A DNA stretch of 64,000 nt, from the NCBI GenBank assembly GCA_947501605.1, contig CANMWZ010000007.1:61921-125920 (forward strand), written 5' to 3'. This stretch comes from Planctomycetota bacterium. Its GTDB lineage: Bacteria; Planctomycetota; UBA1135; UBA2386. Numbering within the stretch: position 1 is the stretch's first letter; every line of letters starts with the position of its first letter. The notes below the pieces were generated by a model. The model ran no database searches. It was not told where the DNA came from and saw only the letters and a program-made list of their open reading frames with translations. The position numbers and the translations under genes are program-made. Below are positions 1-64,000 of the stretch, piece by piece.

Positions 1-923
1 AGTCCAAAGGTCTCGTACCAGATGCTCGGCAGCAGCACGGCGGTGGCCGCGGCCATGTGGGTCTGCAAGTCAGCGGGCGTCAACTGGCCGAGCAGCGACA
101 CCCGGCCGCCGAGCCCTCGTGCCATCGTCTCCAGTCGCCCGCGCTCGGGCCCCTCGCCGGCGATCTGCAGTCGCCAGGGTGCACGTGCGTGTCGGCAGGC
201 TTCGAGGAGGACGTGAACGCCTTTCTCTTCGACCAGGCGGCAGGCGACGAGGAACACTGGCGGTCCGCCGTCGGCGCGCTGTGCCAGTGCCGCCGCAGCC
301 GGTTCGCCGGGGTCCTCGCACGACAGCCACTTCGTCTGCACGCGGTCCGCAGCGAACCCGGCGTCGAGGAACTGCTGGCGCGCAAACGAGGTCGGCACCA
401 GGATGCGGTCTATGCGGTGAAAGGTCGAAAGCGCGCGATGCAGTGCCGTTCCGACGAACCTCGTGCTGCTGCCGACGACGCCGCGGTAGCAGCGGTGCGC
501 GATCCCTGACCAAGGAAGCGAGCCCTTGCAGTCGGTGCAGATCGCGCCATCGCGGAAGAACACGCCGTTGAGGCAGAACAGATAGAAGTTGTGCGCGGTG
601 AAGACCGTTGCCACGCCTTCGCGACGAGCCGCAGCGAACACCGCAGGCGACAGCAGCGGCCAGACGTTGTGGGCGTGCACGACGTCGGGCCGGTGTTGGC
701 GACAGAGCGCGCGAACGCGGCGATGGGCCGACAGCGACCACGCGTTGCGCAGGGGCAAGGCGAGCTTCTCGAAGAAGCCCATGTCGCGGATGGCGTCGTT
801 GTGCGCCGCCTCCTGCACCACCGTGACGCCCGGCTGCGCTGCGAGCAACCGCGCTTCTCGTTCGGCCGCAGCCGACTCTCCGCCCCAGACTTGATAGTGG
901 TTGTGGAGCCAGAGGATCTTCAT
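1..923 (-). CDS. Glycosyltransferase family 4 (runs off window edge; 3' end missing)
   Basis: Absent from the ORF track; read by hand. ATG at 923 overlaps the upstream stop (ATGA). Translates MKILWLHNHYQVWGGESAAAERE... and is open to the edge, ending ...AVLLPSIWYETFGL, the GT-B PSxxxExFG motif. Confidence 0.9.
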   Translation of the reverse strand, partial: MKILWLHNHYQVWGGESAAAEREARLLAAQPGVTVVQEAAHNDAIRDMGFFEKLALPLRNAWSLSAHRRVRALCRQHRPDVVHAHNVWPLLSPAVFAAARREGVATVFTAHNFYLFCLNGVFFRDGAICTDCKGSLPWSGIAHRCYRGVVGSSTRFVGTALHRALSTFHRIDRILVPTSFARQQFLDAGFAADRVQTKWLSCEDPGEPAAAALAQRADGGPPVFLVACRLVEEKGVHVLLEACRHARAPWRLQIAGEGPERGRLETMARGLGGRVSLLGQLTPADLQTHMAAATAVLLPSIWYETFG

Positions 924-2062
924 TGGCGACCTCCGCAGAGGGCCACGAAACCGGCGGTTGCCTCAGCGCCGAGGCGTGCGGGCGAGAATCGCGTTTTGGC
1001 GATGTCGTAGGCCCGAGCCGCAAGCGCGGTGCGTTGGGCGGGATCGCTTGCGAGCGCATCGATCGCCGCTGCCATCGCCGGGACATCGCCCGGAGGCACC
1101 AGCACTCCAGCTTTGCCGTGGTCCAACGCCGAGCGGACATCCCCAACGTCGGTACTGACGATGGGGCGCTTCAGCAGCATCGCTTCGAGCACGGCCAGCG
1201 GGAGGCTCTCGCGCAGCGACGCATAGACAAAGAGATCCAAGGCGCCAACCGTTGCCAGTGTGTCTCGCGGCTCCTGGCGACCGATCACATGGATGCGACC
1301 CGCCGCGCGCGGACTCGCTGCCAGGCGGCGGAGGTTGGCCTCTTCGTCGCCGTAGCCCAGCAGGATCGCATGGACTCGCTTCTCCGCGCAACGGAGCACT
1401 GCTTCGGCGAGCAAGGCGTGGCCCTTTGCCGGGTGCAGCCGCGCGTGCATGCCCACGGCGAAGGCGCCAGCAGGAAGCCCGAGTGCAATCCGCGCCGCCG
1501 CGCTCTGCTGTGCGGCATCCCCGACGATGGCGGGGTCCAGTGCGTTCTGAAAGCAACGCAGTGTGACTCGCGACGGCAGCCCTCGACGGACGTCCGCTAC
1601 GGCGCGCTGCGATCCGACCCAGACTTCGTCGGCGCTGCGAATGCACATGCGGTCCATGAACTCGAACGCGCGAATTCGTGCCGAGCCTTCGCGGCCGACC
1701 CAACCGTGGACATGTGCGACCCATGGGACACCGAGCCCGCGCCGCGCGCCGGCGAGCCGGCACAGCAAGTCGCAGCGCATGTCGTGGCTGTAGACCGCGG
1801 CGGCGCCGGTCGTTCGGATCAGAGCTCGCAGCGCTGCGATTGCAGGGCGACTGCGCCGGGCGCCGTGCCACGCGATCGTGTGGTGCTGCAAGTGCGTCAG
1901 CCGGCTGGAAGTGAAGTGCACCGACGACGGCTGACCTGCAGTTGCGACTTCGACCAGAACGGGTTCGACGCTGGCGCGGTCGAAGTGAGCGAGCATCGTC
2001 TCCAGCAACCGTCCGGCGCCGCAGACTGGGAAGTAGTTGGCCTTGAGCACGAGCACTTTCAT
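920..2062 (-). CDS. Glycosyltransferase family 4
   Basis: MKVLVLKANY... start with ATGA overlap. Motifs ARLHPAKG and SLRESLPLAVLEAM...PIVSTDVG. Confidence 0.9.
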   Translation of the reverse strand: MKVLVLKANYFPVCGAGRLLETMLAHFDRASVEPVLVEVATAGQPSSVHFTSSRLTHLQHHTIAWHGARRSRPAIAALRALIRTTGAAAVYSHDMRCDLLCRLAGARRGLGVPWVAHVHGWVGREGSARIRAFEFMDRMCIRSADEVWVGSQRAVADVRRGLPSRVTLRCFQNALDPAIVGDAAQQSAAARIALGLPAGAFAVGMHARLHPAKGHALLAEAVLRCAEKRVHAILLGYGDEEANLRRLAASPRAAGRIHVIGRQEPRDTLATVGALDLFVYASLRESLPLAVLEAMLLKRPIVSTDVGDVRSALDHGKAGVLVPPGDVPAMAAAIDALASDPAQRTALAARAYDIAKTRFSPARLGAEATAGFVALCGGRQ

Positions 2063-3408
2063 GTCGCGCCCTCTGGGTGGCGCGGCAGGCCCATCCACGC
2101 GCATGCGAGCCCGAGCCAGATCCACGGCATCGGTGCCTCCTGCATATGGATGACGATCGTCGACGCGATCAGCGCGACGAGTCCACCTTCACAGCAGAGG
2201 CCGAGATTGCGATCGAGAGAACCGCGAGGAAGGGCGCGATTGCGGCGGCGAAAGCCGAGGGCCATGGATGCGATTGCGCCGGCCGCGAGCAACAGTCCGA
2301 GTGCACCCTGTTCGACCCAGATCTCGAGGTAGGTGTTGTGACCGCCGATGTCGCCGAGGCCGTAGGCCGCATGCTCCGTACTGGCGAGCATCCACCGCGC
2401 CTGCTCGACGTAGCGACCCTTGCCGGTCGCTTCGTAGAGCACGCCGTAGCAGCCGTAGCCGACACCGAAGAAGCCGTGCTCCATGCCGAGGTCGGCGCCG
2501 TAGCGCTGCATCTCCAAGCGCGCGATCAGCGAGTCGCTCTGCTGGAAGTGCGTCGGGTCGAACACGCGTTCGACGAGTGTGGCCGGTAGCAACGGCAGAG
2601 CGGCGATGCCGGTGCAGACCAAACCAGCCATCGCCAGGGCGCGGTGGCGCACGCCGCCGCGCAGGATCCACAGCACGCCGAACGCGCCGAGCGCCAACAC
2701 CGCCATGCGCGAATAGGTCAAGGCAGTGCCGACGAGCTGCAGCAGGCAGCCGGCAACGAGCAGCGAACGTTCGGCACGCGAGCGCGCCGCCTGCAGCAAC
2801 GCCGGTGTCCACGACAGCGAGCAAGTCAGCAGCAAGGCGAGCCCGAGAGGGTGCGCGAGCGTGCCGGTGACGCGCACGATCGAACCGGAGCCAAGTTCGT
2901 CGTCCCAGACCAGCGCCGCGCCGACAGCGCCGTCGGTGTTCTCTTTGACGTAGTCGACTTGCAGCGACGGCAACAGCCATTGCGCGATGCCGACGGCTGC
3001 CGCGATGCAGCCGATGGCGAAGAAGGCCCGCAGCAACATCATCAGGTCGCGGCGGTCTTCGATCGCGGCGTAGAGCGCGAACACCCAGAGCGCTGCGTGC
3101 AGCGTGCGCAGGCCGAAGCTCGCGAAGATGTCGGGCGCGACGGCCCACAGACCTGTGAGCATCGCCTGCGTGATACCAACGGCGATCCACAGGATCGGCC
3201 GCACGGGTGCTGGGCGGAGTCCCCTGAGGATCCAGTTGCCGATCAGGCCGCACAGGAGCGCGGCCTCGAGGTAGAACGGCAACTTGCCCACCGCGCCTTG
3301 TGGCGTCAGTTGCGATACGGGGCTCAGCAACAGCACGCACGCGAGCGCCACGACCGCGCAATGCGCGGGGCGCAATGCAATCGTCCGAGGCACTGTGAGC
3401 GCCGTCAT
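2059..3408 (-). CDS. O-antigen ligase / Wzy-type polymerase family membrane protein
   Basis: Multi-TM protein with RVTGTLAHP, LTYSR, GVGYG and HNTYLEIWVEQG (Wzy_C-like motifs). Lies in an EPS cluster. Confidence 0.85.
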   Translation of the reverse strand: MTALTVPRTIALRPAHCAVVALACVLLLSPVSQLTPQGAVGKLPFYLEAALLCGLIGNWILRGLRPAPVRPILWIAVGITQAMLTGLWAVAPDIFASFGLRTLHAALWVFALYAAIEDRRDLMMLLRAFFAIGCIAAAVGIAQWLLPSLQVDYVKENTDGAVGAALVWDDELGSGSIVRVTGTLAHPLGLALLLTCSLSWTPALLQAARSRAERSLLVAGCLLQLVGTALTYSRMAVLALGAFGVLWILRGGVRHRALAMAGLVCTGIAALPLLPATLVERVFDPTHFQQSDSLIARLEMQRYGADLGMEHGFFGVGYGCYGVLYEATGKGRYVEQARWMLASTEHAAYGLGDIGGHNTYLEIWVEQGALGLLLAAGAIASMALGFRRRNRALPRGSLDRNLGLCCEGGLVALIASTIVIHMQEAPMPWIWLGLACAWMGLPRHPEGAT

Positions 3409-3411
3409 GAT

Positions 3412-4869
3412 TCAGCTGGTGGCCTGCACTTCGCCCTGCTGCCCGGCGCGGCGCCACAGCCAGAGTGCCACGCCGGCGCTGGCAAAGAACACGATGCAGC
3501 CGAGGAGCACCGCGACTCTCGCGGGCAGGCCGAAGCTACGCATCGGCGTCGGCAAGAAGTTTGGCGGCGTGACCACCGTCACGTTGGCGATCTGATGCCG
3601 GTCGAGGACCTGCTCGATTTGTGCCAGGCGCAGACCCTCGCGCGCTTGCACGAGGTCGCGCTTTGCTTCGGCGACGTCCAGTTCGCACTTTTGCAAGGCC
3701 GCTCGACCGGCTTCGAGCGCCAGCAGGCGTTGCTGGAGGTCTTGGACGTCCTTGCGCGCTACCTGGAGTTGCGCGGCGAGGCCCACGGATTCCGCGGTGG
3801 CCTTCGCTTGCAGATCGCGCAACGAGTCATGCAGCGGGTCACGGCCCGTGATCACACCGTCCTGGCGAACCGGCAGCGCCGCTTCGACGAGGCCTTGGAG
3901 CAGTTGCACGAGCTGTTGGGCTTGGCGCACCTCGGGCGAGTCGTCGAGGTACATCTGGCGCGCGGTGGCGAGTTGTTCCTGCGCGCTGGCGGAGCGCAGC
4001 TCCAGCGCGTCGCGAGTCGGGTTCGCGCGCTGCTCGGTCGATTGGCGCAGTTCGTTGGGGGTGTCGGCGAGCAGCTTCGACAACAACGTGATGCGGGCCT
4101 TGGCCGAGGCCAGTTCGCCCTCGAGTCGCTGCGCAGTGCTCTCTGCCGCCGTGCGCCGCGTCTCGAGTTGCTCGACCTCCGTGACCACGTCGATGACCGA
4201 GAGCCGTGTCCTCGTTGCCGTCAGCGCGGCTTCTGTGCGGGCGAGTGCGCCTTCTCGATCGGCGAGGAAGGTCTGCAGGATCGGTGCCATGCCACGACCG
4301 CCGAAGGCACGCTGATGGTCCTCCATGTAGCAGTCGAGCATGTAGCTCAGCAGCCTCTGGGCTGCTTCCGGCCGTTCGCTGCGACATTCGAGCACGAACA
4401 TGGTCGAACTCGGGATCGCAGCGATGCGCAGCGACGAGGCCCACTTGTCCAGCGCGCGCTGTTCGTCGGTTCGCTGCGGCAACAGTCCGAGCAGCTCGGC
4501 GGTGCCAACCAACAGTGCGGAGACAAGTCCGCGAGGCTTGCCGACCGCTGTCTCGCGGTCTTCTTGGCACAAGCGTTCGAAGGCGCGGCGCAGCAAGTCG
4601 CTGCTGCTCAACAACTCGACCTCGGTCTGCACGTCTTCGCGGCGCGGGTTGCCGGCGAGGAAGGGGGCGGGCGAACCGACCATCGAGGGCCGCGAACCGG
4701 CAGTCTCGGGGCCGATCTGGAGCATGACTTTGGCGTTGACCAGCCATTTCTCGCTGCTGGTGGCGGCGGCGAGGATGCCGATCGCGAAGCCAAGCAGAGC
4801 GCAACCGCCAACGAGCTTTGCGCCGGCGCGCAGCGGGCGGTTGGGAGTGATGGATCCGAGGACATTCAT
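3412..4869 (-). CDS. Polysaccharide co-polymerase / chain-length determinant (GumC/Wzc N-terminal-like, no kinase domain)
   Basis: N-terminal TM, TEVELLSS motif, long coiled coil, NVTVVTPP..P motif before a C-terminal TM. Start set at MNVLGS to avoid overlap with the flippase. Confidence 0.8.
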   Translation of the reverse strand: MNVLGSITPNRPLRAGAKLVGGCALLGFAIGILAAATSSEKWLVNAKVMLQIGPETAGSRPSMVGSPAPFLAGNPRREDVQTEVELLSSSDLLRRAFERLCQEDRETAVGKPRGLVSALLVGTAELLGLLPQRTDEQRALDKWASSLRIAAIPSSTMFVLECRSERPEAAQRLLSYMLDCYMEDHQRAFGGRGMAPILQTFLADREGALARTEAALTATRTRLSVIDVVTEVEQLETRRTAAESTAQRLEGELASAKARITLLSKLLADTPNELRQSTEQRANPTRDALELRSASAQEQLATARQMYLDDSPEVRQAQQLVQLLQGLVEAALPVRQDGVITGRDPLHDSLRDLQAKATAESVGLAAQLQVARKDVQDLQQRLLALEAGRAALQKCELDVAEAKRDLVQAREGLRLAQIEQVLDRHQIANVTVVTPPNFLPTPMRSFGLPARVAVLLGCIVFFASAGVALWLWRRAGQQGEVQATS

Positions 4870-4900
4870 GGCATCTGGGTTCCCAAGGTGGGCGGGGACG

Positions 4901-6235
4901 TTAGCACGTGGCGTCGGCGGTGGCGCGCGACTCGCCGCGGTCGCGCAGCACGAGTAGCACGATGCCAAGTGCAAGCGTCGCGCGGCCAGCCGTGCGGACC
5001 CAGGCCGTGACCTGGGCGCGGTCGTCGCCTTCTACGAACAGGTTGCCGAGCACCACGACCAAGAGCAGCAGTGCGTTGAGGACGATGAAGCGACCAGGAC
5101 GATCGCGGCTGATGAACGTCAGGCCGAGCGGGTCGGTCAACGCCGTCAGCACGACGCCGAGAAGCACGATCGGGTAGAGGTCAACAGCGCTGGCGTAGTG
5201 TGGCAGCAAGCGCGGCAGCGCGAAGGTGACAACGGGCAGGCTCAGCAAGGCGAGGCTGGCGACCGCGAGGCCCCACCTGGCCGAATGGCGCAGCATCGCG
5301 CGGCGTGCGGCGGCGTCATGGGCGCGTCCGGCTTGTGGCAAGAGCGCGGTCATCACGGCGCTAGTAGCGAGTTCGAGCACGGTTGCGAACAGCACAGCGA
5401 TGCGCAGTCGCCCCGTGGTCACGTCGTCGGCGCGGGCGTCGAGCAGGAACAGGTCGACCTGCGCCGCCGTCGAGGCGAGAGCCGTGGCCAGCACCATGCG
5501 GCCGCCAAAGTGCAGCAGCCGCGCGCGGTCGTTCGCGGCGTCGGCTCCGGGCAGCAGTGCGGGCAGTGGGCCGGCCGCGCGCCGCACGGACAGGGCAATC
5601 GCCGCGGCCGTGACGATGTGCGCGGCAATCGCGGTCGCGAGCGACAGCAGGCCCAAAGCCCACAGCATGGTCCAGGCGAACAGTCGTGCCGCTGAGTTCG
5701 CGACCATCCACGAGCTCAACGCCAAGAACCGTTCGCGCAATTGCAGCACGCCGAGTTCGAATTGGAGCAGCACTCCGAACATCGCCGCCAGGGTCGCGAT
5801 CCCGAGCACCAGTGCGCGCGATGGTTCGCCAGGTTGGTCGATCAGCCAGTGCGCCGCCGCAGCGAGTGCCGCGGCCACGACGCAGCCGGCCGCGATCAGT
5901 CGCCGCTGCAGCGCCCACGCGGTTGCCAGCATCTGGTCGCCGCCGCCGTCGCGCTCGCGGGCCGCAACCGGGTGAAGGCGCAGCAGCGCCCAGTTGAGGC
6001 TGCGGCCCATGACTTCCTGCAAGCACTGGAATGCCGCGAGGAACAGACTCGCTGCGGCGAATGCCGCGGCGTCGAGTCCCGATGGCAGCAGCAGTCCGCT
6101 GCCGAGAAACCCAAGCCCCGCAACCGCCGCGTTTGCCGTTGTCATCGCGCCGACGCGAGCGCGCAACGAACGTGAGGCTTCGGGGCTCGGCGCCGCGGGC
6201 GGCAGTGGCTCTTGAGGAGGGGGGCTGGCCGTCAC
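4901..6235 (-). CDS. Polysaccharide flippase (Wzx-like)
   Basis: About 12 hydrophobic segments, QVDLFLL motif, EPS cluster context. Start uncertain (GTG 6235 or a downstream ATG). Confidence 0.75.
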   Translation of the reverse strand: MTASPPPQEPLPPAAPSPEASRSLRARVGAMTTANAAVAGLGFLGSGLLLPSGLDAAAFAAASLFLAAFQCLQEVMGRSLNWALLRLHPVAARERDGGGDQMLATAWALQRRLIAAGCVVAAALAAAAHWLIDQPGEPSRALVLGIATLAAMFGVLLQFELGVLQLRERFLALSSWMVANSAARLFAWTMLWALGLLSLATAIAAHIVTAAAIALSVRRAAGPLPALLPGADAANDRARLLHFGGRMVLATALASTAAQVDLFLLDARADDVTTGRLRIAVLFATVLELATSAVMTALLPQAGRAHDAAARRAMLRHSARWGLAVASLALLSLPVVTFALPRLLPHYASAVDLYPIVLLGVVLTALTDPLGLTFISRDRPGRFIVLNALLLLVVVLGNLFVEGDDRAQVTAWVRTAGRATLALGIVLLVLRDRGESRATADATC

Positions 6236-6385
6236 GAAGGGGTGGCTGACGAAGGCAAATTCTCGCGTATGTTTGTCCCAGCCATCCAACCTGGGACAAC
6301 TTATTCGCCGTTTCCGCAGTCCGTTCCCGCCCCTGAAACTCCTGCTGCGAAAGCGCCTACCCCTCGGCGTTCGAGCTGTTCCCCG

Positions 6386-7753
6386 ATGCTGCGCGACCAT
6401 CCACGTCTTGCTCCGATCCTAGTCCTTGCCGGCGACCAGCTGGCGATGGTCGCGGCGTGGGCTCTGATTGCGCAGTGGATTGCGCGACCGCTGCCGCCGC
6501 TCGTGCTGCTGCCGCTGGCGTTTCTCCAGCTCGTTGTTGCTTCGGATGCCGGACTCAACAATCAGCTGCGGTACGTCGGTTGGTGGGGGCTCGTCCGTCG
6601 GGTCTTTGCGGTCTGGGTTCGGGTCACAGTCGGCTTGTGTCTTCTCGGCTTCTTGTCGCCTGAGCACGTGCCGCGCGAGTCCGTCGCCGCCTTTGCCTTG
6701 GCCTACCTCGCGGCGCTGCTCGCGGTGCGGGTCGGCACCTTGCTGTTGCGTCGCTTTGTGCGCCGACGTGGGCGCAACCTGCGCTACCTCGTGGTTGCTG
6801 GGACGGGGCCGGCAGCCGTTCAGGCGAGTCGCGCCTTCAGCGGCGATCCTGGCCACGGCATGCAGTTGCTGGGATTCCTTGGCGAACGAGGCCCGACCGA
6901 ATTGCCGGCGCCTGTTCTCGGTCGCTTCGAAGACCTCGAACAGATCGTACGCACCCTCGTGATCGATGAGGTCCTGGTTGCCGACCCTGCTGCTTCGGTT
7001 GCCGCGATTGCGGGTCTGTGCCGCTCGTGCAACACGCTCGGCCTGCGCACCCACCTGACTTCCGGCTTCGTCCCCGGGTCGTGGCGCGGGGTCGATGCCC
7101 GCGATGTCGGCGGCGAAGTGGTGCTCAGCCTCACGCCGTTCCCACACAGCATGGTCGGCCTCTCGGCCAAGCGTGCTCTCGATATCGGGCTTGCTGGCGC
7201 GGCGATGTTGATCCTCCTGCCGGTGTTCGTCGTGTTGGCGATCGCCATCAAGCTTGGCTCCAAGGGGCCCGTGTTGTTCGTGCAGTGGCGCGTTGGCCTG
7301 AACGGACGACGTTTCCGATTCCCGAAGTTCCGCTCCATGGTCGCGGATGCTGAGGCGCGCCTTTGCGACGTGATGGCGCACAACGAGATGGACGGGCCGG
7401 TCTTCAAGATGAAGCACGATCCGCGGATCACTCGGGTCGGCGCGTGGTTGCGACGCTACAGCCTCGACGAGTTGCCGCAGCTCTGGTGCGTGCTGACCGG
7501 CGACATGAGCCTGGTCGGCCCACGGCCGCTGATGCCGCACGAAATCGATGGTCACGAGAGCTGGCAGCGCCGTCGCTTGTCGATGCGTCCTGGGCTCACG
7601 TGTCTGTGGCAGGTGAGCGGTCGCAACCATGTCGACTTCGAACGATGGATGCGACTCGATCTCGAGTACATCGATGGCTGGTCCCTCGGCCTCGACTTCC
7701 AGATCCTCGCGCGTACGGTGCCTGCCGTGTTCTCGGGCCGCGGCGCGAGCTGA
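6386..7753 (+). CDS. Priming polyprenyl glycosylphosphotransferase (WcaJ/GumD-type sugar transferase)
   Basis: KRALDI, KFRSM, DPRITRVG, SLDELPQL, GDMSLVGPRP, RPGLT.LWQVSGR and D.EYI motifs. N-terminal TMs plus a CoA-binding-like region. Alternative start 6269. Confidence 0.93.
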   Translation: MLRDHPRLAPILVLAGDQLAMVAAWALIAQWIARPLPPLVLLPLAFLQLVVASDAGLNNQLRYVGWWGLVRRVFAVWVRVTVGLCLLGFLSPEHVPRESVAAFALAYLAALLAVRVGTLLLRRFVRRRGRNLRYLVVAGTGPAAVQASRAFSGDPGHGMQLLGFLGERGPTELPAPVLGRFEDLEQIVRTLVIDEVLVADPAASVAAIAGLCRSCNTLGLRTHLTSGFVPGSWRGVDARDVGGEVVLSLTPFPHSMVGLSAKRALDIGLAGAAMLILLPVFVVLAIAIKLGSKGPVLFVQWRVGLNGRRFRFPKFRSMVADAEARLCDVMAHNEMDGPVFKMKHDPRITRVGAWLRRYSLDELPQLWCVLTGDMSLVGPRPLMPHEIDGHESWQRRRLSMRPGLTCLWQVSGRNHVDFERWMRLDLEYIDGWSLGLDFQILARTVPAVFSGRGAS

Positions 7754-7778
7754 GTCCGGCCGAGCCGACCGATTCGCC

Positions 7779-8489
7779 ATGACCCGAATGCGCCTGTTGC
7801 CCTGCCTCGTTGTCCTTGCTCTACCATTCGCTGCGTGCAGCAGCTACGCCGGTCTCGCTGTCGGCGAGACCCGCACGATCGAGACCGAGATCGAAGACGC
7901 CACCGCGGACTATCGCATCCAACCGGGGGATGGGCTGGTGATCGAGTTTGCGCACCACCCGACGCGCCGCGCCGAACTGGTCGTGCGACCAGACGGTGTG
8001 ATCTCGATCCCCTTTGCCGAGGAAGTTCACGTCGCCGGATGCACGGTGCCGGAGGCCGACGCGATGCTGACGGCGAGCGTCGAGAAGCACCTGCGTGACC
8101 CCGCGCTCACGATCCTCGTCGCCGCGGTTGCCAAGTCGCAGGTCTTCGTCGGCGGCGAAGTGCTGCGGGCTGGCGCGGTGCCGCTGATCCCTGGGATGAC
8201 TGCGTTTCAAGCGCTCACCTCGGTTGGCGGCATCGCTCCGAGCGGTCAAGCGGACAGCATCATCCTGGTGCGCGCGGCCGGTCCCGGCAAACGCATCGTC
8301 CGCCGGCTTTCGCTCGCTGGTGGCGACATGCTGCAGAACGACGTGATCCTCGGCCCGTTCGACATCCTCTTCGTGCCGCGCACGTCGGTTGCCGACATCG
8401 GGCTGTTCGTCAACTCGAACATCAACGCCATCGTCCCGCGCGCCATCAACTTCACCGCGTTCTACGACCTCCAGAACACGTTCCGGTGA
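7779..8489 (+). CDS. Polysaccharide export lipoprotein (Wza/Poly_export + SLBB)
   Basis: Lipobox FAAC; YRIQPGD, VRPDG.ISIP, VFVGGEV and D.LFVP motifs. Confidence 0.88.
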   Translation: MTRMRLLPCLVVLALPFAACSSYAGLAVGETRTIETEIEDATADYRIQPGDGLVIEFAHHPTRRAELVVRPDGVISIPFAEEVHVAGCTVPEADAMLTASVEKHLRDPALTILVAAVAKSQVFVGGEVLRAGAVPLIPGMTAFQALTSVGGIAPSGQADSIILVRAAGPGKRIVRRLSLAGGDMLQNDVILGPFDILFVPRTSVADIGLFVNSNINAIVPRAINFTAFYDLQNTFR

Positions 8490-9604
8490 GCGCGCGTCCA
8501 CTTCGCATCGCGATGCTCGGCGGCCGGGGAATCCCGGCCAACTACAGCGGCTTCGACACTCTGCTCGAGGAGCTGTCCGCGCGTCTCGTGGCGCAGCACG
8601 GCATGGATGTCACCGTCTACTGCCGCCGCCATTACTACGACGAGCGACCGGCGCTGCATCGCGGCGTGCGCTGTGTCTACCTGCGCGCGATCCGGGGCAA
8701 AGGGCTCGAGAGCATCTATCACACCTCGCGCTCGGTGCTGCACACGTGTCTCCGTCGCTTTGACGTCGCCTTCGTGGTCGACCCGGCGAATGCGCCGTTC
8801 GCGCTGCCTTTGCGTCTCCGTCGAATTCCCACCGTGTTCCACACCGATGGGCTCGGCTGGAAGCGCAGCAAGTGGAGTGGTTCGGCGCGGCGCTACTACC
8901 GCTGGGTCGAGGGCTTCTGCGCTCGCTCCGCGACGGCGCTGGTCACCGATGCGCTGGCGATGCAGCGTTACTACCAACAGGTGTGGGGACGCGACAGCAC
9001 CTACTTGGCCTACGGCGCCGAATCGCAAGGCGGACTCAGCGACGAAGGTCTGTTGCGTTTCTCGCTGCAGCAAGGCGGCTACTACCTCGTGGTCGCGCGC
9101 ATCGAACAAGAGAACAACACGGAGTTGCTGGTCCGGGAGTACCTGGCGTCGGCGGTGTCGCGACCGCTCGTTGTCGTTGGTGGCGCGCGCTACGCCTCGG
9201 ACTACAGCAAGCGTCTGTTCGCGCTCGCCTGCGACCGCGTGAAGTTCGTCGGCGGGGTCTACGAGTCGGCGGTCCTGAACGGTCTCTATCGTCACTGCCG
9301 CGCCTATGTGCATGGCCACGAAGTCGGCGGCACCAACCCTGGCCTTCTGCGCGCGATGGCTCACGGGGCGCCGGTGCTTGCTGTCGACGTCGACTTCAAC
9401 CGCGAGGTGCTCGGCGATGGCGGGCGCTTCTTCGGCAAGACCGCGGGCGAAGGTGCATCCTTGCTGCGCGCCGTCGATGGTGACGACGCCCTGTTGCGGA
9501 CCCTCGGTGCGGCGGCGAGAGCGCGTGCCGAGTCGGCGTATCGGTGGGACGACGTTGCTGCTGGCTACGCGCGATTGTTCCGAACAGTCGCAGCGCGGGG
9601 GTGA
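8486..9604 (+). CDS. Glycosyltransferase family 4 (DUF1972-type N-terminus)
   Basis: RGIPANYSGFDT, DGLGWKRSKW, ARIEQENN and HGHEVGGTNPGLL motifs. GTGA overlap with the upstream gene. Confidence 0.88.
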   Translation: MSARPLRIAMLGGRGIPANYSGFDTLLEELSARLVAQHGMDVTVYCRRHYYDERPALHRGVRCVYLRAIRGKGLESIYHTSRSVLHTCLRRFDVAFVVDPANAPFALPLRLRRIPTVFHTDGLGWKRSKWSGSARRYYRWVEGFCARSATALVTDALAMQRYYQQVWGRDSTYLAYGAESQGGLSDEGLLRFSLQQGGYYLVVARIEQENNTELLVREYLASAVSRPLVVVGGARYASDYSKRLFALACDRVKFVGGVYESAVLNGLYRHCRAYVHGHEVGGTNPGLLRAMAHGAPVLAVDVDFNREVLGDGGRFFGKTAGEGASLLRAVDGDDALLRTLGAAARARAESAYRWDDVAAGYARLFRTVAARG

Positions 9605-9734
9605 CTGGCGTGCGCGCGCATTCGCTTGGTCTTGCGGTGGACCGGGGCCGGCAGCTATGGGGCGTAGGCCGCACCAGTCCTCATGCGCTAGTCTGTGGGG
9701 CTTCTGTTCGTCCCTTCGCTCCGAGGTTGATGCC

Positions 9735-10868
9735 ATGCTGAAGATGACTCTCGTTGTGTCCGCGATCCTCACGTCGTGCACGTTTGCCTCGGCGCAAGTA
9801 CTCGTCGCCATCGATAGCGGTCGTGCAATCTCGCGCATCGATCCGATCACGGGTGCGAAGACCGTGTTCAAGAATGCGACTGCGAACGCGGGCACTACTG
9901 CGGGTCTCGCCGTCGATCTTGCGACCAACGTCCTCTACCTGGCGTCCTCGAGTACCGACTCGCTCTACACGCTCGACGTCAACACCGGCAACGCAACCTT
10001 GGTCGGCCCATTTGGTGACGCCACGATCGTCATGCACGGACTCGAGATCGACGCCAGCACGGGCACGCTCTACGGGGCCTCGGGCGGTGGTAGCAACTTC
10101 AACCTCTACACGATCAGCAAAGTCACCGGCGCGGCGACGCTGGTCGGTCCGCTCGGCCTGTCGAGCTTCACCAACCTCTGCTACGACCTCACCTCCAACA
10201 CGATGTATGCGACCAACAGCAACACCGACAGTTGGTACATGGTCAACCTCGCGACTGGGGCTGCGACACTGATTGGTCCTTTGAGTGGCCCGACCAATCC
10301 AAACGGGCTCGCCTACGATCTGGCGTCGAACACGATCTACCTCGTCGACAACAACACCGACAGCCTCTACACGGTCAACCGCGCGACTGGCAGCGCCACT
10401 CTCGTCGGCCCAACCGGCGCCGGCAACTTGCTCGGCCTCGTATCGATGCCGCACACCGGCACCTACTCGGTCTTTGGCAGCGGCTGCGCTGGTACCTTGG
10501 GTGTCCCCGTCAATCTCGGGGTCGTGCCGCCGGCTGCTGGCGAGACCATGGTGGCGAACTTCGGCAACCTGCCGTTCGACATCGCGGTGGTGATGCTGGG
10601 CTTCAGCAACACCACAGCGACCGGCTTTGGCCCGCTGCCGATCGACCTCGGCGTCCTTGGTGCGCCCGGGTGCTCTGGCCGCGTCAGTCCGGACCAGTCG
10701 TTCTTCGTCGTCGGTACGGCGGGCACCGCGGCATTCGTGCTGCCGATTCCCAATGATCCAGCGGTCTTCGTTGGCGTCGACTTCTACACGCAGGCGCTGG
10801 TGTTCGATTCGGTCAACGCCTTTGGTTTCACCCTATCGGACGCCGCGGGCGCGCGAATCGGAATCTGA
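9735..10868 (+). CDS. Secreted beta-propeller repeat protein with C-terminal beta-rich domain
   Basis: GAGG RBS and signal peptide (MLKMTLVV...ASAQ). About five repeats of LY.(V/I)..TG.ATL(V/I)GP, then a C-terminal domain starting YSVFGSGC. Confidence 0.8.
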   Translation: MLKMTLVVSAILTSCTFASAQVLVAIDSGRAISRIDPITGAKTVFKNATANAGTTAGLAVDLATNVLYLASSSTDSLYTLDVNTGNATLVGPFGDATIVMHGLEIDASTGTLYGASGGGSNFNLYTISKVTGAATLVGPLGLSSFTNLCYDLTSNTMYATNSNTDSWYMVNLATGAATLIGPLSGPTNPNGLAYDLASNTIYLVDNNTDSLYTVNRATGSATLVGPTGAGNLLGLVSMPHTGTYSVFGSGCAGTLGVPVNLGVVPPAAGETMVANFGNLPFDIAVVMLGFSNTTATGFGPLPIDLGVLGAPGCSGRVSPDQSFFVVGTAGTAAFVLPIPNDPAVFVGVDFYTQALVFDSVNAFGFTLSDAAGARIGI

Positions 10869-10881
10869 ACAGCGGGCGGAG

Positions 10882-11955
10882 CTACTGGCCAGCGTTGGCG
10901 GTCGTGGCGAAGAAGGCTCCGGCCATGCCTTCGAGTCCGTCGGCGACGAGGTGGGCGAGGCGCGGATCGAAGTGCTTGCCGGCCTCTTGCCGAAACAGTG
11001 CGACGATCTTCTCGACCGGCCACGCGGGCTTGTACGAACGCTGCTCGGCGAGCGCGTCGTAGACCTCGGCCAGGATCAGGATGCGGCCGGGCAACTCGAC
11101 GTCTTCGCCCGCGAGTCCCTCGGGGTAGCCCTTGCCGTCCCAGCGCTCGTGATGCTGGTAGACCCAGGTGCGCACCTTCTTGTGCTCTTGCAACGGCGCC
11201 AGGATCTCGAAGCCCATCTGCGGGTGGCGCTGGATGACCTCGCGTTCGTCCTGGGTCAGAGCGCCGGGCTTGCAGAGGATTGCGTCCGGGATGCCGATCT
11301 TGCCGACATCGTGCAACAACGCGGCGAGGCGCAGTTCGCGGCGGTCGAGCTCGCTGACCGAGCAGCGCTGCGCGAGCACGTCCGCGTAGTTGACGACGCG
11401 CTCGGCGTGGCCGCTGGTCGTCGGGTCCTTGGCTTCGATGGCGCGGGGAAGCACCGAGGCGAGTACGCGGTTCTGGGCTTCCAGTTCTTCGTTGCGTGTC
11501 CGTAGTACGTGGTCGCGGACCGTGCGTCGGCAGGTGTTGACCAACAGGGCTGGGTCGACTGGCTTGGCGACGATTTCCGCGACCCGGCTCTTCAGCGCCT
11601 CGGCAGCGCCAGTGAAGGTCGGTCGACCAGTCAGCAGGATCACCGGTACTCGCGGCGTGCACTGGCTTGCGAGTTCCGCCAGCCGGTAGGCGAGATCGGA
11701 GCCGAGGTAGAGGTCGCTCAGCACCAGGTCGAACTGGCTCTGCATCAGCGTTGCCATGCCCTCCTGGAGGCTGCTGCGGGCTTCGACCTGGTAGCCGGCG
11801 CGCTCGAGGGTGACGCCGAGGAATGCCAGCACCGAGGGTTCGTCGTCGACCACCAGAACCCGCGGTCGCCGTTGCAGGGTGGCGTTGAGACTCGGTTCGG
11901 GCGGCACCTCCGCGGGGGTGCCGGAACGCGGCGCACTAGGAGGGACTCGTTGCAT
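10882..11955 (-). CDS. Response regulator with HD-GYP c-di-GMP phosphodiesterase domain
   Basis: REC domain (VLVVDDE, DLVLSD, KP) plus HD-GYP domain (GHAERV, LHDVGKIG, HHERWDGKGYP, DAL...R.YK). Start uncertain, up to 12048. Confidence 0.92.
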   Translation of the reverse strand: MQRVPPSAPRSGTPAEVPPEPSLNATLQRRPRVLVVDDEPSVLAFLGVTLERAGYQVEARSSLQEGMATLMQSQFDLVLSDLYLGSDLAYRLAELASQCTPRVPVILLTGRPTFTGAAEALKSRVAEIVAKPVDPALLVNTCRRTVRDHVLRTRNEELEAQNRVLASVLPRAIEAKDPTTSGHAERVVNYADVLAQRCSVSELDRRELRLAALLHDVGKIGIPDAILCKPGALTQDEREVIQRHPQMGFEILAPLQEHKKVRTWVYQHHERWDGKGYPEGLAGEDVELPGRILILAEVYDALAEQRSYKPAWPVEKIVALFRQEAGKHFDPRLAHLVADGLEGMAGAFFATTANAGQ

Positions 11956-12138
11956 GGGGGATTCGCTTTGCGTCGAACGGGGAGACGAAACCGCCATGCG
12001 CCCAGCCGAGCCACTGTTTTCCCCAGTATTCCACAACTCATTGCCCAATGTCCTCCAGAGATTTAGGGTGGCAGTCTTGATTCTCTTCCACAGCCCTGCT
12101 CAGTGCTCCGTCCCGCCGCCCGTGGGCGACTCCGCCGT

Positions 12139-13110
12139 ATGACTTCGCTGATCCGCAATGTGACTGTGGCCGACCAGGGCCTTCGCCTCGACCAGTTCCT
12201 CGCCCGCCAGCCGGAGGTCAAGTCGCGGTCGCGCGCCAAGGACCTGCTCGACGCCGGCAAGGTGGAGGTCAAAGGCCAGAGGGTGCGCGCCGGGCTCGAA
12301 CTGCAGGCCGGGCTCGTCGTGCATTTCGACCCCAGCGGATTGCCATCGCTCGACCGGTTTGCCGGCGGCGGCGACATCCCGCCGCCGGTGTTGTCCGTGC
12401 TGCATGTCGATGACTGGATCGTGGTCATCGACAAGCCTGCGGGTCTCGTCAGTCATCCGCCCGAAGGCCGGTCGTTTGCCGGTCACTCGGTCGCCAGTGC
12501 GGCGCAGGCGCAGTTTGGCGTGATGCCGAGCCTTGGCGGCGAGGATCGACCTGGCGTGGTGCACCGCCTCGACCGGGAGACCTCCGGTGTGATGCTGCTG
12601 GCCCGGACCGAGGCTTCCTTCCACGCGCTGCGCGAACAGTGGCAGGCGCGTGCCGTCGAAAAGGAGTATCGCTGCATCAGCTTTGGCGCGAGTCGCTTCG
12701 ATACCGACTGGATCGAGCGCCAGATCGCCACGGACCCGCGCCATCCGGAGCGCATGACGGTCGTCGAGACCGGCGGCCGAGAGTCCTCGACCTACTACGA
12801 AACCGTCGAGCGCTTCGCGGACTTCACGCACTTCCGCTGTTTGCCGAAGACGGGTCGAACGCATCAGATTCGCGTGCACATGACGTCGATCGGGCATTCG
12901 CTCGTCGGCGATCGCACCTACCGCAGTCGTCGTGCGCAGCAAGAGAAGTGGCCCGAGACGGCGCCGCTCATGGAACGCCACGCGCTCCATGCAATCCGAT
13001 TGCGCATCGAGCACCCGGGGACCGGCGTCGCGATGGAGTTCGCAGCGCCGATGCCTGCCGACATGCAAACGGCGCTCGCGTGGTTGCGGCAGAACAACAA
13101 GCCGAAGTGA
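12139..13110 (+). CDS. rluD: RluA-family 23S rRNA pseudouridine synthase with S4 domain (RluD-like)
   Basis: S4-like RLDQFL...SRS; DKPAGL, HRLDRETSG, TGRTHQIRVH and ALHA motifs. Confidence 0.88.
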   Translation: MTSLIRNVTVADQGLRLDQFLARQPEVKSRSRAKDLLDAGKVEVKGQRVRAGLELQAGLVVHFDPSGLPSLDRFAGGGDIPPPVLSVLHVDDWIVVIDKPAGLVSHPPEGRSFAGHSVASAAQAQFGVMPSLGGEDRPGVVHRLDRETSGVMLLARTEASFHALREQWQARAVEKEYRCISFGASRFDTDWIERQIATDPRHPERMTVVETGGRESSTYYETVERFADFTHFRCLPKTGRTHQIRVHMTSIGHSLVGDRTYRSRRAQQEKWPETAPLMERHALHAIRLRIEHPGTGVAMEFAAPMPADMQTALAWLRQNNKPK

Positions 13111-13203
13111 GCGCGCGAGCAGGCGCAGCGGGTCGTGGATGCCCGACGATTGCCAAACGGCGAGCGCCGCGGTTCGCTTGCACCTTCGAATGAAGGGACT
13201 CGC

Positions 13204-16200
13204 ATGAACCGCCCCCTCGCACGCTGCCTTGGCTTCGCGTTGGCCAGCACTGTTGCTCTCACGGCCCAGTTGCCGCCCGGTGTGGCGCCGCCCAGCGCCG
13301 CCGATGCGCTCGACGCCACCCCGACGAAAGGCGGACCAGCCGACACGCGGTGGCGGATGGGGCAGGAGGCCCTCGCGCGCGGCGATCGCGCCGCGGCGAT
13401 CACGCACCTGTTGTCGGCGCTGTCGTTCCATCCGGCCTCCGCGCCTGTGCTGCTCGATCTTGTGCGTGCTGCCGAGGGCGACGACGCGCGGGGCTACTGG
13501 TTGAAGATGTGGGCTGCAGCCGCCACCGACGTGCGCGGGCACGCCGAACTGGAGGCCGCAGCCAAGAAGGGTCTGCCGGCGAGCCAACTCGTGCCGCTGC
13601 AGAAGCTGGCGATGCTGCGCATGCAGGCGGCCACCGAGTTGGTCAAGGCGCTGGATCGCTACAGATCAGGTGGCAAAGGCGCGCTCGGCAACGGCGTTGC
13701 TGCAAGGTGGTGTGCCACGCTGTTCGTCGAACTGACGACGCAATCCCCAGCGCTGCTGCGCGCGCACGGTGAGATGGTGACGAAGGCGCTTGCGAGCCAC
13801 GGCCCCGACGTCGATGGGGTCTGTCGCGCCCTGCTCCAGGTAGCCGAGGGTTCGTTCGGGAGCGGTGCTGCGACCGCGGGCGATCCGGCAGCGGCGGCAT
13901 TGCAGCGCAGCGATTTGCAGCTCCGCGCCGCGCGCATCTTGCAAGGGCTCGCGCGCCAGGCTGGTTATGGCAAGGACCTCTACGGCGATGCGCCTCCTGA
14001 CCTCGCGAGCACTGCGCAGGCCGCCGCGGCGGCGCGCGATGCTGCAGCAAAGGCGCTGCCGCTGCCGCGGGTTTGGACCATCGAGGAGTTGGCCGCTCTC
14101 GATGCTGCTGGGCGCGCCGAGTTCACGCTGGCCCATCGGAGTTGGGCAAGCCCTGGTGTGGCGCTGAGTCGGACCGGCAGGTACCGCATCGAGACGACCT
14201 GTGGCGCCGAGACGCTGCTCGGTACTGCGCAGCAGGTCGAACTGCACCACGAACGGCTGGCGGTGCACTACGGCAAGGACCCGTTCGGCGATCGCCAAGG
14301 CACCGTGGTGATCGTGCCCGAAGTGTTCGACATGGAGATCGAGGGGATGCCGTTCTGGTGGGCCGGCGGGTTCCAAGGCGGGGATCGCACTGTGATCCGC
14401 TTCGCCTGGGGTCGCTTGCCCGATCTCGGCCGCACGCTGACGCACGAACTCACCCATCGGTTCGATTCCGTTCTGCGCCCCTTCCAGCGCGCTTGGTACG
14501 GCGAAGGTCACGCGAGCTGGACGGGCGCGCACTACGGCAAGATGGCGGAGACGGACTTCACCGAGGATCATCTCGACCTTGGTGCGTGCCTGAGCACGTA
14601 CTCCGCGGGCTACGGCGCCAAGGAGAAGTTCGAGCAGTTGGTGCGCGGCGAACTCGCCGAGTACCGCGACAACTACTTCGCTGGCTACACCCTCTACGCG
14701 TTCTTGCGCGGTTACCCGCCGGACCAGAAGCCCAAGTACCGGCCAGCGCTCGAGGCCTTGGAGAAGAACGCCCGCGCCGGCCAGAAGGACCCGCTGGGCT
14801 ACTTCGTCGCGACCGTTTGCGACGGCAAGGACGGACGCGCCGTGGACCTCGACGCGTTCCTGGTCGAATGGAACTCGTTGCTGGCCGACATCGCTGCGCA
14901 TCTCGACCCGGAGCGGCGTGGACCGAAGAGCGACTGGGTGGCGAAGTACGGACCGCGAGCGCCGGGCGACACGGCGCCGCTCGTGCTCGACGAGAACACG
15001 TGGTCCTGGGCGCGCTCGCGCGCCGAGCCGTTCTTCGGTCAAGGCCACGCGGGCGCTGCCGGCGACGTGCTGTTCGCCGCCGGCCATGTGCAAGCGGCCG
15101 GCGCTGCCTGGCTGTGGTCGCTGTCGTGTGAAGGTTGGAACGCGGATCGGGCGCAGAAGGCGGTTCGCGCGCTGCTGTCGTCGTCGCGCCCCGAGCAGGC
15201 GGCGGCCCTGCAGGAACTCGCGCACGCACGATTCCCTTTGGTCGTGCAGTCATGGGGTGAAACGCGCGGCGGTGAACCAATGCCGATGGTCGCCAAGTTG
15301 CCGAAGACGAGGGCGTACCTCGACGCCTTGAAGGCAACGGCGATGGCACTCGACGAACCGCTGGCCGTTCTGCGCGCGTCGTTGCTCGCCGAGCATCAGC
15401 GGCTCGCGGCGTTGTGCGGCGAGGTCGTGTCGGGTGAGCCATCGGCCCTGCCGCCGCCGCCGTTTCCGCGCTCGCTGCTCGGCTTCGGCATCGTCGATGA
15501 CCTGCATGTCGACTACGACAAGGACCGGCATCAGGGCCTGTGGTTTGCGACCTCCGAAGGCGATCTGCACGTCGGCCGCGAGTTGGTGGCCTCGACCACA
15601 GGGCTCGAGCGCGCCGCGCCCAGTCGCAACGTGTTCGTGCGGACCGTCGAGTGGTTTCCGCCAGGTGAGCACGTGATCAAGTTGCGCGTGCACCTGACCA
15701 CCAGCTACGTCGATGGCGCCATCATCGTCGGCCACTGGCGCCGCGATCGTGGCATTCGCATCGGCTTCTCGGCCGGCGATCCGGAGTTCGCTTCGGGCCG
15801 CAAGAAGACGAGCATCGAGTGCGATCGCGTCTCCTTGCAGCTCGACGGCAAGTGGGAGCGCGACGGCCAGCTGCCGCGAACGACTGCGGTGCCGACGGTG
15901 GAGTTTGGCAGCCCGAAGCCGTCGTTCGAGATCGAACTGCGCCTGCGCGGACCCTCGTTGACGGTCGCGGTCGAAGGGCAGCATCAGTTTCGCTACACGA
16001 CACACGACGGCGCGCCGATCGAGGGCTACCTCGGGTTTGCCACCAGTCGCGGTGCGTTCCGCGTGCAGTCGCCGACGGTGCAGCGGCTCGATCTCGCGCA
16101 GCCAGGACAAGCGGTGGCCGCGACCGCAGCGATCGGCCTCGACATCAGTGCTCCGAGTGCGTTGGCCGTCGGGGATTTGGTGGGACTGCGCGTGAAGGGC

Positions 16201-16581
16201 ATTCCAACCGGCCCGGTTGGAACGCTGGTGCTGTGGCTGCCGCCGGTCGAGGCGGGCGATGAGCTCTCGCGCCGGTTGCCGCGCGCCCTGTTGGTGCTCG
16301 CCCGCCTGCTGCAAGACCAGGTCGAGTTCCCGCAGCCGTGGGTGCTGGCGGTGCCCAAGGGCAGCACCGACAGCGACGTCGCGACGGTGCATGCCGCGTT
16401 GAAGGAGTTCCGCAGCGCGCCCATGGAACGGGTGGAGCACGCCGTCGTGTCGCCGCTGCAAGGCAGCCCGTGGCTGCTGTTCGTCGACGGCAACGGCGTG
16501 CTGCGCGGCGCCAATCAGGTCGGCGATGCCGAGCTGTTCTCGGTCGTGCAGCGGTGGGCACGCATGTTCCGCGCCCGGTGA
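13204..16581 (+). CDS. Large secreted protein with HExxH zinc-metallopeptidase-like domain
   Basis: Signal peptide (...ALTAQ) and THELTH...W.GEG.A gluzincin-like motif. Coding-like codon usage throughout. Confidence 0.75.
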   Translation: MNRPLARCLGFALASTVALTAQLPPGVAPPSAADALDATPTKGGPADTRWRMGQEALARGDRAAAITHLLSALSFHPASAPVLLDLVRAAEGDDARGYWLKMWAAAATDVRGHAELEAAAKKGLPASQLVPLQKLAMLRMQAATELVKALDRYRSGGKGALGNGVAARWCATLFVELTTQSPALLRAHGEMVTKALASHGPDVDGVCRALLQVAEGSFGSGAATAGDPAAAALQRSDLQLRAARILQGLARQAGYGKDLYGDAPPDLASTAQAAAAARDAAAKALPLPRVWTIEELAALDAAGRAEFTLAHRSWASPGVALSRTGRYRIETTCGAETLLGTAQQVELHHERLAVHYGKDPFGDRQGTVVIVPEVFDMEIEGMPFWWAGGFQGGDRTVIRFAWGRLPDLGRTLTHELTHRFDSVLRPFQRAWYGEGHASWTGAHYGKMAETDFTEDHLDLGACLSTYSAGYGAKEKFEQLVRGELAEYRDNYFAGYTLYAFLRGYPPDQKPKYRPALEALEKNARAGQKDPLGYFVATVCDGKDGRAVDLDAFLVEWNSLLADIAAHLDPERRGPKSDWVAKYGPRAPGDTAPLVLDENTWSWARSRAEPFFGQGHAGAAGDVLFAAGHVQAAGAAWLWSLSCEGWNADRAQKAVRALLSSSRPEQAAALQELAHARFPLVVQSWGETRGGEPMPMVAKLPKTRAYLDALKATAMALDEPLAVLRASLLAEHQRLAALCGEVVSGEPSALPPPPFPRSLLGFGIVDDLHVDYDKDRHQGLWFATSEGDLHVGRELVASTTGLERAAPSRNVFVRTVEWFPPGEHVIKLRVHLTTSYVDGAIIVGHWRRDRGIRIGFSAGDPEFASGRKKTSIECDRVSLQLDGKWERDGQLPRTTAVPTVEFGSPKPSFEIELRLRGPSLTVAVEGQHQFRYTTHDGAPIEGYLGFATSRGAFRVQSPTVQRLDLAQPGQAVAATAAIGLDISAPSALAVGDLVGLRVKGIPTGPVGTLVLWLPPVEAGDELSRRLPRALLVLARLLQDQVEFPQPWVLAVPKGSTDSDVATVHAALKEFRSAPMERVEHAVVSPLQGSPWLLFVDGNGVLRGANQVGDAELFSVVQRWARMFRAR

Positions 16582-16641
16582 TGGCGGGAGTCTGCGAGCA
16601 GAGTCTGGCACGAGACGGTGCCTTCGCCCAACATCTGCCAC

Positions 16642-18738
16642 ATGCAGAGCCGTTACGACGATCGCGAGGCTCGTAAGTTTGTGCAGCGCTACGCGGCTCA
16701 CGGCGAGGACCTCGCCTTGCGCGTCTATACCTCGCGACTCATCGGTCGCGACCAGGACCTCGTGTTGCACGGTGGTGGCAACACGTCGGTCAAGACGACG
16801 CAGAAGGATGCGCTCGGCGCCGCGGTTCGCTGCTTGTGCGTCAAGGGCAGTGGCGCTGACCTGGTCGCCGTCGAGCCGCATGGGTTGCCCGCGCTCGAAC
16901 TGGAGCCACTGCTGTCGCTGCGCGCGCTGCCGTCGATGACCGACGATGTGATGGTCAACGAGTTGCGCCGGCGATTGCTCGACGTGAACGCACCCAATCC
17001 GTCGGTCGAGACGCTGCTGCATGCGTTCTTGCCGCAGCGCTTCGTCGACCACACGCACGCCGATGCCATCCTGCTGCTGACGAACCAGCCAGATGGGCAA
17101 GCGCTGGTGCGAGAGGCGCTGGGCGAGCAGGTCGCCATTCTGCCGTACATCATGCCGGGCTTTCCGTTGGCGAAGGCGGTTGCCGACGCATTCGAACGCC
17201 AGCCTGACTGCGTCGGCATCGTCTTGTTGCACCACGGCATCTTCACCTTTGGCGATACGGCAAAGCAGAGTTACGAGCGCATGATCGCGCTGGTTTCGGC
17301 CGCCGAGCGCTTCGCCACGCAGCGCATCGGCGCCGTGCCGGCCATGCTGCGCTCCGAGCCGGCGCCACTCCGTGCCGCCGAACGGCAGACTGCGCTGCGC
17401 GAGTTGCTACCGCGTCTGCGCCACGTGCTGCCGATGGACGCGCGACCGAGCGAAGCGCGATTGCGCGTTGTCGCCAGCGTGCGCTGCGGCGACGACATGG
17501 CGTCGTTCTCGGCTCATCCGGCGGCGCGCGAACTGTGCGCAACCGGGCCGATCACGCCAGATCACGTGATCCGCACGAAGGGCCGCTACCTGTTCCTCGA
17601 TCGCGATGCACAGCGCGACCCGGCCCGACTGCAAGACGCGCTGTTGGACTACGTCTGTTGGTACACGAGTTACTTTGAGTCGGCAGCGCACCCGCTCGGA
17701 CGCACGGTGATGTTGCACCCGATGCCGCCGGTCGTCGTGGTCGAGGGTTGCGGCGTGATCGGCATGGCCCCCTTGCTCCGCTCGGCGCAGATTGCCGCCG
17801 ACATTGCCGAGCACACGCTGAAGGTGTGGGCCCAAGGCCACGCACTCGGGCGCTACGTGCCGCTGTCGCCGCGCGAATTGGCCGAGATGGAGTACTGGCC
17901 GCTCGAACTGGCAAAGCTCGGCAAGCAGAAGGCGCCATCGCTGGCTGGTCAGGTGGCGGTGGTGACCGGCGCCGCGGGCGCAATCGGTTGCGCAGTCACT
18001 GGCGCGCTGCTGCATCAAGGTGCCTGCGTGGTCATGACGGATCGCGACCATGACCGGCTGCAGAAGGCCAGAGAGCGGCACGTGGCATACGACGCGCAGA
18101 TCCGGACCGTCGCGGCGGACCTCGCCGAGCCAAGTGCAGTGACGGCGCTGTTCGACGCCGCCGTGCTCGCGTTTGGCGGCGTCGATACCGTCGCCGTGTG
18201 TCACGGCATTGCCTCGGTCGCGAGATTGGTGGACCTCGCGCCCGAACGCTTCGAGCAGTTGCTGTCGGCCAACGTCACGTCGACGTTGCACGTGCTCGCC
18301 GAATCCGCGCGCGTGCTGAAGGCGCAAGGCACCGGTGGCAACATCGTGCTCCAAGTCAGCAAGAACGCATTCGCGCCGGGCGCCGGCTTCGGCGGCTATT
18401 CCGCCAGCAAGGCCGCGGCGTTGCAGCTCGGTCGCATTGCTGCGCTCGAGTACGCCGAGTTCGGAGTTCGCGTCAACATGATCAACGCCGACGCGGTGTT
18501 TGGCGACGGCGAGGTGCCGAGTCAGCTCTGGGCCGAGATCGGTCCCGATCGCATGAAGGCGCGCGGACTCGACGCCGACGGCCTGCGGGCGTTCTATCGC
18601 GATCGCAGCCTGTTGAAGCGCACCGTCACGCCGCAGGATGTTGCCGATGCCGTGATCTGGCTCGCGAGCAACGCGCATGCGACCACGGGCGCCGTGATTC
18701 CCGTCGACTCTGGCATTGCCGAGGCCTTCCCGCGATGA
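16642..18738 (+). CDS. Bifunctional class II aldolase / short-chain dehydrogenase (rhamnulose-1-P aldolase-SDR type)
   Basis: Aldolase motifs LVLHGGGNTSVK, PSVETLLH, VDHTH and TPDH. EYWPLELAKL linker. SDR motifs TGAAGAIG and YSASK. Confidence 0.9.
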   Translation: MQSRYDDREARKFVQRYAAHGEDLALRVYTSRLIGRDQDLVLHGGGNTSVKTTQKDALGAAVRCLCVKGSGADLVAVEPHGLPALELEPLLSLRALPSMTDDVMVNELRRRLLDVNAPNPSVETLLHAFLPQRFVDHTHADAILLLTNQPDGQALVREALGEQVAILPYIMPGFPLAKAVADAFERQPDCVGIVLLHHGIFTFGDTAKQSYERMIALVSAAERFATQRIGAVPAMLRSEPAPLRAAERQTALRELLPRLRHVLPMDARPSEARLRVVASVRCGDDMASFSAHPAARELCATGPITPDHVIRTKGRYLFLDRDAQRDPARLQDALLDYVCWYTSYFESAAHPLGRTVMLHPMPPVVVVEGCGVIGMAPLLRSAQIAADIAEHTLKVWAQGHALGRYVPLSPRELAEMEYWPLELAKLGKQKAPSLAGQVAVVTGAAGAIGCAVTGALLHQGACVVMTDRDHDRLQKARERHVAYDAQIRTVAADLAEPSAVTALFDAAVLAFGGVDTVAVCHGIASVARLVDLAPERFEQLLSANVTSTLHVLAESARVLKAQGTGGNIVLQVSKNAFAPGAGFGGYSASKAAALQLGRIAALEYAEFGVRVNMINADAVFGDGEVPSQLWAEIGPDRMKARGLDADGLRAFYRDRSLLKRTVTPQDVADAVIWLASNAHATTGAVIPVDSGIAEAFPR

Positions 18739-19694
18739 GTGACTCTGGGCTTGCGATCGAACTGCGAGCGTTGCGAAAGGTCTACCAGAAGAAGCAGCAG
18801 ACCACGGTCGCGGTCGACGGCCTCGATCTCGACGTGCGCCGCGGTGAGGTCTTCGGCTTGCTCGGGCCCAATGGGGCCGGCAAGACCACGACCGTTGAGA
18901 TTTGCGAGGGGCTCAGTCGGCAGACCAGTGGCGAGGTGCGGATCCTCGGTCGCACTTGGGGTTCGGGCAGCGACCTTGCCATCCGCGCGCGCATCGGGGT
19001 TTGCCTGCAGGAGACCAAGTTCTTCGACAAGCAGACCGTTCGCGAGACGCTCCAACTATTCGCTGCGTGCTACGGTCGCGGCCGCTCGGTCGATGCCGCT
19101 TTGGAGTCGGTGTCGCTGGCGGAGAAGGCCTCGTCGCGCCAGTCGCAACTGAGCGGCGGGCAACGCCAACGCCTAGCCGTTGCGACGGCCTTGCTTGGCC
19201 AACCCGAACTGCTGTTCCTCGACGAGCCGACCACCGGTCTCGATCCGCAGTCGCGCCGGCAACTCTGGGAGATCGTGCGGTCGTTCCAACGCCAGGGCGG
19301 CACCGTGCTGCTGACCACGCACTACATGGAAGAGGCCGAGCAGTTGTGCACCCGCATCGGCGTCGTCGACCGCGGCAAGTCGATCGCTCTCGGCACCCCA
19401 CAGGAGTTGATCCGTTCGCTCGGCGCCGAGCACGTGGTCGAACTGGAAGCCAAGGACTTGGCTGGCATCAAGGACACCGAGCTTGGCGCGCTGCCGTCGG
19501 TGCAGTCGTGCGAGCGCAGCGGCGACAAGGTCGCGTTGAAAGTGCAAAGCGTGCACCTCGCGGTGCCGCCGCTGCTGGAATTGCTGCGCGCGCGGGGCAA
19601 GGCGCTCGACGGCCTGTCCACGCGCCATGCGACGCTCGAAGACGTGTTCGTTCACCTGACCGGCCGGCAGCTGCGCGAGGAGGCCAGTTCATGA
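18735..19694 (+). CDS. ABC transporter ATP-binding protein (ABC-2/DrrA-like)
   Basis: GPNGAGKT, LSGGQ, LFLDEPTTGLD and TTHYMEEAE motifs. ATGA overlap. Confidence 0.95.
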   Translation: MSDSGLAIELRALRKVYQKKQQTTVAVDGLDLDVRRGEVFGLLGPNGAGKTTTVEICEGLSRQTSGEVRILGRTWGSGSDLAIRARIGVCLQETKFFDKQTVRETLQLFAACYGRGRSVDAALESVSLAEKASSRQSQLSGGQRQRLAVATALLGQPELLFLDEPTTGLDPQSRRQLWEIVRSFQRQGGTVLLTTHYMEEAEQLCTRIGVVDRGKSIALGTPQELIRSLGAEHVVELEAKDLAGIKDTELGALPSVQSCERSGDKVALKVQSVHLAVPPLLELLRARGKALDGLSTRHATLEDVFVHLTGRQLREEASS

Positions 19695-20716
19695 ACCTGC
19701 GCATCGTCGTCGCTGTGGCGAAGGTCTCGTTCCGCGAGTTCTGGCGCAGTCCCGAAGCCGTGTTCTGGACCTACGGTTTTCCGCTCTTGATGACCGTGGT
19801 GCTCGGCTTTGCCTTCCAGCCCAAGGAGCCCGAACCGGTGCCCATCGCTGTGGTCGTAGCGCGCGACAGCGACGAACTCGTGACCGCCCTGTCTCGCAGC
19901 GGGCGGCTGAAGGTCGCGGCCATGACCGAACTTGACGCCGACCAAGCGCTCGCCCGCGGCCGCATTGGGGCGCTGGTGCGCGGCACGCCGACGGCGCCGA
20001 TCGTGCGCGCGGATCCCACGCGACCCGATGCGGACCTTGCGCGGTTGTTGATCGATCGGGCTCTGGTGCGCGGCGATGCCAAGGACGTGGCGCATTTCGA
20101 GCCGGAGACGCGGCCTGGCTCGCGCTACGTCGACTTCCTGATCCCTGGTCTCGTCGGCCTCAACCTGCTGGGCGCCGGCATGTGGGGCATGGGCTTTCAG
20201 TTGGTCCAGTTCCGAACGCAGCACTTGCTGCGGCGTCTGTTCGTCACGCCGATGACCCGCAGCGAATTCTTGTCGGGCTTTCTGATCAGTCGCCTGTTGC
20301 TGGCGCTGCCGGAATCGCTGGTGATCGTGTTGTTCGGTGTGTGTCTGTGGGACGTGCCGTTCCGCGGCAGCCTCGTCGCGACCATGCTGCTACTACTGGC
20401 GGCGGCCTTGGCATTCTCGGGGCTTGGCGTCTTGGTCGCGAGTCGCGCCAAGACGATCGAGGGTGTCGCCGGGCTGATGAACCTCTGCATCCTGCCGATG
20501 TGGTTGCTCGGCGGAGCGTTCTTCAGCAACGAGCGCATGACTGGCGTGCTGCGAGTCTGTGCCGATGCGATGCCGCTGTCGTGGTGCAACGGTGCAATGC
20601 GCGACCTGATGCTCGGCGACGCTGGCGTGATGGACATCGCCATGCCGTTGTCGCTGCTGGCGGCGTTCGCGGCGGCTACCTTCGCAGTTGCCTTGCGCGT
20701 GTTTCGCTGGACCTGA
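19691..20716 (+). CDS. ABC-2 type transporter permease
   Basis: Multi-TM protein with YVDFLIPG and LRRL..TP motifs. ATGA overlap with the ATPase gene. Confidence 0.9.
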   Translation: MNLRIVVAVAKVSFREFWRSPEAVFWTYGFPLLMTVVLGFAFQPKEPEPVPIAVVVARDSDELVTALSRSGRLKVAAMTELDADQALARGRIGALVRGTPTAPIVRADPTRPDADLARLLIDRALVRGDAKDVAHFEPETRPGSRYVDFLIPGLVGLNLLGAGMWGMGFQLVQFRTQHLLRRLFVTPMTRSEFLSGFLISRLLLALPESLVIVLFGVCLWDVPFRGSLVATMLLLLAAALAFSGLGVLVASRAKTIEGVAGLMNLCILPMWLLGGAFFSNERMTGVLRVCADAMPLSWCNGAMRDLMLGDAGVMDIAMPLSLLAAFAAATFAVALRVFRWT

Positions 20717-20722
20717 GGAGCG

Positions 20723-21586
20723 TCAGCGCGGCTTCCGTGCGATCACCAAGAAGCTGCTGTCGAAGTTGGCGTGCAGCCGGCCCAGGACCGTCACGAGTGG
20801 GTTCTGCTGCGGCTTCAGCGAGCCGCGCACGCGCAGCACTTCGAAGCCCATCTGCTCCTTCAGGTGGCGCGACAGCAGGTGCGGCGTGAAGAACGTGAGG
20901 TGGTGCTTGGTGTTGAAGTGCCTGCCCTTCTTGCCGCGAAGTCCGAGGCGGTCCGCGAGAGTCTTGAGCCGGTTGCTGAGCGAGCCGAGGTTGGGGGTTC
21001 CGAGGTAGAGCAAGCCGCCCGGTTGCAGCAGCGCCGCACACGTCTGCAGGTACGCGCCTGGGTCCTTTGGATGCTCGATCACCTGATCCAAGAACAGGGC
21101 ATCGAACGGCACGAGCTTGCCCGCCAGTGCGTGGAAGGAGCCGCAGTGAACCGGCACGCCTTCTTGCCGAGCCACGTTCGTGGTCGTCACCGCGTCGACG
21201 TCGTAGCCCTCCGGCTCGAAGCCCGCGGCCTTGGCCAGCCGGATCTCCAGACCGTCACCGCAGCCGACCATCAGGATCCGGCGGCCAGCCCCGAGGGATC
21301 GCAACAGCGCCAGTGCGCGACTCTTGCCCTTCTCGCGGACGTCCTGCCGAGTCCGAAATCGAACCGGCTCGTCGCCGCCCGGGTGGAGGTTGATGTAGCC
21401 GGAGTAGAACGCGGCAAGATGCGCGTCGGTGTACTGCGGGTTCATGAACCACACGCCGCAGCGGCGGCAGCAGTCGATACGGTGCCCGCGGTAGTCGACC
21501 AGAACCTCTCGCAGCTGCGTGCCATGGCACAGGATGCAGGCGGTCCGGGGAGGGTCGTAGGGCGCAGCGGCAGGTGCCGTGGTCAT
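20723..21586 (-). CDS. Class I SAM-dependent methyltransferase with N-terminal Zn-ribbon
   Basis: CILC...CRRC, motif I ILMVGCGDG, VIEH..DP, LQPGG.L.LGTPN. Confidence 0.85.
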   Translation of the reverse strand: MTTAPAAAPYDPPRTACILCHGTQLREVLVDYRGHRIDCCRRCGVWFMNPQYTDAHLAAFYSGYINLHPGGDEPVRFRTRQDVREKGKSRALALLRSLGAGRRILMVGCGDGLEIRLAKAAGFEPEGYDVDAVTTTNVARQEGVPVHCGSFHALAGKLVPFDALFLDQVIEHPKDPGAYLQTCAALLQPGGLLYLGTPNLGSLSNRLKTLADRLGLRGKKGRHFNTKHHLTFFTPHLLSRHLKEQMGFEVLRVRGSLKPQQNPLVTVLGRLHANFDSSFLVIARKPR

Positions 21587-21882
21587 CTCGGGCGCAGCGT
21601 ATGAGGGGGCCGCGCTGGCGTCCAAATCCACCTGGAAGGCGGCGACCAGAGCCCCGCCCCTTGTGGCCCACGGATGGCGTCCCTACCATCCTCCGCTCCC
21701 GCGGGTACTTGCCGCGACAGGATGATGCCGATGCCAAGGCCTCGAGTTCGAGACCGCCGGCTGTCGATCCTCTCGCCATGGTTCCCCCCGGCTGTGAGCC
21801 GGCGCGACACTCGGTTGCGTCGCCTTGGTCGGAACCCTGAACCGGGGCTGCCTGCGCGGCCCCGATCGATACCAAACCCTAC

Positions 21883-23100
21883 GTGACGTTTGCATCCCTC
21901 GGGCTCAGTGAGCCCATCCTTCGCGGCGTGCGCGCCGTCGGCTACGAGACGCCGACCGACATCCAAGCCAGCGCCATCCCCAAGATCCTTGCGGGCCAGG
22001 ACCTCATCGGCCTCGGCCAGACGGGCAGCGGCAAGACGGCTGCCTTTGGTCTGCCCATGCTGGAGAAGCTTGTTGGTGGCACACCCGGCCTGCGTGGCCT
22101 GATCGTGGTGCCGACCCGTGAGCTGTGCGTGCAGGTGGCTGAGAACCTCCGCCAGTATGCGGCCTTCACCGGGCTTCATGTGTGCACGGCCTTCGGCGGC
22201 GTCGACATGTCGATCCAGGAGAGTGCCTTCAAGCGCGGCATCGACATCGTGGTCGCTTGCCCAGGTCGACTCATCGATCACCTCGAACGTCGCAACCTGA
22301 CGCTCGAGAAGGTGCAGATCGTCGTCCTCGACGAATCGGACCGCATGCTCGACATGGGGTTCATGCCGCAGATCCGGCGCATCTTCATTCGCCTTCCGCA
22401 AGAACGGCAGAATCTCTTGTTCTCGGCGACGATGCCGAAGGAAGTCGAGGGCCTCGTGCACGACTTCCTGCCGCACGCGGAGCGCGTTCAGATCGGCACG
22501 AGGTCGCAGTCGGCCAAGACCATCCAGCACCGGTTTGCGGCGGTCAACGTGACCGAGAAGCCGCGGATACTCGAGCGCCTGCTCGAGAACGAATCCGGCA
22601 AGGTGCTGGTCTTCGTCAACAAGAAGATCGGTTGCGAGCGACTTGGCAACACGCTGAAGCGCGACGGCATGCCGGCGGATGCCATTCACGGCGACAAGGG
22701 CGCGGAGCAGCGACACGTCGTGCTGCAGGCGTTCACGCGTGGCAAGGTCCGCTTCCTGGTCGCGACGGACGTGGCGGCGCGCGGCATCGACGTCGACGAC
22801 ATCGATCTGGTCGTCAACTACGATTTCCCGCTCGGACTCGAAGACTACATCCACCGCACTGGCCGTACCGGTCGCGCTGGACGATCGGGCCGCGCCGTGT
22901 CGCTGGTCGCGCCGAGCGAGAAGCGGCTGTTTCTGGCGGTGCATCGCCATCTCAAGGGTGAGGCCCCGGTGGACGACGGCGGCGGCGAATCGCGCGGCGG
23001 TCGAGGCTATCGCGGTGGTGGCGGGGGAGGCAGTGGGCGCAGCAGCGGCGGCCGCGGCCGACCGGGTGGGCGTTCGTCATCCAGGCACGCTACGAGCTGA
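21883..23100 (+). CDS. DEAD-box-family RNA helicase (DESD variant)
   Basis: Q motif GYETPTDIQ, QTGSGKT, PTREL, DESD, SAT, ARGID, HRTGRTGR, and a Gly/Arg-rich tail. Confidence 0.95.
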   Translation: MTFASLGLSEPILRGVRAVGYETPTDIQASAIPKILAGQDLIGLGQTGSGKTAAFGLPMLEKLVGGTPGLRGLIVVPTRELCVQVAENLRQYAAFTGLHVCTAFGGVDMSIQESAFKRGIDIVVACPGRLIDHLERRNLTLEKVQIVVLDESDRMLDMGFMPQIRRIFIRLPQERQNLLFSATMPKEVEGLVHDFLPHAERVQIGTRSQSAKTIQHRFAAVNVTEKPRILERLLENESGKVLVFVNKKIGCERLGNTLKRDGMPADAIHGDKGAEQRHVVLQAFTRGKVRFLVATDVAARGIDVDDIDLVVNYDFPLGLEDYIHRTGRTGRAGRSGRAVSLVAPSEKRLFLAVHRHLKGEAPVDDGGGESRGGRGYRGGGGGGSGRSSGGRGRPGGRSSSRHATS

Positions 23101-23293
23101 GTGATGGCTTCGACCGCAAGCGCGCCCGCGTCGCCCGTTTCGTCGTGGGCGCTCTACGCCTACGTCGTCGCCACGCTCCCGGCGCTGGCAGCCCTGCGGC
23201 GCGCCGCTGGCTGACGCTTGGTCGGACCCGATTGCGGTTCGATCCGGGCGTCGCTCGACCCGTTCCTGGCTCGCCGCTATCGTGCTCGCCCCC

Positions 23294-23815
23294 ATGAGTG
23301 AGCCCAACAAGGTGCTCGCGACGTTCCACGTCAACAGCGAGCCGCACGAGTGCGCGTTCGCGCCGCACAAGACCCTGCTCGAAGTGCTGCGCGAGGACCT
23401 CGATCTGTGCGGCACCAAGCACGGTTGTGAACTCGGCGAGTGTGGCGCGTGCACGGTGCAGATCGATGGCACGCCCGTCCTGAGTTGCCTGTACCTCGGG
23501 CTCGATGCCGTGGGCAAGCAGATCCGCACCGTCGAAGGGCTGGCCAACGGCCCGACGCTGCACCCGTTGCAGGATGCGTTTGCCGATCTGGGTGCGGCGC
23601 AGTGTGGCTACTGCACTCCGGGCATCCTGATGGCGGCAGAGTCGCTGTTGCAGGCGAACCCGAGCCCGTCGCGCGACGAGATCAAGCAGGGCCTCGCGGG
23701 CAACCTGTGCCGCTGCACTGGTTACCTGAAGATCTTCGAGGCCGTGGAGCTGGCCGCTGCACGCATGCGCGGCGAGGACGCCGAACCCAGCAAGGAGTCG
23801 ATCTATGGGTCTTGA
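23294..23815 (+). CDS. [2Fe-2S] small subunit of xanthine-dehydrogenase-family molybdoenzyme (HcrC/CoxS-like)
   Basis: GCELGECGAC...SC and QCGYCTPG...NLCRCTGY motifs. Confidence 0.93.
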   Translation: MSEPNKVLATFHVNSEPHECAFAPHKTLLEVLREDLDLCGTKHGCELGECGACTVQIDGTPVLSCLYLGLDAVGKQIRTVEGLANGPTLHPLQDAFADLGAAQCGYCTPGILMAAESLLQANPSPSRDEIKQGLAGNLCRCTGYLKIFEAVELAAARMRGEDAEPSKESIYGS

Positions 23816-26345
23816 CGAATCGAAGTCGATCCCCGGCGTCGCGCGTCCGGATGCACCGTGGCGTCACGACGCCAAGAAGAGCGAGCTCAACGTCATCGGC
23901 AAGGCGATTCGCAAGATCGATGCGCGCAGCAAGGTGAGCGGCCTCACCAAGTTCGCCGACGATCTGACGCTGCCACGCATGCTGCACATGAAGCTGCTGC
24001 GCAGCACGGTGGCGCATGCGCTCATCAAGAGCATCGATGTGCACAAGGCGCGGGCGATGTCCGGCGTGAAGGGCGTGTTGACCGGTCAGGACATGCCGAT
24101 TCCATTCGGCATCCTGCCAGTGAGCCAGGACGAGCACGCACTGTGCCTCGACAAGGTGCGCTTCGTCGGCGACCCCATCGTCGCGGTCGCGGCCTTGACC
24201 GAGGAGCAGGCCTGGGATGCGTGTCGCCTCATCGAGGTCGAGTACGAGTTGCTGCAGACCATCGGTTCGGTGCACGAAGCGGCCGCGACCAGCGACCCGC
24301 GACTCCATGACTACGGCGTGCGCGGCAACATCCATCGCCTCGAAAACCTCGAGTTCGGTGACTTGCAGGACGGATTTGCGCGCGCCGAACATGTGCGCGA
24401 GGACACCTTCTTCTTCGAGGGCAACACCCACCTGCCGATGGAGCAGCACGCGACGCTGGCGCACTTCGACAAGGACGGGAAGCTGACCATCTGGTCCTCG
24501 ACGCAGACGCCGCACTACTTGCACCGCGCGCTCGCGCGCGTGTTGCATCCGCTGCCGGCGCATCACATTCGCGTCATCGCGTGTCCGAACGGCGGCGGCT
24601 TTGGCGGCAAGAGCGACCCGTTCAACCACGAGATCGCTGCCGCCAAGATGTCGATGCTGACTGGGCGCCCGATCAAGATCGCGCTGACTCGCGAAGAGGT
24701 GTTCTTCTGTCATCGCGGCCGCCATCCGGTGTTGATGCGCAGCAAGATGGGCGTCACCAAGACGGGGCGGATCACGGCCCTCGACTTCCAGGCATACCTC
24801 GACGGCGGTGCCTACGGCAGCTACGGCACCGCGAGCACCTTCTACACCGGTGCGCTGCAGACGGTGACCTACCCGGTCGAGAACTACCATTTCCGCGGCG
24901 CTCGCTTCTTCACCTGCAAGGCGCCGTGCGGGCCAAAGCGCGGTCATGGCACCGTGCAACCGCGCTTTGCCATCGAGGTGCAACTCGACAAGATCGCCTG
25001 CGACCTCGGCCTCGATCCCGCTGAGTTGCGGCTGCAGAATCTCGCACCGCGCGATTCGTTGACCGCGAACTTCTTGAAGATCGGGTCGATGGGACTCGGC
25101 GAGTGCATCCAGAAGGTGATCGATGGCTCGGGCTGGAAGCAGCGCCGCGGCCAGCGCGAGATCACCGCGGACGGGCGCATTCGCGGTCTTGGTCTCGCGT
25201 GCAGTAGCTACCTCTCGGGCGCCGGTCTGCCGATCTACTGGAACGGACTGCCGCACTCCGGCGTGCAGCTCAAGCTCGATCGCTCGGGCCTCGTCACCGT
25301 CTTCTGCGGCAGCACGGACATCGGTCAAGGCAGCGACTCGGTGCTGACCTGGATCGTCGGCGAAGTGCTCGGCGTCGATCCGCTCGGCATCCGCGTGGTG
25401 ACCTCGGACACCGATCTGACGCCCGTCGATCTCGGTAGCTATAGCTCGCGCGTGACGGTGATGACCGGCAACGCGGCGATGCAGGCGGCGGAGCGCGCGC
25501 GAGAGATCATCGCCCGCGGCGTCGCCGAGCATCTCTTGGTGCCGTCGAGCCGCCTGGTCTTCGCCGACGCCCGCGTATTCGACAGCGAGGATCCGCAGAA
25601 GGGCATGTCGTTCATGGACGCAGTGATCGCGGCCGAGGCGCGCTTTGGCACCATTGGTACCGTCGGCAGCTACACGCCACCGAAATCGCCGGCCAAGTTC
25701 CGCGGCGGCGGCGTCGGTCCCTCTCCGAGCTACAGCTACTCCGCGGCCGTCGTGGAGGTCGAGGTCGACCCACTGACCGGCATCTACCGGGTGCCCAAGG
25801 TGTGGATGGCACACGACATTGGCCGCGCGCTGAACGCCGCAGTCGCAATGGGGCAGATCGAGGGTTCGGTCTACATGGGCCTCGGCGAGGCGATGATGGA
25901 GGAGATGGCCTACCGCGATCGCAGCCACAAAGGCCATCGCGTGTTCGTGCACAAGATCCCTTCGCTGCTCGAGTACAAGAGCCCGAGCACGATGGAGATG
26001 CCCGACGTCGTCACCTACGTCGTCGAGGACCCGGACAAGAACGGTCCGTTCGGCGCCAAGGAAGTCGGGCAAGGCCCGTTGCTGCCGATGATGCCCGCGA
26101 TCGCCAATGCCGTGTTCGACGCCGTTGGCGTGCGCGTCGACGAGAACCCGATCTCCTTCGAGAAGGTGTTTGCTGCATTGCAGAGCAAGAAGGAAGGCAA
26201 GGACGCGCGTTTTGGACCGTCGGCCGGAGCTGACGGCGTGCCCCAAGTGGACTTCGGCGACTCCTTGAAGATCAAGACGCCGTGGCAGGGTGGTGACGGC
26301 ACTGCCTGGAACGAGCCCAAGCGCGAGAAGAAGGCCGCCAAGTAG
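23805..26345 (+). CDS. Molybdopterin-binding large subunit, 4-hydroxybenzoyl-CoA reductase alpha (HcrA)-like
   Basis: GGGFGGK, RGHG, DIGQGS, SYSSR, GQIEG and GAKEVGQG motifs of the XDH family. Confidence 0.88.
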   Translation: MGLDESKSIPGVARPDAPWRHDAKKSELNVIGKAIRKIDARSKVSGLTKFADDLTLPRMLHMKLLRSTVAHALIKSIDVHKARAMSGVKGVLTGQDMPIPFGILPVSQDEHALCLDKVRFVGDPIVAVAALTEEQAWDACRLIEVEYELLQTIGSVHEAAATSDPRLHDYGVRGNIHRLENLEFGDLQDGFARAEHVREDTFFFEGNTHLPMEQHATLAHFDKDGKLTIWSSTQTPHYLHRALARVLHPLPAHHIRVIACPNGGGFGGKSDPFNHEIAAAKMSMLTGRPIKIALTREEVFFCHRGRHPVLMRSKMGVTKTGRITALDFQAYLDGGAYGSYGTASTFYTGALQTVTYPVENYHFRGARFFTCKAPCGPKRGHGTVQPRFAIEVQLDKIACDLGLDPAELRLQNLAPRDSLTANFLKIGSMGLGECIQKVIDGSGWKQRRGQREITADGRIRGLGLACSSYLSGAGLPIYWNGLPHSGVQLKLDRSGLVTVFCGSTDIGQGSDSVLTWIVGEVLGVDPLGIRVVTSDTDLTPVDLGSYSSRVTVMTGNAAMQAAERAREIIARGVAEHLLVPSSRLVFADARVFDSEDPQKGMSFMDAVIAAEARFGTIGTVGSYTPPKSPAKFRGGGVGPSPSYSYSAAVVEVEVDPLTGIYRVPKVWMAHDIGRALNAAVAMGQIEGSVYMGLGEAMMEEMAYRDRSHKGHRVFVHKIPSLLEYKSPSTMEMPDVVTYVVEDPDKNGPFGAKEVGQGPLLPMMPAIANAVFDAVGVRVDENPISFEKVFAALQSKKEGKDARFGPSAGADGVPQVDFGDSLKIKTPWQGGDGTAWNEPKREKKAAK

Positions 26346-26358
26346 GAGGACGACAGCG

Positions 26359-27342
26359 ATGCTGCGACTACCGACGTTCACCTACTACCGCCCCAAGACC
26401 GCTGCCGAGGCCGTTCGCCAGAAGTTGGCGCACGGCAAGGACGCGATGTATGTCGCTGGTGGTACGGATCTCTATCCCAACATGAAGCGGCGCCACCAGA
26501 CGCCGCTGCATGTGATCTCGTTGCAGGATGTGCCGGGCCTCAACACCGTCGAGGTGCAACAGGACGGCTCGGTGGCGATTGGTGCGATGTGTCGCCTGTC
26601 AGCCCTCGAGGTGCACCCGCACTTGCTGTTGAACTTCGGGGCGTTTGCGCACGCAGTGAAGGAGATCTCGACGCCGCTGTTGCGCAACATGGGCACGATC
26701 GGCGGCAACCTGCTGCTCGACACGCGCTGCACCTACTACGACCAGAGCCACGAGTGGCGCGAGTCGATCGACTTCTGCATGAAGTCAAAAGCTGGCTCGA
26801 TCTGCTGGGTTGCTCCGGGTTCGCCGCGATGCTGGGCGGTGCAGAGCAGCGACACCGTGCCGGTGGTCTGCGCGATGGAAGCGCAGGTAGAACTCGTCGG
26901 CCCGGACGGAACCCGCCGCATCCCCGCGAGCGAGCTGTATCGCGACGACGGCATCCAGTACCTGACAAAGCGGCCCGAGGAACTGTTGACGCGCCTCTGG
27001 CTCGGTGCACCTTCCAACTGGAAGGCGAGCTACGTGAAGTTGCGCCGCCGCGACACGTTTGACTTCCCCGTGCTCGGCGTTGGCGCGTGTGTGTGGACTG
27101 ACAGCTACGGCGTAGTCACGAAGGCCAACATCCGCCTCGGCGGCGCTGGTTCCTACGCGATCCCGGCGACCGAGTCGGAGAAGGTGCTGGTCGGCCAGCA
27201 ACTCACCGACGCGGTCATCGCTGCAGCTGGCGAGAAGGCGATGAAGCCAGCGCGGACGATGGACAACACCGATCTGGATGTCTACTGGCGACGAAAGGTG
27301 GCGCCGGTGTTCGTTGCCCGCGCGCTGGCTGCCTGCAAGTGA
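26359..27342 (+). CDS. FAD-binding subunit with [4Fe-4S] insertion, HcrB-like
   Basis: AGGAGG RBS; AGGTDL and RNMGTIGGN motifs; four-Cys insert DTRC..FCMK..ICWV..RCWA. Confidence 0.88.
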   Translation: MLRLPTFTYYRPKTAAEAVRQKLAHGKDAMYVAGGTDLYPNMKRRHQTPLHVISLQDVPGLNTVEVQQDGSVAIGAMCRLSALEVHPHLLLNFGAFAHAVKEISTPLLRNMGTIGGNLLLDTRCTYYDQSHEWRESIDFCMKSKAGSICWVAPGSPRCWAVQSSDTVPVVCAMEAQVELVGPDGTRRIPASELYRDDGIQYLTKRPEELLTRLWLGAPSNWKASYVKLRRRDTFDFPVLGVGACVWTDSYGVVTKANIRLGGAGSYAIPATESEKVLVGQQLTDAVIAAAGEKAMKPARTMDNTDLDVYWRRKVAPVFVARALAACK

Positions 27343-27385
27343 GGTAGCGGCGGCAGCGGCGGGGCGACCGCGGCCGCTCGACGAC

Positions 27386-29092
27386 TCACAGGTAGGTGTA
27401 GGTCGTGGTCGTCTGGCAGCCACCGACGGTCGTGATCACTACGGTCGCGACGCCGGGCGTGCCTGCCGGCGTGCGCACGAGGACCGCGGTCGCACTGACC
27501 GATTGCACGGCGGCCGCGACGCCGCCGATGGTCACCGTCGTACCGGCGGAGAAGCCGGTGCCGTTCATGATGAAGAACTGGCCGCCTGCAGCCACGCCGC
27601 TTCCGAGCGAGGTCGAGGTGACCACCGGGTTCGCATTGATCGGGCCCGTTGCCGTCTGGCCGTCGAGGTTCTGCACCGTCAGTTGCGAGCCGCACGGTAG
27701 ACCCGCGGGATAACTGAAGGTCACCTGCGTCGCAGTCCGCGTGAGCACGGACGCCGGCGTGCCCGCGACCACGAGCGTGAGCCCGTTCTGAAAGCCCGTG
27801 CCGGTGATCGTGATCGTCTGCCCCGGCAGCGCGCTCAGCGGCGCGACGGTCGTGATCGTTGGTGCTGGCGAGTTGCGGAACTGTAGGTCGATGGCGTTGG
27901 TGACGCCGAGAGTCAGGGGGCTCGAACTCGTCGCGATCACGCCTTGCAACGTGATGTCGAGGACGAACGGAACCGCGCCGGCTGGCAGCTGGATCGAGTA
28001 GGGGGCCGGGCCCGCGGGCAACAGCGTTCCCGGGTTGGTGAAGGCGTCGGCCAGCAGCAACGTGCCGATGCCGAAGGGCGCGACTTCGAGGCACATCCGG
28101 CCAAATGGCGATAGCGCCGCAGGGCTTTGCGGGTTCGGGAACAGGCCACCGAGCAGGACCCATGGCGCGCCCGCGCCGTGCGCCGTGGGCGAGGCCATGT
28201 CGAGCGAGAACGGCTGGTAGGTCGGCAGGGTCACGGTCCGCAGCGGGCCGCCAGTCGAGCCGTTAACGCGCAGTACGTCCTCGCCGATCGTACCGGCATA
28301 GCACGGGTCGCGCAGCGGCGTGCTGTTCCAGTTCCAGGTCAGAATCTCGACCAGTTCGGTGAGCGTGCCGGCACCCGTGGTGGCGCAGAAGCCGAGGAAG
28401 GCCGTGCCCGCGGCCAGAGTCGGCGCTGGGGCCGCCACGCCGTTTGCATACAGGCCGCCCGTGAGCAGGCTGTAGGCGCGAGTCACCGTGGGCGTCGCCG
28501 CGCCGTCCACATAGACCTCGATCGTGCCGGGCACGTAGCGAACGCGCAGCGAGTGCACTTGCGCGTTGCTCAGCACCGCGGCGGGCGTGGCGCGGGCGAT
28601 GGAGTACTGCTCGTTCTCGTGGTTGCCCTGCGCACCGCGCGTGTGAATCGTCAGTTCGTTGGCGCTGGTGTCGCCAAGGAAGGCGTCCAGGTACGTATCG
28701 AGCTCGATTGCGATCGAGTTGCGGATGCCGACTGCGGTGTTCGCGCCAGTGCCGTAGCCCATGCCCCAGACCGTGCCGCCCGTGGTGGCGATTCCGTTCG
28801 GGTCGTCATGGATCACCAGGGCCATGCCTTCGGCCTTCGTGCCGACCGCGGGCGGGGTAATGCGGAACGTGAACGTGGTGTCGAAGCCGGCGACGACGGG
28901 CATCGCGGTGCGGTGCCACGCCCAGCCAGTCTGGTTGCTGGCATTGGCGGTGAGTCGCAGGGCTGCCCCGCTCTGTGCGGCGTTGCCGAGCAGGTTGAGA
29001 GTCGCGACGTTGGTGAAGTCGGCGTAGCTGAACGACTGTGCGGGAATGGCGGCGGCGAGTAGCGACGCGAAGGCAAATCGGAGGAGCATCAT
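27386..29092 (-). CDS. Secreted L-type (legume) lectin domain protein with IPT/TIG domains
   Basis: Signal peptide ...IPAQ. Lectin motifs FSY.DF, LRLT, FDTTFTF and SIAIELDT..D. C-terminal P.IT.V.P...G..ITITGTGF repeats. Confidence 0.82.
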   Translation of the reverse strand: MMLLRFAFASLLAAAIPAQSFSYADFTNVATLNLLGNAAQSGAALRLTANASNQTGWAWHRTAMPVVAGFDTTFTFRITPPAVGTKAEGMALVIHDDPNGIATTGGTVWGMGYGTGANTAVGIRNSIAIELDTYLDAFLGDTSANELTIHTRGAQGNHENEQYSIARATPAAVLSNAQVHSLRVRYVPGTIEVYVDGAATPTVTRAYSLLTGGLYANGVAAPAPTLAAGTAFLGFCATTGAGTLTELVEILTWNWNSTPLRDPCYAGTIGEDVLRVNGSTGGPLRTVTLPTYQPFSLDMASPTAHGAGAPWVLLGGLFPNPQSPAALSPFGRMCLEVAPFGIGTLLLADAFTNPGTLLPAGPAPYSIQLPAGAVPFVLDITLQGVIATSSSPLTLGVTNAIDLQFRNSPAPTITTVAPLSALPGQTITITGTGFQNGLTLVVAGTPASVLTRTATQVTFSYPAGLPCGSQLTVQNLDGQTATGPINANPVVTSTSLGSGVAAGGQFFIMNGTGFSAGTTVTIGGVAAAVQSVSATAVLVRTPAGTPGVATVVITTVGGCQTTTTYTYL

Positions 29093-29341
29093 CAAAGCTG
29101 GATGAAGGGTGCGGTCAGGGGGGTGGCAGATGGTAGCGAACGGCTCCGGGCTGAGGGATCGCGAACCGGCCTCGAACTGATCGCGAACAGCCGGACAACC
29201 TGTGGCGAGTCCGAGCGATGTTCCGCTTGGCCGGAACGCTCCGTCTGCACAGTGGATTCGCCGAACGCGGCGGGAATGTGCAGGCACTACGTTTCCGAGC
29301 CCCCCGCGTCGGAATAGTCCGGCGCCAGCGCCGAACCCGAC

Positions 29342-32300
29342 ATGATGCCCTTGCTCCGCGCCCTCGTCCTATCGTTGCTCACCGCTGCGGTTGCAGGCCA
29401 GAGCGAACGACCACCCGAAGGATTTCAGCTCGCTGTCGGCATGCAGCAACGGGCGCTGCACGAGGAGGCGGCCGGCGCCTTCGAACAGTTCGTCAAGGCG
29501 AGCGGCTCGCACCCGCTCGCGGCCGAGGCGCGCTACCGCCTCGGTCAGTGCCGGCAGGAACTCCAGCAGGTGGACGCGGCGATCGCTGCCTTCGACGCCG
29601 CGTTGGCCGCGGGCGGCACCGGCTTTCGGTTGCGCGCCGAGTGCCGCTATCGCCTCGGCAACCTGCGCGAGCAGCAGCAGGACCATCGCGGTGCGCTGCA
29701 GCAGTTCGAGGCGCTCGCGACGGAGAGCGGCAGTGAACATTATCTCGCGTCGGCGGCGCACTTCGCCGCCGGGGAGGCCTGGCGCGAACTCGGCGATGAC
29801 GAGAAGGCGGCTCAGCAGTTCGCGGCGGCGGCCGAGTCCGCGACCGGGGAACGAGCGAACTACCAGTTCTCGTCCTTCTACCAGTTGGGGTTCGCGCGGG
29901 TCCGCTTGCAACAGTGGCCGGCAGCAGCGATCGCATTTGGTGAAGCGACCAAGTCGGCGCCCGACGATGCGGCCAAGGGTGAGTCCAACTTTCTGTGCGG
30001 CGATGCGATGCTGCGCGGGGGCGACCACGATGGCGCGACCAAGGCCTTCCAGAAGGCGCAGAAACTCGGTGGCGAGTTCGCCGATGACGCGGCGCACGGA
30101 CTTGGCTGGGTCGCAGTGGGTCGCAGGGATCGGGGCGCGGCCGCGCGCGCGTTCGGTGCGTTGCTCGAGCAGTTTCCCGACTCGCCCTTCGTGCCAACCT
30201 CACGTCTCGAACTGGCACGGGCGCTGTACCAGGACGGCAAGCACGCGCGCGCAACCGATCAACTCAACACTCTGCTCGCCAGCGAGTCGCCCGCGCCGAT
30301 TCGGCAGCAGGCCCAGGAGCTGCTCGGACTGTGTGCGCTCGCATCGGGTGATGGCGAGGCGGCGGTGGCGTCGCTGCAACAGGCGATCGCGACCGCAACC
30401 CCGGCAGAGAAAGCTCGGTTGTCCTTCGCTCTCGGCGAGTCGCTCGCCAACCTCTCGCGCTGGGACGAGGCCGTCGTGGCCTACGACGCGGTGCCTGCCG
30501 ACGCCCCTGTGGATCTCCGCGGTGACGCGGCCTACGGCGCCTGCTTTGCATTGCATGCAGCCGGTCGTCACCAAGACTCGATTGCGCGCGCCGAACGGGT
30601 GTTGGCGCAAACCCCGCCGCATCGACTCGCGACCGAGGCGCAGTTAGCGCTGGCCGAGAATCACTTTGCACTGAAGCAGTACGAGGCGGCGGAGTCCGCC
30701 TACGCGGCAATCCCCGATGCGAGCGGGCACGCACCCGTGATCGCATGGAAGCTCGCGTGGTGTCGCTACCTTCGTGGCGACAGGAAGGACGCAGTGGCTC
30801 GGTTCGCGGCGATCGCAGGAGACGCAAACTCGCCGCACGCCGAAGAGGCACTGTCGATGCAGGCGCTCGCCCAGTTCGAGGACGGCGACGGCGATGGGGC
30901 GCTGGCCACGGCCGACCGCTACCGCGCCCGACATCGCGCTGGCGCGTTCCTTGACCGCACCGAGCGGGTGGCGTCGCGGGTGCTGCAGAAGAAGGGGGAT
31001 CTTCCGGCTGCGCAGCAGCGACTCTTGCGTGCTGCGTCCGCGGCCAAGGCGCGCGGTAGCGATAGCGACGCCAGTGGCGACCAGATCGAACAGGCCGAAC
31101 TCGCCTACCAGCAGGGCGATTTCCGCGGCGCCGACCAGGCCTTTGCCGCGTTGCAGCAGCGCAGCGATGCCGCCGGCGCGCGGTCCTTGGCAGGTCGCGC
31201 CTGGTGCGCGTTCGAACTCGGCGACGATGCGGCCTGCAAGACGAGAATCGCGGCGGCCAAAGCGCATCCGGAGGCTCTGCAAGAACGGCCACAGTTGCTC
31301 GAACTCGAGTCCGCCTTGCACCATCGAGCGCAGGACTGGCCCTCAGCGATCGCGACGGCGACGGAGTTCTTGGCGACGTTCGCCGCGCACGAGAAGGCCG
31401 CCGGCATGAGCTACTCGCTCGGCGTCGCGCAGTCGCGCGCCGGCGACCACGGCGCCGCGCGGACGACCTTGTCCCAGCTCCTCTCGGCGGGTGGCGGTGC
31501 ACGCAAGGACCGCACGGCCTACGAACTCGCCTGGGCAGCGCGAAAGGCCGGGGACGAACCGGCCGCGCTTGCGGCGTTCGCGTTGTCGGCGGCGTCGTCG
31601 GACGTCGAGATCGCGGGTGAGTCCAAGCTGCATCTCGGCATGGCCGCACTCGACAAGCGCGACCTCGCCGCGGCGCGCTCGGTACTCGACGCGGTGCAGG
31701 GCAGCTATCGCGGTCGGGCGCTCTACCGGCTCGCATTTGCTGAGTTCGAGGCGGCAGGCGCGGCCAAGGAGCAGCTCGCGGCGGCTCGCGACCGGTTCGT
31801 CGCGGTTGCGGCGATCGAGGGCGAGGCGCTCGCAAGCGAGGCACGCTACATGACTGCGCAGTGCTGCCATCGCCTCGGCGACGATCGCGGTGCCGTCGCT
31901 GCGTGCCAGCAGTTGCTGCAGGCGGACAAGAAGCACGAACGCGCGGCTGCTGCGCGACTCCTGCTCGGCGAGTGCGCACTGTCGGTCGGGGATCACGCGC
32001 TGGTTGTCGAGGCCTTGGAGCCCTTCATTCGGGCCAAGGACCGCGATCGTGCCGATTTGGCGCGAGCCCATCTGTGGCTCGGCCGAGCACGCCTTCAGCG
32101 CAACGACTATGTGGCGGCCGAGGCCGCGCTCATCAAAGTCACCGAACTCAGCGATGGGCCTCTGGCTGCCGAAGCGCAGTTCCGGATCGGCGAAGGGCGC
32201 ATGCAGCAGAACGACCTCCGTGGAGCCGCCGACGCCTTCGTCAAGCTGCCGATCCTCTACGCCGACCCCAACTGGGTGCGGGCGGGCCTGCTGCAGGCTG

Positions 32301-32422
32301 GTCTCTGCTATGAGCGACTCGACCAAGGCGACAAGGCCCAGCGGTTCTTTCGCGAGTTGCTGGAGAAGCACGAGGGCAGCTCCGAAGCCAAGTCGGCGCG
32401 CGAGCACGTTCGCAACAACTGA
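29342..32422 (+). CDS. Secreted tetratricopeptide-repeat protein (CpoB/BamD-like repeats)
   Basis: Signal peptide and many TPR helices (AEARYRLG, EQFPDSPF, AEAQFRIGE). Confidence 0.88.
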   Translation: MMPLLRALVLSLLTAAVAGQSERPPEGFQLAVGMQQRALHEEAAGAFEQFVKASGSHPLAAEARYRLGQCRQELQQVDAAIAAFDAALAAGGTGFRLRAECRYRLGNLREQQQDHRGALQQFEALATESGSEHYLASAAHFAAGEAWRELGDDEKAAQQFAAAAESATGERANYQFSSFYQLGFARVRLQQWPAAAIAFGEATKSAPDDAAKGESNFLCGDAMLRGGDHDGATKAFQKAQKLGGEFADDAAHGLGWVAVGRRDRGAAARAFGALLEQFPDSPFVPTSRLELARALYQDGKHARATDQLNTLLASESPAPIRQQAQELLGLCALASGDGEAAVASLQQAIATATPAEKARLSFALGESLANLSRWDEAVVAYDAVPADAPVDLRGDAAYGACFALHAAGRHQDSIARAERVLAQTPPHRLATEAQLALAENHFALKQYEAAESAYAAIPDASGHAPVIAWKLAWCRYLRGDRKDAVARFAAIAGDANSPHAEEALSMQALAQFEDGDGDGALATADRYRARHRAGAFLDRTERVASRVLQKKGDLPAAQQRLLRAASAAKARGSDSDASGDQIEQAELAYQQGDFRGADQAFAALQQRSDAAGARSLAGRAWCAFELGDDAACKTRIAAAKAHPEALQERPQLLELESALHHRAQDWPSAIATATEFLATFAAHEKAAGMSYSLGVAQSRAGDHGAARTTLSQLLSAGGGARKDRTAYELAWAARKAGDEPAALAAFALSAASSDVEIAGESKLHLGMAALDKRDLAAARSVLDAVQGSYRGRALYRLAFAEFEAAGAAKEQLAAARDRFVAVAAIEGEALASEARYMTAQCCHRLGDDRGAVAACQQLLQADKKHERAAAARLLLGECALSVGDHALVVEALEPFIRAKDRDRADLARAHLWLGRARLQRNDYVAAEAALIKVTELSDGPLAAEAQFRIGEGRMQQNDLRGAADAFVKLPILYADPNWVRAGLLQAGLCYERLDQGDKAQRFFRELLEKHEGSSEAKSAREHVRNN

Positions 32423-32452
32423 ATCACCGTCCTGCAACCACGACCGAAGCCA

Positions 32453-33142
32453 ATGACGACCCTTTCGTTCCAGGAGCCGAGCGTTGCGACGCTGGGCGAG
32501 TTCTTCACCGCAGGCGGTGCCCTGATGTGGCCGATCTTCGGCTGCTCGGTGGTCGTGGCCGGGCTCGCGATCGAACGCTACGTCAGTCTGCGTCGTTCGC
32601 GGGTGCTGCCGACAGCAGTAGAAGCAACCGTGGCGCTGGTCGTCGGCGAACAAAGCGCTGCTGCGGCGGACGAACTCGCAAACGCAGCTTCGCCAGGCAT
32701 GCGCGTGCTGGCCGCCGGGGTGCGTCGCCGCGGCTTTGCCCTCGCCGACGTCGAGAAGGCCATGGAAGACACGTTGGCGCAGGAGTCAGCGCGCATGCGT
32801 GGCAACGTTCGTGGGATCGTGCTGATGGCATCCGTGTCGCCGCTGCTGGGTCTTCTGGGCACGGTGTTGGGTATCGCCGACGCCTTCGCTGCCGTGGAGC
32901 AAACGGGGCTCGGCAAGGCCGAGAGCAGCGAGGCGCTTGCTGCTGGCATCAAGGTCGCGCTCTACACGACGATCTTCGGCCTGTTCGTCGCCATCCCAGC
33001 GACGCTGGTTGCCGCACACCTGCAGGCGCGCGCTCGACGCCTCGCTGCGGCAATCGCGAGTGCCGTGTCGCCGGCCATCGAAGCACTCGCAAGGCGTCCG
33101 GCGGATCCACAGAATCCCCAGAAGGACACCCATGCGGCATGA
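32453..33142 (+). CDS. exbB: MotA/TolQ/ExbB proton channel protein
   Basis: GG.LMWPI, SPLLGLLGTV.G and ALYTT.FGL.VAIP motifs. Confidence 0.92.
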   Translation: MTTLSFQEPSVATLGEFFTAGGALMWPIFGCSVVVAGLAIERYVSLRRSRVLPTAVEATVALVVGEQSAAAADELANAASPGMRVLAAGVRRRGFALADVEKAMEDTLAQESARMRGNVRGIVLMASVSPLLGLLGTVLGIADAFAAVEQTGLGKAESSEALAAGIKVALYTTIFGLFVAIPATLVAAHLQARARRLAAAIASAVSPAIEALARRPADPQNPQKDTHAA

Positions 33143-33548
33143 CTTTGGCGACGACGACGAAGTCGGCGGCATCGACCTCACGCCGATGTTGGACGTCGTC
33201 TTCTTGCTGTTGATCTTCTTCCTCGCTGCGACCACGTTCGCGCGCGAGGAGGTCGAGCTCGATCTGCGCTTGCCACCGGCCAAGACGGGGCAGACTGGCA
33301 AGGGGGACACGCAAGTCGTCATCAACCTGATGGCTGACGGTCGCATCCAAATCGACGGCCGCGAGGTCACGCTCGAGGCGCTGCGGCAGAAGCTGACCGC
33401 AGCCGCCGCGCGCAACCCGGAGCAGTCCGTATTGGTGCGCGGCGACCAAAAGGCACAGTTCGGCATCGGCATCGAGGTCCTCGATGCCTGCCGCCTCGCC
33501 AAGCTCAAGAAGCTCGATTTCGGCGCCGTACCCGTGAAGGGGAACTGA
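33132..33548 (+). CDS. exbD: ExbD/TolR biopolymer transport protein
   Basis: IDLTPMLDVVFLLLIFF with the essential Asp, and VLVRGD. AAGGA RBS. Confidence 0.93.
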   Translation: MRHDFGDDDEVGGIDLTPMLDVVFLLLIFFLAATTFAREEVELDLRLPPAKTGQTGKGDTQVVINLMADGRIQIDGREVTLEALRQKLTAAAARNPEQSVLVRGDQKAQFGIGIEVLDACRLAKLKKLDFGAVPVKGN

Positions 33549-33554
33549 CCGGCG

Positions 33555-36500
33555 ATGGCGAAGATGACGGGAGCACTGAGCGAGGGCACGCGGCGCATCG
33601 CGATGCGGCTGTCGTGGGGCGCACTGCTGATTGCCGCCTCGTTGCTCGTCGGTCTGCGCATTGGCCGCCCGGCGTACTACACCGACGGCGCCCGCGAGCT
33701 GCCAGCAGCCGAGTTGTCGGCAGCCGGCATGCTGCAGTGGCGCACGCCGATGCCGCTGGCCGAACTTCCAGGCCCGGTCACTGGCCGCATCGCTCTCCTT
33801 GTCGATGGCCGCGTGCTCTACGCCAGGCTCGGCGCCGATGGCACCTCCGACCTCGTGACCTGGGACCCGGCGCGACCGACGGTGCCGCCAGAGCCAGTGC
33901 ATGCGCTCAACACCGAGGGCGACGAACTGTCGCCGGCGATCGATGCCGAGGGTCGCGTGTGGTTTGCGTCCGATCGCGAGGGCGGCAGCGGTGGCCATGA
34001 CCTCTACGTCGCGCCGCGATTGCTGGCAGCTGCTGCCGAAGTCGAGCGCGTGGCGGAATGTTCGAGCCCACTCGACGAGTGCGATCCAGCGCCATCTCCG
34101 GACGGTAGCGAGGTGGTGTTCGTGCGCAGCAGTCGCGAGCCGGGCGTGGGCGACCATGGGACGCTGTGGCGCTGCGCTCTGGATGGTGCGAGCCAACCGC
34201 GCCGCGTGTTCGACGTCGATCTGTCGAAGGCGACTTCCCCGCGTCCGGTCGATCGCGATCCGAGCTTTGCCAAGGACGGTGCGGCGCTGTGGTTTGTCCG
34301 CGCGATCGCTGGTCGCCTCACGATCGTTCGCAGCAGTCGGCTCGAGGGCACGTTCGCCGAGCCGCTGGCCATTGACGGCGATTGGAGTACGCCGCCGCTC
34401 TGCTCGCCCGTGCCGAGCTCCGACGGCCGCACGCTCTACCTCTGCGCCCCGCCGACGGGCGACGTTCAGGCTTCGCTGTGGTACGCGGCGAACGCGCACG
34501 AGGTCTATCCGTGGTGGCCCGGCCAGCGATGGCTCGAGTTGGTGCTGCTTGGCGTCGTCATCGGCAGCTTGCTGTTCTTGGTGCTACTGCACTATGGCCG
34601 TCGCTTCACTGCGCTCGATCTCGTGGCGCAGTGCTTGCTGCTGTCCTTGTTGTTGCACGTGCTGCTGTACCTGTTGCTGAAGGGCGTCGAGATTGCGCAA
34701 GAACTGCCGCTGAGCGACGAGGACGGCACTGGGTTCGAGGTCACGCTCGTCAGTGCGACGGAGGCCGCCGGCACAGCGGACGCCGGCGCCGGGAGTGGTA
34801 TCGCTGCCGAAGTGCGCTTTGCGCCGACGGAGCGCTCGCTCGGAGCGGATGCCCCAATGGCCGCGCTGGTGCGCGCCGACAGCGACGCGCTCGATGCGAC
34901 CAACGGCGAATGGACTCGCGAGCTCGAGGCGACCGCAACGGCACCGGTGGCGCAGTTGGTGGACGCGCCAGTGCAGATGGCTGTGCGCGCTGGCAGCGAT
35001 GCAGTTCTTGCGCTCGAAAGCGCGACGGTGGCGACGGCAGAACGTGCCCAACTCGCCGCCGCGGCGGCTACCACCGCTTCGCGCCCCTCAGCGGCGTCCG
35101 CGTCGCTGGCGATTGCGACTCCTGGCAGTGGTCTAGTCCGCGCCGAGCGCGGGCCGGTCGATCCCGCTCTCGTGGAGGGTTCGCTGCCTTCTCCGAGCGT
35201 TGCGGCCAAGGCTGTACCGATTGTTACCGGGCCGGCGCTGCGCGATGCGGCATCGCTCCCATCGCTCTCGGCGCCAGCCGCCGTTGCCGACGCTCCGACG
35301 GCGGCGCCGTTGCCGGTCCATGCCGGCGCGCCGGTGGTCGTCGCCACGCCATCGGCAAGCGTGGTTGCGCGCGCGGCCGATCGAGGGCCGGTGCTGCACC
35401 GACCTTCCGCCGCGCCCGCGCCATCGTCGGCCCTGGTCCGGGCGAAGCCGTCGGCCCTGGCGAATGCGGCGGCATTGCCGGCGACTCCGTCGACTGCGAT
35501 GCCGCCCAGTCTGCACGCGGCGCCGGTCCCCGATCTCGCGCGCCGCGACGCGCCGATCGCAACGCCACGCGCCGCGGCGCCGACGGCGAGCGCCAACGCG
35601 TCTGCCGCAGCACCGTCGCCGCGGCTCGCCGCGATCGCGATGGACGGTCCGCGGGAACTGCCGATCGCGCGCCCGCTGCGCGATGCCGCCGACTCCCCGC
35701 GTGGCGAGCAGGGGATCAAAGTCGTTCCGCCGCCGTCGCAGCTGGTGCGCAGCCAACCGGTCGAAACGGCAATGCCCGCGGCTTTGCCGGTCGCCAAAGC
35801 CACTGCCTATAGCAATCGTTTCGGTCCCGCAAAGGCCAAGGCGCTGGAGCAGTTCGGGGGCACCGACGAGACCGAGCACGCAGTCCGACAGGGGCTGCGC
35901 TATCTCGCCAGCATCCAGAACGTCGATGGTTCGTGGGGTAGCGGCGAGCGCTTCGACGACAAGTATGGGCTCGTCTACGTCGGCAAGACGGCGCTCTGTG
36001 TTCTCGCCTTCCTGGGCGCTGGTCACTCCCCGAAGTCAAACACCGAGCACAGCGATGTGGTGCGCCGTGCCGTCGACCACTTGCTCGAACTCCAGGACGA
36101 GGAGACGGGCGCGTTTGGTGTGAGCAGTTGCTACGGCCACGGAATCAGCAGCTACGCACTTGCCGAGTGCTACGGCATGACGAAGGACGAAGCGCTGCTG
36201 CCGCCACTAGAGCGCGCGCTGACCTGGATCCTCGACCACCAGGGCCCGCGCCGCGACAAGCGCAACCGCGGCGGGTGGGGCTACTTCTCGCCCGGACTCC
36301 GTGCCGAGGACGACTTTGCTCGCGTCTCGGTCTCCGCCTGGATGATCATGGCGCTGGAGTCGGCGCGGCTCTCGGGTGTCGAACTCCCCGAGGATGTGCT
36401 GCCAAAGGCCAAGGAGTATCTCGAGCTGTCGTACGACCAGCCGAATGGTTGGTTTCGCTACTCGCACGAACCGAGCCGCGTCCGTTCCTCCTGGCCCACG

Positions 36501-36911
36501 CTGCCCGCAAGCACTCCAGCGGCGGCGTTCTGTCTGCAGTTGCTCGGTGTCGCCCGCGACGACAGCAAGGTGGACGCTGCGGTGTCGTTCACGGTCGAAC
36601 GCCGCCCGCAGGAGTACCGGCGCTACGACGACGAGCAGTTCGTGAAGCGCGGACAAGGCAACGTCTACTTCTGGTACTACGGCACGCTGTGCTGCTTCTT
36701 GCGCGGTGGCGACGAATGGGCGAGTTGGAACGAACGGTTGCGGACCGTGCTGCCTGCGGCCCAAGCCAAAGACGGCTCCTTCCCACCGATCGACGTCTAT
36801 GCGCAGGAGGCGGGCGACACCAGGAAGGACCGCAGCTACACGACAGCGATGTGCGTGCTCAGCCTCGAGATCTACTACCGCTACTTCACGCCGCTCCTGA
36901 CCGGGCGTTGA
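33555..36911 (+). CDS. Membrane protein: PD40/TolB-like propeller + TonB/TolA-like helix + Ala/Pro linker + prenyltransferase/squalene-cyclase-like barrel
   Basis: PD40 motifs (SPAID..G, FASDREGG.GG.DLY, PSPDG, PSFAKDG); TM with SLLLH; long Ala/Pro region; QW-type repeats (LASIQNVDGSW, GGWGY, QAKDGSF). Confidence 0.82.
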   Translation: MAKMTGALSEGTRRIAMRLSWGALLIAASLLVGLRIGRPAYYTDGARELPAAELSAAGMLQWRTPMPLAELPGPVTGRIALLVDGRVLYARLGADGTSDLVTWDPARPTVPPEPVHALNTEGDELSPAIDAEGRVWFASDREGGSGGHDLYVAPRLLAAAAEVERVAECSSPLDECDPAPSPDGSEVVFVRSSREPGVGDHGTLWRCALDGASQPRRVFDVDLSKATSPRPVDRDPSFAKDGAALWFVRAIAGRLTIVRSSRLEGTFAEPLAIDGDWSTPPLCSPVPSSDGRTLYLCAPPTGDVQASLWYAANAHEVYPWWPGQRWLELVLLGVVIGSLLFLVLLHYGRRFTALDLVAQCLLLSLLLHVLLYLLLKGVEIAQELPLSDEDGTGFEVTLVSATEAAGTADAGAGSGIAAEVRFAPTERSLGADAPMAALVRADSDALDATNGEWTRELEATATAPVAQLVDAPVQMAVRAGSDAVLALESATVATAERAQLAAAAATTASRPSAASASLAIATPGSGLVRAERGPVDPALVEGSLPSPSVAAKAVPIVTGPALRDAASLPSLSAPAAVADAPTAAPLPVHAGAPVVVATPSASVVARAADRGPVLHRPSAAPAPSSALVRAKPSALANAAALPATPSTAMPPSLHAAPVPDLARRDAPIATPRAAAPTASANASAAAPSPRLAAIAMDGPRELPIARPLRDAADSPRGEQGIKVVPPPSQLVRSQPVETAMPAALPVAKATAYSNRFGPAKAKALEQFGGTDETEHAVRQGLRYLASIQNVDGSWGSGERFDDKYGLVYVGKTALCVLAFLGAGHSPKSNTEHSDVVRRAVDHLLELQDEETGAFGVSSCYGHGISSYALAECYGMTKDEALLPPLERALTWILDHQGPRRDKRNRGGWGYFSPGLRAEDDFARVSVSAWMIMALESARLSGVELPEDVLPKAKEYLELSYDQPNGWFRYSHEPSRVRSSWPTLPASTPAAAFCLQLLGVARDDSKVDAAVSFTVERRPQEYRRYDDEQFVKRGQGNVYFWYYGTLCCFLRGGDEWASWNERLRTVLPAAQAKDGSFPPIDVYAQEAGDTRKDRSYTTAMCVLSLEIYYRYFTPLLTGR

Positions 36912-37050
36912 CGCGAGCTTGGTGATGCGGCGGCGGGTTGGCGCCGCCTCCAGCGAGCGACGGCGCCGGCCGCAGCTGCCGGCCCTTGCGGCAACCGCTG
37001 CTCCGGTCGCGCGACAGGATTTGCCGGGGATGGTCTACAGCGCGCGCTTC

Positions 37051-38439
37051 ATGCATCGCCCCTGCCGCTCTCTGGCGTTCCTTCTCGTCCTCGCCGCGCC
37101 ACTCTTCGCCCAGGCTTCGGCTTCGGGTCCGTCGGCTTTGAGGGCCTCGGCCTTGGGGGATTTGGCCGAACGGGTCGATGCCGCGGTGCACAAGCACCTG
37201 CACAAGCCAACGGCCGTCGGGCTCTCGGTCGGCGTCGCCTTCGGCGCGGACCTGATCGAGAAGGGCTATGGCCTCGCTGATGCAGAGTTCGAGGTCCCCG
37301 CCGATGGCGCCACGGCGTTTCGCATCGGCTCGATCACCAAGCAGTTCACGGCAGCCTTGGTGATGAAGTGCGTCGAGCAGGGCCGCGTGGCACTCGAGGA
37401 CCCGCTGGCCAAGTTTGTGCCGAGCTTCGCGACCAACGGCAAGACGGTCACCGTGCGCCAGTTGCTCGACCACACCTCGGGCATCAAGAGCTACACCGAC
37501 GTCGGTGCAAAGTGGGAGAAGGTGCAACCCCTCGAACTCACGCACGATGAGCTGCTGGCTCTGGTCGCCGACGAGCCCTTCGACTTCGAGCCGGGCTCGG
37601 ACTGGCGCTACAACAACACCGGCTACTACCTGCTCGGCATGCTCTTGGAGAACGTCTCGGGCAAGACCTACGCGCAGCTCCTTCTCGATGAGATCGCGAC
37701 CCCGCTCGGGCTCACGCGCACGCGCTATGACAGCAGCCGCGAGGTGATCAAGAATCGGGCGCAGGGCTACCAGTTCGAAGGTCGTTCGCTGCGCAATGAT
37801 GGCGCCTTGGGCATGAGCCAACCGTTTGCTGCCGGGGCTCTGCTCTCGAGCGGCGGTGACCTGGTGCGATGGTCGCGGGCACTCAGCAGCGGCAAGGTCG
37901 TGACGGCTGCGTCCTATGCCAGGATGACGACGCCGACCGTGCTGCCGAGCGGGCGCGATACCCACTACGCGTTCGGTCTGGTGCGCGATGAGTTCGCCGG
38001 CAAGGTCCGCATCCAGCACGGCGGCGGCATCCACGGGTTCAACTCGTTCCTCTTGTGCATCGAGGAGTTGGGGCTGCACGTCGCGGTGGTCAGCAACAGC
38101 GAGCAACTGAGCGCGATGCGCGTCGCGGAGGACATCGCCTACGCCGTCGCCGGGCTCGAGCCACCGAAGGCTGCGGACAAGCCGACGACCAAAGAACTGC
38201 GTCAGAAGCTCGTTGGCGACTACGAGATTGCCGACCTCGACCTTGCTCTCGTCGTGTCCGAGGAGGACGAGAAGCTCATGGTGCAGGCCAAAGGGCAGTC
38301 GGCGTTCCCAATTCTGTGGCAGGGCGAGTTCGAGTTCCGCGCCGGGTTTGACCCAAGCGTCAAGCTGGTCTGGAAGGACGACGGCACCTCGTTCGATCTG
38401 CATCAAGGCGGCGGCGTGTTCGAAGCGAAGCGCAAGTAG
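37051..38439 (+). CDS. Serine hydrolase, beta-lactamase/AmpC-like family (secreted)
   Basis: F.IGSITK (SxxK), LLDHTSG, YNNTGY (YxN) and HGG motifs; signal peptide. Confidence 0.92.
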   Translation: MHRPCRSLAFLLVLAAPLFAQASASGPSALRASALGDLAERVDAAVHKHLHKPTAVGLSVGVAFGADLIEKGYGLADAEFEVPADGATAFRIGSITKQFTAALVMKCVEQGRVALEDPLAKFVPSFATNGKTVTVRQLLDHTSGIKSYTDVGAKWEKVQPLELTHDELLALVADEPFDFEPGSDWRYNNTGYYLLGMLLENVSGKTYAQLLLDEIATPLGLTRTRYDSSREVIKNRAQGYQFEGRSLRNDGALGMSQPFAAGALLSSGGDLVRWSRALSSGKVVTAASYARMTTPTVLPSGRDTHYAFGLVRDEFAGKVRIQHGGGIHGFNSFLLCIEELGLHVAVVSNSEQLSAMRVAEDIAYAVAGLEPPKAADKPTTKELRQKLVGDYEIADLDLALVVSEEDEKLMVQAKGQSAFPILWQGEFEFRAGFDPSVKLVWKDDGTSFDLHQGGGVFEAKRK

Positions 38440-38763
38440 AGCGCTCCGTCACGGTTCGCCTCGGGGGGGCGTGGTCTTGGCTCTGGGGCGCGATGTCCTT
38501 CTAGCGTTCTGTTGTAGAGCGCATCCTGCCTGCTTGCGCGGTAGCGGGTCCGATCTCTGCGTTGCACGAACTGCGGCGAATCTGCAGATTCGACGCCGTT
38601 CGCGCGCCTTGATCGGAAACCAGCTCCCGAGCCCTCGGCGACGGAGCCGTATCCCAGAGATGCCACTCGACCCGCAACATGGGGAGGTCTTGTTGGCTCT
38701 GGCCGCCGCCTCGCCGCCGCAGGCGACTCGGATCGTCACCTGCGCCCGCCCACGTCGTCGTCG

Positions 38764-39132
38764 TCACACCGCGAGGTAGCTCCGCACGATCGCACTCGCG
38801 CGCTCCATCGTCACCGTCCCACCCTCGGTCCGCAGATCTTCCGCCGTGCGGACGAACACCGCCGTCGCCGCTGCAAGGAGATCCGGCATGCGCGTCTGCG
38901 CGAAGGCGCGGACGTGTTCGACATCGTCCGTTGTCGCCGCGGCCTCGTCCTGCGGGTTTGACTGCGCGATGATGCAGACCTCGACGAACCGCTGCGACAA
39001 CCACTCGCGATCCCGGATGCGCTGCGGCTCGGCCATCATCCACGCACATACGCCGCCTATCACTTTGCGATCGATCGCATCGAGTGGAGCGAGCAAGGCG
39101 CGGACTTGATCTCCGGTGGGCGGGCGCGACAT
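38764..39132 (-). CDS. Hypothetical helical protein
   Basis: 122-aa ORF with natural composition and GC3 bias. No recognised motif. Confidence 0.6.
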   Translation of the reverse strand: MSRPPTGDQVRALLAPLDAIDRKVIGGVCAWMMAEPQRIRDREWLSQRFVEVCIIAQSNPQDEAAATTDDVEHVRAFAQTRMPDLLAAATAVFVRTAEDLRTEGGTVTMERASAIVRSYLAV

Positions 39133-39247
39133 CGGCGAGATTGTGCCACGACAGCCTCGCCGGGGCCCGGGGCTAGCATTCTGCAGATGCGTCGCCAGCC
39201 ATGGATCTCGTTCCCGCCCCTACTCACCTCGCTGTTGGCGCAAGGAT

Positions 39248-39976
39248 GTGGCGGGCAAGCAAAACCCCAGGGCCGGTGGTCGCTATGGCAACACGCTCTA
39301 CGCCGTCGGCTTTGATCGCGCGTCGGTGATCCCGCGGGTGCTGCACGACGGACGTTGGCTGCGTTATCGCTTGCCCAAAGGTCCGCAGTCGTTTGACCAC
39401 ACCTGGAACACGGAGTGGATGCGGGTGCGCGAAGTCCAGATCGAGCGCTACCTGATGGACGCGTTCGGCACCTTCTTCGAGCTGCCGCCGCTGGTGTACG
39501 GCGGGCACGTGGCCGGCATCCGGCCGATCGCGACGCATCTTCGCATCTGCCCCGACATGGTGTCGTGGCGCGGCTTGTTGGTGCTCGCCGGCGACCAGAC
39601 CGACAACGCCGTGGGGCAACCACAGTCAGGCTTTTGGTTCGGCCACCTCGACGAACTGTGGAGCTGGGGCAAGCCGGCAGGTCAGGGCTCGGTCTGGTGG
39701 CATGACACCGTCAGCCCGGGGCAGTGTTCGGCTCCCTTCTTGATGAACGGCTACGACCAAAAATGCGTGCACGTCGTGAATGGCGGCGAGGCGTCAGCGC
39801 AAGTCGTCCTCGAGGTCGATGTGCTCGGCAACGGCGAGTGGCACGAGTTGCACCACCTTGCGGTGTCCGGCGGCGGCTACGCGCACTTTGAGTTGCCGCA
39901 GGGCTACGGCGCGCAGTGGGCCCGCGCCCGCGCCCAACAAGCGGCCACGCTGACGGTCACGTTCACCTATTCGTGA
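39248..39976 (+). pseudogene. Probable 5'-truncated remnant or hypothetical protein
   Basis: Protein-like sequence begins abruptly at VAGKQNP. The upstream part of the ORF looks non-coding, overlaps the head of the divergent gene, and has no clear RBS. Confidence 0.45.
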
Positions 39977-40000
39977 ACGACGCGCGCGACCGACCCGCGC

Positions 40001-43000
40001 TCAACTTGCCGAGCGACGTCGTGCGCGTGCGACCCAGTCGTGCGCGAGCGCGTGCAGATCCACCGAGTCTTGGGTCTGGGTTGCGAAGTAGCCAGCTTCG
40101 ATGCGCTGCATCGCCGCGGCCAGTTCTTGCACCGTGGCGGCATCGAGCTCGCCGCTCGACTGGATCTGGCGCAGCAGGCCGAGCACCGTGAACGGAGTCA
40201 CGTGCTCCGGCACTTCTAGGCCGGCGATCACCGCGGCCGCCGGTCGGCGGCGCATGGCGAAGCCGAGGCCGATCAAGAGCAGCAGCGCCGCAGCTCCGCC
40301 CGCATACCACGGCCAGTTGGAGCGCGGCGCGCCGTACTGCTCCAGCAAGTCGACGACTGGTTCGGCCGCCACAAGATCGGCATCGGCGTAGCGCTGCCGC
40401 AGCATCGTGGTGCCCTCCCGCTTGGCCGTCGGGAACGAGAACTTCGTCGGCCGCGCCGGCAGGTTCGGTTTCGCCGTCAGCGACAGTGTGAACGTCCGTT
40501 CGGCCAGGATCGTGTCGGTCGCACCGTCCGGGTCAAAGCGAGTGACCATCGGCCCCGAGTCATCGACGTTGCTGACGTCAAAGTCGGAAGGCGCAACGTC
40601 GACGAGGTCCGCGAGCTTCGCCGGCAGGCCGTGCGAGGTCGCCTTGATCTCGAGCACGAGCTTCCCCTGCGCGGCCTGCCGCTCGTCGAGGATCTGCGTG
40701 ATCTCGAGCTTGTCCGACGGGCGCGTGGGCCCTTCCGCTGGCGTCGCATCGATTGCCAGTACGGTGGACTCGATCGGCAGCACGGCGTAGCCCGAGGTGT
40801 CGAGGAAGTCGAGGTCGAGGCGCAGCTGCGGAATGCGGTCCACCTGCGGTCCGCGGGGCTTCAGCATCAGGTAGGCGTAGGGCGTCACGCGCCAGCCGTA
40901 CTGCTCGGTTGCGCGCGAGTGCACGCTGTCGTTCTGGAACGTGACCGAGAGCACGTCGAAGTGCTCGCTGAGCATCTGCTTCGCCATCTCCGCGAACTTG
41001 TCGCGGTAGTTCTCGGTCGGGCGGCCGTAGTTGTACGAGTTCGAGATGTCGTTCTGGTTGCGCAGGTATCGACCAAAGCCGCCTGATTCGCGCTCGATGT
41101 CACGCGTGTGCCGGATCTCGACGAACAGGCCGAATGGCTGGCCGTGGCCGACCTCCGTCGGGCCGTCGACGCGCGCAGTGAGCTCGATCTCGCTGGTGAT
41201 GTCTTTGTAGTAGTCGTAGAGCTTCTTCGCCTCGAAGGCCTGCTTGTGGTCGCCCACGACATCGAGGCCGGCCTTCACATAGCGCAGCTTGACGGCCGGG
41301 TTGAGGCTGCTCATGCGCGTGAACAGCAGGTTGGCGAAGCGCGACATGTGGCGCTCGCTGGCGTCGCCCGGCAACGCCTTGATGCGATCTCTGACGGCGT
41401 CGATTTGCGACTGCACGTGGACGTGTTCGTGGCTGATGTTCTGCAGGTCGCTGCTTCCGAGCGCGGCGTAGAACCAGTGCTCGTAGACCTCCGTCGATTC
41501 CTCCTCCTTCGGCAGGTCGGCGACGACCTTGGCGTAGTTGTCAGCGGCGGCGCTGAAGTCCGCGAACGCGGCGAGGCGCTTCTCGGTGAAGGCGACTTCG
41601 TTGCCGATCTCTCGACGGTAGTCGATCTCGTCGTGTTGCAGCGTGGCACGTGCGAGCAGCAACGACCAATCCCCTTCGTGCTGCGCGAGGCCGCCGTCGA
41701 GGACCGCGCGCGCGACCTGGTAGCCGCGATCGACCTCTGCCTCGATGTCCTTCTGTCGGCGGCGCGTCTTGGCTTTCTCTTGCGTTGCTGGCAACCGCCA
41801 CACCGTCGCGAGATTGGCGCGCATTTGCTGCGCCAGCGCGGCCAGGGTGCGCGGCTTGAGTCCGCCGAGAGAACCGAACACCTGCTCGATCGCCTCGATC
41901 CGGTAAACCTCGGCGCTGCTGTGGCAGGTCGTGAAGGCCTGGGCGAGCAGGTCCTCTGCTGGGCCCTTGATCGGCAGCTTCTTCATTTCTGCGATCCAGT
42001 GCGCGAGGTCCTTGATGTTGCGCTGCTGCTTGCTGCGCGTCAGCGGAATGCCCTCAGCGCGCTGCTCGTAGCCATAGAAGTAGTTGTTGCTGCGGCCCGC
42101 GTTCGGATCGTGGTTGCGCGTCCACACCTTCACGAACTCGTCGACCAGTTCCTTGGCTTGCACGGGGTGGGTCTTGGCGAGCTCTTGGATGTACGGAAAG
42201 GCCTGCGCCTCCTCCTGCATCTTCAGCCACAGTTGCGCCGTCATCATCGCGAACTTGGGCTGCATGCCGGCCTCGAGCTGCGCGACCCACTGTGGCGATG
42301 GCCGCAGGTCGAGGACGTCTGCGACCTTGATCGTCTGGCCGTTGGTGCCGGTCGAGTCGTCGTAGTAGAAGAAGTTGCCGAAGCGGTCGCGGCGCATCGA
42401 CGGGTAGTAGCCACTCGACTGGTCGAACTGGTACGCCGAAGTGGCTTCGCGCAGCCAGTTGTCGGCGAGGATCGAGAGTTGCGTGCGCCACTCGGCGGCG
42501 CGCTCCGGCGCCGCGTGCAGCAGCGCGGCGATCGCGGTCTGCTGGAGTTGCAGCGTGAGCTGGCGGAAGTTCGGGTTCTGCGCCTGCGCGATCGCGGCGT
42601 CGGCAGCTGCGACGCCAATCGACGCGATGATGTCCATGCCGCGCTGCACGTCTTTGGTGAAGCTGCCATCGAGCCAGGACTGGCCGAGTTCCTTGCGCAG
42701 GCGCGGCGCGAGCCCGACGGCGGTCTTGAGCGCCGACTCCTTCTGCTTCTGCTCGACATCGTCGACGGCAAACACGTTCTGCAGCGCTTCCCACGCCTGT
42801 TCGAGCAGAACGGCTTTGCCTTCTTCGTCGTGCTTTGCGATCAGGTGCTGAGCCAACAAGTTGAGGCCCTCGAAGTCCTTGGCGGCGGTGGCGTCGACGA
42901 CCGATGGCAAGAACTGTCCGCTCGCGACCTGCTGGCCGGCACCGAACAGCAGTTTCACGACTTCGCGGCGCGACAGCATCGCACCGTCACCGGTGGCGCT

Positions 43001-44008
43001 CGACACGGCGCCGAGTTGTTCGAGCATCGGTTCGAGCAACAGACCCCGCGTCATCACTTGGCCGAGCACGACACCGAGCGGCAGGAACGCCGCGTCCTCG
43101 CGCTTCGTTGGCGCCGCATCGCACATGCCGAGCACGTCGGTGAAGGCGAAGAAGGGCTTGAGGTTGGGGTCCTGCGGTGGCTGGCCCAACGCGTTCAGCA
43201 TGTGCGTGTAGGCGGCCTTCTTCTCGTCGTCGGTCGGCAGGCTGGCGAGGAAGGCCTTCACCTTGCTCCATTCGCCCAGCGTCACGGCGCGGGCCCACTG
43301 CACCAGTTCCTGGTCGAAGGGATCGACGGCGGGAACGGGGGGTGCGATGCCATTGGGCGGCGGTTGACCGCCGGAAGTCGGTTGCTCGGCGGCGAGCGGA
43401 TCGGGTGCGGTTGCGCCATCGGGAGCGATGGCAATCGGTTGTCCTGTGACCGTGGCTGGCCCGGAGCTGAGGCCCGTGAAGACGAACGGGGAACTCGTCG
43501 CCCCGAGAACGATGCTGTTGGTCGGTTCCTTGCTCTCGCTGGCGACGGGGCCGGCGTTCGGGGCGGCCGCCGCAGGCGGAGTCTCGCCGTTGACGACGCC
43601 CTTCTCTGGCGGTGAGGTCCACGTCCGCAGGATCGTCGTCGGGCGACGGTCGAAGGCGACCTGGGTGATCTTCTGCAGGCGCTCCTGCTTCTTCTGATCC
43701 TGCTCCGCCTTCTTCTGTGCTGCTTCTGCGGCAGCCGTGGCTACCGGATCTTGCGGCGAAGTCGGCGTGGCATTCGCTGGCTGGTTTGGTTGGCCGGGCG
43801 GGGCCGCGTTGACGGGCTGCTGCGTTGTGGGTGCTGCCACCCATAGCGGCTGGCCTGCGGCGCTGGTGGTCCTGGCCGCTCGCAGGGGCATCGCTCCCGC
43901 ACCCGGTGGTGGCGGTGGCGGTTGGATCTGCGCCATGGCCGTAGCCGCGAGCGCGCTGACGAGAAGGGAACGGAGCAGAACGATCGAGGGGAATACCGGC
44001 TTCGTCAT
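40001..44008 (-). CDS. Large secreted/membrane-anchored protein with helical repeats, BatD-like C-terminal region and TM
   Basis: Signal peptide (...AMAQ), Pro/Gln-rich N-terminus, long helical core, beta-rich region, TM WYAGGAAALLLLIGLGFAMRRR, short tail. Confidence 0.8.
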   Translation of the reverse strand: MTKPVFPSIVLLRSLLVSALAATAMAQIQPPPPPPGAGAMPLRAARTTSAAGQPLWVAAPTTQQPVNAAPPGQPNQPANATPTSPQDPVATAAAEAAQKKAEQDQKKQERLQKITQVAFDRRPTTILRTWTSPPEKGVVNGETPPAAAAPNAGPVASESKEPTNSIVLGATSSPFVFTGLSSGPATVTGQPIAIAPDGATAPDPLAAEQPTSGGQPPPNGIAPPVPAVDPFDQELVQWARAVTLGEWSKVKAFLASLPTDDEKKAAYTHMLNALGQPPQDPNLKPFFAFTDVLGMCDAAPTKREDAAFLPLGVVLGQVMTRGLLLEPMLEQLGAVSSATGDGAMLSRREVVKLLFGAGQQVASGQFLPSVVDATAAKDFEGLNLLAQHLIAKHDEEGKAVLLEQAWEALQNVFAVDDVEQKQKESALKTAVGLAPRLRKELGQSWLDGSFTKDVQRGMDIIASIGVAAADAAIAQAQNPNFRQLTLQLQQTAIAALLHAAPERAAEWRTQLSILADNWLREATSAYQFDQSSGYYPSMRRDRFGNFFYYDDSTGTNGQTIKVADVLDLRPSPQWVAQLEAGMQPKFAMMTAQLWLKMQEEAQAFPYIQELAKTHPVQAKELVDEFVKVWTRNHDPNAGRSNNYFYGYEQRAEGIPLTRSKQQRNIKDLAHWIAEMKKLPIKGPAEDLLAQAFTTCHSSAEVYRIEAIEQVFGSLGGLKPRTLAALAQQMRANLATVWRLPATQEKAKTRRRQKDIEAEVDRGYQVARAVLDGGLAQHEGDWSLLLARATLQHDEIDYRREIGNEVAFTEKRLAAFADFSAAADNYAKVVADLPKEEESTEVYEHWFYAALGSSDLQNISHEHVHVQSQIDAVRDRIKALPGDASERHMSRFANLLFTRMSSLNPAVKLRYVKAGLDVVGDHKQAFEAKKLYDYYKDITSEIELTARVDGPTEVGHGQPFGLFVEIRHTRDIERESGGFGRYLRNQNDISNSYNYGRPTENYRDKFAEMAKQMLSEHFDVLSVTFQNDSVHSRATEQYGWRVTPYAYLMLKPRGPQVDRIPQLRLDLDFLDTSGYAVLPIESTVLAIDATPAEGPTRPSDKLEITQILDERQAAQGKLVLEIKATSHGLPAKLADLVDVAPSDFDVSNVDDSGPMVTRFDPDGATDTILAERTFTLSLTAKPNLPARPTKFSFPTAKREGTTMLRQRYADADLVAAEPVVDLLEQYGAPRSNWPWYAGGAAALLLLIGLGFAMRRRPAAAVIAGLEVPEHVTPFTVLGLLRQIQSSGELDAATVQELAAAMQRIEAGYFATQTQDSVDLHALAHDWVARARRRSAS

Positions 44009-44149
44009 CGCGGAGTGTCCATGCTGCCCGCCCGGGTGCAGGCGGCGCGATGCCGGCCCCTCGGGACGCGCTTTTGTGTCGTGGTTCGCGCAGCTTCGAT
44101 TGGAGCGGCGGGGTTCGCCACGGCGGCGCTAGGGTCGCCGTGCGATCCG

Positions 44150-44175
44150 GCGATGCTGCAGGGTGGCAGCATCGC
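44150..44175. repeat. Perfect 10-bp inverted repeat (hairpin) downstream of the extended ORF
   Basis: GCGATGCTGC-agggtg-GCAGCATCGC. A second hairpin CACGGCGGC/GTCGCCGTG lies at 44119-44142. Confidence 0.55.
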
Positions 44176-44217
44176 AGTGGGACCGAGGAGCGGCTGGGAG
44201 CTCCTGAGTGGTGGGTT

Positions 44218-44934
44218 TCAGGACCCGGCGCCGTCGATCGGTGGACCGGAGCTCGCACCGCGAGCGTCCTGTGGCTTCTGACCTTGCTTTGCCTTGTTCT
44301 TGCCTTTCGAGCCGCGACCGCGGCCCTGTCCACAGCCCTCTCATTGAGAGGGTAATGGCAACCCTTGCAAGTCTTCGAGCTCGAGGCGTTCGAGCCGGAT
44401 CGCGGCTTCGAGGTCTTCGCGCGTGTCATCCTGCGCCTTGGCATCGCCACTGCCCTCAGCCGCCTCGGCGAGCAGGCGGTAGTTCTGGCGCGCGGCCTCG
44501 ATCTGCGGTTCCCATTCGGCGCGCGTCTTGCCTTCGAGGCGCAACAGCCACGTCATGTAGAACTGCGAGTTCGCCAGCGCGCGGCGGCTCTCTGCACGCA
44601 GTTCGGGGCTGGTCGCCGGATCGCGATCGAACTCTTCGACCAGCGACTGCAGATCGCGCGCGGCGGTCGGCAGTTCGTTGGCATTCATCTGGGCCTTCGC
44701 ACGTTCGAGTCGCAAGTGGCGGGCTTCCCCGACGCGGTCGCCCGGCAGCTTGCCGATCGCTTCGCCATAGCTCTTCACGGCATCGGCCCAGTCCGAATCC
44801 GCGGCGGCGGATTCCGCGCTCGCCACGAGGCGAGCCACTTCGTCGAGCACGAGCCGGTCCTGGCCCGGCCCGTAGTGGTAGGCGACGCCGGCAACGGGCA
44901 ACGCCAACCATGAGAGCAGCAAGAAGGTACGCAT
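44218..44934 (-). CDS. Exported helical (TPR-like) protein; candidate selenoprotein with UxxC (238 aa if UGA at 44341-44343 is read through, otherwise 197 aa ending at 44341)
   Basis: GGGGAGAGG RBS and N-terminal hydrophobic segment. ...LPLPSQ-TGA-EGC... then 40 open codons to TGA at 44218-44220. SECIS-like hairpin downstream of the UGA. Confidence 0.65.
44309..44326 (-). promoter_or_regulatory. Candidate bacterial SECIS element
   Basis: GGGCCGC-GGUC-GCGGCUC, a 7-bp stem with one G-U pair. Stem starts 14 nt and loop 21 nt after the in-frame UGA. Confidence 0.55.
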
Positions 44935-45062
44935 CGAAAACCTCTCCCCGCGGAAATGGAGTGCCGCGGATGGCGGCGGATCCTACCAGTTGTTCGGTCG
45001 CGAGGGCGGTTCGTGAACAGGGAACTGTGCACCGATCCCGTCTGGAGACGGTCGGTTCGGGT

Positions 45063-45749
45063 TCAGCCGCCGAATCGAGTCCAATACGCGTCGGCGCCGA
45101 GCTCGCGCAGCTGCGGTTCGCGGCCGTAGCCGTAGAGGCAGGCGATCGTACGCAGCCCGGCCGCGCGGCCGGCGTGCAGATCGGCTTCGCCATCGCCAAC
45201 CATGGTGCCGGGCCCCGAAACGTGCGTGGGCGCGGTCCGCCCGTCGCTCGAGTCCGGCAATGGGCAACCCAACTGGCGCAAGGCGAAGAACAGGGGCGCG
45301 GGGTCGGGCTTTTTCTGCGGCAGCGTGTCGCCGCCGACCACGACAGGCAGCAGCTCGGCGAGGCCGAGGTGGCGGACGACGACCACGGCGAAGCGTTCTG
45401 GCTTGTTGGTGACGACTGCCATTCTGTGACCGCGCTCGGCAAGCGCCGTCAGGTAGGTGCGCACACCAGGGTAAAGCCGCGCGGTCTCGGTGCACTGGAG
45501 GTCGTGGTGGGCGACGTAGATCTTCAGCAGGTCGTGCCAGCGCAGATCCTCGTCGCCGTAGCCGAGTTCGGGCAACGCGCGGCGCAGTAGGGTCGAAGCG
45601 CCGCGGCCGATGCAGTTGCGCACGCCCTCTAGCGGCAGCGGCACCAAGCCGCAGGCGGTGCGAACGTGGTTGGTGCTGGCGGCGATATCGCCAATCGTGT
45701 CGGCAAGGGTGCCGTCGAGATCGAACAGGAACGGCGGCGGGTGCGGCAC
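45063..45749 (-). CDS. gph: HAD-superfamily phosphatase (phosphoglycolate phosphatase-like)
   Basis: FDLDGTLADT, VVTNK, KKPDP and MVGDG.ADL motifs. AAGGAG RBS before the GTG start. Confidence 0.85.
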   Translation of the reverse strand: MPHPPPFLFDLDGTLADTIGDIAASTNHVRTACGLVPLPLEGVRNCIGRGASTLLRRALPELGYGDEDLRWHDLLKIYVAHHDLQCTETARLYPGVRTYLTALAERGHRMAVVTNKPERFAVVVVRHLGLAELLPVVVGGDTLPQKKPDPAPLFFALRQLGCPLPDSSDGRTAPTHVSGPGTMVGDGEADLHAGRAAGLRTIACLYGYGREPQLRELGADAYWTRFGG

Positions 45750-45774
45750 CCGCTCCTTATACTGTGCCGCTGTG

Positions 45775-46272
45775 ATGACGCCGCAGCATGTCGTGCTCCT
45801 GGTCTTGTGCCTCTCACTCGCGGCGTGCAGCACGGCCTACGAGTGGCAGGAGTTTCGCAGCGGACCGACGACGCAGGCGGATGTCTACGATGCCATCGAC
45901 ACGTTGGCGCGAGCCGACGGCTTTGGCCCCAGCACCGAGTCCGATCGCGGTCTCGCGGTCTGGGTGTCGCGCTGGCGCGTGCAGCAGTTGGGACTCGGTC
46001 GGCCTGGCCGCCTGCGGCTCCGGGCCGAAATCCTTCTCGACGAGAGCAGTGCCGAGACCGGGTTCACCATCCGCTACTACTTCGAGCGGCAGAAAGTGAA
46101 GGAACTGAAGCACGCGCAGAACCCCCAGGAAGACGATTGGTCCGATGACGGCCAGGATCAGGAGCGCGAGTTCCTGTTCGGGGAGAAGCTCAAGCGTCGT
46201 TTGCCGGCGGTGAAGGTCGAGTCTGAGAGCGAGCCGGACAAGAGCCTGCCGACGTACCGGAGCGGGCGTTGA
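45775..46272 (+). CDS. Hypothetical lipoprotein
   Basis: Lipobox LAAC after a hydrophobic stretch. TATACT -10 hexamer just upstream. Confidence 0.72.
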   Translation: MTPQHVVLLVLCLSLAACSTAYEWQEFRSGPTTQADVYDAIDTLARADGFGPSTESDRGLAVWVSRWRVQQLGLGRPGRLRLRAEILLDESSAETGFTIRYYFERQKVKELKHAQNPQEDDWSDDGQDQEREFLFGEKLKRRLPAVKVESESEPDKSLPTYRSGR

Positions 46273-46473
46273 AGTGCCGCTGCTGTGGGACGATCGAGTA
46301 CGTTCCTCGGTTCCTGCGGTCGCGGCGGTGGACTTCGACTTGCGTTTGCGCCCACCGGCGCACGATCCTAGGTCCATCGTGCGTTCCGCTACTGTCGACT
46401 CCATTGCCCGGACGGACGGGAACTGTCCCCTGTCATCGCCACGGTCCGCCGTAGCGCCAGGCGGGAGGCGCTC

Positions 46474-47709
46474 ATGAAGCCCGAGTTGTCGGTCCTCATC
46501 GTCAACTACAACACCTGGCGCGACTGTGCCCACGCAGTGCAGTCCTTGCGCCGAAACCCGCCAAGACGCCGCGACGGTAGCGCGATGCCGTTCGAGGTCC
46601 TGGTCGTCGACAACAAATCGCCGCGCCGCAGCCAGGAGGAGATCGAACTGGTGCAGCATGCGCTCGCCGACGTTGCGCGCGACCAAGGCGATCCCCAGTC
46701 CGGTCAGTTGATCCTGCACGATGACAACGCGGGCTACAGCAAGGGCGTCAACCTGTGCTATCGCCGGAGTCGCGGGCAGTGGATCCTGGTCAGCAATCCG
46801 GACCTGCTCTTCCCAGTCGGCTGCATCGACAACCTGTTGCGCTACATGGAGACCCACCCCGAATGCGGCTGCGCCGTGCCCAAGGGTTTCTGGGACGAGG
46901 AACTGAAGGGCAAGCTGCCGCCGAACACGCTCCCGACGATGTTCGACTTGCTGGTGGGCTCGGTCGCGGAGTTCTGCCGCCCGTTGCGCCGCGCCTATGG
47001 CAAGCGTCTCGTGCGCTCGTGGCTCCGCATTTGGCAGGCGGACGAGCCGGTCGTGCTGAGGATGATGTCGGGCTGCCTGTTCCTGGTCGATCGCGACTAC
47101 TTTGCCTCGATCGGCCTGATGGACGAGCGCTACCCGCTCTATTACGAGGACGCCGATCTGTCGCGGATGATCGCGAAGTCGGGCAAGCAACTCGTACAAG
47201 TGCCGAACGCGCACCTCGTGCACTTCGTGAACCGCTCGGGGCAGACCGACTTCACGACCATGATGACGCGGCACGACATCAGTCGCGACTTGTACTTCCA
47301 CAAGTGGTACGGCAGCTTGGGGCGATGGGTGCACGCCAAGATCAACACCCTGTTGCGCTCACCGGCGGGCCAGAAGCGCGTTCGCATTCCGCCGGATTCG
47401 CCGTTCGTCGACCTCGGGGCCTCGGCAGAGCCGCCGAGGCTTCAGTTTCGCGCTTGCGAGAAGTACCTGTTGCTCGTGTCCCTTGACTCGCGCTTCCACT
47501 TGAGCGGCGGTCTGATCGGCAGCGGCGACCATTGGACGCCGAGCGCTGCCGTCTACGCCAACTTCAGTCCGACGCTGTACTGGTGTCGCGTCTACGACAT
47601 CAGCGGCGGCAGGCTCGAGCAACTCGGCACGTGGCGGTACGAGTGCCGCCGTGGCTGCGAGCCGTCGCCCGTGCCGAGTGCGGTCGCCAAGACTGCCGCG
47701 ACCACCTAG
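46474..47709 (+). CDS. Glycosyltransferase family 2 with C-terminal extension
   Basis: GGGAGG RBS; LSVLIVNYN, VVDN, NPD and MDERYPLYYEDADL motifs. Confidence 0.9.
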   Translation: MKPELSVLIVNYNTWRDCAHAVQSLRRNPPRRRDGSAMPFEVLVVDNKSPRRSQEEIELVQHALADVARDQGDPQSGQLILHDDNAGYSKGVNLCYRRSRGQWILVSNPDLLFPVGCIDNLLRYMETHPECGCAVPKGFWDEELKGKLPPNTLPTMFDLLVGSVAEFCRPLRRAYGKRLVRSWLRIWQADEPVVLRMMSGCLFLVDRDYFASIGLMDERYPLYYEDADLSRMIAKSGKQLVQVPNAHLVHFVNRSGQTDFTTMMTRHDISRDLYFHKWYGSLGRWVHAKINTLLRSPAGQKRVRIPPDSPFVDLGASAEPPRLQFRACEKYLLLVSLDSRFHLSGGLIGSGDHWTPSAAVYANFSPTLYWCRVYDISGGRLEQLGTWRYECRRGCEPSPVPSAVAKTAATT

Positions 47710-47716
47710 CTCCACC

Positions 47717-48637
47717 ATGGCGCCAGTATTGTCAGTCGTGGTGCTGAGTTGGAACACACGAGCATTGACGCTCGCGTGTCTTGGCGCGTTGTTCGCTGAG
47801 ACCCCGCGTCATGCGCGCGAGGTCATTGTCGTCGACAACGGTAGCCACGATGGCTCAGCGGATGCGATCGCCGCGGCCTTCCCGCAGGTCGTGTTGATCC
47901 GCAACGCCGACAACCGTCTCTATTCGGCGGGCAACAACCAGGGCGCGCGAGCGGGGTCCGGTGAGTTTGTCTGCACGCTCAACTCGGACACCGAAGTGCG
48001 GCCCGGTGCGCTCGACACGCTGGTCGAGTTCTTGCGAGCGAACAGCGACTACGGCGCCGCCGCGCCGATGCTGGTCGACCCCGATGGATCGGTGCAGCGC
48101 GCGTGTCAGCGCTTTCCCACGATCCTGTCGGCGCTCTGCTTCGATTCGTGGTGGGGCAAGTGGTGGCCGGGTTCGTGGGTCCAGCGCCGCTACCTGATGT
48201 TGGACTTCGATCACGTCGCCTCGCGCGACGTGCCGCAACCGCCAGGCGCGTGCTTTTGCATGCGTCGCGAGGAGTACCTGAGCTTTGGCGGACTCGACGA
48301 AGTCTTGTCGCTGTACTACAACGACGTCGACCTCAGCAAGCGACTCTGGCGCGCGGGGCGCAAGGTTCGCTATCTGACTACCGCGGTCGTGATGCACCAT
48401 CGCGGCGCCAGCACCAAGAGCTTCGCCAAGATGCTGGTGCTCTGGCACAAGAACCGCATCGCCTACTACCAGAAGCACTACGGTGCCTTCGGCGGGGTTT
48501 GGATCCACTTCGTGATTCGGCTGCGCATTGCCGAGGAGTGGCTCGCGATCGGTCGTCGCTGCAAGGGCGATCCGGCGCGGCTAGCAGCCGAACGCGCGTT
48601 CTTGCGGCAGGCGCAAAAGGAACTGTGGGCGTCGTGA
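47717..48637 (+). CDS. Glycosyltransferase family 2 (WbbL/rhamnosyltransferase-like)
   Basis: VVDNGSHDGS, LNSD and GGLDE..LYYNDVD motifs. Confidence 0.9.
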   Translation: MAPVLSVVVLSWNTRALTLACLGALFAETPRHAREVIVVDNGSHDGSADAIAAAFPQVVLIRNADNRLYSAGNNQGARAGSGEFVCTLNSDTEVRPGALDTLVEFLRANSDYGAAAPMLVDPDGSVQRACQRFPTILSALCFDSWWGKWWPGSWVQRRYLMLDFDHVASRDVPQPPGACFCMRREEYLSFGGLDEVLSLYYNDVDLSKRLWRAGRKVRYLTTAVVMHHRGASTKSFAKMLVLWHKNRIAYYQKHYGAFGGVWIHFVIRLRIAEEWLAIGRRCKGDPARLAAERAFLRQAQKELWAS

Positions 48638-49860
48638 AGGTCGCGCTGCTGAGTTCGAACTTCCCGCCTGAGATCCATGCCGGCACGGAAATGGTGGTGG
48701 TGGCACTCGGCCACGCGCTGCAGCGACTCGGTATCGAGCCGGTCGTGATCACCTCCAGCGAGAAGGTCCACTCCGGTTCCGATCTGCAGCGCGAAGTGTA
48801 TGAAGGCATGGACGTCGTGCGGGTGTGGAAGCACCTTGACGAATGGGACCAGCATCGGCTGGATCGACCGCGGCTCACTTCAATCGTCGAACGCGTGCTC
48901 GCTGACGAACGACCTGACGTGTTGCACGTGCACTCGTTCTCGCAGCTCGGGGCAGGAATCACACAGAGTGCGCGCCGGCACAGCATCGGCACCGTGATGA
49001 CGTTTCACGACGTTTGGGTGACGTGCCCGCGCTTCTTCCGCGTGCCGCCTCCCGGGCACGGTATCGAGTGCCCGCGTGGGGCCGAGCGCGAGGTCTGCGT
49101 ACGCTGCTGCAACCTCGAACTGCATCATCCGGACCTTGCACTCGTCCGGCGCGCCGTTCATGGCCGCGATGCCAGCGTGCGCCGCGAAGTCGAAGCTGCG
49201 CAAGAACTGACCGCGCCGACCCAGACGGCCGCACGGATGGTCCAAGAGAACCTGCCGTGTCCGCGGCCCATCGCAGTAGTCCCGCACGGCCTGCTGCGCC
49301 CGTTGCCCGCTACGGAGCGAGCCTTGGCTTTGCAGCCCGGCGAGCGCTTGCGAATCGGCACCTACGGCAACCTCGTCGAGCCCAAGGGCGTACTCGAACT
49401 GGTGGCGGCCGCCGCTGGTCTCGATTGTGAACTGCATCTGGCCGGCGCTTTCCTCGATCCAGGCTTCGAGCGGACCGTGCGTGGCCTCTGCGTGCAGTTG
49501 GGTGTCGATCTGCACTATCACGGGGCCTACAGCCCGGCCATGCCGCATCCGGCGCTCCGGCTGCACCTCGCGGTGTTTCCCTCGAAGTGTCAGGAGACCT
49601 ACGGCCTCGTGGTCGATGAGGCGCTGGCGCGCGGTGTGCCCGCCGTCGTCTCCGACCAGGGTGCGTTGGTCGAACGCGGTGCGCACGGCGGAGTCGTCGT
49701 GAGTTCGCTTCCGAACCTCCGGCTTACCCTGCACGATGTCGGCCGCAGTCCCGAACGGCTCGCCGCGCTGCGTTCGTCGGTGCCCGCCGACCTCGGTTCG
49801 ATCGACGGCGCGGCGCAGCGCTACGTCGAGCTGTACGAGAAGGCGCGATCGGCCCGATGA
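48634..49860 (+). CDS. Glycosyltransferase family 4
   Basis: GTG start with GTGA overlap; FPPE..AGTE, PDVLHVH and PSKCQETYGLVVDEA motifs. Confidence 0.88.
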   Translation: MKVALLSSNFPPEIHAGTEMVVVALGHALQRLGIEPVVITSSEKVHSGSDLQREVYEGMDVVRVWKHLDEWDQHRLDRPRLTSIVERVLADERPDVLHVHSFSQLGAGITQSARRHSIGTVMTFHDVWVTCPRFFRVPPPGHGIECPRGAEREVCVRCCNLELHHPDLALVRRAVHGRDASVRREVEAAQELTAPTQTAARMVQENLPCPRPIAVVPHGLLRPLPATERALALQPGERLRIGTYGNLVEPKGVLELVAAAAGLDCELHLAGAFLDPGFERTVRGLCVQLGVDLHYHGAYSPAMPHPALRLHLAVFPSKCQETYGLVVDEALARGVPAVVSDQGALVERGAHGGVVVSSLPNLRLTLHDVGRSPERLAALRSSVPADLGSIDGAAQRYVELYEKARSAR

Positions 49861-50591
49861 ACCACCTCTTCTGTCCACTGCTCGACAAGAACAGGCTGCG
49901 CCAACCGGTGTTGGTGCTGGCCGCGCATCCCGACGACGAGGTCATCGGCGCCGGAGCCATGCTTGCGCACCATGCCGCAGCGGGGCACGAGGTGACCGTG
50001 GTGCACATGACCGACGGCGCGCAAGGCGATCCAGACGGTGCGACCAACGACATCGTCGCGACGCGGCGAGCCGAAGGCCGCGAAGCACTGCGGCGCCTCG
50101 GCCTCGACGAGCCCGTGCGCTGGAACCTACCCGACGGCGGCCTGCCCGAGGTGCTACCCGAAATCGAGCGTCGCACGCGCGACCTGTTTCTGCGGATCCA
50201 GCCAAAGACGCTCTACTCCTTTTGGTTCGGCGAGGCCCATCGCGATCATCGGGCTGTTGCGGTTGCGGCGATGCGGGCGGCTTCGGCTCTGCCGGCTGAC
50301 TGCCGTTGCCTGCTGTTCGGCGTCAACTACTTCCCCGCGGCGAGTGCACTGTTCGATACCTCTTCGCTGTGGCCCAAGAAGCGTCACGCGCTCGAGGCCT
50401 ATGCGAGCCAGATCGTCTACTTCGACATCCCTGGCCTCGGTGACCATCGCGATCGGACGGCAACCATCAACGTCAACGTTGCCGGTGTGACGCACGCCGA
50501 GATGTTCACCGACCTCCGACCCGATCAACTCGCTCGTGCCCACGACCTCTGGGCCCCACTGCACCGCATGCTGCTCGAAGGCGGATCATGA
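49857..50591 (+). CDS. PIG-L/LmbE family N-acetylsugar deacetylase
   Basis: AHPDDE, RRAE and HRDH motifs. Confidence 0.9.
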   Translation: MNHLFCPLLDKNRLRQPVLVLAAHPDDEVIGAGAMLAHHAAAGHEVTVVHMTDGAQGDPDGATNDIVATRRAEGREALRRLGLDEPVRWNLPDGGLPEVLPEIERRTRDLFLRIQPKTLYSFWFGEAHRDHRAVAVAAMRAASALPADCRCLLFGVNYFPAASALFDTSSLWPKKRHALEAYASQIVYFDIPGLGDHRDRTATINVNVAGVTHAEMFTDLRPDQLARAHDLWAPLHRMLLEGGS

Positions 50592-51511
50592 AGAAGCCGA
50601 CCGTTTCCCTGGTGATTTCGGTCTGGAACCGGAAGCACGACCTTCGCGACAACTTGCGGGCGATCGCGGCGCAGACGGTGCCTGCCGACGAGGTCATCGT
50701 CGTCGACAACTGCAGCCGGGACGGCACGCCGGAGATGGTGCGCGCCGAGTTCCCGTTCGTGAAACTGATCTGCATGCCGCACTCTGCCTATGGCGCCTGC
50801 GAGACGTTCAACGTCGGTTTCGCCAGCGCCGCCGGCGAGTTCGTCGGCATCCTCGACGACGATGTCGTGCTCGGCGCCCGCTTCGTCGAAGACATGATGG
50901 CGAAGTTCGCGACCGAGCCAGCAACGACCGCAATTCTCTCGCCCAAGGTGCTCGAACCGGAGATGCCAGAGTGGTACGCGGACTCGCCGGCGGTCAACAC
51001 CGAGCGCTACCTTGCGACCTTCCGCGGTTGCGGTTCGATGGCGCGCCACGCGGCCATTCGCAAGGCGGGCTACTACGACATCCGCTTCTTCATCTTCGGC
51101 AATGAGCGCGATCTCACGACCCGGTTGCTGAACCTCGGCTACCGGGCCAAGACGGTGCCGAGTATCGAGGTCTTCCACAAGGCGCCGTTCGGCATGCGCC
51201 ACGGCAAGCGGAGCCTCTATTTCCATGTCCGCAACTTCTGGCTCTACGCCTTCAAGTACGCGCCTTGGTCGATGGTCTTGGGGTTCCCCTTCGCGTTCGT
51301 CCTGGGCAAACTCGGCAGCAAGAAGAAGGGCAAGGGCGGCGAGGTCGCCGACGCGATCGGCACCATCGGTCTGTTCGAGAACATTCGGGCGGTGAAATGG
51401 GGCTTCTGGATCTGCATCAAGGCCTCGCTCGCGTCGTTGTGGCATCTACCGTACTGCCTGAAGCACCGGCAGGTCTGTCGGCACGAGGACTTCGAGTTGC
51501 CGCTGAAGTGA
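50588..51511 (+). CDS. Glycosyltransferase family 2
   Basis: VIVVDNCSRDGT, LDDD and FFIFGNERDL motifs. Confidence 0.9.
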   Translation: MKKPTVSLVISVWNRKHDLRDNLRAIAAQTVPADEVIVVDNCSRDGTPEMVRAEFPFVKLICMPHSAYGACETFNVGFASAAGEFVGILDDDVVLGARFVEDMMAKFATEPATTAILSPKVLEPEMPEWYADSPAVNTERYLATFRGCGSMARHAAIRKAGYYDIRFFIFGNERDLTTRLLNLGYRAKTVPSIEVFHKAPFGMRHGKRSLYFHVRNFWLYAFKYAPWSMVLGFPFAFVLGKLGSKKKGKGGEVADAIGTIGLFENIRAVKWGFWICIKASLASLWHLPYCLKHRQVCRHEDFELPLK

Positions 51512-51878
51512 CGCGGCCCGACCGGGGTGCGTGTGCGCCACTCGGTCGGCGCGGCCCTTGGTCGCGACTCGTGCGAAAAATGTTGTGCGACTTTCGCGCG
51601 CGTCGCATCACGGCGTGCACCCGCCGAACGCAGACAGTGTGCGGCCTTGGTCCGCCTTTCGCCGTTTGTTTGGGGCTGTCGAACACGGTCGCTACGCACA
51701 GTTCCGAGCGCGACTCACGAGCTTTCCCATCGTGTTTGTGCGTCACTTCTACATGGCGAGACGGTCGCTGCCGGCTCGCCGTGGTTACTCCGAAGTCCGG
51801 TGCTTCAAACGCGTGCAAAGGTTCCAACCGAGCGCGCCAGAGAGGCCCGGTGGATGGAGACAAGAGATGTGCAAGGGA

Positions 51879-51917
51879 GGGTGATCGCCTTACGGGAGGC
51901 GATCACCCGTTTCTCTC
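51879..51917 (+). terminator. Intrinsic terminator-like hairpin
   Basis: Perfect 12-bp stem GGGTGATCGCCT-tacggg-AGGCGATCACCC followed by GTTTCTCTC. Confidence 0.7.
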
Positions 51918-51958
51918 GGGTGGAGACCGAGACCGCGCGGCGTAGGATCCCCGCCCCC

Positions 51959-53020
51959 GTGATCTCCGCGATCGTCGTCAACTGGAATGGCAAGGACTAC
52001 CTAGCCGCGTGCCTGCAGGCGCTGTTGGGTCAGCAGCCGCCCCCCGACGAACTGATCGTGGTGGACAACCACAGCGACGACGGCTCGCGCGAATACGTCA
52101 GCGAGCGGTTCCCGTCCGTGCGCATCATCGACAGCGGCAGCAACGATGGCCCTTGCCGAGCGCGCAACCTCGGGGTCGCGGAAGCGAAGTACGACCTGTG
52201 CCTGCTGGTCGACAACGATGTCGTGCTGCAAACCGGTGCGCTGCGTGCACTCCGCGCGGCGATCGACATCGACGCGCGTACCGCGATGGTGCAGGCCCGC
52301 TCGCTTTGCTCCGACGAGCCTGACCGCGTGCATTACGACTCGGCCGACCTGCACTTCCTCGGCACACTGGTCTTGCACAACTGGTATCGCAAACTGGAAG
52401 AGGCGCCATGGCCCGCAGGCCCCGTCGGCGCTGCGATTGCCTTGTGCGTGCTCGTTCGGCGCCGGCCGTACCTTGACGTTGGCGGCTTCGACCAGAACCT
52501 CTTCATCCTCTACGAGGACAACCAGCTGAGCTACAAGCTGCGCATGCGCGGTCACCTCGTGCGACTCGCCGAAGGAGCGCTTTGCCTGCACCGTGGCGGC
52601 ACAGCCGGCTTGTCGGTCCGAGGGAGCAGCAGTGCTTCGTACTCTGGGCGGCGGACGTTCTTGCACAGTCGCAATCGCTGGTACGTGCTGCTGACCTGCA
52701 TGCGCTGGCGCACCCTGTTGCTGACCTTGCCGGTTCAGCTGCTGTATGGCGCCGTCTACGCCGGTTTCGGCCACGCGCGCGGCCATGTGCGCGACTGGTG
52801 GGCCGGCAAGCTAGAGCTCGTCCGCCTCGTGCCGGTGGCATTGCGGGCGCGCAAGTTGGTGCAGCGTGGGCGAACAGTGCCCGACCGCGAACTGCTGGTC
52901 GCAGCGCCGTTGACACTGAATCCAGGTCTTGCGGAGACCGGCGGCAAGGGGCTGCTGCGGCGCTCGCTCGACGGCACGTTCTCGGTGTGGTGGACCTGCG
53001 TGCGGAGGTTGTGTGGCTGA
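51959..53020 (+). CDS. Glycosyltransferase family 2
   Basis: ISAIVVNWNG, VVDNHSDDGS, DND and LFILYED motifs. TAGGAT -10 hexamer upstream. Confidence 0.88.
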   Translation: MISAIVVNWNGKDYLAACLQALLGQQPPPDELIVVDNHSDDGSREYVSERFPSVRIIDSGSNDGPCRARNLGVAEAKYDLCLLVDNDVVLQTGALRALRAAIDIDARTAMVQARSLCSDEPDRVHYDSADLHFLGTLVLHNWYRKLEEAPWPAGPVGAAIALCVLVRRRPYLDVGGFDQNLFILYEDNQLSYKLRMRGHLVRLAEGALCLHRGGTAGLSVRGSSSASYSGRRTFLHSRNRWYVLLTCMRWRTLLLTLPVQLLYGAVYAGFGHARGHVRDWWAGKLELVRLVPVALRARKLVQRGRTVPDRELLVAAPLTLNPGLAETGGKGLLRRSLDGTFSVWWTCVRRLCG

Positions 53021-53927
53021 CATCGCAGCGCTACTGCTCAACTGGCGGCAACCGGAGCTCACGGTCCAGTGTCTCCGCGACTTGGTCGCTGCGGCGGTAC
53101 CAGGTCTACGCATCGCGGTCATCGACAACGGTTCGAGCGATGGCTCGGTCGAGGCACTCGAGCCGGCAGTCGCATCGGCCAACAGAGCCGGCGTGCCGAC
53201 GCAGTTGCTCGTGCTGCAGCAGAACCTCGGGTTTACCGGCGGAATGAATGTCGGGTTCGAATGGAGCAAGCAGCAGCGGTGCGAGTTCGCGTTGGTGCTC
53301 AACAACGACTTGAGATTGCAGCCCGGGTTTCTCGAGCCTTTGGTGGCGACGCTGCAGAACGACGTGCGTGTTGCCGCCGTCACTCCGACGGTCCTCTACC
53401 CCGATGGGACGGTGTGGGCGCAGGGCGGCAGCCTTGGGTTCTGTCCGAATGCGCTGCGCTTGCGCGGCAACGGTGACCGACCAGCGCCGGTCGACAGCGG
53501 GCCGGAGTCGATTGACTTCGCGCCGGGCGCTTGCGTGCTGTTTCGGCTGGCGGAAGTGCTTCTGGTCGGTGGCTTCGACGAGCGCTACTTCATGTACTGG
53601 GAAGACGTGGACCTCAGTCTGCGCCTCAAGGCACGCGGCGGGCGAGTCGTCTGGTTGCCGTGGGTTCGCGTCACGCATCTCGGCGGGGCCTCAGCCGGCG
53701 GTGGGCGGTCGCCGCTGCGCAAGTACCTGATGGCGAAGAACAGCCTCCGCTTCTTGAAGACACACGGCTCCCTCAAGCAGTGGATTGCACTCCTGTTGCT
53801 CGACGTGATGTCGCTACCAGTGCTGCTGGTGTTGCGGCCACGTGCGTTCGTCGCGAAGGCCAGCGGTCTGCTCGCCGGGTTCGTCGGCTCCTCGTCGACG
53901 GCGAGCGACGTCACGCGCTGGGCGTAG
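53013..53927 (+). CDS. Glycosyltransferase family 2
   Basis: GGAGG RBS; IDNGSSDGS, NLGFTGG.N, LNND and FDERYFMYWEDVD motifs. Confidence 0.9.
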   Translation: MADIAALLLNWRQPELTVQCLRDLVAAAVPGLRIAVIDNGSSDGSVEALEPAVASANRAGVPTQLLVLQQNLGFTGGMNVGFEWSKQQRCEFALVLNNDLRLQPGFLEPLVATLQNDVRVAAVTPTVLYPDGTVWAQGGSLGFCPNALRLRGNGDRPAPVDSGPESIDFAPGACVLFRLAEVLLVGGFDERYFMYWEDVDLSLRLKARGGRVVWLPWVRVTHLGGASAGGGRSPLRKYLMAKNSLRFLKTHGSLKQWIALLLLDVMSLPVLLVLRPRAFVAKASGLLAGFVGSSSTASDVTRWA

Positions 53928-53938
53928 CGATCGTCGGT

Positions 53939-55243
53939 TCAGCGGGCGATTGCGCGCTGTGCGATCGCGACGCGCTCGCTGGGCTGTGCCGTTCGCAATT
54001 GCGAGCGCAGTCGCTCGATCGCCCGTCGTTCGTCCCCGTCGGTCAACAAGTCTTCGTGCCGTGTGCGCGTGCGCGCGGGATCCGGCAAGTCGTCGGTGTC
54101 GCCGGCCGCAAATGCGACCAGAGCGTTTGCCTTCTGCGCGAACAGTCGCACGGTCTCGTCGTCGACCACGCGCTCGTTCGGGGATCGCAGTGTCGCCAGC
54201 AGTGTCAATGCACCGCCGCCTTCCAAGTTGCGTGCAGCGGCGAACAGGCGCTTGCTGCGGACCAGCGCTTGGCAGTGCATGTCGGCCGTGGCGAGACGTC
54301 CTGAGCGCGGGCGGTCGAGCTGGCCAGCGCGCGCCAACGACGACAGGGAATCGAAAACGAACAGCACCCGGGCGCCCGCTTCGGCTTCGCGCTGGGCTGC
54401 CGCGAGCGCCAGTTCGGCGACGTCGATCTGACGCGAAGGCGGTTCGTCAAAGGTTGCAGCGACAACGCAGCCCCGCGGCAATGCCGCTGCGAACACGGTG
54501 CGCTCCTCAGGGGCAGCGTCGAGCAGGCAGGCGCGCACGCAGATCGATGGATCGGCACGGAGTGCGGCGGTGGCGACGCGACGAAGCAGGTCGAGGCGGT
54601 CGATGCGTTCGTCGCCGAAGTCCAGCAGCACCCGCTGCCCGTGGCCCCAGGGCGATAGCGCCCGCATGGTGCGCAGCGGGAGGTCGTCCACCGTTGGCTC
54701 GAGCATGAGCGGCGTCGTGGGCAACACCGGCGTGCGCAGCTCAAAAGGCACGCGTGTGCGATGCTCGGCGAACGGGCGACCGGCCACGGTCTCAACCCGC
54801 AGCAATGCGGCAAACTGCTCGGTCGCCCGCGGCGGGCGCGCGGGTCCTTCGATCAGCAGGCCCGTGCGCAGTCCTAGGTGGTGGAGTTGGTTGCCGGTGA
54901 CGTAGACATCGTCGGCACTGGGAGCGAAGTCGGCGACCGAGGAACGCAGGAACCCGAACCCGTCCGGCGTCACGTCGAGGATGCCGCGAACCCAGCCGAT
55001 GCCGAACTGGCGCGCCCGATGGTGCAGCAGCAGCGCCCGCATGAGCGCTGGCGGCGAGCCGGGTGGCGCTTCTAGGCCGTCGCCGGCGAGGGCCGCGGTG
55101 AGGCCTGCTAGGTCGAGATCTTGAAGGAGCCGTGTGTCTGCTCCGGTGCGGATCACTGCTTCGTAGAGTTCGGTCCTGTCTTCCGGCGGGAGGGTCTCGA
55201 GTACCGCGGCGCTGAACTCAGGCTTTTGGGGCTTCGGGCTCAT
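53939..55243 (-). CDS. rho: Transcription termination factor Rho homolog with degenerate ATPase motifs
   Basis: Rho RNA-binding domain (GILDVTPDGFGFLRS, DDVYV, LRTG, ALLRVETV) and C-terminal LF.AARNLEGGG.LT and TRHEDLL. Walker A is absent. Confidence 0.8.
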   Translation of the reverse strand: MSPKPQKPEFSAAVLETLPPEDRTELYEAVIRTGADTRLLQDLDLAGLTAALAGDGLEAPPGSPPALMRALLLHHRARQFGIGWVRGILDVTPDGFGFLRSSVADFAPSADDVYVTGNQLHHLGLRTGLLIEGPARPPRATEQFAALLRVETVAGRPFAEHRTRVPFELRTPVLPTTPLMLEPTVDDLPLRTMRALSPWGHGQRVLLDFGDERIDRLDLLRRVATAALRADPSICVRACLLDAAPEERTVFAAALPRGCVVAATFDEPPSRQIDVAELALAAAQREAEAGARVLFVFDSLSSLARAGQLDRPRSGRLATADMHCQALVRSKRLFAAARNLEGGGALTLLATLRSPNERVVDDETVRLFAQKANALVAFAAGDTDDLPDPARTRTRHEDLLTDGDERRAIERLRSQLRTAQPSERVAIAQRAIAR

Positions 55244-55890
55244 CGTGTCGCCTCGGTGAGGCGCGTCAGTAGTCCCGCCACCTGTCGTCGCAGGTCGTCG
55301 AGAGAGCCGTCGTTGTCGAGGAGGAAGTTGGCGCGCGCCCGCTTCTCGGAAAGGGGCGCTTGAGCGGCTTCGCGCCGCGCCAGCTCGGCTGGTTCCCAGC
55401 CGCGTTCTGCCGCGCGGGCGGACCTCGTCGCCTCGCTGGCGGCGACGAACACGACATAGTCGCACTCGCCGATCAGGCCGCGCTCGAGGAGTAGCGGAAC
55501 GTCGAGCAGGACCGATGTGGCCTCGCTGCGCGCTTTGGCGAGATCGAGCAGGATCGCCGCGCGGACCGGAGGGTGGGTGAGCGCTTCGAGCCGTGCCCTG
55601 GCGGCTGGGTCCGAGAAAATCATGACGGCCAATCGCTGCCGGTCGAGGCGGCCGTCGGCGCCGACGACGTCTGGGCCCAGGTCGCGCGCCACCGCCTGTA
55701 TGACCTCGGGACGCGCGCTCACCTGGCGAGCGATGCCATCGGCATCAATGTGCCGAACACCGTGGGCCGCAAAGGCCGTCGCGACTGCGGATTTGCCCGC
55801 CGCGATTCCGCCCAAGATCCCGATGACAACGGGCGGGCGGGGTCGGAACGGCAAGGGCTCCAGAGGCTGGTTCTGCGGGGTTCCCGACAC
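55240..55890 (-). CDS. coaE: Dephospho-CoA kinase
   Basis: IGILGGIAAGKS, IDAD, LEALTHP, DVPLLLE and DNDG motifs. Start approximate. Confidence 0.93.
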   Translation of the reverse strand: MSGTPQNQPLEPLPFRPRPPVVIGILGGIAAGKSAVATAFAAHGVRHIDADGIARQVSARPEVIQAVARDLGPDVVGADGRLDRQRLAVMIFSDPAARARLEALTHPPVRAAILLDLAKARSEATSVLLDVPLLLERGLIGECDYVVFVAASEATRSARAAERGWEPAELARREAAQAPLSEKRARANFLLDNDGSLDDLRRQVAGLLTRLTEATR

Positions 55891-56189
55891 CACAGCATCC
55901 TGCCGTGCCCGGGGGGCTGGGCGCAAGCGCGTCGGCAGGCTCCTTGACCTGCCCTTCGGGAGCTTCCTAGAATCTGCCCCTCGCGATGACCGGCATCTCT
56001 GCTGTTCGCGGAAGCAACGCAGCAGCGGACGGTTCTGGCAAGAGCCCACTAGGCTCCCTCATCGTCACTACCCTCTCCAATCGAGCTAGACTCCCCATAG
56101 CTTCGATTCGTAACTCCCACTCGTTCGCCCAGATCCGCTGGTCTCTCCGACCGCCGGACACCCGACAGACCCCACTGGAGCCTCGGCCA

Positions 56190-57473
56190 ATGCAAACCCG
56201 TCAGAGCGGCGCCGCCCACGTCCCGATCATGTTCTTCCTGATCCTCCTGGTGATGTTCCTGGGAGCGTTGGCGTATGCCTACGTGACCACGGATGCCAAC
56301 ACCAACCTGCGCACCGACAACGCGACGCTGCGGGCGGAGTTGAAGACGAACAAGGGGCAGTCGCTGCTGCTCCGCCACTACGTCGAAGACCTTGGTGCAG
56401 TCATCGGGCTGCCCGGCAAGTACACCGGCAAGCCAGAAGCGTCTGCCGAGGTCTACGAGAACAGCTCGCTCGATGGCGTCGCTGGGGTCGTGGATCCCAA
56501 GGAGCTCAAGCAGCGCCTGGACGCATTCGGCAACAACCTGGGGCTGGCCGCCACGCGCGGGATCGAGGACCTGTTCGCCGCGGTCGTCAACCAGAAGGCG
56601 AGTCTCGACAAGCGCATCACCGACGTCTCGACGGAGCGCGACGTGGCCCTGGCTGCCAAGAACGCTACCGACTCGAAGTTCTCCGAAGCCACGACGGCGC
56701 ACACGAGCGCCAGCCTCGAGATGCGCAAAACGCTCGAGCAGACTCGCGCGGACTTCGACAGCGGCAAGACCGAACTGCAGAACCGCATTGGTCTGTTGCA
56801 GCAAAACGTGCGCGACCGCGACAAGCAGCTCGGCGACGAGAAGGAGACGCACACGACCGAGCGCAAGGATCTGCAAGGGCAGATCGGCAAGCTCCAGATG
56901 CACAACACGGCCCTGGTCGACAAGGACAAGATGCGTGTTCCGCCGACCGTCGCGGACGGCAGCATCCTCGTGGCCAAGAGCGGTCTCGCGAGCGCGTTCA
57001 TCAGCCTCGGCAAGAAGGACATGCTGCAACCAGGCACGATCTTCCAGATCAAGAACCTGAGCAACGACGCCGTGAAGGGTTACGCCACGGTCACGCGCGT
57101 CGAGGCGGAACGCGCCGAAGTCACGCTGTCGGGCCTGGTCGATGCGATTGGTGATCCGGTCCGCGACGGCGACCAGCTCTTCAACGAGCTCTACAGCCCA
57201 GGCGCCAGCAGCAAGCGCACGATCTTCCTGCTTGGCCGCTTCAGCTACCCGCACCACAAGCCGCAGCTGGAGCTGTTGCTCGAGAACCTCGGCAACACCG
57301 TCGTCAGCAAGATGGGCCCGGGAGTCGACACCGTGATCCTCGGCGACGACGCGATCAACGAGGCCGGCGACGGCTTCAGCAAGGTCGAGGAGTCCGAGGA
57401 GTACAAGGCCGCAACGATGCTCGGCGTCGAGTTCGTGCCGATGCGCAAGATTCGCGACATCGTCAAGCCGTGA
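56190..57473 (+). CDS. Membrane-anchored coiled-coil protein with beta-barrel and BRCT-like C-terminal domain
   Basis: GGAG RBS, N-terminal TM, long heptad region, ISLGKKD.LQPG..F region, then F.LGRF...LG..V...D.VILG...A..LGV (BRCT-like). Confidence 0.7.
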   Translation: MQTRQSGAAHVPIMFFLILLVMFLGALAYAYVTTDANTNLRTDNATLRAELKTNKGQSLLLRHYVEDLGAVIGLPGKYTGKPEASAEVYENSSLDGVAGVVDPKELKQRLDAFGNNLGLAATRGIEDLFAAVVNQKASLDKRITDVSTERDVALAAKNATDSKFSEATTAHTSASLEMRKTLEQTRADFDSGKTELQNRIGLLQQNVRDRDKQLGDEKETHTTERKDLQGQIGKLQMHNTALVDKDKMRVPPTVADGSILVAKSGLASAFISLGKKDMLQPGTIFQIKNLSNDAVKGYATVTRVEAERAEVTLSGLVDAIGDPVRDGDQLFNELYSPGASSKRTIFLLGRFSYPHHKPQLELLLENLGNTVVSKMGPGVDTVILGDDAINEAGDGFSKVEESEEYKAATMLGVEFVPMRKIRDIVKP

Positions 57474-57658
57474 TCGTGATCGGCTGATCGAACGAAGCTG
57501 CCAGGACGAGATCGAGAGGCGGCTCGCACCGAGCTTTCGATTCCGCGCGGGCCGCGCTCACCGACATGGTGGACGCGGCCCGCGTCGTTTGCGGCGCACG
57601 CTTCCTGGATTCCTGCCGATGGCGCATGCCATTGCCGGGGCTATCGTGCACCGCCTTG

Positions 57659-58639
57659 ATGGTCGCGCTCGACGATCCCAGCATCCGTGCCGCGTATGCG
57701 GAGCCCGAGGAGTTGCCGCGCATGGCGTTTGGCGACCATCTCGACGAACTGCGCAAGCGTCTGCTGCGGTCGGCGCTGGCGTTGGTCATCGCGGTCATGG
57801 CGATGCTGCCGTTCCACGACGAGGTGCAGGGCATCATCACCGAGCCCTACCGCATCCTGTGGCGGCAGGCATACACGGACCACGTCGCGATGCTGGCTGC
57901 ACGCGAAGTGGCCGGCACACTCGATCCAGACTTCGGGGTCGAGTTCCTCGCCAACTGCCGCAAGTACGGGGACTCGATCTTGGCCGGCACCTTTCCGTGG
58001 CCGAACCTGCTGCCGACCAAGACGGGGTTCAACGTCCCCTACACGCTGGTTGCCATCAACGGACTCGACGACTTCTGGACCTTCATGATGGCGTCGTTCG
58101 TGTTCGCCTTCGTGATCGCGTCGCCGGTCGTGTTGTGGCAGATATGGGCCTTCGTCGCCGCCGGCCTCTACGAGCGCGAGCGCAAGATCTTCTATCGCTT
58201 CTTCCCGTTCGCCACGGCGCTGCTGACCGGCGGCGTGCTATTCGGCTACTTCTACGCGGTGCCTTTTGGACTTGGCTGGCTCATCCGCATGATGAAGACC
58301 GACCAGGTGCAGGCGATGCTCGGTGTCGGCCAGTACTTCACGCTGCTGTTCGCGATGACCGCGGCGCTCGGTGCGATCTTCCAGTTGCCCATGGTCATGG
58401 TCGCGCTGCAACGCATCGGTCTGGTGCGTCACCGGACGTTTGCGGCCAACTGGCGCGCCATCGTGCTCGGCATCTTCGTGTTGTCGGCGGTCATCACGCC
58501 GCCTGACCCGTTCAGCATGCTGTTGATGGCGGGGCCGACGATGTTGCTCTATCTCCTGGGGCTGTTCTTGACCTCGCGGGGGCGTCGCCACGAAGCGCCA
58601 CTGCAACCGCCGACGAGTTCGGATGTGCGTCCTGCATGA
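57659..58639 (+). CDS. tatC: Twin-arginine translocase subunit TatC
   Basis: DHLDELRKRL, QIWAFV..GLY..E, FQLP and ITPPD motifs. Confidence 0.95.
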   Translation: MVALDDPSIRAAYAEPEELPRMAFGDHLDELRKRLLRSALALVIAVMAMLPFHDEVQGIITEPYRILWRQAYTDHVAMLAAREVAGTLDPDFGVEFLANCRKYGDSILAGTFPWPNLLPTKTGFNVPYTLVAINGLDDFWTFMMASFVFAFVIASPVVLWQIWAFVAAGLYERERKIFYRFFPFATALLTGGVLFGYFYAVPFGLGWLIRMMKTDQVQAMLGVGQYFTLLFAMTAALGAIFQLPMVMVALQRIGLVRHRTFAANWRAIVLGIFVLSAVITPPDPFSMLLMAGPTMLLYLLGLFLTSRGRRHEAPLQPPTSSDVRPA

Positions 58640-59922
58640 GTGATCCCGCGAAACTCTTGGTCGCCGAAGTGTTGTCGATCGGCGACGAGCTCATCCATGG
58701 TTCGAACCTCGACACCAACGCGCGTTGGCTCGCGAACTTGCTCGAACTGCATGGCGCCTCGGTGCAGCGCTTCACCGTCGTTGGCGACGATCCAGTGCAG
58801 CTCGAATCGGCGATGCGCGATGCCTGCACGCGCGCCGATCTCGTGATCGCGACCGGGGGCCTCGGGCCGACGCTCGACGACCGCACGCGCGATGTTGTCG
58901 CCGCGATCGCCGGTGGGCCACTCTGGTTCCATGCGCCGTCATGGCAGCTCGTTCAGGACTACCTTGGCGCGCGCCAACGACCGGTGCCGGCCAGCAATCG
59001 CCGCCAGGCCGAGTTCCCACCGGGTGCGACCGTGCTGCACAACCCGATCGGCACGGCGCCGGGTTTCCGTCTACGCCTGCTGCGTGCCGAGCTGTTTGCG
59101 TTCCCAGGCGTGCCGCGCGAGATGAAGCGAATGGCCGAAGACTGGCTGTTGCCGCACCTGAACTCGTTGCCGAGTCAGCAGCCTGTCGCGCAGGTCTGTC
59201 TCTGTGTCCTCGGGCCAAGCGAAGCGCTGCTTGGCGAACGCATCGAGCCGTTCATGGTTGCGGGCCGCGAGCCCGCGGTGGGTATCACCGCCAGTGGAGG
59301 TCTGCTGACCATCCGCATTGTCGGTCGGGGCCGAGATGCGGCCGCCGCCGCGGCGGCGTGCGAAGGCACGGCGGTCGAGATTCGCCCATTGCTCGCCGAT
59401 TGGCTCGTGGCCGAGGGCACCGAAGCGCTGCACGTGCTTCTGGGGCGGCGCTTGCTGGCGGCCAACGTTTCGGTGGCGCTCGCGGAGTCATGCACCGGCG
59501 GCCTGCTCGCGGCCAAGTTGACCGAGGTGCCAGGGATTTCGGCGGTCTTCCGCGGCGGCGTGGTGGCCTACGCCAACGAAGCCAAGACGGACCTGCTTGG
59601 CGTCGGCGCTGCGCTGCTGCAGCAGCACGGCGCGGTGTCGGAGCCGGTGGCTGCGGCCATGGCCAAGGGCGCGGCGCAGCGCCTGCGCGCTCGGCTCGGT
59701 GTGTCGGTCACCGGGATTGCCGGTCCCGGTGGAGGAACGCCTGAGAAACCGGTTGGCACCGTCTGCTTCGGCGTCTGCTTGGATGGCGTGGTCACGACCT
59801 GGACACGGCACCTACCCGACCTCGGCCGCGAGTTCCTGCGCGAGCGTGCGGCGTTCGAACTCTTGGCCGCGATCTTCAGGAACGTGCCGCTTCCGGCCGA
59901 AACAGGGCGCGGCGCAACCTGA
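58636..59922 (+). CDS. cinA: CinA family protein (MoCF-like domain + NMN deamidase PncC domain)
   Basis: IGDEL..G..LDTN, TGGLGPT.DD, GTAPG, PGVP.EM, AESCTGG, HGAVS and TGIAGP motifs. Confidence 0.93.
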   Translation: MSDPAKLLVAEVLSIGDELIHGSNLDTNARWLANLLELHGASVQRFTVVGDDPVQLESAMRDACTRADLVIATGGLGPTLDDRTRDVVAAIAGGPLWFHAPSWQLVQDYLGARQRPVPASNRRQAEFPPGATVLHNPIGTAPGFRLRLLRAELFAFPGVPREMKRMAEDWLLPHLNSLPSQQPVAQVCLCVLGPSEALLGERIEPFMVAGREPAVGITASGGLLTIRIVGRGRDAAAAAAACEGTAVEIRPLLADWLVAEGTEALHVLLGRRLLAANVSVALAESCTGGLLAAKLTEVPGISAVFRGGVVAYANEAKTDLLGVGAALLQQHGAVSEPVAAAMAKGAAQRLRARLGVSVTGIAGPGGGTPEKPVGTVCFGVCLDGVVTTWTRHLPDLGREFLRERAAFELLAAIFRNVPLPAETGRGAT

Positions 59923-59964
59923 GACGGGTCGTAAAAGGGTCGAAGTGGACTTCGTGCCACCAGT

Positions 59965-59973
59965 TGCTATCCT
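59965..59973 (+). promoter_or_regulatory. Extended -10 promoter for tRNA-Gln
   Basis: TGcTATCCT, ending 16 nt upstream of the tRNA 5' end. Confidence 0.45.
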
Positions 59974-59989
59974 GCCCGCCCTCGCCCTC

Positions 59990-60065
59990 TACCCCGTGGT
60001 GTAATTGGTAGCACAGCAGGTTTTGGTCCTGTTAGTTGCTGGTTCGAGTCCAGCCGGGGTAACCA
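59990..60065 (+). tRNA. tRNA-Gln (anticodon TTG)
   Basis: Cloverleaf: acceptor TACCCCG/CGGGGTA, anticodon arm GCAGG-TTTTGGT-CCTGT, T arm GCTGG-TTCGAGT-CCAGC. Encoded CCA and U1-A72 pair. Confidence 0.95.
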
Positions 60066-60240
60066 AAAGGTCGGTTTCGTTCTGTCGCAACTCAGCGTGT
60101 CGTGCGGATCGGTCGGAGCGTTGCTCCGCACCGCTACGCCGCCTCGCAGCCGCCTCGCATCGACGCACCCAACTGCGTGCGCAACCTAGGGTTGCATTCG
60201 CAGTCGGGTAGCATTCGCAGCCAACGTGCGGTCTCTCCGA

Positions 60241-60314
60241 TACCCCATAGTGTAACGGTAGCACAACAGATTCTGATTCTGTTTGTCAAGGTTCAAATCC
60301 TTGTGGGGTAACCA
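60241..60314 (+). tRNA. tRNA-Gln (anticodon CTG)
   Basis: Cloverleaf: acceptor TACCCCA/TGGGGTA, anticodon arm ACAGA-TTCTGAT-TCTGT, T arm CAAGG-TTCAAAT-CCTTG. Encoded CCA. Confidence 0.95.
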
Positions 60315-60799
60315 CTTACGGCCTGATCGCGAATGCGGTCAGGCCGTTTCTATTGGCGCACTGGTGGCCTTGGGTTCTGGCTGCCTTTGAGCTCTGGCTC
60401 CTGACGGGTTCACGCTCCTTCGGTGTTCAAGCGCGTGTGCGCGGGCCTGTCCGGCCGTGCTGCCGCGAGGGCCCCCCGTAGCTGCTGCCATCGCTAGCCT
60501 GCATGGTGCCTCGCTGTGCTTCCAACCGGCCCCGCTCCACCGCCTCGCCCAGGGTGTCGATGTCGTGTGCCGCGCCGCGTTTGTCTGCTGCCTGCGGGGG
60601 CAGTCGCAACTCCGTCGCCGATGCGGCATGCGGTCTCCCTGGTCTGGCTCCTTGGTCTGGCTCCTTGGTTTGGCGCGAGGGACGCGCTGTGCGCTCGGCG
60701 CTGCTCACAGGACGACCGCTCGGCCTCTGGCGCTGAGGACCGCCGATCACCGCGCCAGCATCGTTGCATCGCTGCGTCGCACCCGGTCGCATCGCCGTG

Positions 60800-61348
60800 A
60801 TGCCCCTTCCGTTCCAGCGCCTACAGCGTGAAGTGCTCGTCGCCAATCCTTGGCACCGCTACTGCAAGGACCGCTACACGCAGGCCGATGGCAGTGAAGG
60901 CGTCTACTACTACATCGACATGCCGGGCTCCTGCGGCGTGATCCCGCTGTTCGACGACGGCACCACGGTGCTGATCCGCGAGTACCGATACTTGCTCGGT
61001 GCCGACTACTGGGAGTTCCCGATCGGTGGCACCAAGGAAGGCGAGGACCCCCTCGATGTCGCCAAGAAGGAGCTGCATGAAGAGGCCGGCTTGAACGCGC
61101 GAACCTGGGTGCCGATTGGCCGGTTTGCGCCGTACAAGGGGCTGTCGACCGAGATCTGTCACTACTACGTGGCCCGCGACCTCGAGCAATCGCACCAAGA
61201 ACTCGAAGCCAGTGAGCAGATCTCCGTGCATCGAATGCCACTCGTCGACGCACGCCGCCTCCTCGTCGATCAGGAATGCGCCGACGGCATGTCGCTCACC
61301 GGACTCGTTCTGCTCGACCGCTGGATCCAGCGGGGCGAACGCAGCTGA
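60800..61348 (+). CDS. NUDIX hydrolase (ADP-ribose pyrophosphatase-like)
   Basis: Nudix box GGTKEGEDPLDVAKKELHEEAG preceded by EYRY...WEFP. Confidence 0.9.
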   Translation: MPLPFQRLQREVLVANPWHRYCKDRYTQADGSEGVYYYIDMPGSCGVIPLFDDGTTVLIREYRYLLGADYWEFPIGGTKEGEDPLDVAKKELHEEAGLNARTWVPIGRFAPYKGLSTEICHYYVARDLEQSHQELEASEQISVHRMPLVDARRLLVDQECADGMSLTGLVLLDRWIQRGERS

Positions 61349-61404
61349 GGGACTGTCGAGGCGCGCCGCTTGCACCGCCGCAACGCAACCGTTCGCATGC
61401 ACCC

Positions 61405-62007
61405 ATGCCCGCAGGCCGCCCGTTCCGCGTCACCGTCTACGCCTCGTCGAGTGAACGTATCGACCAGGCCTACTTCGGGCCCGCCGAGGAACTGGGACGG
61501 CAGATTGCGGACCGCGGCTACGAGTTGGTCTTCGGCGGCGGTCGCTACGGCTTGATGGGGGCGGTGTCCCGTGGTGCGCGCAAGGCGGGTGGCCAGATTC
61601 GCGGCGTCATCCTGCAGCAGTTCGTCGACAAGAACGTGCATTGCGAGGAGACGCACGCGATGGAGTCGGTGACGGATATGCGCACGCGCAAGCGAGGACT
61701 CGACGAGGCCGGCGATGCCTATGTCGCGCTGCCTGGTGGTCTGGGAACCCTCGAAGAAGTGCTCGAGATCCTGTCTTTCAAGCAGCTCGGTTTTCACCAC
61801 AAGCCCGTCGTCTTGCTCAACACGCGCGGCTACTGGGATCCGCTGATCGCGATGCTCGAACGCGGCTTCGAGCAGGGCTTCGTGCAGTCACACTTTCGCG
61901 GCATCTACACGATTGCCGTCGATCCACGAGCCGCGATCGAGCAGATTGCCAACGCCCTACCGTGGCCGCCGGGCGCGCGCGACGACCGCGGCGGCGGTAC
62001 TTCGTGA
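61405..62007 (+). CDS. LOG family nucleotide phosphoribohydrolase
   Basis: GGG..GLMG, M..RK and PGGLGTLEE motifs. Confidence 0.92.
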   Translation: MPAGRPFRVTVYASSSERIDQAYFGPAEELGRQIADRGYELVFGGGRYGLMGAVSRGARKAGGQIRGVILQQFVDKNVHCEETHAMESVTDMRTRKRGLDEAGDAYVALPGGLGTLEEVLEILSFKQLGFHHKPVVLLNTRGYWDPLIAMLERGFEQGFVQSHFRGIYTIAVDPRAAIEQIANALPWPPGARDDRGGGTS

Positions 62008-62804
62008 GCGTGCTCGCCGCTGATGTGGCGCGGCTCCGCGAAGCGCTCGATCGCGCCGCCGCGGTTCTGCGCCGGCACGCGGCGGCGCCGATCGCGTTCT
62101 CCATCAAGCGTGGCCACGGGCCCGTGACCGCTGCGGATCACGAAGTCGATGACCTGCTGCGCCGCATGCTGCCGGCAGCCGGTGAAGGGTGGTTGAGCGA
62201 GGAGACTGTCGACGACGATCGGCGCCTGTCGTGTCGACGCGTCTGGATCGTCGATCCGATCGATGGCACCCGCAGTTTCATCGCCGGCCGTCCCGAGTAC
62301 TCGATTTCGATCGCGCTGGTCGAAGACGGCGTGCCGCTGCTCGGGGGTGTGTGCAATCCTGCGAGCGGCGTGACTGTGATTGGCGGCCCCGGCATCGGCA
62401 TCGAGGTCGAAGGCGATCCGAAGTTGTCCTTCCCAGCCGTCAGCGATCGCCTGCGTGTCCTCGCCAGCCGGTCCGAGTGCCGCGACGGCGAGTGGGAGCA
62501 ATGGCTTGCACAGGGCCTCCTCGAAGTGCTGCCCATCAGTTCGGTTGCCTACAAGCTGGCGCTGGTCGCTGCTGGTGCGGCGGACGCGACGTGGACCGTC
62601 TGGCCGAAGAGCGAGTGGGACATCGCGGCCGGAGTCGCCCTCGTGCGAGCCGTCGGCGGCTGCGTATGGGCGCCGGGTGTGGAGGACGTTGTGCTCAATC
62701 GCGAGAAACCCGTTTTCCGCGGCTTCGCCGCGGTCGGGCCTCGACACCTCGCACGGGTGCAGACCCTGATCGGAGCACCTGGCGGCCGGGGCGCGCTGTC
62801 ATGA
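62004..62804 (+). CDS. Inositol monophosphatase family / CysQ-like phosphatase
   Basis: VTAAD, LSEE, WIVDPIDGT and EWDIAAG motifs. GTGA overlap. Confidence 0.9.
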   Translation: MSVLAADVARLREALDRAAAVLRRHAAAPIAFSIKRGHGPVTAADHEVDDLLRRMLPAAGEGWLSEETVDDDRRLSCRRVWIVDPIDGTRSFIAGRPEYSISIALVEDGVPLLGGVCNPASGVTVIGGPGIGIEVEGDPKLSFPAVSDRLRVLASRSECRDGEWEQWLAQGLLEVLPISSVAYKLALVAAGAADATWTVWPKSEWDIAAGVALVRAVGGCVWAPGVEDVVLNREKPVFRGFAAVGPRHLARVQTLIGAPGGRGALS

Positions 62805-63499
62805 AACGGAAGTGAGCCGCGCGTGCGTTGGCGCTCGCTCTGGGTGGCGCGATCGCGTGTGTCGTGGGCGAGCTTGCCTACCGCGCGACTCGGCTCGTCG
62901 ACTTGTCACCGACGACGCATTTGGCCTACGTCGTCCACGACGCCCAATTGGGCTGGGCCTAGGTACCTTTGGCTCGTGCCCGCCATACGACTGCCGAGTT
63001 TGACGTCGAGATCGCGATCAGCGCGCGTGGTTTCCGCGGCCCAGAATGGCCGCAGATCCTGGGCCAGGATGGGCGCAAGACCGTTCTTGTGCTCGGCGAT
63101 TCCTTTGCGCTTGGGTGGGGTGTCGAGCAGAGCGAGGGTCTGGCTGGTTGCCTAGCCGCCGTGCATCCCGAGTGGGACGTGCTCAATGCGGCAGTGTCTG
63201 GCTATGGCACCGACCAGCAGTTGCTCTTGCTGCAGTGCTTGTTGCCCGACGTGCGCCCCGACCTCGTCGTCTGTGTGTTCTGCGCCAACGAGCTGTGGGA
63301 GTCGATGGCAGACATGGCCTACGGCCGGCGCAAGCCGCGCTTTCGCAGCGTTGCCTTTGCGTTGCAGTTGGACGGGGTGCCGGTGCCGTCGTCGTTGCTC
63401 GATCGCGAACCGCATCGCGGTCGCTTCCCGATCGATGGCCATTGGAACGCGGTCGGCCATGCAGCAGTGGCTCAGGGGCTTGCGGCCCCGATCCATTAG
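62801..63499 (+). pseudogene. SGNH/GDSL hydrolase pseudogene
   Basis: ATG overlapping the upstream stop; in-frame TGA at 62813 and TAG at 62960. The same frame keeps an N-terminal TM, LGDSF..GWGV, NAAVSGYGTDQ and DGHW. Confidence 0.75.
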
Positions 63500-63548
63500 C
63501 ACTTGGCGCAACCGCGCTGATCCGCTTTCGGCATCTCGCCAGGAGCGC

Positions 63549-63598
63549 GCCCAGTTGCCATCCTGCAACTGGGCTTGCCCTCCTGCAACTGGGCTTGC
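63549..63598. repeat. Hairpin plus 18-bp direct repeat between convergent genes
   Basis: GCCCAGTTGC-catcct-GCAACTGGGC inverted repeat; TCCTGCAACTGGGCTTGC at 63561 and 63581. Confidence 0.6.
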
Positions 63599-63611
63599 AG
63601 CGCAGCGACGA

Positions 63612-64000
63612 TCAGCCGCCAACGCCGTCGGCCAGCTCAACCTCCATGGGGACGATCGGCGCCCCGCCTTCCCCGACCATGCCTTGGATGGTCTGGACCT
63701 TGAGGAAGTCGAGGATCGCCTTTTGGTCGGCTGCCCGCAGCGTCGTGAAGGCGCGCGTCGCGGCCGCGGCTTCGGAGTAGCCGTCGAAGTCCTGCACGAT
63801 GACTGTGTAGGTGACGTTCGTGGGCGACTGGAACACGGCTTGGATCGCGATCGAGGCGCCGGGCGGGATCGGTTGCGTCAGGTTCCAGTAGGCCCCTTGG
63901 CGGCGCGTGCCGTCGGGCGACAGACCGTTGGCGTTGAACGCAAGAGCCGTCGCCGGCGACATCAGACCGACCACCACGACGCGGATCGGTTCGGCGGCCG
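63612..64000 (-). CDS. C-terminal end of a larger protein (5' part outside the window)
   Basis: Frame is open to the window edge (AAEPIRVVVVG...). The ending EAAAATRAFTTLRAADQKAILDFLK resembles C-terminal helices of di-haem oxidoreductase/cytochrome c peroxidase-like proteins. Confidence 0.55.
   Translation of the reverse strand, partial: AAEPIRVVVVGLMSPATALAFNANGLSPDGTRRQGAYWNLTQPIPPGASIAIQAVFQSPTNVTYTVIVQDFDGYSEAAAATRAFTTLRAADQKAILDFLKVQTIQGMVGEGGAPIVPMEVELADGVGG

What the first reader, a model, noticed from the sequence alone, without database searches (positions are those of the whole stretch)
44218..44934. Candidate unannotated exported selenoprotein: UGA in a U-x-x-C motif followed by a SECIS-like hairpin
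Seen: the ORF that appears to stop at ...LQGLPLPSQ* continues in frame as TGA-GAG-GGC-TGT (U-E-G-C). The frame stays open for 40 codons after the UGA (EGCGQGRGRGSKGKNKAKQGQKPQDARGASSGPPIDGAGS) to a second TGA at 44218-44220. A hairpin GGGCCGC-GGUC-GCGGCUC (44326-44309) has its loop 21 nt after the UGA. Established: UxxC is the commonest selenocysteine redox motif. Bacterial SECIS elements are hairpins just 3' of the UGA with a G early in the apical loop, and the E. coli fdhF element carries GU in an AG-GU-CU context, similar to CG-GU-CG here. Inference: a 238-aa membrane-anchored or exported helical protein with Sec near a basic disordered tail. I do not recognise it as a classical selenoprotein family (Fdh, SelD, Grd, Prx).
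Basis: partly seen in the sequence, partly recalled or inferred. Interest (0 to 1): 0.9.

Follow-up and report, generated by a model that had tools for sequence, protein, structure and literature searches.

The report
Hidden selenoprotein of MoxR–VWA operons
A gene that annotation cuts short at a "stop" codon almost certainly reads on with the rare amino acid selenocysteine, giving an exported helical-repeat protein with a floppy selenium-tipped tail that belongs to a poorly understood bacterial protein-assembly machine.

Summary

- Of 88 distinct homologous loci in Planctomycetota and Verrucomicrobiota, 66 have TGA, 21 Cys and 1 Val; none has TAA or TAG there.
- The tail after the TGA is under coding selection.
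- A covarying C-GGUC-G hairpin follows the TGA in Sec forms (60/66) and never in the others (0/22).
- All 58 TGA genomes tested carry selA or selB; this genome has selA, B, C and D.

The protein is an N-terminal export helix, a TPR fold and a disordered basic tail. It is not a thioredoxin-type UxxC enzyme: Sec position and number vary (UxxC, CU, UxxU, U alone). Relatives hold the gene in the BatC slot of a moxR–DUF58–VWA–VWA operon, before a 1,300-residue membrane protein. Here the moxR block lies on another contig.

Best guess for function (~0.45): a flexible metal-ligand arm of a MoxR/VWA maturation machine. A redox arm is the main rival.

The family is absent from the 2026 catalogue of 119 families and from NCBIfam. 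This scan noted what appears to be the same family earlier, on another genome (e1-7687003).

The parts
44218..44934 (-). Full selenoprotein gene, 238 aa (databases hold a 197-aa form ending at the UGA)
44941..44947 (-). Ribosome-binding-site-like GGAGAGG, 6 nt before the ATG
   Evidence: read from sequence
44875..44934 (-). Residues 1-20: hydrophobic helix, either a signal anchor or a cleaved signal peptide (not resolved); conserved W9, P13, H20, followed by G22-Q25
44362..44865 (-). Residues 24-191: TPR-like all-helical domain; invariant W129, G135, W141, R149, Q150, L189
44341..44343 (-). UGA read as selenocysteine (U198)
44332..44334 (-). Cys201, second chalcogen of the U-x-x-C
44309..44326 (-). 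Bacterial SECIS: 7-bp stem, GGUC loop 21 nt after the UGA; it also encodes the GRGRG part of the tail
44221..44340 (-). 40-residue disordered Gly/Lys/Arg-rich tail ending in a conserved DARGA..GPPPDG.GS-type motif
40001..44008 (-). Conserved partner gene, 1,335 aa: predicted helical solenoid, two beta-rich domains, membrane helix and small C-terminal helical domain; in the BatD slot of the operon

Best explanation
Step 1 (strongly supported, ~0.96). SelB with tRNA-Sec reads the UGA at 44343 as selenocysteine, guided by the GGUC-loop hairpin 21 nt downstream, giving a 238-aa protein. Step 2 (predicted, ~0.9). The N-terminal helix exports or anchors it, so a TPR scaffold and a floppy 40-residue tail face the periplasm. 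Step 3 (inferred from gene order, ~0.85). It is the TPR subunit, in the BatC slot, of a MoxR AAA+/DUF58/VWA/VWA envelope machine and works with the large membrane protein encoded next to it. Step 4 (inferred, ~0.5 given the rest). The Sec/Cys residues at the start of the tail are soft-metal ligands on a flexible arm that holds or hands over a metal ion or cluster while the MoxR/VWA motor remodels a client. Sec forms manage with two chalcogens where Cys forms carry three to five. The confidence given is for the whole chain.
For: Recoding: 66 TGA, 21 Cys, 1 Val and no TAA/TAG among 88 distinct loci, while the terminal stop varies (55 TGA, 18 TAA, 18 TAG, 2 open in 93 rows). Codon-position entropy in the last 16 codons is 0.78/0.72/1.65, against 1.93/1.91/1.91 after the true stop. 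The hairpin has a stem of at least 4 bp in 60/66 Sec forms and 0/22 others; 6 of 7 pairs change on both sides and 0/500 shuffles reach the score. A later set gave 20/20 TGA loci with the hairpin and 0/2 TGC (at least 4 of these repeat earlier loci). 58/58 TGA genomes have selA or selB, against 12/21 genomes with a non-TGA tail. Fold: TPR at pLDDT mostly above 90, tail 47-63. Operon: large gene downstream in 54/55 loci, VWA upstream in 47/53, moxR in 32/49. Metal reading: Cys-form tails carry 2-6 Cys in 150 of 179 full-length proteins, with at least 40 spacings. Sec appears at columns 0, +1, +3, +4 and +6. MoxR/VWA systems are described as driving metal insertion (PMC13036017, abstract; PMC12276312, passages on MxaRSACKL).
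Against: No experiment shows selenium or metal in this protein. 27 of 179 full-length homologs have no Cys in the tail (crude anchor), and L050 has Val at the column, so the chalcogens are dispensable in some lineages. No conserved client gene was seen within about 5 kb. In this genome the gene pair lies on another contig than the cognate moxR block (C7 versus C5:132135-136635). Periplasmic Cys clusters are often disulfides rather than ligands (general knowledge). SelA is common in the phylum (289/401), and the tree-corrected co-occurrence test had only 3 independent pairs and no power. There is no sequence homology to the canonical BatC-slot protein of this genome.
Confidence: 0.45

Rival explanations
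1. Same selenoprotein and operon, but the tail is a mobile redox arm: the U-x-x-C (or C-U, U-x-x-U) cycles between selenenylsulfide and reduced forms to keep clients or the periplasm reduced, as first proposed for the Bacteroides Bat operon.
For: 64 of 66 Sec forms keep exactly two chalcogens, as a redox pair would. Most selenoproteins are redox proteins (PMC13188914, section 7). The Bacteroides bat mutant was partly rescued by reductants (as retold in PMC3557215, passages). A flexible C-terminal Sec arm is the design of animal thioredoxin reductase (recalled).
Against: There is no oxidoreductase fold. Spacing is not fixed, and 2 of 66 have no partner Cys. Cys forms carry extra Cys that a two-centre redox site does not need. 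No reductase gene is conserved nearby. Deleting bat genes in Leptospira biflexa did not change oxidant tolerance (PMC3557215, abstract and passages).
Confidence: 0.3
2. The Sec is accessory. It acts as a selenium- or oxidation-sensitive switch that sets the ratio of 197-aa to 238-aa forms, or staples the subunit covalently to a partner. The conserved end of the tail is the real functional docking peptide.
For: The C-terminal motif is kept even in Cys-free homologs. Termination at the UGA would give an intact TPR domain without that motif. Gly at position -2 is invariant in 66/66 Sec forms. The partner protein has only 2 Cys.
Against: Cys forms in genomes with full Sec machinery (12/21) have no such switch. 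Double-Sec forms (5 loci) and repeated placement of Sec at Cys positions point to selection on chemistry.
Confidence: 0.17
3. The UGA is a true stop, or is read as Trp, Cys or Gly by leak or a changed genetic code, and the tail and hairpin are incidental.
For: Databases hold the 197-aa form. The hairpin alone is not significant.
Against: The tail shows coding selection. No TAA or TAG occurs at the column in 93 rows, and TGA ends the gene in 55 of them, so it is a working stop. The hairpin is confined to TGA forms. No TGA form was found in a genome lacking both selA and selB.
Confidence: 0.04

Closest known systems
Bacterial selenoproteins decoded by SelB through an in-frame SECIS (consensus in PMC13188914, section 5)
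   Same: In-frame UGA, Cys homologs, and a hairpin meeting all four stated criteria (4-nt loop, 7-bp stem, G first, 21-nt spacing, -13.4 kcal/mol). Machinery present.
   Different: None of the 119 families in Table 1 is named as a TPR protein or a MoxR-operon member, and no NCBIfam or Pfam selenoprotein model reaches its cut-off. The Sec sits in a disordered tail.
Bat operon (Bacteroides aerotolerance; moxR-DUF58-DUF4381-batA-batB-batC-batD), BatC
   Same: Gene order and slot; TPR plus low-complexity tail; the first VWA scores best on the BatA model, E = 3e-16, far below its cut-off. A canonical copy in this genome shows the same order.
   Different: The BatC model matches only 1 of 111 members weakly (E = 0.0018). 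No BatD domain in 37 partner proteins. The tail is basic and Cys/Sec-rich, not acidic.
MxaRSACKL (Ca2+ insertion into methanol dehydrogenase) and NorQD (Fe insertion into NO reductase)
   Same: MoxR ATPase with VWA proteins and accessory subunits; the model for metal loading of a client.
   Different: No client gene beside the operon; those systems are not reported to use Sec in the passages read; homology to MxaK was not tested.
Metal-binding selenoproteins with CU or UxxU motifs (SaoB, SaoC, SaoL, MbdU)
   Same: Sec replaces Cys at several positions, CU and double-Sec forms occur, and database entries are truncated at the UGA.
   Different: Unrelated folds and neighbourhoods; the SAO system is described from anaerobes (bioRxiv 2022.07.06.499078, passages); no model hit.

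Membership tests
Bacterial selenoprotein | In-frame UGA with conserved coding sequence beyond it | tested here: met
Bacterial selenoprotein | Cys at the same column in homologs | tested here: met
   21 of 88 loci; P0052 (Cys, 251 aa) is identical over 211 aa to P0292, which ends at the column
Bacterial selenoprotein | SECIS meeting the consensus, conserved with covariation | tested here: met
Bacterial selenoprotein | selA, selB, selC and selD in the genome | tested here: met
   58/58 TGA genomes have selA or selB
Bacterial selenoprotein | Selenium shown in the protein | not testable with these tools
   needs 75Se labelling or mass spectrometry
Thioredoxin-fold UxxC oxidoreductase | Thioredoxin fold with the motif at a helix start | tested here: not met
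   all-helical model with the motif at the edge of a disordered tail; no Trx-type Pfam hit in 111 members
Thioredoxin-fold UxxC oxidoreductase | Fixed spacing and invariant resolving Cys | tested here: not met
   UxxC, CU, UxxU, Ux3U, Ux5U and lone U all occur
BatC (NF047507) | Score above the family cut-off | tested here: not met
   1 of 111 members at E = 0.0018; no match to this genome's canonical BatC-slot protein
Bat-type MoxR operon | moxR, DUF58 and two VWA genes upstream of a TPR gene | tested here: met
   split over two contigs in this genome
Bat-type MoxR operon | BatD (PF13584) gene downstream | tested here: inconclusive
   0 of 37 partners hit BatD, but the model has beta-rich domains plus a membrane helix; those domains were not searched alone
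MoxR/VWA metal-insertion chaperones (Mxa, NorQD) | Loss of the genes leaves a client enzyme without its metal | not testable with these tools
   no client identified
MoxR/VWA metal-insertion chaperones (Mxa, NorQD) | Homology of the TPR subunit to MxaK | not tested
   no MxaK sequence was fetched; no model of that name appeared or 63
Catalogued selenoprotein families (119, PMC13188914 Table 1) | Match to a listed Pfam, TIGR or NF model | tested here: not met
   the only listed-type hit was 1 of 111 members on a ResA-like WAxxUGC model at E = 0.0029

The most novel reading that the evidence does not exclude
An undescribed selenoprotein class in which Sec sits on a disordered, metallothionein-like arm of a TPR scaffold and serves as the metal-carrying hand of a periplasm-facing MoxR/VWA assembly machine of Planctomycetota and Verrucomicrobiota. 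This would give Bat-type operons their first chemical group and a testable job. Double-Sec variants would also show one in-frame SECIS serving two UGAs, the first up to 39 nt away.
Probability: 0.4. Interest if true: 0.85.

Novelty: new variant of a known kind. Interest (0 to 1): 0.7.

Why it matters
It adds a widespread family to the bacterial selenoproteome: 21 of 36 genomes of this family and about 45 of 400 sampled from the phylum hold a homolog, and TGA forms are stored truncated in databases. Sec on a disordered arm of a repeat scaffold is an unusual layout. Bat-type MoxR/VWA operons have lacked an assigned chemistry, and redox versus metal-loading roles are disputed. A Sec/Cys arm gives a precise residue to mutate, and cultured Cys-form hosts exist (record titles Tundrisphaera sp. 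TA3, Aeoliella straminimaris, Tautonia plasticadhaerens).

Tried and rejected
- Hairpin energy alone: not significant.
- Motif-plus-hairpin scans of the genome gave 49 and 109 candidates, nearly all in non-coding frames. Two on C66 and C85 first looked like paralogs but read as antisense to a transposase (recalled motif, not tested).
- Rfam: no match at gathering level.
- Sigma-70 promoter and terminator scan: none found.
- Sequence search of solved structures and Foldseek: only generic TPR or solenoid matches. VIA best Z 16.2, rmsd 2.9, 142 aligned (Pins/LGN TPR), with many near ties.
- Complex prediction for the Cys-form pair of L058 (residues 270-1030 of the partner fragment): score 0.00, no verdict, not evidence either way.
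- Tree: the quick tree needs 10 Sec/non-Sec changes, 3 forced by starred branches, but one clade of Sec forms is not rejected (p-AU 0.23), so repeated origins are not shown. The independent-pairs test had no power.
- No second Sec gene was found in the six MoxR loci of this genome or on the + strand of loci L051-L114 with my hairpin filter.
- RNA contigs thin out upstream of about 44950-45070; at most a weak hint of a start.
- The language-model atlas comparison was not obtained, so remote look-alikes by that method remain unchecked.
- Haft and Tolstoy 2025 is not held.

Full report
OBSERVATION. The 7-bp GGUC-loop hairpin lies at 44326-44309, its loop 21 nt behind the UGA. It meets the four criteria of the bacterial SECIS consensus (PMC13188914, section 5, read whole). 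Alone it proves little: it folds no better than shuffles in 44-101-nt windows, and 49 of 89,594 TGA triplets of this genome have such a hairpin behind them. Contigs from 4 of 4 public runs laid show the same TGA. One RNA-library contig spans 43717-44949 without a difference; this shows presence in an RNA library, not transcription.

MACHINERY. The genome (91% complete) has selA, tRNA-Sec (79 bits), selB and selD, the last with its own in-frame TGA. Homologs with record titles are Planctomycetota and Verrucomicrobiota.

HOMOLOGS. One search found matches in 49 of 401 phylum genomes (three are marginal, one is this genome). One search gave 48 loci and one search gave 1,625 proteins. I anchored 93 loci; L098 and L115 gave no anchor, and L115 ends before the tail. 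I dropped 5 rows (three duplicates and a duplicated pair cut by a contig end), leaving 88. Of these, 58 have TGA at the column of U198 (3 with a second TGA), 8 have Cys then TGA one column later, 21 have Cys only and 1 has Val. None has TAA or TAG, whereas the terminal stop is TGA 55, TAA 18, TAG 18 and open 2 times in the 93 rows. In the last 16 codons of the 66 Sec forms, entropy by codon position is 0.78, 0.72 and 1.65 bits, against 1.93, 1.91 and 1.91 after the true stop. P0052 (Cys, 251 aa) is identical over 211 residues to P0292, which ends at the column, and its tail matches that of TGA locus L029. I could not see the DNA of these two proteins.

SECIS. All 66 Sec forms carry CGGUCG or CGGUUCG, 18-39 nt after the first UGA. 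In 60 the stem is unbroken for at least 4 bp; five others have a bulge and one has 3 bp. None of the 22 other forms has such a stem. For the 55 single-Sec loci at column 0 (50 distinct rows), 89% of cells pair, 6 of 7 pairs change on both sides, and neither 500 shuffles nor slid registers reach the covariation score. The rows were aligned on the loop motif and are related, which flatters this test. A later search of 61 near relatives gave 22 further loci: 20 TGA, all with stems of at least 5 bp, and 2 TGC without (at least 4 repeat earlier loci). A TlpA-like UGPC selenoprotein elsewhere in this genome has the same loop. In all five double-Sec loci the loop lies 18-21 nt behind the second UGA and 27-39 nt behind the first.

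CO-OCCURRENCE. Of 80 genomes tested (10 loci were left out for the size limit), 58 have the TGA form. 55 show selA and the other three show selB and tRNA-Sec, so all 58 have selA or selB. Of 21 with a non-TGA tail, 12 have selA and selB, and 9 lack selB and tRNA-Sec and have no full-strength selA; six of these nine are listed as 97-100% complete. The remaining genome holds the tail-less homolog. The background is high (selA in 289 of 401) and kin are not independent: only 3 independent pairs stand on well-supported branches. The direction is right, but the test is not decisive alone. Whether Sec arose once or several times is open.

ANATOMY. AlphaFold2 with 111 sequences gives a helix at 2-20, a TPR-like stack at 24-191 with pLDDT mostly above 90, and an unstructured tail (block means 47-63). 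The best structural matches are generic TPR domains, and Pfam TPR models hit some members weakly. The first helix is moderately hydrophobic (best 19-residue mean 1.44) and is preceded by net positive charge in 70 of 72 scored loci. It often ends in A-x-A (35 of 72), so export is likely, but anchor versus cleavage is unresolved. Among 270 database proteins, 179 have a tail, 61 end at or near the column and 30 escaped my crude anchor. Of the 179, 150 have 2-6 Cys in the first 22 tail residues, in at least 40 spacings, and 27 have none. Sec forms have two chalcogens in 64 of 66 cases.

CONTEXT. In relatives the order is moxR (AAA_3), DUF58, a membrane protein, VWA, VWA, this gene, and a protein of about 1,300 aa. 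For loci L051-L114 with enough flank, the large gene follows in 54 of 55, a VWA gene precedes in 47 of 53, DUF58 in 35 of 49 and moxR in 32 of 49; inserted genes push moxR out of range in several. Here the gene pair sits behind a HAD-family gene and the cognate block is on contig C5. The partner models as a helical solenoid, two beta-rich domains, a membrane helix and a small helical end. A canonical Bat operon in this genome has the same order with DUF4381, a TPR protein with an acidic tail, and BatD, but shows no sequence homology to this family. The likeness to BatC is therefore one of slot and architecture, not tested membership.

MECHANISM. Recoding is close to shown. Membership of a MoxR/VWA envelope machine is inferred from gene order. 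For the chemistry I favour a metal-ligand arm (0.45 for the whole chain) over a redox arm (0.3) or an accessory switch or staple (0.17). The reasons are that spacing, number and position of Cys and Sec vary as in ligand clusters, that no oxidoreductase fold or reductase neighbour is present, and that characterised MoxR/VWA systems load metals (PMC13036017, abstract; PMC12276312, passages). Against it stand the Cys-free homologs, the lack of a client, and the oxidising periplasm. The redox idea for Bat proteins and the negative Leptospira result come from PMC3557215 (abstract and passages). Periplasmic exposure of a Bat-type VWA domain is reported in PMC5700661 (abstract).

NOVELTY. The family is not recognisable among the 119 in PMC13188914 Table 1 (section 7 read whole), and no NCBIfam release 20 or Pfam model reaches its cut-off. 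Paper searches turned up no description (listings only unless named). Term searches in deep-Sep (PMC12013277), BSepDB (PMC13326102) and the Haft and Gwadz preprint found no mention of TPR or planctomycetes (passages only). Caveats: the BSepDB supplement was listed but not read, the preprint's supplements are closed, Haft and Tolstoy 2025 is not held, and Table S9 of PMC4807772 (read) lists one unnamed 'hypothetical' planctomycete selenoprotein candidate with a Rhodopirellula Cys homolog that I could not identify and that might be this family. Most subscription journals are not searched. Within this scan, note e1-7687003 describes what appears to be a UxxU member of the same family on another genome. 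I had reached my reading before seeing it, and it is not independent evidence.

VERDICT. A real, uncatalogued selenoprotein family with an unusual layout and an informative operon; function inferred. New variant of a known kind; interest 0.7.

Noticed in passing
G000:C1:343289-344377 (-), locus L118: Exported TlpA/ResA-like thioredoxin-fold protein with W-U-G-P-C and the same C-GGUC-G hairpin 30 nt after the UGA; a known kind of selenoprotein.
   Followed up: partly
L041, L047/L140, L079, L130, L132: Double-Sec members (UxxU, Ux3U, Ux5U). The GGUC loop sits 18-21 nt behind the second UGA; in two the first UGA is 39 nt away, beyond the 16-37 consensus. L041 has a second possible hairpin nearer the first UGA.
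   Followed up: partly
L099, L100, L102, L104, L105, L107-L109 (family f51): A divergent clade has C-U one column later with a GGUUC-type loop, often with a bulged stem.
   Followed up: partly
G000:C4:1-8400 (L117) and C5, C12, C13, C17, C20: The genome has six MoxR paralogs, one in a canonical Bat operon with a BatD-TPR-SH3 fusion.
   Followed up: partly
L057:2672-4963 (similar ORFs in L060, L062, L064, L067, L095): An MMPL-family transporter gene is inserted between the second VWA gene and this gene in several Verrucomicrobiota loci.
   Followed up: no
G000:C28:29508-31550: The formate dehydrogenase alpha match has no in-frame stop, so it is not a selenoprotein here although the Sec machinery is present.
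   Followed up: no
G383 (L110, L111); G356 (L115): G383 has two Cys-form copies, one outside the operon; G356 has a distant homolog with no tail. Neither genome showed Sec machinery.
   Followed up: no
L087: Several operon genes are broken by frameshifts; possibly assembly errors.
   Followed up: no
window 45063-45833 (-) and 46474-53927 (+): A HAD-family phosphatase gene lies just upstream, followed by a run of ORFs that look like glycosyltransferases (by eye); the link is kept in the closest relatives only (cluster 24 in L051, L052).
   Followed up: no
phylum sample: 289 of 401 genomes carry selA, so the Sec trait is common in this phylum, whose selenoproteome seems little surveyed.
   Followed up: no
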